A DNA stretch of 32,000 bases from Desulfocapsa sulfexigens DSM 10523 (lineage in GTDB: Bacteria > Desulfobacterota > Desulfobulbia > Desulfobulbales > Desulfocapsaceae). Below, one piece after another: positions 1 to 32,000 of this stretch. The notes beneath the pieces are model-generated. The model made no database searches and was not told the origin of the DNA. It saw nothing but the letters and a program-made list of their open reading frames with translations. The stretch covers positions 3,390,001-3,422,000 of the forward strand of contig NC_020304.1 in NCBI RefSeq assembly GCF_000341395.1, read 5' to 3'. Made by a program: the position numbers and the translations under genes. The first letter of the stretch is position 1; each line of letters opens with the position of its first letter.

Positions 1-1
1 C

Positions 2-1639
2 CCTTATTTTTATTCAACCTATGGTGATGTCAACGAAAGCATACCAACAGAGCGAAAGAAGATCATGATCATTGGCGGCGGGCCAAACCGTATCGGCCAG
101 GGTATCGAATTTGATTATTGCTGTGTTCATGGCTCATACGCACTGCAGGGTGCAGGGATTGAAACCATTATGGTGAATTCAAACCCTGAAACCGTCAGCA
201 CCGACTACGACACCAGTGATCGTCTCTATTTTGAGCCTTTGACTCTGGAAGATATCCTTCATATCTATGGGAACGAAAAATGTGACGGTGCCATAGTTCA
301 ATTTGGCGGCCAAACCCCGCTGAATCTCGCCCGTGATCTTGAAAAAAATGGAGTAACCGTCATCGGTACCAGCCCCGCTGATATTGAAGCTGCTGAAGAC
401 CGTAAGTTTTTCAGCCGACTGGTGAAAAACCTTGGCATCCTCCAGCCTGAAAATGGTATGGCCTCGACCATTGAGGAAGCCAGGACCATAGCGGCAGAGA
501 TCGGATATCCGGTGTTGATCCGTCCTTCATTTGTACTGGGCGGACGGGCTATGATGATTGTTTATGATGAAGAGATGCTCACAACATACATGGACGAGGC
601 AGTTGATGCTTCGGAAGATCGACCTGTGCTGATTGATCGCTATCTTGAGGATGCGGTGGAGGTTGATGTGGACTGTATCTCGGATGGTCACACAACGGTT
701 GTGGCCGCGGTCATGGAGCATATTGAACATGCCGGAGCTCATTCTGGTGATTCTGCCTGTATGATTCCTGCCGTCAGTCTTTCAGCTTCAACAGCTGAAA
801 GCATCAGAAGCCATGCCCATTCACTGGCAAAGGGGTTACGGGTATGTGGATTGATGAATATTCAATTCGCCATCCATAACGAGGATGTGTATGTCCTTGA
901 AGTCAATCCGCGCGCCTCACGTACCGTGCCCTTTGTCAGCAAGGCCATTGGCGTCCATCTGGCCAAACTTGGCGCTCTGGTTATGGCCGGATACAGCCTG
1001 GAGTCGCTTGGATTTACTGAAGAGATTATCCCGGCTCACTGCAGTGTCAAAGAGGCGGTATTTCCCTTTAATCGGTTTCCCGGGATTGATGTGCAGCTTG
1101 GCCCGGAAATGAAATCCACCGGTGAGGTCATGGGCATTGATCCTTTCATGAACCTTGCCTTTTATAAAAGTCAGCTGGCTGCCGGTAATCATATTCCCAC
1201 CAGCGGCAACATTTTCTTGAGTATCCGTAACCGGGATAAGGCTGCCATGCTCCCTCTTGCCGACAGACTGTTTAGAATTGGCTTCACCATCTTTGCTACC
1301 AGCGGCACCAGCAGTATTCTCGCAGATCACTCCATCCCCAGCCTCTCTGTTGCGAAAATCGCAGACGGCAGCCCCAATGTTCTTGATCTTATTGAGGAGA
1401 AGAAAGTGGACTGGCTGATCAATATCCCCACCGGCAGCACAACAACACGGATTGACGGAATAAAAATGCGCAGTCTGGCCGTAATGCGAGGACTGCCCAT
1501 CACCACAACCTTAAGCGGTATGCAGGCAGCAACAAATGGACTGTCAACGCTGAAAGAAAAGCCTATTACTGTCTGCAGCCTACAGGAATTTCACAGTAAT
1601 GCACCGCTGATCAACCTGCCAGGAGGCACAGCACCATGA
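2..1639 (+). CDS. carB: Carbamoyl-phosphate synthase large subunit, C-terminal half (second ATP-grasp domain plus MGS-like allosteric domain); 5' end cut by the window edge
   Basis: The frame is open from nt 2 (PYFYSTYGDVNESIPTERKK) into IMIIGGGPNRIGQGIEFDYCCVH, the hallmark start of the second CarB synthetase half. Further CarB motifs are YPVLIRPSFVLGGRAM, LEVNPRASRTVPF and the C-terminal MGS-like IFLSIRNRDK...GFTIFATSGT. The ATG at 65 is internal, not the true start. Confidence 0.95.
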   Translation, partial: PYFYSTYGDVNESIPTERKKIMIIGGGPNRIGQGIEFDYCCVHGSYALQGAGIETIMVNSNPETVSTDYDTSDRLYFEPLTLEDILHIYGNEKCDGAIVQFGGQTPLNLARDLEKNGVTVIGTSPADIEAAEDRKFFSRLVKNLGILQPENGMASTIEEARTIAAEIGYPVLIRPSFVLGGRAMMIVYDEEMLTTYMDEAVDASEDRPVLIDRYLEDAVEVDVDCISDGHTTVVAAVMEHIEHAGAHSGDSACMIPAVSLSASTAESIRSHAHSLAKGLRVCGLMNIQFAIHNEDVYVLEVNPRASRTVPFVSKAIGVHLAKLGALVMAGYSLESLGFTEEIIPAHCSVKEAVFPFNRFPGIDVQLGPEMKSTGEVMGIDPFMNLAFYKSQLAAGNHIPTSGNIFLSIRNRDKAAMLPLADRLFRIGFTIFATSGTSSILADHSIPSLSVAKIADGSPNVLDLIEEKKVDWLINIPTGSTTTRIDGIKMRSLAVMRGLPITTTLSGMQAATNGLSTLKEKPITVCSLQEFHSNAPLINLPGGTAP

Positions 1640-2811
1640 AAGAAGTACAATCAAAATCCTGGGATTGGGCAGCAAAAAGGGAAAAAAAAGCATTTCTTGC
1701 GCTTGAAGACGGCTCAATATATCATGGCTACTCAATTGGGTTTACTCGTGACACCATGGGAGAAGTTGTCTCTAATACCGGCATGACGGGGTATCAGGAG
1801 ATACTCTCTGATCCCTCTTACAGTGGCCAGTTGATCACTCTGACCTACCCTGAAATCGGCAACACAGGAGTAAACCCGGCTGATATGGAGTCAAGAGGTA
1901 TATTTGCCCGTGGTCTGATTGTTCATGATTACAACATTCACAGCAACTGGCGGGCCAAGGAACCGCTCAGCTCATGGCTTACCCGCAGCAAAGTGCCAGC
2001 CATTGGCGGCATAGACACCAGAGCCTTAACCATCAGGTTGCGAGACAAGGGCACTCTTAAAGGCTATCTGGCCGTATCTGGAAGCGTTGAGGAAGAAGAG
2101 GCGGTCAGGCTATCCCGAAAATGGATAGGCCTTGACAATCAGGATTATGCGTCAAGGGTTACCTGTAATAAGGTTCTACAATGTAACATTGAGGAATCCA
2201 TTCTCCCCTCCTGGGGAATTACCGGAAGTCTTTCCCCTGCCAATCTGAAAGTCGTTGCCTATGATTTTGGCATCAAGAGAAATATTCTGCGAAGCCTGCG
2301 GCTTTCCGGTATGGCCGTCACTCTTGTTCCCGCTAAAACTCGAGCCAGTGATGTCCTGGCCTTGAAACCGGACGGTGTCTTTCTCTCAAATGGCCCTGCA
2401 GACCCTACGGCTGTGACCTATGCCATTGATGCAACCCGTGAACTTATAGGGAAAGTTCCGCTCATGGGGATCTGCCTTGGCCACCAGATTCTTGGCCTGG
2501 CGCTAGGAGGCAGAACCAGTCGCCTGAAATTTGGTCATCACGGCTGTAATCATCCGGTTAAAGATCTGCTTACCGGCAGGGTTGAAATCACCTCGCAAAA
2601 TCACAATTTTTCACTTGATCGTGATTCCCTTGATTCCAGCAGAATCGATATTAGCCACATCAACCTTAACGACCAAACCGTGGAAGGAATCAGCCATCGT
2701 AGCGAACCATTATTTTCAGTGCAATACCACCCGGAAGCCTGTCCTGGGCCCCATGATCCCTTTTATCTGTTTGACAGGTTTCGTTTATTAATCGGCGGGA
2801 CAAAGGTATAA
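1636..2811 (+). CDS. carA: Carbamoyl-phosphate synthase small (glutamine amidotransferase) subunit
   Basis: The N-terminal domain reads LALEDGSIYHGYSIG...GEVVSNTGMTGYQEILSDPSYSGQLITLTYPEIGNTG. The GATase triad context is GICLGHQ and VQYHPEA. The ATGA start overlaps the carB stop, and AGGAGG lies 9 nt upstream. Confidence 0.95.
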   Translation: MKEVQSKSWDWAAKREKKAFLALEDGSIYHGYSIGFTRDTMGEVVSNTGMTGYQEILSDPSYSGQLITLTYPEIGNTGVNPADMESRGIFARGLIVHDYNIHSNWRAKEPLSSWLTRSKVPAIGGIDTRALTIRLRDKGTLKGYLAVSGSVEEEEAVRLSRKWIGLDNQDYASRVTCNKVLQCNIEESILPSWGITGSLSPANLKVVAYDFGIKRNILRSLRLSGMAVTLVPAKTRASDVLALKPDGVFLSNGPADPTAVTYAIDATRELIGKVPLMGICLGHQILGLALGGRTSRLKFGHHGCNHPVKDLLTGRVEITSQNHNFSLDRDSLDSSRIDISHINLNDQTVEGISHRSEPLFSVQYHPEACPGPHDPFYLFDRFRLLIGGTKV

Positions 2812-2816
2812 AAGAT

Positions 2817-3491
2817 ATGGCAGAACGGAAGAAAAATTGCCTGGCTCCGGACATTCATCCTGATTTCCAGCAAGGCAGTTTGGGACATGCTGAAAAAGAA
2901 GAAGGAACTGGTACCCCCATACCGACAAAGGAGTTCCGTAAACAGCAGATGATGGTGATCGGCAATCGATCACAGGTATATAAAGCAATGATGTTTGCCT
3001 GGTTGCTGTCATTTCTCTCTATTCCGCTATTTTCGTTTTACGGACGTCCTTTGCAGCTCTATACAATGACGCGGTTTTCCTCAGAAGAACTGACTTTCCG
3101 GCTTGGTCTGTTTTTTGGTGCTATGGTGCTCATTTTATTTGTGTCTCTGCTGAAAACCCGACATAATCCTTACGCTTATCAACTTGTCTGGGTAATGCCG
3201 CTGGCTATATTCTTCTACTTCAGTCTCCCCTTTGTCGAAAAGATACATATAGCTCTCTTTGGCTTGTTCGGCTTTCTAACCCAAAAACTTTTTGAACAGA
3301 AAATGGCTGCTGTTTTCTGTATTTCCATCTCTTTTCTGGATGAGTTATTTCAGCATTTCCTTGTTGACAGGGTAGGTGACTGGCGTGATGTGTGGTTGAA
3401 TCTTTTTTCAGCTTCCCTTGGAATGTTCATTGCCTTTATTCTTTCCGAAGCCGGCTGCAAAAATTCTAAAGAAAATTCTACAGAATGCTAA
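2817..3491 (+). CDS. VanZ-like integral membrane protein
   Basis: Several hydrophobic helices are present. VanZ-family patterns are EKIHIALFGLFGFL and LDELFQHFLVDRVGDWRDVWLNLFSASLGMF. The start is uncertain, since an internal MM at 2949 is also possible. The gene begins 5 nt after carA and overlaps the next gene by 7 nt. Confidence 0.55.
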   Translation: MAERKKNCLAPDIHPDFQQGSLGHAEKEEGTGTPIPTKEFRKQQMMVIGNRSQVYKAMMFAWLLSFLSIPLFSFYGRPLQLYTMTRFSSEELTFRLGLFFGAMVLILFVSLLKTRHNPYAYQLVWVMPLAIFFYFSLPFVEKIHIALFGLFGFLTQKLFEQKMAAVFCISISFLDELFQHFLVDRVGDWRDVWLNLFSASLGMFIAFILSEAGCKNSKENSTEC

Positions 3492-4330
3492 AACAATCTA
3501 TTTTCATCCTTTTGGTGATTTGTTTATCTTTTCCCGCTGCAGAAGCTTACAGTGGAGACTTAAAGATAGTTGTTCTTGATGTGGGAATGGGCCAGAGTAT
3601 ATTGCTAACAGATCATGGTCACGGCCTTCTTATTGATACAGGTCTTGCTGAGTATCCCCCTCAGGTGTTGGCGAGGATGGATTATTATGGCGTACAGACA
3701 CTGGATTATCTTGTCCTCAGCCACCTTCATTCCGATCATGCTGCAGGGTACTTTGAAATCAGGAAAGCCTGGTCCGATGCTCCCGTTTTAGGGAGCTGTT
3801 ATGTGCCCGAAAGACTCCTTCCCGAAGAAGAGGCATTTTTGAAAAAAATTCAGCCGGTTCTTTCCGTGGATCCTCTTTATGGTTGCCTTGCTGCAGGAGA
3901 CACTATTTCCTGGCAGGGCTATGAACTGCAGGTTTTATGGCCCATTGTCGCACACGAAACGAATCTCAACCTTAATTCTCTTGTCCTGTTGTTAAAAAAC
4001 TCACGGGGAGGGAGCCTGCTCGTCATGGGGGATGTGGATAAATCTGTGGAAAAAAGTCTAATTCCGGTGCTACAATCCATCCTGCCTCTTTCCGGAGTTA
4101 ATTTGTATGTTGCATCGCATCATGCTTCAGCAGCCGGTACCGATCCTGAATTTTTAAATGTTGTACGACCACAGGTTTCCATTATTTCCGTTGGAAGAAA
4201 CAATCGCTTCGGGTATCCAGCTGAAAACAGCGTACGCTTCCTTGAGCAGTACAGCAAAACCGTAGTCCGAACGGACAGAAATGGCGAAATCTGTTATACG
4301 CTGGGGATGACAGCAGTACCCTGTAAGTAG
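3485..4330 (+). CDS. Secreted MBL-fold metallo-hydrolase, resembling the ComEC/Rec2 C-terminal lactamase domain
   Basis: The N-terminal signal peptide is MLKQSIFILLVICLSFPAAEA. The MBL start is KIVVLDVGMGQSILL...LLIDTG, and the metal motif is LSHLHSDHAAG (HxHxDH). The C-terminal VASHHAS...ISVGRNNRFGYP is typical of the ComEC-type lactamase domain. Confidence 0.75.
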   Translation: MLKQSIFILLVICLSFPAAEAYSGDLKIVVLDVGMGQSILLTDHGHGLLIDTGLAEYPPQVLARMDYYGVQTLDYLVLSHLHSDHAAGYFEIRKAWSDAPVLGSCYVPERLLPEEEAFLKKIQPVLSVDPLYGCLAAGDTISWQGYELQVLWPIVAHETNLNLNSLVLLLKNSRGGSLLVMGDVDKSVEKSLIPVLQSILPLSGVNLYVASHHASAAGTDPEFLNVVRPQVSIISVGRNNRFGYPAENSVRFLEQYSKTVVRTDRNGEICYTLGMTAVPCK

Positions 4331-4555
4331 ATCTCGGGCAAGACCGGGAGATCAACGGAGAAAATTTGAGAGAATACAATACTGATGTCAATCTTTACAA
4401 TCAAACGAAAAGATAGTGATCTGCTCAAAGAACACGGCATGGTGCTGAACTGACTGCTTGGGTGACATCAGCCACGGTGGTATTGTTGAAATTGAAGATG
4501 AGCTTGAGGCTGAAAAGCCACAGGGACAGAGGTTAGGCGGCAGCAACTACCTTAA

Positions 4556-4601
4556 CCGGCACCATCTGGATTGGTTTCACAACCAATCCAGATGGTGCCG
4601 G
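4556..4601. repeat. Perfect 21-bp inverted repeat with a 4-nt loop, lying between convergent genes
   Basis: CCGGCACCATCTGGATTGGTT (4556-4576), TCAC, AACCAATCCAGATGGTGCCGG (4581-4601) has no mismatches. Neither side has a flanking U/T tract. It lies 226 nt past the stop of the plus-strand gene and 95 nt past the stop of the minus-strand gene. Confidence 0.9.
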
Positions 4602-4696
4602 CAGATAGTATTCAGATCAAAATGATAAATATTTCCCGAAACAACCAGCTTAATCACCAGGAGGTGCAACTGGCGCTTTCGATTTTCTCCAGGAAA

Positions 4697-5578
4697 TCAG
4701 ACTTCCTTAATGCCTTCCAGCTTCCAATCCTCTGTACCCAGTGGGCGTGCCCAGGTCCACTCTTCGGCAAATTTCACGGGCTCGGTCATACTGCCGGAGA
4801 GTAACTCGCCACTCTTGTCATCAACGGTGTAATCAAGAAGATTTGCTGTAAAAAGAACGGTCGCAAAATCTTCCCCGTTTTCAGAACCGGCGGAAACAAG
4901 TTCAACCTTGCGAATGGAAATATTCTCAAGTTTATTGATCTCACCCTTAGATTCCATCTCGGCAAATTGAACTTCGTACTCAGCAGCGAGCTGTTCTCCC
5001 AGAAGATTTCTGTAGGAACTTATATCACGCCGCATCCAACCGGCCTGTACTTTATAGAACACATCCGATGCCACCTGAACAAAATAATCTTTATCAAAGC
5101 CTGGGTCAGCTATACGAATAAGATCCAGACCTTCTTCCAGCGCGGTTTTCGGGGGGGCTTGCGGTGGGGCTTTGAATCCGCCGGAAGCAGGAGCTTGATA
5201 TCCGGGAGATGCGCCACCGGAAGAACGTGCGGCCGTGAACCTTCTATACATAAAGAAAGCAACAATACCAAGGAGGAGGAAAGGAAGTATTCCCATACCG
5301 GTTCCTCCCATTCCAAACATACTGCCAAGCAGCATCCCTCCGATTGCACCGCCAAGCAGACCACCCATCAGTCCGCGGCCCATTCCAGGCTGCTTCTGCT
5401 CGGTAGCCGGCTTCTGGTTCTGGGTTACAGGAGCCTTTTGGGCTGGTGTTGAACGAAAAGAGCGTCCGCCCCCCCGGGAACGAGCATCTGAATACTCTGC
5501 CATGATACCTGCCTCAACAAAACAGAGGGTAAAAAAAAAGAGAAAAAAAGGAGTGAATTTCCTCATGGAATTCAGCAT
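4697..5578 (-). CDS. Tim44-like domain membrane protein (signal/anchor, Gly-rich membrane segment, C-terminal Tim44-like domain)
   Basis: I chose the start at 5578 because GGAGGA lies 5 nt upstream of ATG (MLNSMRKFTPFFLFFFTLCFVEAG). The Gly/Met-rich hydrophobic stretch is GLMGGLLGGAIGGMLLGSMFGMGG. The C-terminal pattern FDKDYFVQVASDVFYKVQAGWMRRD...EEWTWARP...DWKLEGI is typical of bacterial Tim44-like proteins. Confidence 0.7.
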   Translation of the reverse strand: MLNSMRKFTPFFLFFFTLCFVEAGIMAEYSDARSRGGGRSFRSTPAQKAPVTQNQKPATEQKQPGMGRGLMGGLLGGAIGGMLLGSMFGMGGTGMGILPFLLLGIVAFFMYRRFTAARSSGGASPGYQAPASGGFKAPPQAPPKTALEEGLDLIRIADPGFDKDYFVQVASDVFYKVQAGWMRRDISSYRNLLGEQLAAEYEVQFAEMESKGEINKLENISIRKVELVSAGSENGEDFATVLFTANLLDYTVDDKSGELLSGSMTEPVKFAEEWTWARPLGTEDWKLEGIKEV

Positions 5579-6123
5579 TATATTCCTCCAGAAAATGATT
5601 GTATAAAAGACTTTTATTTCCCGTATATTACCAGCAGGCCATATTCCTGTCATCCCTTTTAGCAGCCTCAGACCAGTGCAGGACCCTCTCGCGAAATGAA
5701 GCATTTTTCCTGTATATCAGCCACCTACAGTTACATGTTCGAATAAACTGAACGAATGAGTTTGATTTATCTAACAGACTCATTTTGACCTGTGCTGCCC
5801 CATTTTGAGTAAAGAAACGAAACATGATTTATAAAATTAAGAGACTTCGTTTTTTAATTTCCGTAACCTACCCTCTTTGTCAGATTGTGGATTGCCCTTC
5901 AATGTAATGAAGAGATTGTTTATTACAACAAAGCACCTCCCTGCCTAAAAACAGACCACTTCCCCCCGCCATTCTTTTCTGTCGAGCACCCTGCAACGTA
6001 AAAATGTGAAACCGGGTTGTAAAAGTTGATCAGACAGAGATGTCCTGCTCATCAGCAACGAACCTACGCTACACTATATGTTTATCAAATCTGCCAACAA
6101 GTGAGCTGTTGGTGCAAAAAATA

Positions 6124-6152
6124 TTGATTTCCTGTCTTGTTGTGTGTATAAG
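6124..6152 (+). promoter_or_regulatory. Candidate sigma-70 type promoter (TTGATT-17 nt-TATAAG)
   Basis: TTGATT at 6124-6129 and TATAAG at 6147-6152 are separated by exactly 17 nt. The site sits in a 990-bp gap with no long ORF, upstream of a structured region that ends in a strong terminator. Confidence 0.3.
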
Positions 6153-6156
6153 TGTT

Positions 6157-6374
6157 TCCGGATAATAAGCGAAGACTTGGGGGACATATGACAAATATGT
6201 CTGTCAGGCATAACAATGCACCAGCAAAGATTTTTCGTGGTGTCGTCATCTTGGCTTAAAAATATATGGCAGCAAGTCTGGCCGGACTTTATTTTACTAT
6301 TAAAATAAAGTGCGTATCAGAACAAAAAGGCCGAAGAATTACTGAATATTCAGTGATCTTCGGCCTTTTTTTTT
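6157..6374 (+). ncRNA. Candidate structured small RNA or leader of about 215 nt, family not recognised
   Basis: Nested complementarity is visible by eye. TCCGG 6157-6161 pairs with CCGGA 6282-6286, and AGACTTG 6173-6179 pairs with CAAGTCT 6273-6279. Internal hairpins are GACATAT/ATATGTC (6184-6202), GCAT/ATGC and CACCA/TGGTG. A 10-bp AU hairpin is CTTTATTTTA/TAAAATAAAG (6287-6310). A terminator follows at 6328-6374. Confidence 0.3.
6328..6374 (+). terminator. Rho-independent terminator
   Basis: The 10-bp stem is AGGCCGAAGA (6328-6337) with TCTTCGGCCT (6357-6366). An inner palindrome is ACTGAAT/ATTCAGT. A run of nine T follows at 6366-6374. An upstream A-run means it could work in both directions. 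Confidence 0.75.
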
Positions 6375-6515
6375 GCAAAAAATAAGGAAACCATCGTTTT
6401 AGTAATCACCGGAGAACAGCATGACCAACAAACGAATTGTCTGTGATGAAAAGCAGTACATCATTAACACGGACGATAAAATAAACAGCTCAAAAAGAAC
6501 CCGGCCCGACACCAA

Positions 6516-6545
6516 TTTTCAAATGAGATAAACCCCACTTATAAT
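6516..6545 (+). promoter_or_regulatory. Candidate sigma-70 promoter for purE (TTTTCA-18 nt-TATAAT)
   Basis: A perfect TATAAT at 6540-6545 lies 27 nt upstream of the purE ATG. The -35-like hexamer TTTTCA at 6516-6521 is weak. Confidence 0.3.
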
Positions 6546-6572
6546 TTTAAAAAAAACATAAGGTATAAGAAA

Positions 6573-7067
6573 ATGACTCAAAAACCACTTGTTGGAATTC
6601 TCATGGGCAGCGACTCTGACCTGCCAGTCATGAAAAAAGCGCTGGCAGTGCTTGCTGAAATGGGCGTTGCCTGCGAAATGGACATCAGCTCGGCCCATCG
6701 GCTGCCGGATAAAACGGCCGAGTATGCCCGTACGGCAAGAGAACGCGGCCTTGAAGTAATCATTGCAGGAGCAGGAATGGCAGCCCACCTGGCAGGAGTT
6801 ATTGCCGCCCATACTACTCTGCCGGTGATCGGTGTACCTCTGGCCTCAGGGGCCATGAACGGAGTGGACGCACTTCATGCCACGGTACAGATGCCTCCTG
6901 GTATCCCCGTGGCAACTGTGGCCATTGATGGTGCCAAAAATGCAGCCTATCTGGCCTGTGAGATCCTTTCAATCAAATACCCGGAACTCACCGATGCCCT
7001 TGAGAAATACAGGGAAGAGACCCGCCGGACTCTGATGGAAAAATCTGCACAGTTACGCCAGGTTTGA
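6573..7067 (+). CDS. purE: N5-carboxyaminoimidazole ribonucleotide mutase (class I PurE)
   Basis: Motifs are VGILMGSDSDLPVM, SSAHRLPDK, IIAGAGMAAHLAGVIAAHTTLPVIGVPL and VQMPPGIPVATVAI. Confidence 0.93.
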   Translation: MTQKPLVGILMGSDSDLPVMKKALAVLAEMGVACEMDISSAHRLPDKTAEYARTARERGLEVIIAGAGMAAHLAGVIAAHTTLPVIGVPLASGAMNGVDALHATVQMPPGIPVATVAIDGAKNAAYLACEILSIKYPELTDALEKYREETRRTLMEKSAQLRQV

Positions 7068-7115
7068 ACCTAGCCCATAAACGACCCACCAATAACTAAT
7101 TACAGGAGCAGTATC

Positions 7116-10100
7116 ATGTCACGAAAAATGGTCACTATTGACGGCAACCAGGCCTGTACCCATGTAGCCTATGCCACCAGCGAAATAATCACTATCTATC
7201 CAATCACGCCATCAACCTCAATGGCGGCAGAATCTGACACAAAGGCCAATTCCAACCAGAAGAACATCTGGGGCTCTGTTCCCACCGTCAGTCAGATGCA
7301 GTCCGAAGCAGGAGTTGCAGGAGCATTGCACGGTTCACTTACCACCGGTGCACTCTGCACTACTTTTTCCGCCTCCCAGGGCCTTATGCTACTGCTCCCC
7401 AACATGAACAAGATTGCAGGCGAGTTGACCCCCACTGTATTTCATATCGCTGCCCGTGCTCTGGCCTACCAGGGATTGTCCATCTTCGGTGATCACAGTG
7501 ACATCATGGCTGCCCGTCAGACCGGTTGGGCTATGCTGGGCTCTCAGAATGTCCAGGAAGCCCAGGATATGGCCCTGATATCGATGCAGTCTACGCTAAA
7601 ATCACGCATCCCCTTCATGCATTTCTTCGATGGTTTCCGTACCTCCAGTGAAATTCAAAAAATCGAACAACTGTCAGAGGAAGACATGCTGGAAATGATT
7701 GACGATGACCTGATCATTGAGCACCGTAAGCGTGGTCTGTCTCCGGATCGCCCTATGATGCGAGGAACAGCTCAGAATCCGGATGTAAATTTCACCGGCC
7801 GGGAAACAGTTAATAAATTTTATGAAGCAGTGCCTGGAATTGTCCAGGAGACCATGGACAAGTTTGCTATCCTCACCGGGCGCAGCTACCACCTCTTTGA
7901 TTACTTCGGTGCACCCGACGCCGAACACATTATTGTTGCCATGGCCTCGGGAGCAGAGACGGTGCGAGCCACCGTTGAGTATCTGGTAGCCCAGGGAGAG
8001 AAGGTAGGTCTGGTTGTGGTTCGACTGTTTCGCCCCTTTGATGCAAGCGCGCTTATCGGAGCTCTTCCGGACAGTGTCAAGTACATCACCGTACTGGATC
8101 GAACCAAGGAAAGTGGCGCGGCAGGCGAACCCTTGTATCAGGATGTCCGTACTGTTGTCGGTGAGGCCCAGGATACTGGTGTTCTTGCCAAAGCACCGAT
8201 TGTGTTAGGCGGCCGCTATGGCCTGGGATCAGCCGAATTCACCCCGGCCATGGTCAAGGCGGTGTTTGACAATATGGCTTCAACCAACTCAAAAAACCAT
8301 TTCTGTGTAGGCCCAAATGATGACGTAGCCTTTACCAGCCTTGATTACGATAAGTCCTATGATATCGAAGGCAAGGATGTCCACCGGGCCATGTTCTTCG
8401 GTCTGGGAGCTGACGGCACCGTTGGCGCCAACAAGAACAGTATCAAGATCATCGGTTCCGAGACCGACAATAATGCCCAGGGATATTTTGTCTATGATTC
8501 AAAAAAATCCGGTTCCATAACCACCAGTCATCTTCGTTTCGGCAAAAATAAAATCATGGCCCCCTACCTCATCAACAAGGCCAGTTTTGTTGCCTGCCAT
8601 AAGTTTACTTTTCTTGATCAGTATGACATGCTGGCCAGCATCGAGGAAAACGGGACCTTTCTGCTTACAACTTCTTTCAGCAAGGATGACGTCTGGAAGC
8701 ACCTTCCAGCAAAAGTCCAGAAGCAGATGATTGACAAGAAGTTGAAATTTTACATCATCGATGCCATCAGCCTCGCCGCAGCCCTGGGCCTTGGCGCCAG
8801 GATCAACATGATCATGCAGACTGCTTTCTTTTTGATCTCCGACATCATCTCCAAAGAAGAAGCCATCAGCTCCATCAAAACCGCCATCAAAAAAACATAC
8901 GGAAAAAAGGGTGAGAAGGTGGTCAAGATGAACTACGACGCCGTGGACGCAGCGGTAAACAATATCGTATCCGTTACTGTACCCTCATCTATCAACGGCC
9001 ACGAACTTCCACCAACCGTACCCGCCGATGCCCCTGCTTTCGTCAAGGAGGTAACGGCAAAGATGATTGAGGGCAAGGGGTCCGAGATCAGGGTTTCCCA
9101 GATGCCCTGCGATGGTACCTGGCCCACCGCCACTACCCAATATGAAAAACGCAACATTGCCGTTCAGGTTCCCCAGTGGGATGCGGGGACCTGTATTCAA
9201 TGCGGTCAATGTTCCCTGGTCTGTCCCCATGCCTCCATCCGCATAAAAATTGTTGACCAGAATAGTCTGAACGATGCACCTGCAACCATGCAGAGTGTTG
9301 ATGCCGTTGGAAAACAGTTTAAGGACCGTAAATTTGTCCTTGCCGTTTCCACTGAGGATTGTAATGGCTGCAGTCATTGTGTATCTGTCTGTCCGGCCCG
9401 CAAGAAAAATGCTGCTGGAGAAAAAACTGAAGAGCGCGCATTGGCCATGGCAGATAATAATGAGGAGATCCGAATCCGTGAATCAGGCAATTACGCCTTT
9501 TTTCTCAATCTGCCGGAGCTTGATTGCAGTGAAATCAACCCGAGCACTATAAAAGGCAGTCAGCTGTTACGACCTCTTTTTGAGTACCCTGGTGCCTGTG
9601 TGGGCTGTGGTGAGACCCCGTACATCAAACTGGCCACCCAGCTTTTCGGCGACCGGATGATGATTGCTAATGCCACCGGCTGCTCCTCCATCTACGGCGG
9701 CAATCTACCCACTACCCCCTACTGCAAGCGGAGTGATGGACGAGGGCCGATTTGGGCCAACTCGCTGTTTGAAGACAATGCCGAGTTTGGTCTTGGTATG
9801 CGCCAGACCGTCAACAAATTGGCGTCCCAGGCCGTTGAACTGCTTGAAGGTGCGGTAACGGCAGGGCTTGTGGAGCAGAGTATGGTTGATAAAATACTGA
9901 ATGCCCCCCAGACCAGCCAGGTAGAGATTGAGACCCAACGTGAGATGATTGCATGGTTAAAAAAGAAACTTGAGGGAACCACCTTTCCAAAAGCTCAGCA
10001 ATTACTCCATGTGGTCGATTATCTCGTGAAAAAATCGGTATGGATATTCGGTGGTGACGGGTGGGCATATGATATCGGCTACGGTGGTCTCGACCACGTG

Positions 10101-10688
10101 CTGGCTTCAGGTGAAAATGTCAACGTTCTGGTCATGGACACCGAGGTGTATTCGAATACCGGCGGCCAGATGTCAAAATCCACCCCCCGTGCGGCCACCG
10201 CCCAATTCGCCGCTGGTGGTAAACGGATGGCCAAGAAGGATATAGGAATGATTTTTGCCACCTACGGCAATGTGTATGTGGCAAAAGTTTCCATGGGTGC
10301 CAATCCGGCCCAGGTGGTCAAAGCCTTTAACGAGGCTGAGGCATATGACGGCCCATCGTTGATTATTGCCTATTCCCACTGCATTAACCATGGCATCAAT
10401 ATGGCTCAAGGGCTGGAGCAGCAGAAAAAGGCTGTTGATTGCGGCCACTGGCCGCTCTACCGCTACAATCCAATGCTTGAAGAGATCAGCAAAAATCCAC
10501 TGATCATTGATTCTAAAGCTCCGTCATCGTCGTTTGCTGATTATGCGATGAATGAGAACCGCTACAGAGCCCTGAAGTTAACCAACCCCGATATGTTTGA
10601 CGAGTTAATGGGGATGGCCCAGAAGGATGTGGATAAGGCATGGAAGTTTCTGGATGGTCGCCGCAAGGCCCTGAAACCTGAAGCATAG
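7116..10688 (+). CDS. nifJ: Pyruvate:ferredoxin (flavodoxin) oxidoreductase, single-polypeptide homodimeric type
   Basis: The product is 1190 aa. The N-terminus is VTIDGNQACTHVAYATSEIITIYPITPST. Two ferredoxin-type clusters read CIQCGQCSLVCPHASI and CNGCSHCVSVCPA. The TPP domain shows GDGWAYDIGYGGLDHV and LVMDTEVYSNTGGQMSKSTP. Confidence 0.95.
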   Translation: MSRKMVTIDGNQACTHVAYATSEIITIYPITPSTSMAAESDTKANSNQKNIWGSVPTVSQMQSEAGVAGALHGSLTTGALCTTFSASQGLMLLLPNMNKIAGELTPTVFHIAARALAYQGLSIFGDHSDIMAARQTGWAMLGSQNVQEAQDMALISMQSTLKSRIPFMHFFDGFRTSSEIQKIEQLSEEDMLEMIDDDLIIEHRKRGLSPDRPMMRGTAQNPDVNFTGRETVNKFYEAVPGIVQETMDKFAILTGRSYHLFDYFGAPDAEHIIVAMASGAETVRATVEYLVAQGEKVGLVVVRLFRPFDASALIGALPDSVKYITVLDRTKESGAAGEPLYQDVRTVVGEAQDTGVLAKAPIVLGGRYGLGSAEFTPAMVKAVFDNMASTNSKNHFCVGPNDDVAFTSLDYDKSYDIEGKDVHRAMFFGLGADGTVGANKNSIKIIGSETDNNAQGYFVYDSKKSGSITTSHLRFGKNKIMAPYLINKASFVACHKFTFLDQYDMLASIEENGTFLLTTSFSKDDVWKHLPAKVQKQMIDKKLKFYIIDAISLAAALGLGARINMIMQTAFFLISDIISKEEAISSIKTAIKKTYGKKGEKVVKMNYDAVDAAVNNIVSVTVPSSINGHELPPTVPADAPAFVKEVTAKMIEGKGSEIRVSQMPCDGTWPTATTQYEKRNIAVQVPQWDAGTCIQCGQCSLVCPHASIRIKIVDQNSLNDAPATMQSVDAVGKQFKDRKFVLAVSTEDCNGCSHCVSVCPARKKNAAGEKTEERALAMADNNEEIRIRESGNYAFFLNLPELDCSEINPSTIKGSQLLRPLFEYPGACVGCGETPYIKLATQLFGDRMMIANATGCSSIYGGNLPTTPYCKRSDGRGPIWANSLFEDNAEFGLGMRQTVNKLASQAVELLEGAVTAGLVEQSMVDKILNAPQTSQVEIETQREMIAWLKKKLEGTTFPKAQQLLHVVDYLVKKSVWIFGGDGWAYDIGYGGLDHVLASGENVNVLVMDTEVYSNTGGQMSKSTPRAATAQFAAGGKRMAKKDIGMIFATYGNVYVAKVSMGANPAQVVKAFNEAEAYDGPSLIIAYSHCINHGINMAQGLEQQKKAVDCGHWPLYRYNPMLEEISKNPLIIDSKAPSSSFADYAMNENRYRALKLTNPDMFDELMGMAQKDVDKAWKFLDGRRKALKPEA

Positions 10689-10703
10689 GAAGTGACGGAA
10701 CAA

Positions 10704-10743
10704 CAACAGGGCCAGGGACTTTTTTTCATCCCTAGTCCTGTTG
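10704..10743 (+). terminator. Imperfect hairpin after nifJ, a possible attenuator or terminator without a U-tract
   Basis: The structure is CAACAGG-gcc-AGGGA-ctttttttca-TCCCT-agt-CCTGTTG. No T-run follows it, so its function is uncertain. Confidence 0.3.
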
Positions 10744-10792
10744 CCTATTCCGTAGAGAATAAATAAAAATCAAGACGAATGTATCTGGAGAT

Positions 10793-12655
10793 ATGATGCA
10801 TAAACTACTGACCGATGAGCCTGGAAAAAAGATGTTGCTGCTTGGTAACGAGGCCATTGCCCGTGGGGCCGTTGAGGCTGGAGTGGCCATTGCTGCAGCG
10901 TATCCTGGCACCCCTTCCTCCGAAATTTCACTGAACTTTTTTCAAATGTCTCAGGAAAGTGAGCTTTATTTTGAATACAGTGTCAATGAAAAGGTCTCGC
11001 TCGAGGTAGCGGCGGCTGCAGCCAATACAGGCGTACGTGCCATGTGTATTATGAAACATGTGGGGATGAACGTTGCTGCCGATGCCCTGATGACTCTTGC
11101 CTATGTGGGCGTGAGAGGTGGGCTTGTTATTCTGGTGGCTGACGACCCTTCCATGTTTTCCAGCCAGAATGAGCAGGATAGCAGATACTATGCAAAACTT
11201 TCCGGTCTTGCCATGCTGGAGCCATCCACCATTGAAGAGGCTAAGGACATCACAATCCGGGCATTTGAGTTGTCAGAGGAGTTAGAAGAGCCTGTTCTTC
11301 TCCGAACAACCACCCGAATAAATCACTCCACCGCTGTTGTCACATGTGGCGATATCTCTCCTCCAAAAACAAAAGGAGATTTTACCAGAAACCCCATGCG
11401 CTATGTCACAGTGCCAGCGGTATCACGTAAACTCCATGTTCGACTTCTTGACAATCTTGCCAGAGCAGAAGAAACAGCCAATCAGTCATCCTTGAATTTC
11501 ACGGAAGGCAAAGGCAACTGGGGTATTATCTGTAACGGAGTCAGCTACACCTATGTTTCCGATGCCGTGCAGGAACTTGGGATAGAGGAGAAGGCGACAA
11601 TTCTCCGCCTGGGTTTTTCGCACCCCCTGCCTAGAGAAAAGGTGAATTCGTTTCTAGCCGGCTGCGATCGTGTACTCATCGTGGAAGAAGGAGAGCCGGT
11701 CCTTGAGGAAGCCGTAAAAGCTTTGGCCCAGGAAAAAGGCAAACTTCTACCCATAGGTGGAAAAAGTACGGCTCTTTTTTCACGCCTTGGCGAATTCAAC
11801 CCTGCTCTTGTGCGAGAAAAAATTTCTGCGTGGTTTGAAGTGCAAGAAACTCTTCATGACAAACAAGAGCCTTTAATACAGGCGGAGTTAGCACCACGTC
11901 CGCCAACCCTGTGCGCCGGCTGTTCTCACCGGGCCACCTTCCATGCTGTAAAAAAAGCTGCCGCAGGTATGGATGTCATCTATCCCACTGATATTGGCTG
12001 CTACACCCTCGGTATGCTGCCCCCCCTTGGGATGGCAGATTTCCTGATCTGTATGGGGTCATCCACCGGGACTGCCGCAGGTTTCTCCAGAACTCTGGAT
12101 AAAAAGGTGGTCACTTTCTGCGGTGACTCCACCTTCTTTCATTCTGCAATGGCAGGGCTGGTCAATGCAGTATTCAACAAACATAACTTTACCCTGATAA
12201 TCCTTGATAACGGTACCACAGCCATGACCGGGCACCAGCCCCATCCGGGTGTGGATATGGAAAAGCACGGGCTTTCCGGTTTTGGCAAAATTGATATTGA
12301 AGAGGTGGTCAAAGCACTGGGCGTCGGATATCTATCCGTCATTCATCCCTTCAAACTCAACAAAAGTATCAAAGTGTTACAGGAAGCGTTTGCCTACAAA
12401 GGTGTTTCCGTAGTTATTGCCAGGGAGATCTGCACCCTGTATGGCAAGAGTCTGAAAATGCCAAAGATGAAACCCTTTTACGTCAGTGACAAATGTCAGA
12501 ATCATAAGGACTGCATCGACCAGCTTGGCTGTCCCGCCTTCTTTGTCAAAAAGGGTCGGGTGAATATTGATCCTGATCGCTGCACCGGTTGTGCACTCTG
12601 CGCTCAGGTCTGTCCTGAAAACGCCATTCGTCCTGTAAAAACAAACGATAAGTAA
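10793..12655 (+). CDS. iorA: Indolepyruvate:ferredoxin oxidoreductase alpha subunit (TPP and 4Fe-4S)
   Basis: The N-terminus is LLGNEAIARGAVEAGVAIAAAYPGTPSSEI. The TPP-binding region is GDSTFFHSAMAGLVNAV...LDNGTTAMTGHQ. The C-terminal ferredoxin motif is CTGCALCAQVCPENAI. The second ATG at 10796 has the better spacing from GGAG. Confidence 0.85.
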   Translation: MMHKLLTDEPGKKMLLLGNEAIARGAVEAGVAIAAAYPGTPSSEISLNFFQMSQESELYFEYSVNEKVSLEVAAAAANTGVRAMCIMKHVGMNVAADALMTLAYVGVRGGLVILVADDPSMFSSQNEQDSRYYAKLSGLAMLEPSTIEEAKDITIRAFELSEELEEPVLLRTTTRINHSTAVVTCGDISPPKTKGDFTRNPMRYVTVPAVSRKLHVRLLDNLARAEETANQSSLNFTEGKGNWGIICNGVSYTYVSDAVQELGIEEKATILRLGFSHPLPREKVNSFLAGCDRVLIVEEGEPVLEEAVKALAQEKGKLLPIGGKSTALFSRLGEFNPALVREKISAWFEVQETLHDKQEPLIQAELAPRPPTLCAGCSHRATFHAVKKAAAGMDVIYPTDIGCYTLGMLPPLGMADFLICMGSSTGTAAGFSRTLDKKVVTFCGDSTFFHSAMAGLVNAVFNKHNFTLIILDNGTTAMTGHQPHPGVDMEKHGLSGFGKIDIEEVVKALGVGYLSVIHPFKLNKSIKVLQEAFAYKGVSVVIAREICTLYGKSLKMPKMKPFYVSDKCQNHKDCIDQLGCPAFFVKKGRVNIDPDRCTGCALCAQVCPENAIRPVKTNDK

Positions 12656-12676
12656 AATCCCCGAGGGAAACAAGAT

Positions 12677-13258
12677 ATGAAAGTAATCAGATTAATGATC
12701 GTGGCCGTAGGTGGTCAGGGAAATCTCCTGGCTACCAAAGTACTTGGAGAGGCTGCACTTCTTGCTGGGATCCCCTTTAGAATGAGTGAAATCCATGGTA
12801 TGGCTCAGCGGGGTGGTGTGGTTGAATCAGCAATGATTTTCGGGGATGCCAAAAGCTCGCTTATTTCCGATGGTGAGGCTGATATTCTCGCCGGTTTTGA
12901 ACCCCTTGAGACCCTGCGCGCATTAGGAAAATGTAACAAAAAAACTGTAGTTATAACGAACTCTGCACCAATACCGCCATTTGCAGCGGCTGTCGGGTGG
13001 TCTGCCTATCCGGGTCCGGAGGATTTGCAGATACAGATACTGGACATGGCTGGAAGCCTGAATAGTTTTGACGCTACAACTCTTGCCATTGAGGCCGGTA
13101 ATGTCATGGCTGTAAATATGGTTATTCTTGGTGCGTTAGCCGGCACCGATCTGCTTCCCGTTTCTGCTGAAAACATCAGGGAGACGATTCGCAACAAAAC
13201 CCGAAAGAATTTTATTGATGTCAACCTCAAAGCCTTTGACCTGGGTTTCAAGCAGTAA
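12677..13258 (+). CDS. iorB: Indolepyruvate:ferredoxin oxidoreductase beta subunit
   Basis: The motif VAVGGQGNLLATKVLGEAA...MSEIHGMAQRGGVVES is the gamma-domain signature of 2-oxoacid:ferredoxin oxidoreductases. The gene starts 21 nt downstream of iorA. Confidence 0.8.
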   Translation: MKVIRLMIVAVGGQGNLLATKVLGEAALLAGIPFRMSEIHGMAQRGGVVESAMIFGDAKSSLISDGEADILAGFEPLETLRALGKCNKKTVVITNSAPIPPFAAAVGWSAYPGPEDLQIQILDMAGSLNSFDATTLAIEAGNVMAVNMVILGALAGTDLLPVSAENIRETIRNKTRKNFIDVNLKAFDLGFKQ

Positions 13259-13287
13259 CCTTAAAAGCTACATGAGGAAATGACCCT

Positions 13288-15393
13288 ATGTTACTCAATG
13301 GTACTTCCGAAGCAGAACAGGGAAAGACAGTGTACCTGGAAAAGATATGCGAGATATCAAGCCGTTTAGTCATCGGCATAAACAGCATATTTGTCCGAAA
13401 AATGAACGATAAACCACTGCTGTCTGCCTGTGAAAATAAGTTGGTTGAAGGAAAGTATCTCCAGGAGGATTTCCAGTATGTCCTTATCTGGAACCGTGGT
13501 GTTATTGCCAGTATGGTGGCAGAGCAGGCGTATGAAGTCGGAAAAAAAGTTATTTTTGTCCACGACGGTAAAGATGCCAGACCAGATAGAAGTGATGGGG
13601 ATCTCATCTTTACTGCTCCATATTCTGCCACACCTGAACAGAAAGGCCGTGGGGATCGACCAGATATCACAGCGCTCGACCAGCTACTGCTGTTTTTAAA
13701 GAACCATAATATTCCGCTTGATCAGATTGTCCTCCATCCGGGGTATGGATTTAATTCGGAAGATCCTGTGTTTTTTGAGGCGTTGGAGAAGAGAGAAATC
13801 CGTTTCCTGGGTGCCGGCAGCAAACACATTGATTTCATAGGCAACAAAGTCAATGCCAATAAGATCGCAGCCCAAACAAGCATAAAACCACCAGGGTCCA
13901 GTGGAAGGATAGAGACCGTAAACCAGGCCCTGACTTTTTTTCAGCTGTGCCACAAGGACGGGATACAAAAAATAGTCTTAAAAGATGCATATGGAGGCGG
14001 TGGCTCAGGACAAAAACTCATTGCAGTTGATGATCCTCAGGCGGAGAATATAATCGTACAGACTGTAAATGAATGGCTGGATAAAGGAACGACCTTCAGT
14101 ATCGATCAGTGGATTGAAAAAAGCAGGCATATCGAGATGCAGGTAATGGTGGACCAGGGCGGCAACGTTCGCTTTGGTTCTCCCCGTGACTGCACCATGC
14201 AACGTGCAAAGCAGAAGATCATTGAAGAGACAGCCTCGATCACCCTGTCCCAGGAACTGCAACTGCGGGAATCCATCCAAGACTATTTCAAAATGGTGGA
14301 GGAAAAACTTGAAAAACCCTATGTGGGGCTGGCTACCTTTGAAATGCTGTATGAACCCGATACCGGCAATTTCAACTTTCTGGAAGTAAACACACGAATT
14401 CAGGTAGAACACCCTGTTTCCGGGCACCAGGGCGGTATTCAATTTATCAGGACACAGTTTGATATTGCCAGTGGACAGAGACTGCATGATCAGGAAAAAC
14501 TTGATCGCAGGCGTGATAAGGTGGGAGGCCACACCATTGAAGCCAGAATCTGCCTTGAAGAAGTCTTAGAGACGGGGATGATTCAGTTTGTAAAAGAAAT
14601 GTTGCACAAGGATGCCCTTACCTTGGGTGTTAGCGGGAAAGTTGCAATAAGGCTGCCGGAACGTGCCAATTCAACGTTTTACTTTGATAACCGTATAATA
14701 AGAGACAGAGAAGTTGCCAATGGTCAGGGGCGCTATGACACCATGGTCGGCCAGGTAGTTTCAAGGGGAGTAGATAGAAAGTCTGCCATATTTGAGCTTG
14801 AGATGGCCGTTAAAAGTCTCCAAATAAAAGGGGTTTCAAGCAATATTGAACTTGTGGCAACTATCCTTGACGATCCAGAATTCAGGGACGATCGTCATTC
14901 CTCAAGGAGCAGTGTTGTAGACCGTTTTATGGAGAAAAAAATTGCTGAAAAGGATCTGCTGGAAGAGAACAAAAAAAAGAGGCAAATCGCACTAAACAAA
15001 TTCAAAGACGAACCGGAACAAGTGGGTATTGCGGATTTAGTCCGTGTGATAGATCTGCCCCTTGCCCCGTGCAGAACGACTGTAAAAAATATAATCGATT
15101 TTTTCACCCCGCCCGGATCGGCTTTCCAGGCAAAATCATTTGAAAAAAGGTACTTTTTAGTCGAAACAAGCCTTGTCAACAGAGATCTTTTTCGGTTTCT
15201 CAGCTGTTTTCAGGTAACCAGTGCGGATGCATATATAGCATCAGACATAAAACTGTTTGCAATCCCGACATGTATGGAAAATCCTTTTCGCCTTTTTTGG
15301 CAATATTACACAGGGGAGAATCCATTTGAAGTAAAACAATGTTTGTTGAGAAGCCAAAATCTCCAATTTTTTTGTATGAAAACAAATAATTAA
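13288..15393 (+). CDS. Biotin-carboxylase-like ATP-grasp protein with N- and C-terminal extensions and no biotinyl or carboxyltransferase domain seen
   Basis: Biotin-carboxylase motifs are present: WNRGVIA (compare ANRGEIA), HPGYGFNSEDPVFF, GNKVNANK, the Gly loop YGGGGSGQ, RDCTMQRAKQKIIEE, EVNTRIQVEHPVSG and GHTIEARI. The biotin-carboxylase C-domain-like region ends near aa 545. The last ~155 aa are unassigned and contain no AMKM biotinylation motif. GAGGAA lies 8 nt upstream of the ATG, and an alternative start exists at 13402. Confidence 0.8.
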   Translation: MLLNGTSEAEQGKTVYLEKICEISSRLVIGINSIFVRKMNDKPLLSACENKLVEGKYLQEDFQYVLIWNRGVIASMVAEQAYEVGKKVIFVHDGKDARPDRSDGDLIFTAPYSATPEQKGRGDRPDITALDQLLLFLKNHNIPLDQIVLHPGYGFNSEDPVFFEALEKREIRFLGAGSKHIDFIGNKVNANKIAAQTSIKPPGSSGRIETVNQALTFFQLCHKDGIQKIVLKDAYGGGGSGQKLIAVDDPQAENIIVQTVNEWLDKGTTFSIDQWIEKSRHIEMQVMVDQGGNVRFGSPRDCTMQRAKQKIIEETASITLSQELQLRESIQDYFKMVEEKLEKPYVGLATFEMLYEPDTGNFNFLEVNTRIQVEHPVSGHQGGIQFIRTQFDIASGQRLHDQEKLDRRRDKVGGHTIEARICLEEVLETGMIQFVKEMLHKDALTLGVSGKVAIRLPERANSTFYFDNRIIRDREVANGQGRYDTMVGQVVSRGVDRKSAIFELEMAVKSLQIKGVSSNIELVATILDDPEFRDDRHSSRSSVVDRFMEKKIAEKDLLEENKKKRQIALNKFKDEPEQVGIADLVRVIDLPLAPCRTTVKNIIDFFTPPGSAFQAKSFEKRYFLVETSLVNRDLFRFLSCFQVTSADAYIASDIKLFAIPTCMENPFRLFWQYYTGENPFEVKQCLLRSQNLQFFCMKTNN

Positions 15394-15608
15394 AGAGTAG
15401 CAGATTGTACCTATAGAAAGTTTCTGGGCAGCCTGCCATTCCATTGGCCTGCCCCCCTGAAATTCTAGGCCTGAAATGTTTATCAGCTGAAGACTTCTCC
15501 CCCACGACCGTATCAGATTAGCATTCCGACCTTCTACTGAACATTAGTTCAATCGTTGTGTTGTCTATATTTCTTTATCAGGAAATAATGAATGAGAGTA
15601 ATGCAAAT

Positions 15609-16163
15609 TTATTTTCTGTACTGTTTACGCCTTTTCCAAATCCATGGCGGAACCGGTGATGTCTCACGCCAAAGTCCTATTTGCTGCGTGCGTGCTTTTT
15701 TTTCATAGCTGTACCAATCATTACAAATGGGTTCTTTACAGTAATAAATATGTACCCAGGCCAACCCTTCTTTCAATAACTCTTCATTGAGACATCTCTG
15801 ATCCGAAAGAGTGACAACTGCCACCATCCTTCCATAATCATCCCAGTCTTTCACCTGCAAAGTAACCACCTTTCCAGCAGCCAATTTGGCAGTAAACCTT
15901 TTAGCAACCCTCGAATAGGCCTGATGATACTCAGGAGTATCTATACCCCAGAGCCTTACTCTGACACTGTTCGATTTATATTTAACCACGATAGTATCGC
16001 CATCTATAATTTTTTCTACGATTGCAGTACCCGACGTACCGGCAAGGATCTGAGAAGAGTATAGGAGTGATAGCAGAACAACAAAAAGCAGATACTGGAA
16101 GAAATCGAACTGGTCTGGGAGCACATTTCTTTTTGGTTTCTTCAGCACAATCACAACTTCCAC
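15609..16163 (-). CDS. Membrane-anchored or secreted staphylococcal-nuclease (SNase/thermonuclease) family protein
   Basis: SNase motifs are IDGDTIVV...VRVRLWGIDTPE and DDYGRMVAVV...LNEELLKEGLAW. The N-terminal basic stretch is followed by the hydrophobic anchor FFQYLLFVVLLSLLYSSQILAG. The start codon is GTG and there is no N-terminal ATG, so the exact start is uncertain. Confidence 0.8.
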   Translation of the reverse strand: MEVVIVLKKPKRNVLPDQFDFFQYLLFVVLLSLLYSSQILAGTSGTAIVEKIIDGDTIVVKYKSNSVRVRLWGIDTPEYHQAYSRVAKRFTAKLAAGKVVTLQVKDWDDYGRMVAVVTLSDQRCLNEELLKEGLAWVHIYYCKEPICNDWYSYEKKARTQQIGLWRETSPVPPWIWKRRKQYRK

Positions 16164-16400
16164 CAGGAAACAAACAATTAATTATACAATATCAAACTGT
16201 TAAATCTGAAAACAAAGCATATGGCACTGCATCAAAAACAAGCAAATATCACAAAAAGATCGGGTTAAAATAAATATTCATCACCTTTTACACCTACACC
16301 CTTAATTTCTTTAAATAAAGCAAAAAATGGTTCTTGTTATTTTTTCACAGCTTATGATAAGCTTAGCAATATATGAGGTACAGCTTTCCCGTGGAATTGG

Positions 16401-16428
16401 TTAATAGACTTCATAGTTTAATAGACTT
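16401..16428. repeat. Two perfect 11-bp direct repeats (TTAATAGACTT) with a 17-bp period, in a divergent promoter region
   Basis: The copies are at 16401-16411 and 16418-16428, and CTTCAT follows each within 0 to 3 nt. They lie between the divergent nuclease and cNMP-binding genes. Confidence 0.5.
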
Positions 16429-16571
16429 ACTTCATGAATTGTTAACGCTAGCCAAGAGAAGATGATTCTGGTATTTTACTGGGTAAGAAATTTTCCAGGC
16501 AGAGATAATTCATTCACCTGCTAATACCTGAACGCAGTTACCGAAGAACTCCTCAGCCCCTATTAGATTTT

Positions 16572-17069
16572 ATGACTCACGACAACGATACACTTTCAAA
16601 TTCTGAAGAGGAAACTCGAGATTTCCTGCTCAGCCTCTCTCTCTTCGATAGCTTTAATGTTGACGAACTTTCTTTGCTCGCTCAACACATGAGTTATATC
16701 CATCTTCAGCGCGGCGAGTTTCTTTTTGTTGAGGGTGACAAAGGCGACTTTTTAGGATTTGTAGTACAGGGTGTACTTGAGGTGCTGAAAAAATCAGCAA
16801 CCGGGGAAAATGTTATCATTGCCCGCCTTGCCAAAGGGAGTTCCATCGGGGAGATGGCACTCATCGACAAGTCACCACGATCCGCAACCGTGGTATCAAG
16901 ACAACCCACCACCATGATAACACTTACCAGCAAGGGCTTTGATCGTCTCACTGAAAAATCTCCCATGACAGGCGTTAAAATAATCCAGAAAGTGGCGAGA
17001 CTCCTCAGTCTCAACATGCGCAGAACATCAAGTAAACTCGCAGACTTATTGAATGTATATCCGGTATAA
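16572..17069 (+). CDS. Stand-alone cyclic-nucleotide-binding (cNMP/CAP-effector) domain protein with no DNA-binding domain
   Basis: The beta-roll pattern is GEFLFVEGDKGDFLGFVVQGVLEV. An intact phosphate-binding cassette reads GSSIGEMALIDKSPRSATVVS. At 165 aa there is no room for an HTH. Confidence 0.8.
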   Translation: MTHDNDTLSNSEEETRDFLLSLSLFDSFNVDELSLLAQHMSYIHLQRGEFLFVEGDKGDFLGFVVQGVLEVLKKSATGENVIIARLAKGSSIGEMALIDKSPRSATVVSRQPTTMITLTSKGFDRLTEKSPMTGVKIIQKVARLLSLNMRRTSSKLADLLNVYPV

Positions 17070-17124
17070 GTCCCTATCTTACAAAGAATAACTATATACA
17101 ACTGAAACATTCACCCCCTATATT

Positions 17125-18618
17125 ATGTCAGCAACGCCCACAATACTTTTTTCAGACCCAACCCCAGAAAAGCAGCTCTTTTGCCTGCAGCTTTTTTCTG
17201 AGTCTGCACCTGACAATGTCCATATATGTTCAAGCCCTGATGCACTTATAGAGACACTCAGTAAGGTCAAAGTTGATATTCTTTTTCTCAATCTCACATT
17301 ATTTCCCGATGAAGAGTGTATTTCACATCTGGATGCTATTCAAAATGATTTCCCTGAACTTCTCATTATTGCTGCAATCCCAGAGGATCAGACAGCACTC
17401 GAACAGGAAATTCTCAGTCGCAACACCTTCTTTTACATCACGATTCCCTATAAGGAGTCAGAAGTTCAACTTGCCCTTAAACGTGCTTTAACCAAACTTG
17501 CTATCCAGCCTACAGATACATCTGTGAACTCCCGGAAACGCCTTCCCCCATTCCACGGAATAATTGGCGAAACCGAAGTAATGCAAAATCTGTTTTCTCT
17601 GATCAAAAAGATCTCAGAGGACGCACTGGCCACGGTTCTTATCAGAGGAGAATCGGGTACCGGTAAGGAGATGGTTGCAAAAGCAATCCACAGACACTCT
17701 TCACGTAAAAATAAGAACTTTGTCCCTGTAAATTGTGCTGCAATACCTGATGATCTGCTGGAAAGTGAACTCTTTGGTTACACGAAGGGGGCTTTCACCG
17801 GAGCCACCCAGAACAAAATAGGGCGAATTGAATATGCCGATGGTGGTACCCTGTTTCTCGATGAAATTGGTGATATGAAACCCACCCTCCAGGCCAAACT
17901 TCTACGAGTTCTTCAGGAAAAGGAATTCGAACCCGTGGGCGGACTCAAAGCGACTCCCGTCGATACCCGTGTAGTTGCTGCAACCCATTGTGACCTTGAA
18001 CAGTTGGTCTCCGAGGGAACCTTCCGAGAAGACCTTTATTACAGACTTTCAGTCATTCCCTTAAAAATCCCCCCATTAAAAGACCGAAGAGAAGACATCC
18101 CCATCCTCCTTGATGCCTTCTTAGACTTGCATGCTACGAAGCGTGGCAGGGACAAATTCATCATCCCGATGAATGTTATGATCGCTCTGCTCTCGTATGA
18201 GTGGAAGGGCAATGTCCGTGAGCTTGAAAATCTTGTGCAACAAATGTCTATTTTATATTCAGGCAAAGAAATTCAGCTTGAAGACCTTCCGGAAAGGTTA
18301 CTTGCCGATTTCGATCCGGAAGCTGTTGATTATGAGCTAATGAACACCATTATTTCCGGAGTCTCACTTTCTGATAAGGAGCCGGAAAAAATATCACAAT
18401 CGACAGTAATCTCTTTACCTGGAAGGCTTGAATGGCAGGAAGGGCAAGTGGATTTCAACGAACTTATTAATGATTATGAATCACAGCTCATAATAAAAGC
18501 GATGAAAATAACTGGTGGTAACAAAAAAGAAGCAGCTAAACTGCTAAATTTAAAACGAACTACATTACTTGAGAAAATTAAGAAAAAAAATCTCCAGGGA
18601 ATGTGGGAAGAAAACTAA
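17125..18618 (+). CDS. Sigma-54-dependent transcriptional activator (bEBP), FleQ/FlrA-like, with a degenerate non-phosphorylatable receiver
   Basis: AAA+ motifs are GESGTGKE, ELFGYTKGAFTGA (GAFTGA loop), TLFLDEIGDM and VRELEN. The Fis-type HTH is GGNKKEAAKLLNLKRTTLLEKIKK. The receiver-like N-terminus has Asn56 (AAT at 17290-17292) where the acceptor Asp should be, and the conserved Thr and Lys are also replaced. Confidence 0.9.
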   Translation: MSATPTILFSDPTPEKQLFCLQLFSESAPDNVHICSSPDALIETLSKVKVDILFLNLTLFPDEECISHLDAIQNDFPELLIIAAIPEDQTALEQEILSRNTFFYITIPYKESEVQLALKRALTKLAIQPTDTSVNSRKRLPPFHGIIGETEVMQNLFSLIKKISEDALATVLIRGESGTGKEMVAKAIHRHSSRKNKNFVPVNCAAIPDDLLESELFGYTKGAFTGATQNKIGRIEYADGGTLFLDEIGDMKPTLQAKLLRVLQEKEFEPVGGLKATPVDTRVVAATHCDLEQLVSEGTFREDLYYRLSVIPLKIPPLKDRREDIPILLDAFLDLHATKRGRDKFIIPMNVMIALLSYEWKGNVRELENLVQQMSILYSGKEIQLEDLPERLLADFDPEAVDYELMNTIISGVSLSDKEPEKISQSTVISLPGRLEWQEGQVDFNELINDYESQLIIKAMKITGGNKKEAAKLLNLKRTTLLEKIKKKNLQGMWEEN

Positions 18619-18619
18619 A

Positions 18620-20476
18620 TCAAGCCGCTATTTGCGCAGAAACAGAATCAATTTTATCTTCAATCTCAGCATCACTGGCCGGGGTCAGTAGAATATCATC
18701 TACTCCATATTTTACTGCCTTAATTACCTTTGTTTTTGTCCACCCCGGGCCCACGGCTATAAGTGGCAATGAACTGGCAGAACTGATCTTAATTGCTGCC
18801 CCAAGCCCTTTTTCGTCGACTTCAGCCATTACCAGAAAAACCGCTTTCACTTCTCCTGGCAGATAATCACTGGCACTTTCCTTATAATCAAGAACCTTGA
18901 AAGCCACACCACGACCATTCAAAACAGCGGATATTTTTGAACACTCACCACTGTCATTACTGACAATAAGGAATTCTGGATGAAGTGAAGCGCTGGCACT
19001 CTCTTGCGCTCCGACACCGCTAGCGCCTACGGTTGAATCAGCCTTACCAGTTACAGCATTTTTTGAAGCAACATCGGAAGCCTCATCTACAATTTCTGTC
19101 TGTCCTAATCCTTCGAGTTTAAACAGTGTTAAGGGTACAAGCATCTGCATACTGCCAAGCGTTTTTTTCCCGATACTCATTTTACTTGTTGCCATATAAT
19201 AAAGCACATCAGGCATCGGTTCATCAGACTCAGTATCAACCTTCATTGGAACAACCTTTTCAAGGCCAGTCTTTATAAAGCGTATCTTATCCGGATACTG
19301 TTCCTCAAAAACTTTTGTATATACACCTGAAATTATATTGGCTATCTCACCGTAGGCATCTTCTGAGTCATCATTGAATTCTTCTTCAGCTACAATAGAA
19401 TCAAGTTCAGTTGGTGGTAACATAATCAGGGTGCCACCAATAAAAATGGCATCCTTTAATCCAACATAGAGATACCCCTTCCCTTCAAGTGCACCAACCA
19501 CATCCATATGGGCCAGTATCTGTTTACCAGATGCCACATCGAAGAAGAAATCCTCCTTATTTATAATACGTGTGGTATGTTCGGTAAATTGAACATCAGC
19601 TCCAAGGAGTGCGCCAACCTCATCTCCCATACGCACATTGCACTCTTTCAGACAGGAGTCAACACGCTTCTTCTGTTTTTTGGTATCAAAAGGTTTTGCA
19701 TTAGGGGTGTTTACTGTTGCCGTAGTCTCATTACCAGCCTGACCATCTTCTGACGATCCCTCGACCGGCGGAATGTTTCCGTTACCAACAGTATCAGTAC
19801 TTGCATCAGTATGAGGAGCTTCCTTGCTGGATGTGTCGGTAACTTCCGCTCCGACGGTGGAAGTGCTTTCAACTGCCTGTTCTTGAGCAGGAGCCTCTTC
19901 ATCAAGCCCTAATGGTTTAGCTGGAATGAGCAGAACAAGTTTTCCCATCTCCACACCATTCAACTTCATCCAGGCACTAACCTGGTAGTAATTCTGATTT
20001 GGTATCGGTCTGTCAGACTCCACCTCAACCTGCATGGGAATTATAACTTCCTGGGCCTTACGGATAAAACGAAATTTTTTGGGATACATCTCTTCAAAGG
20101 TCTTCGTATAGGCCCCGGCTATGATATTTGCTATTTCACCATAGGAATCATCGATTTCTTCACTGTAGTCTTCTGAAGATGAAGCTTCCTCCAACTCAAC
20201 GTCAGGAAGCATAATGAGGGTTCCACCAAGACGGATTGCATCCTTGACCGAAACCAGGATCGCACCATCACCCTCAAGTTCACCGCTTAGTTGTAATTCA
20301 GAAAAGACGAGTTTCCCGGAAGGTTCATCAAAGAAATCTTCTTTAGAAATCAATTGGGTCGTAAGGTCGGCCATGACCAGGGTCGCACCCATAAGGCCAC
20401 CGACTTCATCACCAACACGCTCTTGAACAAGTTCAAGAATTTTATCAATTTTCTTTTTGGCTTTACTGGAGGACAT
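18620..20476 (-). CDS. Two tandem CheC-like (CheC/CheX/FliY-family) modules plus a C-terminal pseudo-receiver domain
   Basis: An internal duplication covers aa 8-191 and aa 266-455, about 45% identical by eye. Each copy carries D-x3-E-x2-N (DSYGEIANIIAG and DAYGEIANIISG) after a degenerate first motif (GDEVGG and GDEVGA). The linker at aa 192-265 is acidic and Thr/Ser-rich. Residues 499-618 are REC-like (FLIVSND..., PLIAVGPG, GVDDILLTP) but lack the acceptor Asp, Thr and Lys. Confidence 0.6.
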   Translation of the reverse strand: MSSSKAKKKIDKILELVQERVGDEVGGLMGATLVMADLTTQLISKEDFFDEPSGKLVFSELQLSGELEGDGAILVSVKDAIRLGGTLIMLPDVELEEASSSEDYSEEIDDSYGEIANIIAGAYTKTFEEMYPKKFRFIRKAQEVIIPMQVEVESDRPIPNQNYYQVSAWMKLNGVEMGKLVLLIPAKPLGLDEEAPAQEQAVESTSTVGAEVTDTSSKEAPHTDASTDTVGNGNIPPVEGSSEDGQAGNETTATVNTPNAKPFDTKKQKKRVDSCLKECNVRMGDEVGALLGADVQFTEHTTRIINKEDFFFDVASGKQILAHMDVVGALEGKGYLYVGLKDAIFIGGTLIMLPPTELDSIVAEEEFNDDSEDAYGEIANIISGVYTKVFEEQYPDKIRFIKTGLEKVVPMKVDTESDEPMPDVLYYMATSKMSIGKKTLGSMQMLVPLTLFKLEGLGQTEIVDEASDVASKNAVTGKADSTVGASGVGAQESASASLHPEFLIVSNDSGECSKISAVLNGRGVAFKVLDYKESASDYLPGEVKAVFLVMAEVDEKGLGAAIKISSASSLPLIAVGPGWTKTKVIKAVKYGVDDILLTPASDAEIEDKIDSVSAQIAA

Positions 20477-20525
20477 GTATTTAGAAGAATGAAAGAATTA
20501 TAAGAAAATCTTTACCTTTATTTCA

Positions 20526-20552
20526 GTATCGACCTGATCTGATAATTTCTTA
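20526..20552 (-). promoter_or_regulatory. Candidate sigma-28 (FliA) type promoter upstream of the 618-aa gene
   Basis: The minus strand reads TAAG-15 nt-GTCGATAC against the consensus TAAA-N15-GCCGATAA. The -10 element ends 50 nt upstream of the ATG at 20476. Confidence 0.35.
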
Positions 20553-20623
20553 ACAGCTTTGAGAGCAAAAATAAATTTAACACAAATGATACAATAAAAA
20601 AACTGAACAAAGTACAGAGACGT

Positions 20624-21088
20624 TCAATCAATATATTTTAATTCCACCATAAACAATCCACCATTCATGGCAAAATGAACAACAACTCTTGTGGCGCCAG
20701 ACATTCCACTGGTACTAAAGGATTCACCAATAACCGTTGTGGGAATGGCAATTTGAATATCCTTGCCATCTTCCGCAAAGGAATTTTTCATATTCCCAGC
20801 AACCATATTGGCAATTTCACCAATGGCATCTTTCACGTCCTCATCTATTTCAAGAACTTCCATTCCTAAAAATGTTCCGGTTATATCCCTTGCCACCGAC
20901 GAGGGACAGTGCACAGCCAGCATCCCACGAATATCTTTGCCAAGACCTACCATACTGGTGATATTCGCAGGAATATCTCCACCTCTGCCTTCGATTATTT
21001 TTACGACTTCAAGCTCAACCATGAGCATGGCTGAGAAAACTTCACGAGTTCCATCAATTATTGCCTGCCCAACATCCATCACACTCAA
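20624..21088 (-). CDS. cheX: CheX-type CheY-P phosphatase, paralog 2
   Basis: The size is about 150 aa. A single active-site motif DAIGEIANMVAGN has a Pro 22 residues after the Asn. The N-terminus IIDGTREVFSAML is typical of CheX. The tracked start at 21088 is TTG. The ATG at 21079 (MDVGQ...) is more likely, with AAGGGA 10 nt upstream. Confidence 0.75.
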   Translation of the reverse strand: MSVMDVGQAIIDGTREVFSAMLMVELEVVKIIEGRGGDIPANITSMVGLGKDIRGMLAVHCPSSVARDITGTFLGMEVLEIDEDVKDAIGEIANMVAGNMKNSFAEDGKDIQIAIPTTVIGESFSTSGMSGATRVVVHFAMNGGLFMVELKYID

Positions 21089-21110
21089 ATCCCTTAATAT
21101 ACGATCCCTA

Positions 21111-21150
21111 TAATAAAAAAAAGAACAGGTGCAGTAACAGCCACCTGTTC
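21111..21150 (-). terminator. Rho-independent terminator between the two cheX paralogs
   Basis: The minus strand reads GAACAGGTG-gctgttactg-CACCTGTTC followed by TTTTTTTTATTA. It begins 38 nt after the cheX-1 stop and ends about 23-32 nt before the cheX-2 start. Confidence 0.8.
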
Positions 21151-21187
21151 CAATCGCAAGTCCATTTAAATATAAAAAAAACTCTTG

Positions 21188-21640
21188 CTACTTCTCAAGA
21201 TCCATTTCAACCAGAAAACAGCCTTTACCGGTATCAAATTCAATAATAATTTTTTCTACCTCTTTATCAGAACTGAAACTGTATTCACGTCCACAAATGG
21301 TTGAAGGGAGAGACAAGTCAATATCTCGACCATTTTCTGACAAAATGGTTTTCACATTGCCACCGAGCATATTGGCAACCTCACCAATAGCATCATGAAC
21401 ATCATCGTTGATTTCTTCAACATCCATCATGAGAAAACTGCTGGTTATTGCCAATGCAACACTGTAAGGAACATGCACCGCAAGAACCCCCTTATGGGTA
21501 CCAGCAAGTCCTATCATTCCGGTTATGGTATCCTGAAGAACACCATGAGTGGTCATCACTTCTTTAACGCTCAAGTCCATCATGACCATGGATGAAAAAA
21601 TCTCCTTGGTCGATTGAATCATCTTGTCCTGAATCTCCAC
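21188..21640 (-). CDS. cheX: CheX-type CheY-P phosphatase, paralog 1
   Basis: The motif is DAIGEVANMLGGN with a Pro 22 residues after the Asn. It is about 40% identical to paralog 2 by eye. I chose the GTG start at 21640 because AAGGAGG lies 5 nt upstream; the tracked start at 21661 is TTG inside the cheY-cheX spacer. Confidence 0.75.
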   Translation of the reverse strand: MEIQDKMIQSTKEIFSSMVMMDLSVKEVMTTHGVLQDTITGMIGLAGTHKGVLAVHVPYSVALAITSSFLMMDVEEINDDVHDAIGEVANMLGGNVKTILSENGRDIDLSLPSTICGREYSFSSDKEVEKIIIEFDTGKGCFLVEMDLEK

Positions 21641-21664
21641 GCTAACCTCCTTGTAAAGCAACAG

Positions 21665-22036
21665 TTATAGAAGTGGTCCAAGAACCTCATTAACCTTATC
21701 AGGAGTAAATGGTTTCTTTATCGCCCCAACAGCTCCAAGGGATTTGGCCTCACCAATAATATCATCGCCTGTCTCGGTGGAAATCATCAAGACTGGAATA
21801 TCTTTCATATTGTCACGGCTGGATTTTTCACGAAGAAAACTAATTCCATCCATATTGGGCATATTGATATCACTCAGTACTATATCAACATTTTCTTTTT
21901 CCAGTACTTCAAGAGCTTCAAGTCCATCGGCCGCTTCAAATATATTATCAAAATCGATCCCTGCCTGTCGCAAGGACCTACCTATAATAATCCTCATAGT
22001 TTTGGAGTCATCCACTAACAAAACATTCTTACCCAT
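21665..22036 (-). CDS. cheY: CheY-like single-domain response regulator with canonical phosphorylation residues
   Basis: Motifs are VLLVDDSKTMR, VDIVLSDINMPNMDG, PVLMISTE and AIKKPF. AGGAGG lies 5 nt upstream of the ATG. Confidence 0.9.
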   Translation of the reverse strand: MGKNVLLVDDSKTMRIIIGRSLRQAGIDFDNIFEAADGLEALEVLEKENVDIVLSDINMPNMDGISFLREKSSRDNMKDIPVLMISTETGDDIIGEAKSLGAVGAIKKPFTPDKVNEVLGPLL

Positions 22037-22200
22037 TATTTCCTCCTGCTGAAAAACCTGATTTATGAATTTGACTATTCATTTCTTGAACAATCAGACA
22101 TCTTTTTCCAAGTAACGTATAACAGTAAAATATTACCAGCTTTTTAGAACAAAAATCAAATATCTTTTCAAAATAATTCTTTCATCCTAAAACAATTGAA

Positions 22201-22216
22201 TGGACTGGTTTTTGCA
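22201..22216 (+). promoter_or_regulatory. Sigma-54 (-24/-12) promoter for the TPR-flgB operon
   Basis: TGGACTGGTTTTTGCA has GG at 22202-22203 and GC at 22214-22215, the canonical spacing of TGGCAC-N5-TTGCA. It lies about 36 nt upstream of the ATG at 22252. A sigma-54 activator is encoded 3.6 kb away. Confidence 0.6.
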
Positions 22217-22251
22217 AGTTGTATGTCAAATATAACTCAACCTGAACTGTA

Positions 22252-24657
22252 ATGAAAAAATATTCCATAATATTCTATATTTTCACTCTGTTAGGACCCC
22301 ATGTGGCAAATGCCGAGAGTGTCCTTAACAGAATCAATAAAATCAACACTAAGAATGCTGTTGAGTTGTACTGCTCATTCACTAGTATTCCAAGCTATCG
22401 ATCTAATATCAGGGAAAAAAGAGTCGATTTCATTTTGGAAGATACCACCCTGGACCCGAATCTCAAATTTTTCAAAGCTGACGACAGGATAGTCAAAATT
22501 CTGTCACTCAATAAAAATAATAAAACTGTTCTATCATTTTTTTTCAGATATCCACCGCAAAGTTTTGAAGTAACCCCGAATGAAAAAGACAACAAATTAA
22601 TAGTAAACATCCTGCTTGGAAACCCATATTCCACAGCCTTACCAAATTTTTCATCAAAACTTTCAGGACTGACTATCCTTGAAAGAACTACTAAAGATTT
22701 TTCCAATCCTCTTATTGCATCCCCCTATGCCGCGGACTGGCGAAGTTTCTTCAAACTCTACGAATCAAAAATACAGCTCAGCATGCCCGTGCAGTTTACC
22801 ATGCTGCCTTTTCCTGCAATCGCCTTTCTCCTGCCTGATAGAGAAGAAAACAATTCACTTCTGAGTGCGGAGATTCATGGGCTCGCAAAAGAAGAACTTT
22901 GGGATGATCTTCTCCCAATACTTCTCAAGAAGATTACCGTTGAGCAAGATCCTGAAATTAAGAAAAAACTAGCACTTACCTACGGAGAAGTACTCTCAAG
23001 AAACAATAATTTTGTTGATGCTTACAAACAGTTTTATCTTCTGGCCGATGAGTACGGAGATGAAGAGATAGGTGTTTTTGCCAAATATCTCCTCATACTG
23101 CTCCGAGCCAGATTTGAAGACCCGTTTATTGCAGATTTTGAACTGAGAAAACTCCAGGAATCCATGACTCCTGCCAATCCCTTGACACCCTATTTCAGAA
23201 TCACTCAGATCGAAACAGCACTGGCAACACAACAATACCCACGGATGCGTTCTCTACTCGAACTCGATGACATTGGATATCCTGGTGATACCGCCACCAT
23301 AAAAGAATTAAGACAGGCTGATTACTGGTATGGTGTAGGTGAATTAATCAAAGCCTATATAGGCTATCAACTTCTCGATAAAAACGAACTTTTACGGGAA
23401 AAAGTTTTTTCTCTCAACGGTTACTGTAACACCCTGTATCAGCAAAAACAATTTACTGATGCGGCCACCTGTTACACCACATTAAGTAGTCATATCAAAG
23501 ATAAAGAGAAACTTGGAATCACTACCTTCAGACAATACCTTTCTGAATTGCACTATAAACGTCCCAGTGAAATGATAGATTATTTTGCCCGCATAGAAGA
23601 CACGTATCAAGGTACAGTAGCAGGTTTTCTTGGTGCCATTAAAAAAACCGATTTACAATACCTGACCCTCGAAGAATGGGACGCAAATGCCGTTCTTCAT
23701 TACAAAAAATTTGCTGCCACGGCCCCAACACGCGAAGGCAGAGAAGAAGCAAGCTTCAAAGAGGCCCTCGTTTACAGACTGCTTAATGAGAATATAAAAA
23801 GCCTTAATCTCATCATGTCTTTTTTAAGAGACTTCAGAAAAGGTGATTTGCATCAATCCGGTCAGGCCCTACTTATTGAATTGTTTCCATTGGTCATTCA
23901 TGAATATGTTGAAAAAAAAATGTATATGGAAGCACTGGTTCTTGCAAAAAAAAATCGTAAACTTTTCATAAACAATTGGGTTGATATAGACCTTCTTGCA
24001 AATCTTGCAGATTCCTATAACTCAATTGGCATATATGACGAAGCGTCCAAGCTGTACCTCTACCTCATCACACTCTCATCGGAAGACAAAAAAGAGAACT
24101 ACTATCTGCCTATGATCAAGGCTGCTTATGACCATGGAGACTACAATATTGTTGAAGATTTTGCTGATCAATACAGTTTCCGCTATGCTGACGGAATATA
24201 TAAAAAAGATATCTTATTGCTCCGCATAAAAAGCTTGCTTGCAGAAGAACGTTTCGCCGATGCAGTTGCTTTACTCCCGGATCCAATACCCGTCACCGAA
24301 GATTTTTCCCTTCTTGCGGCTTCTCTGTATTTTTATGAAAATGATTACAGTAGGGTTGTTTCCATTCTGGACAGGGATTTGACAATCAGTAGCGATAAAC
24401 TTGGTAGAAGTTCATTCCTACTGGCTGAAAGCATGTATCAATTACAAGATTTCGTCAGGGCAGAGGCATTTTTTGCAAAAATTCCCGAGGAATCAAACCA
24501 TCATGATCAGGCACTCTACAGGCTTGGAGAACTTCTTAAGAAGGAAGGTAAAAAAAAGGAGGCTCTAAAATTATTTAGGGAACTTGTCGAAACAGGAAAG
24601 AATGAGCTGTGGGTTAAGATGGCTCAAAAAGAAATTGAATTAAAAGACATTCTTTAG
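22252..24657 (+). CDS. Secreted or periplasmic 801-aa TPR-repeat protein, first gene of the flagellar rod/MS-ring operon
   Basis: The Sec signal is MKKYSIIFYIFTLLGPHVANA|E. A beta-rich N-terminal region of about 100 aa follows. The rest is helical-repeat/TPR-like, for example FLLAESMYQLQDFVRAEAFFAKI and ALYRLGELLKKEGKKKEALKLFRELV. No terminator precedes flgB, which starts 42 nt downstream. Confidence 0.7.
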   Translation: MKKYSIIFYIFTLLGPHVANAESVLNRINKINTKNAVELYCSFTSIPSYRSNIREKRVDFILEDTTLDPNLKFFKADDRIVKILSLNKNNKTVLSFFFRYPPQSFEVTPNEKDNKLIVNILLGNPYSTALPNFSSKLSGLTILERTTKDFSNPLIASPYAADWRSFFKLYESKIQLSMPVQFTMLPFPAIAFLLPDREENNSLLSAEIHGLAKEELWDDLLPILLKKITVEQDPEIKKKLALTYGEVLSRNNNFVDAYKQFYLLADEYGDEEIGVFAKYLLILLRARFEDPFIADFELRKLQESMTPANPLTPYFRITQIETALATQQYPRMRSLLELDDIGYPGDTATIKELRQADYWYGVGELIKAYIGYQLLDKNELLREKVFSLNGYCNTLYQQKQFTDAATCYTTLSSHIKDKEKLGITTFRQYLSELHYKRPSEMIDYFARIEDTYQGTVAGFLGAIKKTDLQYLTLEEWDANAVLHYKKFAATAPTREGREEASFKEALVYRLLNENIKSLNLIMSFLRDFRKGDLHQSGQALLIELFPLVIHEYVEKKMYMEALVLAKKNRKLFINNWVDIDLLANLADSYNSIGIYDEASKLYLYLITLSSEDKKENYYLPMIKAAYDHGDYNIVEDFADQYSFRYADGIYKKDILLLRIKSLLAEERFADAVALLPDPIPVTEDFSLLAASLYFYENDYSRVVSILDRDLTISSDKLGRSSFLLAESMYQLQDFVRAEAFFAKIPEESNHHDQALYRLGELLKKEGKKKEALKLFRELVETGKNELWVKMAQKEIELKDIL

Positions 24658-24699
24658 AAAAAAGATCCAACCATTAACTAACAGAGACAACAAAAAACC

Positions 24700-25113
24700 A
24701 TGAACCCACTGGACCCTTTTGACTCCAACATACAACTACTGCAAAAAGTTCTTGATTTACGTTCTACAAACCAGAGAATAATTGCCACCAATATCGCAAA
24801 TGCAGAGACTCCTGGTTTTGCCCGTAAGGTATTTACATTTGAGGAACAATTGCAAAACGCCATAACTGCCAAACCTGGAACGCTGGCAACAACCCATAGT
24901 AAGCACATTTCAACTGCTCCGACGAGTGTCAGTTCAGTGACCGGTAGAGTTGATGAAGTTGAAGACAAAACAGGAATAGGTGACGAAAATGGCGTTAGTG
25001 TGGATATGGAAATGGTTGCTTTATCCGAAAATGAGCTCCTTTACGAAACAGCGGCACAGTTATTGAATAAGAAATTCACCTTACTTAAATACATGATCCA
25101 GGAAGGGAAATAG
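24700..25113 (+). CDS. flgB: Flagellar basal-body rod protein FlgB
   Basis: Motifs are LDLRSTNQRIIATNIANAETPGF and the C-terminal LLYETAAQLLNKKFTLLK. Confidence 0.9.
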   Translation: MNPLDPFDSNIQLLQKVLDLRSTNQRIIATNIANAETPGFARKVFTFEEQLQNAITAKPGTLATTHSKHISTAPTSVSSVTGRVDEVEDKTGIGDENGVSVDMEMVALSENELLYETAAQLLNKKFTLLKYMIQEGK

Positions 25114-25173
25114 TTTCTTGAGCCATTTAACCTACAATCTTGAATACAATAATTAATTCCAAAGAGGTACAAA

Positions 25174-25593
25174 ATGGATATATTTACAACATTTGATGTC
25201 AGCGCATCAGCTTTAAAGGCCCAGCGCACACGTCTCAATACTATCAGTTCAAATCTTGCAAATGTGGAAACAACATCCACCCCGGAAGGTGGCCCTTACA
25301 AAAAAAAATCGGTCTACTTCCAGACAAAACCCATCTCCTTTAAAGAGCAACTTGATTCGTCCATACAGGGGGTGGAAGTAACAAAAATCCTTGAAGATAC
25401 TGAAGAACCGAAGAAAATTTATGACCCCTCTCATCCGGACGCAGCAGAGGATGGGTATGTGGCCATGCCAAATATCAGTGTCCTTAAAGAAATGGTGGAT
25501 ATGATGTCCGCCACCCGCTCCTATGAGGCGAACACCACTGTTATTAAATCAGCAAAACGAATGGCCCTGAAGGCCCTTGAAATCGGGAGATAA
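25174..25593 (+). CDS. flgC: Flagellar basal-body rod protein FlgC
   Basis: Motifs are SASALKAQRTRLNTISSNLANVETT, HPDAAEDGYVAMPNI and MVDMMSATRSYEAN. AAGAGG serves as the RBS. Confidence 0.92.
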   Translation: MDIFTTFDVSASALKAQRTRLNTISSNLANVETTSTPEGGPYKKKSVYFQTKPISFKEQLDSSIQGVEVTKILEDTEEPKKIYDPSHPDAAEDGYVAMPNISVLKEMVDMMSATRSYEANTTVIKSAKRMALKALEIGR

Positions 25594-25599
25594 TAAAGC

Positions 25600-25899
25600 A
25601 TGAACTCTCTTATTGGTCCAATAGGCTCAAGCCCATTACCACTGCAACCGGCTGACAGCAATCCCGTAGCTATTGCAAAATCAGACTTCTCCAAGGTTAT
25701 CCAATCAACCATTGACCAGGCAGTTACAGCCGAACATATTGGAAATAGAGCCATCACAGAATTGCAGAGTGGCGATGCAAAGAATCTCCATGAAGTAATG
25801 ATCAGTGTTGAAAAAGCTGACATCTCACTTAAAATGCTTGTCCAGTTCAGAAACAAGGCCTTACAGGCCTACGAAGAGATAATGAGAATGCAGATTTAA
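25600..25899 (+). CDS. fliE: Flagellar hook-basal body complex protein FliE
   Basis: The product is 99 aa. The C-terminus is LHEVMISVEKADISLKMLVQFRNKALQAYEEIMRMQI. Confidence 0.85.
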   Translation: MNSLIGPIGSSPLPLQPADSNPVAIAKSDFSKVIQSTIDQAVTAEHIGNRAITELQSGDAKNLHEVMISVEKADISLKMLVQFRNKALQAYEEIMRMQI

Positions 25900-25961
25900 C
25901 AAATTATAAATACAACCGGTACAACTCACATTAAACCTTCCATGCAAAAAGGGAATTTTTC

Positions 25962-27605
25962 ATGGCCGATCCAGACAATACTCAGAACGAAACAGAAGAA
26001 AAAGAAATTCAGATCCCTGAGAGAAAAAAGCTATCTGTACTTATTAGAGAATGGCCGCTCTCAAGAAAGATTGCACTGCTGGCAGTCACTGGAATTTCCA
26101 TCGCAGTTTTTGCCCTGATCATCATACAAGCCAGAACTGCAGATTATCAGTTACTGTATGCAAATCTTGAAGAAAAAGATGCAGCACCCGTGGTTGCATG
26201 GCTAAAAGGTCAACGTATTGACTATCAGCTGAAAAACAACGGAAAAAACATCTGGATTGCTGCAAATAAAATTTACGAAACACGCCTTGAACTAGCATCC
26301 AGCGGTCTGCCCTCTGGAGGTGGTGTTGGTTTTGAAGTTTTTGACAAACAGTCCTTCGCCCTTACCGATTTTGTCCAGAGGGTTAATTATACCAGAGCAC
26401 TGCAGGGTGAACTTGCCAGAACCATCACTTCATTAAAACCTGTAGAGGCCACCCGTGTCCATCTCGCCCTCCCCGAAAAACGTTTATTTAAAAATCAGCA
26501 GAAAAATGCCACAGCCTCTGTCATCTTGACCCTTGTATCCGGCAGTATTTTAGAGAAAGACCAGGTTCAGGGGATTATCCACCTGGTCTCTGGATCCGTT
26601 GAAGGACTCACCCCTGAGGAAGTTACTGTTATAGATAGTTTTGGGAAGGTTTTGGAGGGTAATACAAAACCAGACGAAACCCAACGTTTCTCTGTTGAAA
26701 TGCTTGTTTACCAGCAGGAACTTGAACGAAGGATGGAGGCTAGAGCACAGGATTTACTGGATAAAACTATGGGGTATGGCCAGGCAATGGTCAGGGTCAC
26801 CGCCAGTCTTGATTTTGCAAAGGTTGAAAAGACTCAGGAACTTTTTGATGCCGATGATCCTGTCATTCGCAGCGAACAGCTGAGCAATGAAAGCAATGGC
26901 ACTACCGGAGCAGGAGGCATTCCAGGCGTTGAATCCAACCTCCAGGGAAACACTGCTTCCCAGGCTGGAGGGGCACCACCATCGAGCAAAACCAGCCGTA
27001 CCACCAATTACGAGATTAGTAAAACCGTAAGCAAAACGATTAATCCCACAGGAACCATAAAAAGCCTCTCCGTTTCTGTTCTGCTTGCAGATAAAACAAT
27101 TGCAGCTAAAGATGAGGAGAGCCAGCCCACAACAGAAACACGCACTCCGGAAGAACTCAAGGCTATAGAAACAATGGTTGCCAGTGCCCTTGGGCTTGAT
27201 TCAGGGCGTGGCGATAATATTAATGTTGCTTCTATGCCATTTATGGTAGAGACACAAGATCCGGCACTTACCGCAGGGATGCCCAAAAATCTCCTCTATG
27301 AATACCTCCCCCTGATTAAAATCGGTCTTCTTTCCATAGGAGTACTTATTTTCTATTTTCTACTTGTACGTCCGATTATAAAAACTATGAAGTCTGAAGC
27401 AATTGATCATAACCAGACAGTAACAGAACTTGAGAAGGCCGTTCAGGAAGTCAAGGCAGCAAAGGAGAAGGCAGCTCGTGATGCTGCTGCTGCGGAGGAA
27501 CCAGTTGAAGTTGTCCTTGACGCTGTTACTTCTCTGCGAAATACGGTTATGAGAAACCACGTACCCACCTCTTATATTATTAAAAACTGGATCAATGAAG
27601 GTTAA
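25962..27605 (+). CDS. fliF: Flagellar M-ring protein FliF
   Basis: An N-terminal TM segment is followed by YQLLYANLEEKDAAPVVAWLKGQRIDYQL...ETRLELASSGLP and RALQGELARTI. A second TM segment lies near the C-terminus. Confidence 0.93.
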   Translation: MADPDNTQNETEEKEIQIPERKKLSVLIREWPLSRKIALLAVTGISIAVFALIIIQARTADYQLLYANLEEKDAAPVVAWLKGQRIDYQLKNNGKNIWIAANKIYETRLELASSGLPSGGGVGFEVFDKQSFALTDFVQRVNYTRALQGELARTITSLKPVEATRVHLALPEKRLFKNQQKNATASVILTLVSGSILEKDQVQGIIHLVSGSVEGLTPEEVTVIDSFGKVLEGNTKPDETQRFSVEMLVYQQELERRMEARAQDLLDKTMGYGQAMVRVTASLDFAKVEKTQELFDADDPVIRSEQLSNESNGTTGAGGIPGVESNLQGNTASQAGGAPPSSKTSRTTNYEISKTVSKTINPTGTIKSLSVSVLLADKTIAAKDEESQPTTETRTPEELKAIETMVASALGLDSGRGDNINVASMPFMVETQDPALTAGMPKNLLYEYLPLIKIGLLSIGVLIFYFLLVRPIIKTMKSEAIDHNQTVTELEKAVQEVKAAKEKAARDAAAAEEPVEVVLDAVTSLRNTVMRNHVPTSYIIKNWINEG

Positions 27606-27608
27606 CTT

Positions 27609-28613
27609 ATGAGTTTCGAAACCCTCACAGGGCTTAACAAGGCTGCTGTTCTGTTAATGTGTCTTGGTGAAGAAGCCTCTGCAAAAATTTTTGAAGAGCT
27701 GAGTGACGAGGAGATTGGTCTTGTAACAAGAACCATAGCGACCATCGATCATATCCCGGAAGACGTCAAAGATAAAGTGTTTGCAAGTTTCACGGAAGCT
27801 GAACGAATATTTGCTGGACTGTTCGTTAAAGGAAATGAGTTTGCCAAAAAAGCTATTTCAGGACTCGAAAGAGGGACTCGAACCGATATGCTCCTGGAAC
27901 AGTTTATTTCCGGCACTGAAACACGCCCCCTCGAAACAATTTCTCGAATGCAGCCAACCATGGTTGCAGGTTTACTTGAAAAAGAGCATCCCCAAACTAT
28001 TTCACTGGTTCTCTCAACACAACACGTCGTTCACGCCAGTGAAATACTTTCTCACCTACCAGAAGAAATGCGGGCTGACGTTGTGTATCGTATTGCAATG
28101 ATAGGAAAAGTATCACCAGAAGTACTAACCAAAATAGAAGATGCTCTGCACCGTGAAATCGGCCAGGTGGGAACCAAACAGCAGAGTCAGGTTGGTGGTA
28201 TAGATAAGGTTGTTGATATCTTAAACAACCTCAAAGACAGTATGGATGCCGACATACTTGATGACATTGAAGAGAATGACCCGGATATGGTGGAAGAGAT
28301 CAGAAAACGCATGTTCACCTTCGAAAACCTTACCGCTCTCGATGGCCGTTCATTGCAGATGATTCTCCGCGAAGTCAACAACGACTCTCTTACCATGGCC
28401 CTGAAAACTGCCTCCGACGAAATGCAGGAGAAGGTTTTTGCCAACATGTCAGCCCGTGCTGCTGACATGATTCGTGATGACCTTGAGGCGATGGGACCTG
28501 TTCGTCTCTCTGAGGTTGAAGCCATGCAACAGTCCATTGTAAAAATTGCAATGAAACTCGAAGAAGAAGGAAAGCTTGTCCTCGGATCAGGAGGCGGTGA
28601 TGAGCTTGTCTAG
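27609..28613 (+). CDS. fliG: Flagellar motor switch protein FliG
   Basis: Motifs are LTGLNKAAVLLMCLGEEASAKIFEELSDEEI, the MFTFENL motif and the C-terminal torque helix region ARAADMIRDDLEAMGPVRLSEVEAMQQ. Confidence 0.93.
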   Translation: MSFETLTGLNKAAVLLMCLGEEASAKIFEELSDEEIGLVTRTIATIDHIPEDVKDKVFASFTEAERIFAGLFVKGNEFAKKAISGLERGTRTDMLLEQFISGTETRPLETISRMQPTMVAGLLEKEHPQTISLVLSTQHVVHASEILSHLPEEMRADVVYRIAMIGKVSPEVLTKIEDALHREIGQVGTKQQSQVGGIDKVVDILNNLKDSMDADILDDIEENDPDMVEEIRKRMFTFENLTALDGRSLQMILREVNNDSLTMALKTASDEMQEKVFANMSARAADMIRDDLEAMGPVRLSEVEAMQQSIVKIAMKLEEEGKLVLGSGGGDELV

Positions 28614-29469
28614 GTTTTATAAAACCAATGACTCCTTTCAGGCAACCAACATCTTTGATGGGTATGCAGGGAAGAGTACCGTACCGATATGGGAGTCTAT
28701 TGTAAAAAAAGAAACAGTTTCTGCAGATGATTCAGACCATACAGACAATGACATTTCAGATAGTGAAAAACTTGCTGAATCTGCTCCCAATGACACCCCC
28801 AATACGATCCATGCTGACGACAGTGAGACTCCGGTTACCGCAGATGATTCACCTTCGGTCCCTCCCCCGATCAGCGAACCGGTGCCTCCCAGCCCTTCCC
28901 CTGAACCAGCGGTTGATGTTGAAGAAATCCGCAAGAAAGCCTTTGCTGCTGGCCTTGAATCAGGCAGGAAACAGGCAGAGGAGGATTTTGAAAACAGTGC
29001 CAGGACACTTCTCTGTATCTGCAATGAACTTGATCGATTACGGGAAACAATCCTCAAAAACAGCTCAGGAGAGATGAAGAAACTGGTAATGGCCATCAGT
29101 GAAAAAATTATTCGCCACTCCGTTGCAGAACAAGAAGAAACCATCATTGCCACCATTAAAGATGCTATCAATCTTGCCGTAACATCGGATGCCTTCCAGG
29201 TTCAAATCAACCCTCAGGATCTTGCAGTAGTTGAGGCTCGAAAAAAGGAGATTATAGACTCGATAAGTGGGCTTGATAATATTGTGTTAAAAGCAGATGC
29301 AACTATTGAACGGGGCGGGTGTAAACTCGAATCAGACTGCTGTACCGTTGATGCCACGATGACCAGTCAGATCAAGGTAGTACACGACTCGGTAATGGCC
29401 GATACCAGTCTTACTGAACCTGCACTTTCTGATCAGCAGAATTCAAGCTCCTCTGGAAACACTGGTTAA
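28600..29469 (+). CDS. fliH: Flagellar export/assembly protein FliH
   Basis: I chose the start at 28600 (MSLSRF) because AGGAGG lies 5 nt upstream; the tracked start is 28576. The C-terminal FliH pattern is LVMAISEKIIRHSV...INPQDLAVV...ERGGCKLESDCCTVDAT. The position between fliG and fliI also fits. Confidence 0.8.
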   Translation: MSLSRFYKTNDSFQATNIFDGYAGKSTVPIWESIVKKETVSADDSDHTDNDISDSEKLAESAPNDTPNTIHADDSETPVTADDSPSVPPPISEPVPPSPSPEPAVDVEEIRKKAFAAGLESGRKQAEEDFENSARTLLCICNELDRLRETILKNSSGEMKKLVMAISEKIIRHSVAEQEETIIATIKDAINLAVTSDAFQVQINPQDLAVVEARKKEIIDSISGLDNIVLKADATIERGGCKLESDCCTVDATMTSQIKVVHDSVMADTSLTEPALSDQQNSSSSGNTG

Positions 29470-29477
29470 GGCCACGT

Positions 29478-30845
29478 ATGACACTTTTTTCAGGCTCCAT
29501 TAATGACATTCATCCCATTCGGATATGGGGGAAAGTCACCCGCATAGTAGGTCTTATAATTGAGGGACATTGCCCCCACGCCTCTATCGGTTCACTGTGT
29601 GAGCTCACCCCCCTAAACAATGGTGCCCCTATTCTTGCCGAGATCGTCGGTTTTAAAGACTCAAGGGCGCTCCTTATGCCATTAGGAGAACTCCGAGGCC
29701 TTGGTCCCGGGAGTAAAATACGGGTAATAAAGGAAAGTGCCACCATCAAAGTGGGTCAGAATCTCCTCGGTCGAGTCATTGACGCAATGGAGCAACCCAT
29801 TGATGGACAGCCGGCACCACTGCTCGAAGAAGAAAAACTTATTTATTCCCTGCCTCCAGGCCCCATGGAAAGAAAGAACATCAGTGAACCGCTGGATCTT
29901 GGCATCCGTGCTATCAATGGCCTTATCACCTGTGGTATGGGGCAGCGCATGGGAATTATGGCAGGATCGGGTGTGGGAAAAAGTGTACTCCTCGGTATGA
30001 TGGCAAGATATGCCCGTGCCGATATCAATGTTATAGCACTCATTGGGGAAAGGGGCAGAGAGGTACGTGAATTTATCGAAAGAGACCTTGGTAAAGAAGG
30101 TTTAGCGCGTTCCGTCATAGTTGTAGTAACTTCAGACCAGTCTCCCTTGCTTCGAATGCGAGGGGCCTTTGTAGCCACCTCCATCGCAGAATATTTCTGC
30201 AACAAAGGAAAAAACGTCCTTCTGATGATGGATTCGGTAACCCGTTTTGCCATGGCAATGCGTGAAATCGGCCTCGCTGTTGGAGAACCGCCTACCACCA
30301 AAGGCTACACCCCCTCAGTATTTGCGACCCTTCCAAAGCTTCTTGAACGAGCAGGACGCTTTACCGGAAAAGGATCGATCACCGGTCTCTATACAGTTCT
30401 TGTTGATGGTGACGATATGACCGAACCTGTAGCCGATTCAGTACGCTCTATTCTCGATGGCCACATCGTTCTTTCACGATCCCTTGCTGCCAAAAATCAT
30501 TACCCGGCCATTGATATCATGAACTCGGCCAGTAGAATCATGCGTGAAATCACCCATTCCCGTCATATAGAACTTGCTGGACGTGCCAGAAATGTACTGG
30601 CTACCTACAATGAAGCAGAAGACCTTATCAACATAGGTGCCTACGCCAAAGGTTCCAACCCGAAAATCGATTTTGCTGTAAGTAAGATAAACGCAATCAA
30701 TACCTTTCTCCGTCAGGGCTACGACGAGACAACCCCCCTAAAAGAGACCATTGAATCCTTGGGTCTGCTCCTGAGCGAGAGGAAAGGTGACACAGACGAA
30801 CGCCTGGACAGAAGAGAAAGTGATAAACAGAACACTTCACGATAA
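29478..30845 (+). CDS. fliI: Flagellum-specific type III export ATPase FliI
   Basis: Walker A is GSGVGKS and Walker B is VLLMMDSVTRFA. Further motifs are GEPPTTKGYTPSVF and HYPAIDI. Confidence 0.95.
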   Translation: MTLFSGSINDIHPIRIWGKVTRIVGLIIEGHCPHASIGSLCELTPLNNGAPILAEIVGFKDSRALLMPLGELRGLGPGSKIRVIKESATIKVGQNLLGRVIDAMEQPIDGQPAPLLEEEKLIYSLPPGPMERKNISEPLDLGIRAINGLITCGMGQRMGIMAGSGVGKSVLLGMMARYARADINVIALIGERGREVREFIERDLGKEGLARSVIVVVTSDQSPLLRMRGAFVATSIAEYFCNKGKNVLLMMDSVTRFAMAMREIGLAVGEPPTTKGYTPSVFATLPKLLERAGRFTGKGSITGLYTVLVDGDDMTEPVADSVRSILDGHIVLSRSLAAKNHYPAIDIMNSASRIMREITHSRHIELAGRARNVLATYNEAEDLINIGAYAKGSNPKIDFAVSKINAINTFLRQGYDETTPLKETIESLGLLLSERKGDTDERLDRRESDKQNTSR

Positions 30846-30863
30846 ACACCTAATCAAGTAGCC

Positions 30864-31310
30864 ATGCCTCCTAAACCTTTTACTCTTGACTCTGTTTTAA
30901 AATATAGAAAACGACAGGAGAGCATGGCACAGGAAAAATTTATCCAGGCAAAAGCTGATGCAGAAATGGCATTTCAGGCACTTGAAGAGGCAAAGAATGT
31001 ACTCGGCAACCTGATAAACACCCTCGAAGAAAAACAAATAAGTGGTATCCTGGCCATGGAGCTTGCCAGATTTGAAGAACGCATACAGTATGCTCGAGAT
31101 CAGATAGACGTGCTCAAAGTCAGCTATCAAAAAAAAAAGAAAATCGTAAAAGACAAAAGACTTTTATTGCTTGAGAAATCCCGAAATTACAAAGTGCTGG
31201 ACACGTTAAAAGAACAACAAAACAGAACATGGAAAAACTATCTAGACAAGAAAGAGGCAGCCATGCTCGATGAAATTGCTATCCTTCGCCATGATCGAAA
31301 AACAAGCTAA
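30864..31310 (+). CDS. fliJ: Flagellar export chaperone-like protein FliJ
   Basis: The product is 148 aa and coiled-coil. The N-terminus is FTLDSVLKYRKRQE, and the gene sits immediately after fliI. Confidence 0.7.
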   Translation: MPPKPFTLDSVLKYRKRQESMAQEKFIQAKADAEMAFQALEEAKNVLGNLINTLEEKQISGILAMELARFEERIQYARDQIDVLKVSYQKKKKIVKDKRLLLLEKSRNYKVLDTLKEQQNRTWKNYLDKKEAAMLDEIAILRHDRKTS

Positions 31311-31356
31311 ATCTTTTTTACCTCCACATCCTCCCTTTCTTCTACAAAGGATAACA

Positions 31357-31941
31357 ATGTTCACAAAAACTAACACATACCTCCTTGTCAGCCTTCTTCT
31401 CTCCCTCTCCGCTTCCTCATCCGTTTGCCTTGCAGCAGATCCAGAGCCTCCCCCTGCAGTAACTACCAAAGACGTCGATAAAGCAATGCCGGTAACAGAG
31501 AAAATAAAGACAGACTTTCAATCGGTTGAAGAAAGAAGGTTATATGCCATACTTCAAAATGAACGGGATAATCTCGAAGAAGAGAAAAAAGTTCTGGTAT
31601 TTAAGGAGAAGGAACTAAAGACTCTTCAAATAGAGGCCGATAAGAAGCTTAAGCTCCTTGATGAAAAGCTTGCCGAACTCAGAGCACTACAAGGCAAGAT
31701 AGAAGAATTACTAAAAGAAAAAGACATCCAGGAACAACAGAAAACCAAGGATCTCAGTCTGATATACGCAAAAATGACCCCTGATCGTGCTGCACTTGCC
31801 ATGGCCACACTAGATGAACAGCTTGCAGCAGACCTCCTTGCTAACATGAAGGTTAAATCAGCGGCAAAAATACTTGATCGAATGGATAAGGCAAAAGCCT
31901 CACAACTCAGTGAAACGTTTACGACCATTAAGGTGGAGTGA
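31357..31941 (+). CDS. Secreted coiled-coil protein with an MgtE_N-like C-terminus (YlxF/MotE/FlbB-type flagellar operon protein)
   Basis: The signal peptide MFTKTNTYLLVSLLLSLSASSSVCLAA begins at an internal ATG at 31357; the tracked start at 31270 overlaps fliJ. A central charged coiled coil is present. The C-terminus MTPDRAALAMATLDEQLAADLLANMKVKSAAKILDRMD resembles the MgtE N-domain repeat. The position matches ylxF in the Bacillus fla/che operon. Confidence 0.5.
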   Translation: MFTKTNTYLLVSLLLSLSASSSVCLAADPEPPPAVTTKDVDKAMPVTEKIKTDFQSVEERRLYAILQNERDNLEEEKKVLVFKEKELKTLQIEADKKLKLLDEKLAELRALQGKIEELLKEKDIQEQQKTKDLSLIYAKMTPDRAALAMATLDEQLAADLLANMKVKSAAKILDRMDKAKASQLSETFTTIKVE

Positions 31942-31968
31942 AAAAGAATGGAAACAGCCCTTCTTACC

Positions 31969-32000
31969 CCTAGTACTGCAACGCCAAACCCTGCCTCGCG
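31969..32000 (+). CDS. Start of the next flagellar-operon ORF, possibly hook-length control FliK; 3' end cut by the window
   Basis: The ATG at 31969 opens METALLTPSTATPNPAS, which runs to the window edge. The call rests on position alone. Confidence 0.2.

Follow-up and report, generated by a model that had tools for sequence, protein, structure and literature searches.

Organisation of the locus

The window, ie the whole 32,000-nucleotide stretch of Desulfocapsa sulfexigens DNA that was analysed, contains on its minus strand an open reading frame with an ATG start (18620..20476) encoding a protein of 618 amino acids, which has 712 homologs. Two modules of about 190 residues are followed by a domain of receiver fold at the C-terminus, with disordered linkers between the domains. 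This is the arrangement put forward in the first-pass annotation, two CheC-like modules and a C-terminal pseudo-receiver, and the reading frame, the predicted folds and profile homology all agree with it.

Directly upstream in the operon is a cheX gene for a protein of 154 aa (20624..21088, minus strand; Pfam CheX, 7e-23) with the motif DAIGEIAN. It is preceded by a second cheX gene, for a 157-aa protein 40% identical to the first (21188..21661, minus strand; Pfam CheX, 1.2e-23). The first gene of the unit is cheY (21665..22036, minus strand), encoding a canonical receiver of 123 aa (Pfam Response_reg, 1.8e-25; NCBIfam CheY, 5e-24) which is the presumed substrate of the 618-aa protein. No cheD was found within the window. 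The order cheY-cheX-cheX-gene beside flgBC-fliEFGHIJ is shared by the window, by contigs of Desulforhopalus and Desulfocapsa-like type and by G. sulfurreducens, where the locus is presumably GSU0403-0406, although a search on these tags returned nothing. Among loci with enough upstream DNA to be counted, cheY and cheX lie upstream in 16 of 19 from the Desulfobulbales and 14 of 20 from the Desulfuromonadales. Almost always, the family gene comes after cheY and either one or two copies of cheX, and is beside flagellar genes.

Two disordered segments join the folded domains. Linker 1 (aa 193-262; 19691..19900, minus strand) is acidic and rich in Ser and Thr (D+E 13, K+R 2, S+T 18), as first described, and is disordered (pLDDT <50); its length is 70 residues and not the 75 or so estimated earlier. 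Linker 2 (aa 456-499; 18980..19111, minus strand) is mostly disordered, with pLDDT <50 for aa 459-496. Mean pairwise identity within the family is 17% for linker 1 and 36% for linker 2, compared to 74-77% for the folded domains. A pseudogene or a chance reading frame was ruled out, because over hundreds of clusters the three folded domains are conserved at this level and the linkers diverge.

The protein ends in Ala-Ala (18623..18628, minus strand), invariant in 121 of 121 close relatives and found also in cultured Geobacter orthologs. Possibly the protein level is set by this dipeptide acting as a degron.

Fold and family of the CheC-like modules

Module 1 ('N type', aa 1-192; 19901..20476, minus strand) and module 2 ('M type', aa 263-455; 19112..19690, minus strand) are the products of an internal duplication. 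Residues 3-185 align with 265-448 at 46% identity and 68% positives (E 7e-61), very close to the 45% originally judged by eye; the nucleotide ranges then given for the two copies, 19904-20455 and 19112-19681, correspond to aa 8-191 and 266-455 and agree with this alignment.

The HMM profile searches bore out the original domain assignments in part. Pfam CheX PF13690 scored 36.7 bits against a cutoff of 27, over two stretches of the protein, but Pfam CheC PF04509 reached 16.6 bits, under its cutoff of 22, and Response_reg was undetected in the window protein. NCBIfam CheX_Thtogales gave no match to the 618-aa sequence, and PDB searches with one module as a single sequence returned noise only. 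The profile of the module family did match CheC in the PDB, with its Glu and Asn aligned to CheC E112 and N115.

In the AF2 models both modules have the CheC-type alpha/beta fold of two alpha-beta3 halves related by pseudo-twofold symmetry (pLDDT 90-98 overall, >90 for module 1 and 92-98 for module 2). Foldseek placed the FliY-middle structure 4hyn first for the two models (E 4.6e-9 and 2.2e-11), then CheC (2f9z/1xkr), FliM-middle and lastly CheX; the best matches of module 1 were 4hyn, 2f9z and FliM-middle, and module 2 matched FliY at E 2.2e-11 with a TM to target of 0.74-0.76. Over the FliY, CheC, CheX and FliM structures, E ranged from 1e-6 to 2e-11 and TM to target from 0.6 to 0.8, and FliM-middle fitted as well as CheC or FliY (0.77-0.82). 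The modules are thus closest to T. maritima FliY-middle, CheC and FliM-middle; the comparison that had been proposed for them was with T. maritima CheC, CheX and FliY. CheX proper is a single domain of about 150 aa; the modules, at about 190 aa, are structurally nearer to CheC, FliY and FliM. Pfam CheX, the CheC profile alignment and Foldseek agree in assigning them to the CheC/CheX/FliY superfamily, with one conserved catalytic motif each.

A Gly-Gly pair, G84-G85 ('LGGTLIMLP'), is invariant at the end of helix alpha2. We take this position to be the one where FliM carries its GGXG motif.

Catalytic-type motifs and proline spacing

The superfamily consensus is D/S-X3-E-X2-N-X21-P, and the Glu/Asn pair acts with a water molecule in catalysis (PMC12887009). 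Both modules carry the D/S-X3-E-X2-N portion on a long helix, the second of each. Motif 1 is D110-S-Y-G-E114-I-A-N117, on the second long helix (20126..20149, minus strand), where D, G, E and N are invariant and where E114 and N117 align with CheC E112 and N115; motif 2 is D373-A-Y-G-E377-I-A-N380 (19337..19360, minus strand), recognised by motif conservation. Both had been correctly read from the sequence at the outset. The four residues D, G, E and N are invariant across 20 diverse modules, and among 150 distant representatives D/E/N is intact in most modules (73/77 domains of single-module, 85/108 of two-module and 21/24 of three-module proteins). About 20% of the modules in distant two-module relatives have lost it, so that some modules of the family are not catalytic.

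The X21-P portion of the consensus is where the modules depart from it. Proline follows the Asn at +15 and +30 in both, as was first noted, and at +22 in both neighbouring CheX paralogs; only the +30 residue is a family trait, being kept in at least 90% of close relatives, whereas the +15 proline is not conserved. The shift probably reflects an insertion of eight residues after the active-site helix and before the strand that follows. With proline at +30 rather than +22, the helix-strand junction beside the active site differs from that of the characterised enzymes.

CheC proper has two active sites, on alpha1 and alpha1', and the modules have the second-half motif only. The first-pass annotation had read EVGG and EVGA (module columns 24-27) as a degenerate ExxN. 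That register is probably wrong, as it disagrees with both the CheC alignment and the helix/strand register of the models, and the stretch lines up with the last part of helix alpha1 in the two CheX paralogs (REVFSAM / KEIFSSM). The equivalent of the first site falls near module columns 10-18, which are variable and without E-x2-N, so the first half does indeed lack an intact motif. Profile comparison of the first and second module halves revealed no similarity (probability 0.8%).

The C-terminal pseudo-receiver

The C-terminal domain (aa 500-618; 18623..18979, minus strand) has a (beta-alpha)5 receiver fold, with a Foldseek TM to target of up to 0.80. Its family profile gave 48 full-length receiver matches in the PDB at E<=0.01, with E down to 3e-6, and it is this result that settles the receiver homology. 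Pfam Response_reg, silent on the window protein, is detected in its Geobacter orthologs; a comparison by hhalign of the pseudo-receiver profile with the lone CheY sequence of the window was insignificant (probability 6%).

The phosphorylation site is dismantled. Relative to CheY, D12 is replaced by S, D13 by N, T87 by G576, Y106 by I595 and K109 by T598. At the acceptor position a hydrophobic residue is found whichever register is taken (F547, V549 or M550, depending on the alignment). The T87 position is Gly or Ala, and the K109 position is Thr within the clade of the window protein; Geobacter orthologs retain the Lys and have Gly at the acceptor position. The receiver set of acceptor Asp, Thr/Ser and Lys is therefore not present. 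Asp is never found at the acceptor position in 121 close and 130 distant members, ie in about 250 relatives, and on that ground the domain is a pseudo-receiver. The initial description of a REC-like region at aa 499-618 with the Asp, Thr and Lys all substituted thus holds on fold, profile homology and alignment, with a start near residue 500.

With a pairwise identity of 75%, the domain is on a par with the catalytic modules (74-77%) in its conservation. The most conserved stretch of the whole protein, at 95.6% column conservation, is the alpha4-beta5 segment W579-T-K-T-K-V-I-K-A-V-K-Y-G-V-D-D-I-L-L-T-P599 (18681..18742, minus strand). The corresponding signature, W-T-R-x2-V-x-K-A-V-K-Y-G-x2-D-I-L-x-T-P, is particular to the pseudo-receiver family, and none of 130 diverged domains departs from W579, G591 or P571. 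In the receiver alignment W579, T580, K/R581, V584, V588, I595 and L597, all invariant in the pseudo-receiver, correspond to E. coli CheY A90, K91, K92, I95, A99, Y106 and V108, which are listed as contacts of the FliM N-terminal peptide (PMC3774744, Table 3). As judged from this alignment, the most conserved residues of the pseudo-receiver fall on the face by which CheY binds FliM.

Distribution and module number

The family comprises 283 clusters at 50% identity and occurs in at least 119 species of the Desulfobulbales and Desulfuromonadales/Geobacterales, among them reducers of sulfate and of metals such as Geobacter. The species count was made with a hand-made degenerate DNA pattern for the W579-P599 stretch, which matched 120 species genomes, 119 of them confirmed by HMM. 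Members have one, two or three modules ahead of the same pseudo-receiver. The core unit is one CheC-like module and the pseudo-receiver, and the tandem duplication is a lineage-specific addition; the ancestral-looking form has modules and pseudo-receiver at 1:1. Modules have been added repeatedly without added receivers, the third at least twice independently (N-N-M and N-M-M).

Literature searches found no published characterisation of the 2xCheC-REC architecture, consistent with the first-pass annotation, which did not recognise it as a described protein; the survey it suggested nevertheless reveals a phylum-level family with one to three modules and not a one-off. Database labels are inconsistent ('hypothetical', 'CheX', 'CheC', 'response regulator'). 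Some Geobacter orthologs labelled 'CheY-like chemotaxis protein/CheY-P-specific phosphatase CheC' by JGI are 'response regulator' at NCBI, and automated annotation already sees the family in part.

Proposed function

We infer a phosphatase activity, with the adjacent CheY as substrate, and a docking role for the C-terminal domain. The reading we favour, at roughly even confidence, is of a multi-site CheY-P phosphatase from the CheC/FliY/CheX superfamily, with the pseudo-receiver as a docking domain that works independently of phosphorylation. Each module would offer one Glu/Asn pair, in D-x3-E-x2-N, on its second long helix, which by analogy with CheX and CheC would enter the active site of CheY-P and position the hydrolytic water. 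The modules would be strung along disordered acidic linkers that end in a receiver-fold domain incapable of phosphorylation. That domain most likely serves as a constitutive CheY-like docking domain, using its conserved alpha4-beta5-alpha5 face on a partner whose usual ligand is CheY; one candidate partner is the N-terminal peptide of FliM in the flagellar switch, another a CheY-binding element of CheA/CheZ type. Several phosphatase sites would thereby be concentrated where CheY-P acts. One pseudo-receiver for one to three modules fits a shared anchor for a variable number of catalytic heads.

Several points weigh against this reading. The +30 proline gives the modules a helix-strand junction unlike that of the characterised enzymes, and a share of the modules in distant two-module relatives is without D/E/N. 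On the models, the modules are structurally as close to the non-catalytic FliM-middle as to CheC or FliY; the correspondence with the FliM-binding face of CheY is drawn from an alignment and not from a modelled complex; and the alpha4-beta5-alpha5 face is also the usual dimerisation face of receivers. A more specific version, which we regard as speculative, is that the pseudo-receiver is a locked CheY mimic on the FliM N-terminal peptide, tethering one to three phosphatase heads at the switch and competing with CheY-P for FliM, with the number of heads tuned by repeated domain duplication.

Both an intramolecular decoy and targeting had been suggested for the tethered CheY look-alike. As a decoy or autoinhibitor, the pseudo-receiver would fill the CheY-P site of a module until a signal or competing CheY-P displaced it. 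Such a role would suit a CheY-like fold flexibly tethered to a putative CheY-P-binding module, as well as the 1:1 ancestral-looking form, and the substitutes for the active-site quintet are conserved in their turn (M550 in 119/121; G576; T598), perhaps because the active-site face forms a specific interface. A single pseudo-receiver, however, cannot block two or three modules together, yet modules have been gained repeatedly and receivers have not. The highest conservation lies on alpha4-beta5-alpha5, mainly alpha4-beta5, and not on the acceptor-site loops that CheX contacts in CheY. AF2 gave no confident docking of the pseudo-receiver on a module: pTM, a weak proxy, was 0.41 for the full-length protein and 0.61 for module 2 with the pseudo-receiver, despite a per-domain pLDDT of 94-98 in the same models. 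For these three reasons targeting fits better, and a decoy seems unlikely.

Rather doubtful, too, is a purely oligomeric role, in which the pseudo-receiver would dimerise through alpha4-beta5-alpha5 to assemble four to six phosphatase heads, in the place of the CheX homodimer built on a beta-sheet, with no specific targeting. Receivers classically dimerise through the face that is conserved here, and OmpR/PhoB-family receivers (MicA, CpxR, PmrA, VicR, ArlR) rank high among the matches both in structure and in sequence. CheC is monomeric, and the modules, being of CheC/FliY size, should need no dimer for activity; the invariant Trp and Ile found where CheY has A90 and Y106 are, moreover, atypical of dimerising receivers. 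CheX enzymes do act as dimers (PMC12887009).

Least probable of all is a non-catalytic part of the motor, the modules being structural or CheY-P-binding switch components like FliM-middle, or a CheY-P sink: the fit to FliM-middle, the adjoining fliF/fliG genes and the placing of G84-G85 speak for it, but D/E/N is invariant or nearly so phylum-wide, which is hard to explain without catalysis (FliM, to our knowledge, is without the E-x2-N pair), no FliN/SpoA domain or Pfam FliM signal was found in the 618-aa protein, and a fixed ring component would hardly have disordered linkers that vary in length.

Chemotaxis needs quick removal of CheY-P in the right place. A docked multi-site phosphatase would add a further design, in which one to three CheC-type modules are tethered to a dead CheY look-alike whose conserved surface matches the partner-binding face of CheY itself. 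The family would illustrate clearly how nature can turn a pseudo-receiver into an interaction module, and how plastic the number of domains in a signalling enzyme can be. Its hosts, the Desulfobulbales and Geobacter relatives, are environmentally important sulfur and metal cyclers, and since there are orthologs in genetically tractable Geobacter species, the hypotheses are directly testable.

Comparison with known systems

In known systems CheY-P is removed by CheZ in the receptor arrays, by FliY as part of the motor, or by soluble CheC and CheX. FliY (T. maritima / B. subtilis) is the closest structural match for each module. It shares the CheC-type domain of about 190 residues with E-x2-N, a location among flagellar genes and the concept of a phosphatase placed at the motor. 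In FliY a peptide at the N-terminus binds CheY, there are two active sites to a domain, and the C-terminal FliN (SpoA) domain incorporates the protein into the C-ring. The 618-aa protein instead has one motif per module, two modules (one to three in the family), and a pseudo-receiver in the place of FliN. CheC of T. maritima has the same fold and size (Foldseek E ~3e-9) and the aligned E112/N115 pair, but retains the first active site that the modules are without; its C-terminal helix binds CheD.

The CheX proteins of B. burgdorferi (3hzh), T. maritima (1xko) and V. vulnificus (6vpw) resemble the modules in having one active site only, likewise on the second long helix, and the link is reinforced by the Pfam CheX score and by the two bona fide cheX genes of the operon. 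CheX structures nevertheless rank under FliY, CheC and FliM in Foldseek, and the neighbouring CheX proteins show motif-level similarity only (24-59 aligned residues). CheX is a homodimer of about 150 aa with proline at +22 (PMC12887009), compared to modules of about 190 aa with proline at +30.

For the pseudo-receiver, a precedent in concept is the N-terminal receiver-like domain of pilus assembly proteins of CpaE/TadZ type (4dad, 4dn6), which Foldseek also matched (TM to target ~0.67-0.69) but to which it has no specific sequence relationship. Those domains lack a phospho-acceptor and are used in protein-protein interaction or localisation. E. coli CheZ, held at receptor clusters via CheA-short, offers a functional analogy only: its fold, catalytic residues and localisation mechanism are different, but its phosphatase effect likewise depends on the site of tethering. 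If the pseudo-receiver does dock on FliM as a CheY mimic, it would have evolved independently, as a modular solution to the localisation problem that FliY and CheZ meet in their own ways.

Domain structure of the target protein

The ORF at 18620-20476 (minus strand) was confirmed and encodes 618 residues. The internal duplication proposed in the first-pass annotation (19904-20455 and 19112-19681) was recovered by BLASTP of the N-terminal third against the middle third, with 46% identity over 184 residues (E 7e-61). The D-x3-E-x2-N motif claimed for each copy is there in both, in the form D-x2-G-E-x2-N (DSYGEIAN, residues 110-117, and DAYGEIAN, residues 373-380). Prolines lie at +15 and +30 after the Asn in both modules and at +22 in the two adjacent CheX paralogs, as had been described; the N-X21-P spacing of the CheC/FliY/CheX (CYX) superfamily is not found in the target modules. 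The linker between the modules is acidic and Thr/Ser-rich (13 acidic, 2 basic and 18 Ser/Thr residues), and at 70 residues (193-262) is shorter than the 75 or so estimated earlier. When the protein was run against the Pfam models suggested for it, CheX (PF13690) scored above cutoff over two stretches, CheC stayed below cutoff and Response_reg was undetected.

A full-length AlphaFold2 model built on a 63-sequence family alignment gave three confident domains (1-190, 263-455 and 500-618; pTM 0.41) with both linkers disordered (pLDDT <50). A model of module 2 with the C-terminal domain, from 34 diverged sequences, had a pLDDT of 92-98 per domain and a pTM of 0.61. Foldseek matches to the PDB were concordant for both, and the expected likeness of the modules to CheC and FliY was borne out. 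The top match was the T. maritima FliY middle domain (4hyn; E 4.6e-9 and 2.2e-11, TM to target 0.72-0.76 in the two models), followed by CheC (2f9z, 1xkr), FliM middle domains (TM 0.77-0.82) and an archaeal CheC-like protein; CheX structures (about 150 residues) ranked lower. A profile of 20 diverse modules matched CheC in the PDB at E 0.015, and aligned the module Glu and Asn to E112 and N115, the second CheC active site. Judged by the CheC alignment and by where helices and strands fall in the model, the equivalent of the first site lies near module columns 10-18, which are variable and lack E-x2-N. Because of this, the fold match and the second-site motif, each module is read from sequence and model as CheC/FliY-sized but single-site like CheX. 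The CheC alignment and model register also make it improbable that EVGG and EVGA are relics of ExxN, as was first supposed; these residues (columns 24-27) correspond to where helix alpha1 ends, just as they do in the CheX neighbours. Half-against-half profile comparison detected no residual likeness between the two halves of a module.

The first helix of every module is strongly basic and bears K-K-[RK]-[IV]-D-K-[IL]-L (columns 5-14; 20450-20476 and 19655-19690, minus strand, in modules 1 and 2). Close relatives share D11 and L14 at 90% or more, and the I-D-x-[IL]-L core is similar to the CheY-binding 'EIDALL' peptide of FliM and FliY. In the AlphaFold2 model the segment is part of helix alpha1 and no free peptide. 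The basic charge of these helices, and of helix alpha4 of the pseudo-receiver, contrasts with the acidic linkers. A second segment, 'AI(R)LGGTLIMLP' (20213-20239, minus strand; residues 80-88, columns 81-92), is conserved family-wide to the same degree as the catalytic motif (among 209 modules, G85 in 188, G86 in 181, M90 in 181 and P92 in 200). Its position is the end of helix alpha2, roughly at the site of the FliG-binding GGXG motif of FliM.

Family and module number

A word-indexed search returned 712 relatives. The best 120, all full-length and named Desulfocapsa, Desulfopila, Desulforhopalus, Desulfomarina or Desulfobulbaceae, were combined with the window protein to give 121 close relatives, with two modules in 63 and three in 58. 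Three-module proteins are either N-N-M (n = 15; the two N copies, of module 1 type, 60-95% identical) or N-M-M (n = 43; the two M copies, of module 2 type, 50-64% identical). Since both kinds exist, the third module is judged from sequence to have been gained at least twice.

Just 283 clusters reached E<=1e-3 in an exhaustive search of 1.84 billion representatives. In the 150 best of these, the pseudo-receiver is joined to one module in 58 representatives, two in 51 and three in 8; the rest are mostly fragments. In distant representatives D..E..N is intact in 73 of 77 modules of the one-module class, 85 of 108 of the two-module class and 21 of 24 of the three-module class; about 20% of modules in distant two-module proteins have lost it (e.g. 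YEK or DTK). Some distant relatives of 480-670 residues, including P0213, P0223, P0227, P0245 and P0248, have a single recognisable module and, N-terminal to it, either 145-335 additional residues or part of a first module. Together with the loss of D/E/N, these forms suggest that extra modules decay into non-catalytic domains.

The pseudo-receiver signature, written as a degenerate DNA pattern, matched the window once and 100 shuffles not at all. It matched at least 120 species genomes, 119 of them HMM-confirmed. The survey of distribution that had been called for places the family, with one to three modules, in Desulfobulbales and Desulfuromonadales/Geobacterales (47 and 40, respectively, of the labelled taxa among the matches listed); the other matches listed were delta-type MAGs without classification, plus a handful of MAGs with odd labels. 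Among the matches listed, Desulfobulbales loci mostly have two or three modules (two in 22, three in 6, one in 2) and Desulfuromonadales/Geobacterales loci mostly one (one in 23, two in 7), and an uncultured Desulfocapsa sp. has the species genome most like the window, at 77% identity.

The pseudo-receiver

The C-terminal domain had been described as REC-like with the acceptor Asp, Thr and Lys substituted. Receiver fold and homology were both found, and all three residues are replaced. Foldseek matched it to the receivers MicA, CpxR, CheY and PmrA (TM to target up to 0.80). Receivers were also the sole, weak matches of the single sequence (best 2qzj, E 0.0013), and a profile of 25 diverged family domains gave 48 PDB matches at E<=0.01, nearly all full-length to receivers, headed by H. 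pylori CheY1 (3.4e-6), then ARR1, NtrC1, ArlR, LuxO, PleD and T. maritima CheY. By sequence and model the domain is thus classed as a receiver without the defining acceptor Asp.

The acceptor equivalent is F547, V549 or M550, depending on the alignment, and is hydrophobic in every member; position 550 is Met in 119 of the 121 close relatives. Throughout these 121 the T87 equivalent is Gly/Ala, Y106 is Ile, K109 is Thr/Ser/Ala and P110 is kept. Across 130 domains (clusters at <=50% identity) Asp never occurs at the acceptor nor Lys at the Lys position. Orthologs from cultured Geobacter still have the acidic pair and Lys-Pro, with Gly in place of the acceptor. As the acceptor Asp is absent from close, distant and Geobacter members, loss of phosphorylation appears old and universal in the family. 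Mean pairwise identity is 75% for the pseudo-receiver, 74-77% for the catalytic modules and 17% and 36% for the linkers. Conservation of the whole protein peaks in the alpha4-beta5 stretch W579-P599 (95.6% column conservation), and P571, W579 and G591 are invariant over the broad family.

All 121 close relatives end in Ala-Ala (residues 617-618; 18623-18628, minus strand), preceded by M, L, K or I. Cultured Geobacter orthologs end in KAA, NAA or SAA; many other distant single-module forms lack Ala-Ala. The ending is similar to the ssrA-like tag that ClpX recognises at protein C-termini, and this would point to regulated proteolysis.

Genomic context

The target gene is the last of a minus-strand cheY (21665-22036), cheX (21188-21661), cheX (20624-21088) and target unit. 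No terminator-like site was found in the window between cheX and the target gene, and a sigma-70-like site lies directly upstream of the target ATG. Genes for a signal-peptide TPR protein, flgB/C and fliF/G/H/I/J point away from the unit, and that of a sigma-54 activator points towards it. Desulforhopalus sp. 52FAK and Desulfocapsa-like contigs have the unit beside the same flagellar genes; G. sulfurreducens carries cheY-cheX-ortholog-TPR-flgB-flgC-fliE-F-G-H-I-J, in this order, on a single strand. Most loci with enough sequence have cheY and cheX upstream of the family gene.

The activator (17125-18618, plus strand) is by Pfam a sigma-54 enhancer-binding protein (AAA+, Fis-type HTH). Its N-terminal receiver-like region is barely detected (Response_reg, E 0.099) and may represent another degenerate receiver, similar to that of FleQ/FlrA. 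The last base of the activator stop codon is 18618, and the target stop begins at 18620. Within the 3' end of the activator gene lies a terminator-like hairpin oriented for the target strand (18545-18531). The activator and a cNMP-binding gene (16572-17069) also adjoin the Desulforhopalus ortholog as a pair.

The TPR protein (22252-24657, plus strand; 801 residues), directly upstream of flgB/flgC, combines an apparent signal peptide at its N-terminus with TPR repeats at its C-terminus. Equivalents of 718-802 residues take the same position in Desulforhopalus, Desulfocapsa-like contigs and G. sulfurreducens. The protein is a conserved companion of these flagellar genes that carries no name, and it may serve as a scaffold of the motor in the periplasm. 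The 137-residue ORF in the flgB position (24700-25113, plus strand) had no Pfam match at E<=1e-5, and its Desulforhopalus counterpart gives a faint rod-protein signal only; it is probably a divergent FlgB.

Proposed function

In the CYX mechanism Glu and Asn, one helical turn apart, reach into the active site of CheY, where they position the water for hydrolysis (PMC12887009). Given this mechanism, the invariance of D/E/N and the company of cheY, CheY-P phosphatase is by analogy the most probable activity of the protein, and a likely one.

For the pseudo-receiver a docking role is favoured, because one copy serves a variable number of modules, because AlphaFold2 gives no confident docking of it onto a module, and because its invariant residues are the counterparts of FliM-peptide contacts of CheY. 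In the receiver alignment W579, T580, K/R581, V584, V588, I595 and L597 correspond to E. coli CheY A90, K91, K92, I95, A99, Y106 and V108, the residues through which CheY touches the N-terminal peptide of FliM (PMC3774744, Table 3). As a phosphate-independent CheY mimic the domain could hold the phosphatase heads at the switch, or at another site that binds CheY, with the disordered acidic linkers acting as leashes.

Dimerisation through the pseudo-receiver remains a rival, and the conserved face is indeed the usual receiver dimer interface. The earlier proposal of a tethered CheY look-alike allowed for targeting or a decoy; the former is in line with docking, while an intramolecular pseudo-substrate, although it too remains a rival, fits less well. 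That reading, like a non-catalytic, FliM-like role for the modules, is a poorer fit to the stoichiometry and motif conservation. The family is readily testable, since cultured Geobacter species carry the single-module form.

Comparison with known systems

The architecture had not been recognised as a described protein, and a full-text search likewise found no paper on CheC/CheX modules fused to a pseudo-receiver or on tandem CheC-type modules. A survey of Geobacter chemotaxis merely counts cheX and cheC genes (PMC2577667). Database labels vary between 'hypothetical protein', 'CheX', 'CheC' and 'response regulator', and JGI names some members 'CheY-like chemotaxis protein/CheY-P-specific phosphatase CheC'; the domain pair has therefore been glimpsed by pipelines and left uninterpreted. 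Pfam detects the CheX part alone in Desulfobulbales members and Response_reg alone in Geobacter members, so that the G. sulfurreducens ortholog (AP017912.1, locus L125, 9001-10101; relatives P0269-P0388) has the opposite annotation. NCBI calls Geobacter members 'response regulator' though the acceptor is Gly. The family has probably been put in the wrong class where Geobacter response regulators, or CheX/CheC genes, have been tallied.

Fold, motif and the Pfam CheX match all assign the protein to the CYX superfamily. CheC has two sites and the target module one, hence it is no CheC; it has no FliN domain, hence it is no FliY; and its modules are larger than CheX and match it less well in structure, so it is no typical CheX. 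Its C-terminal domain also finds Foldseek matches among the atypical receivers of CpaE-type proteins.
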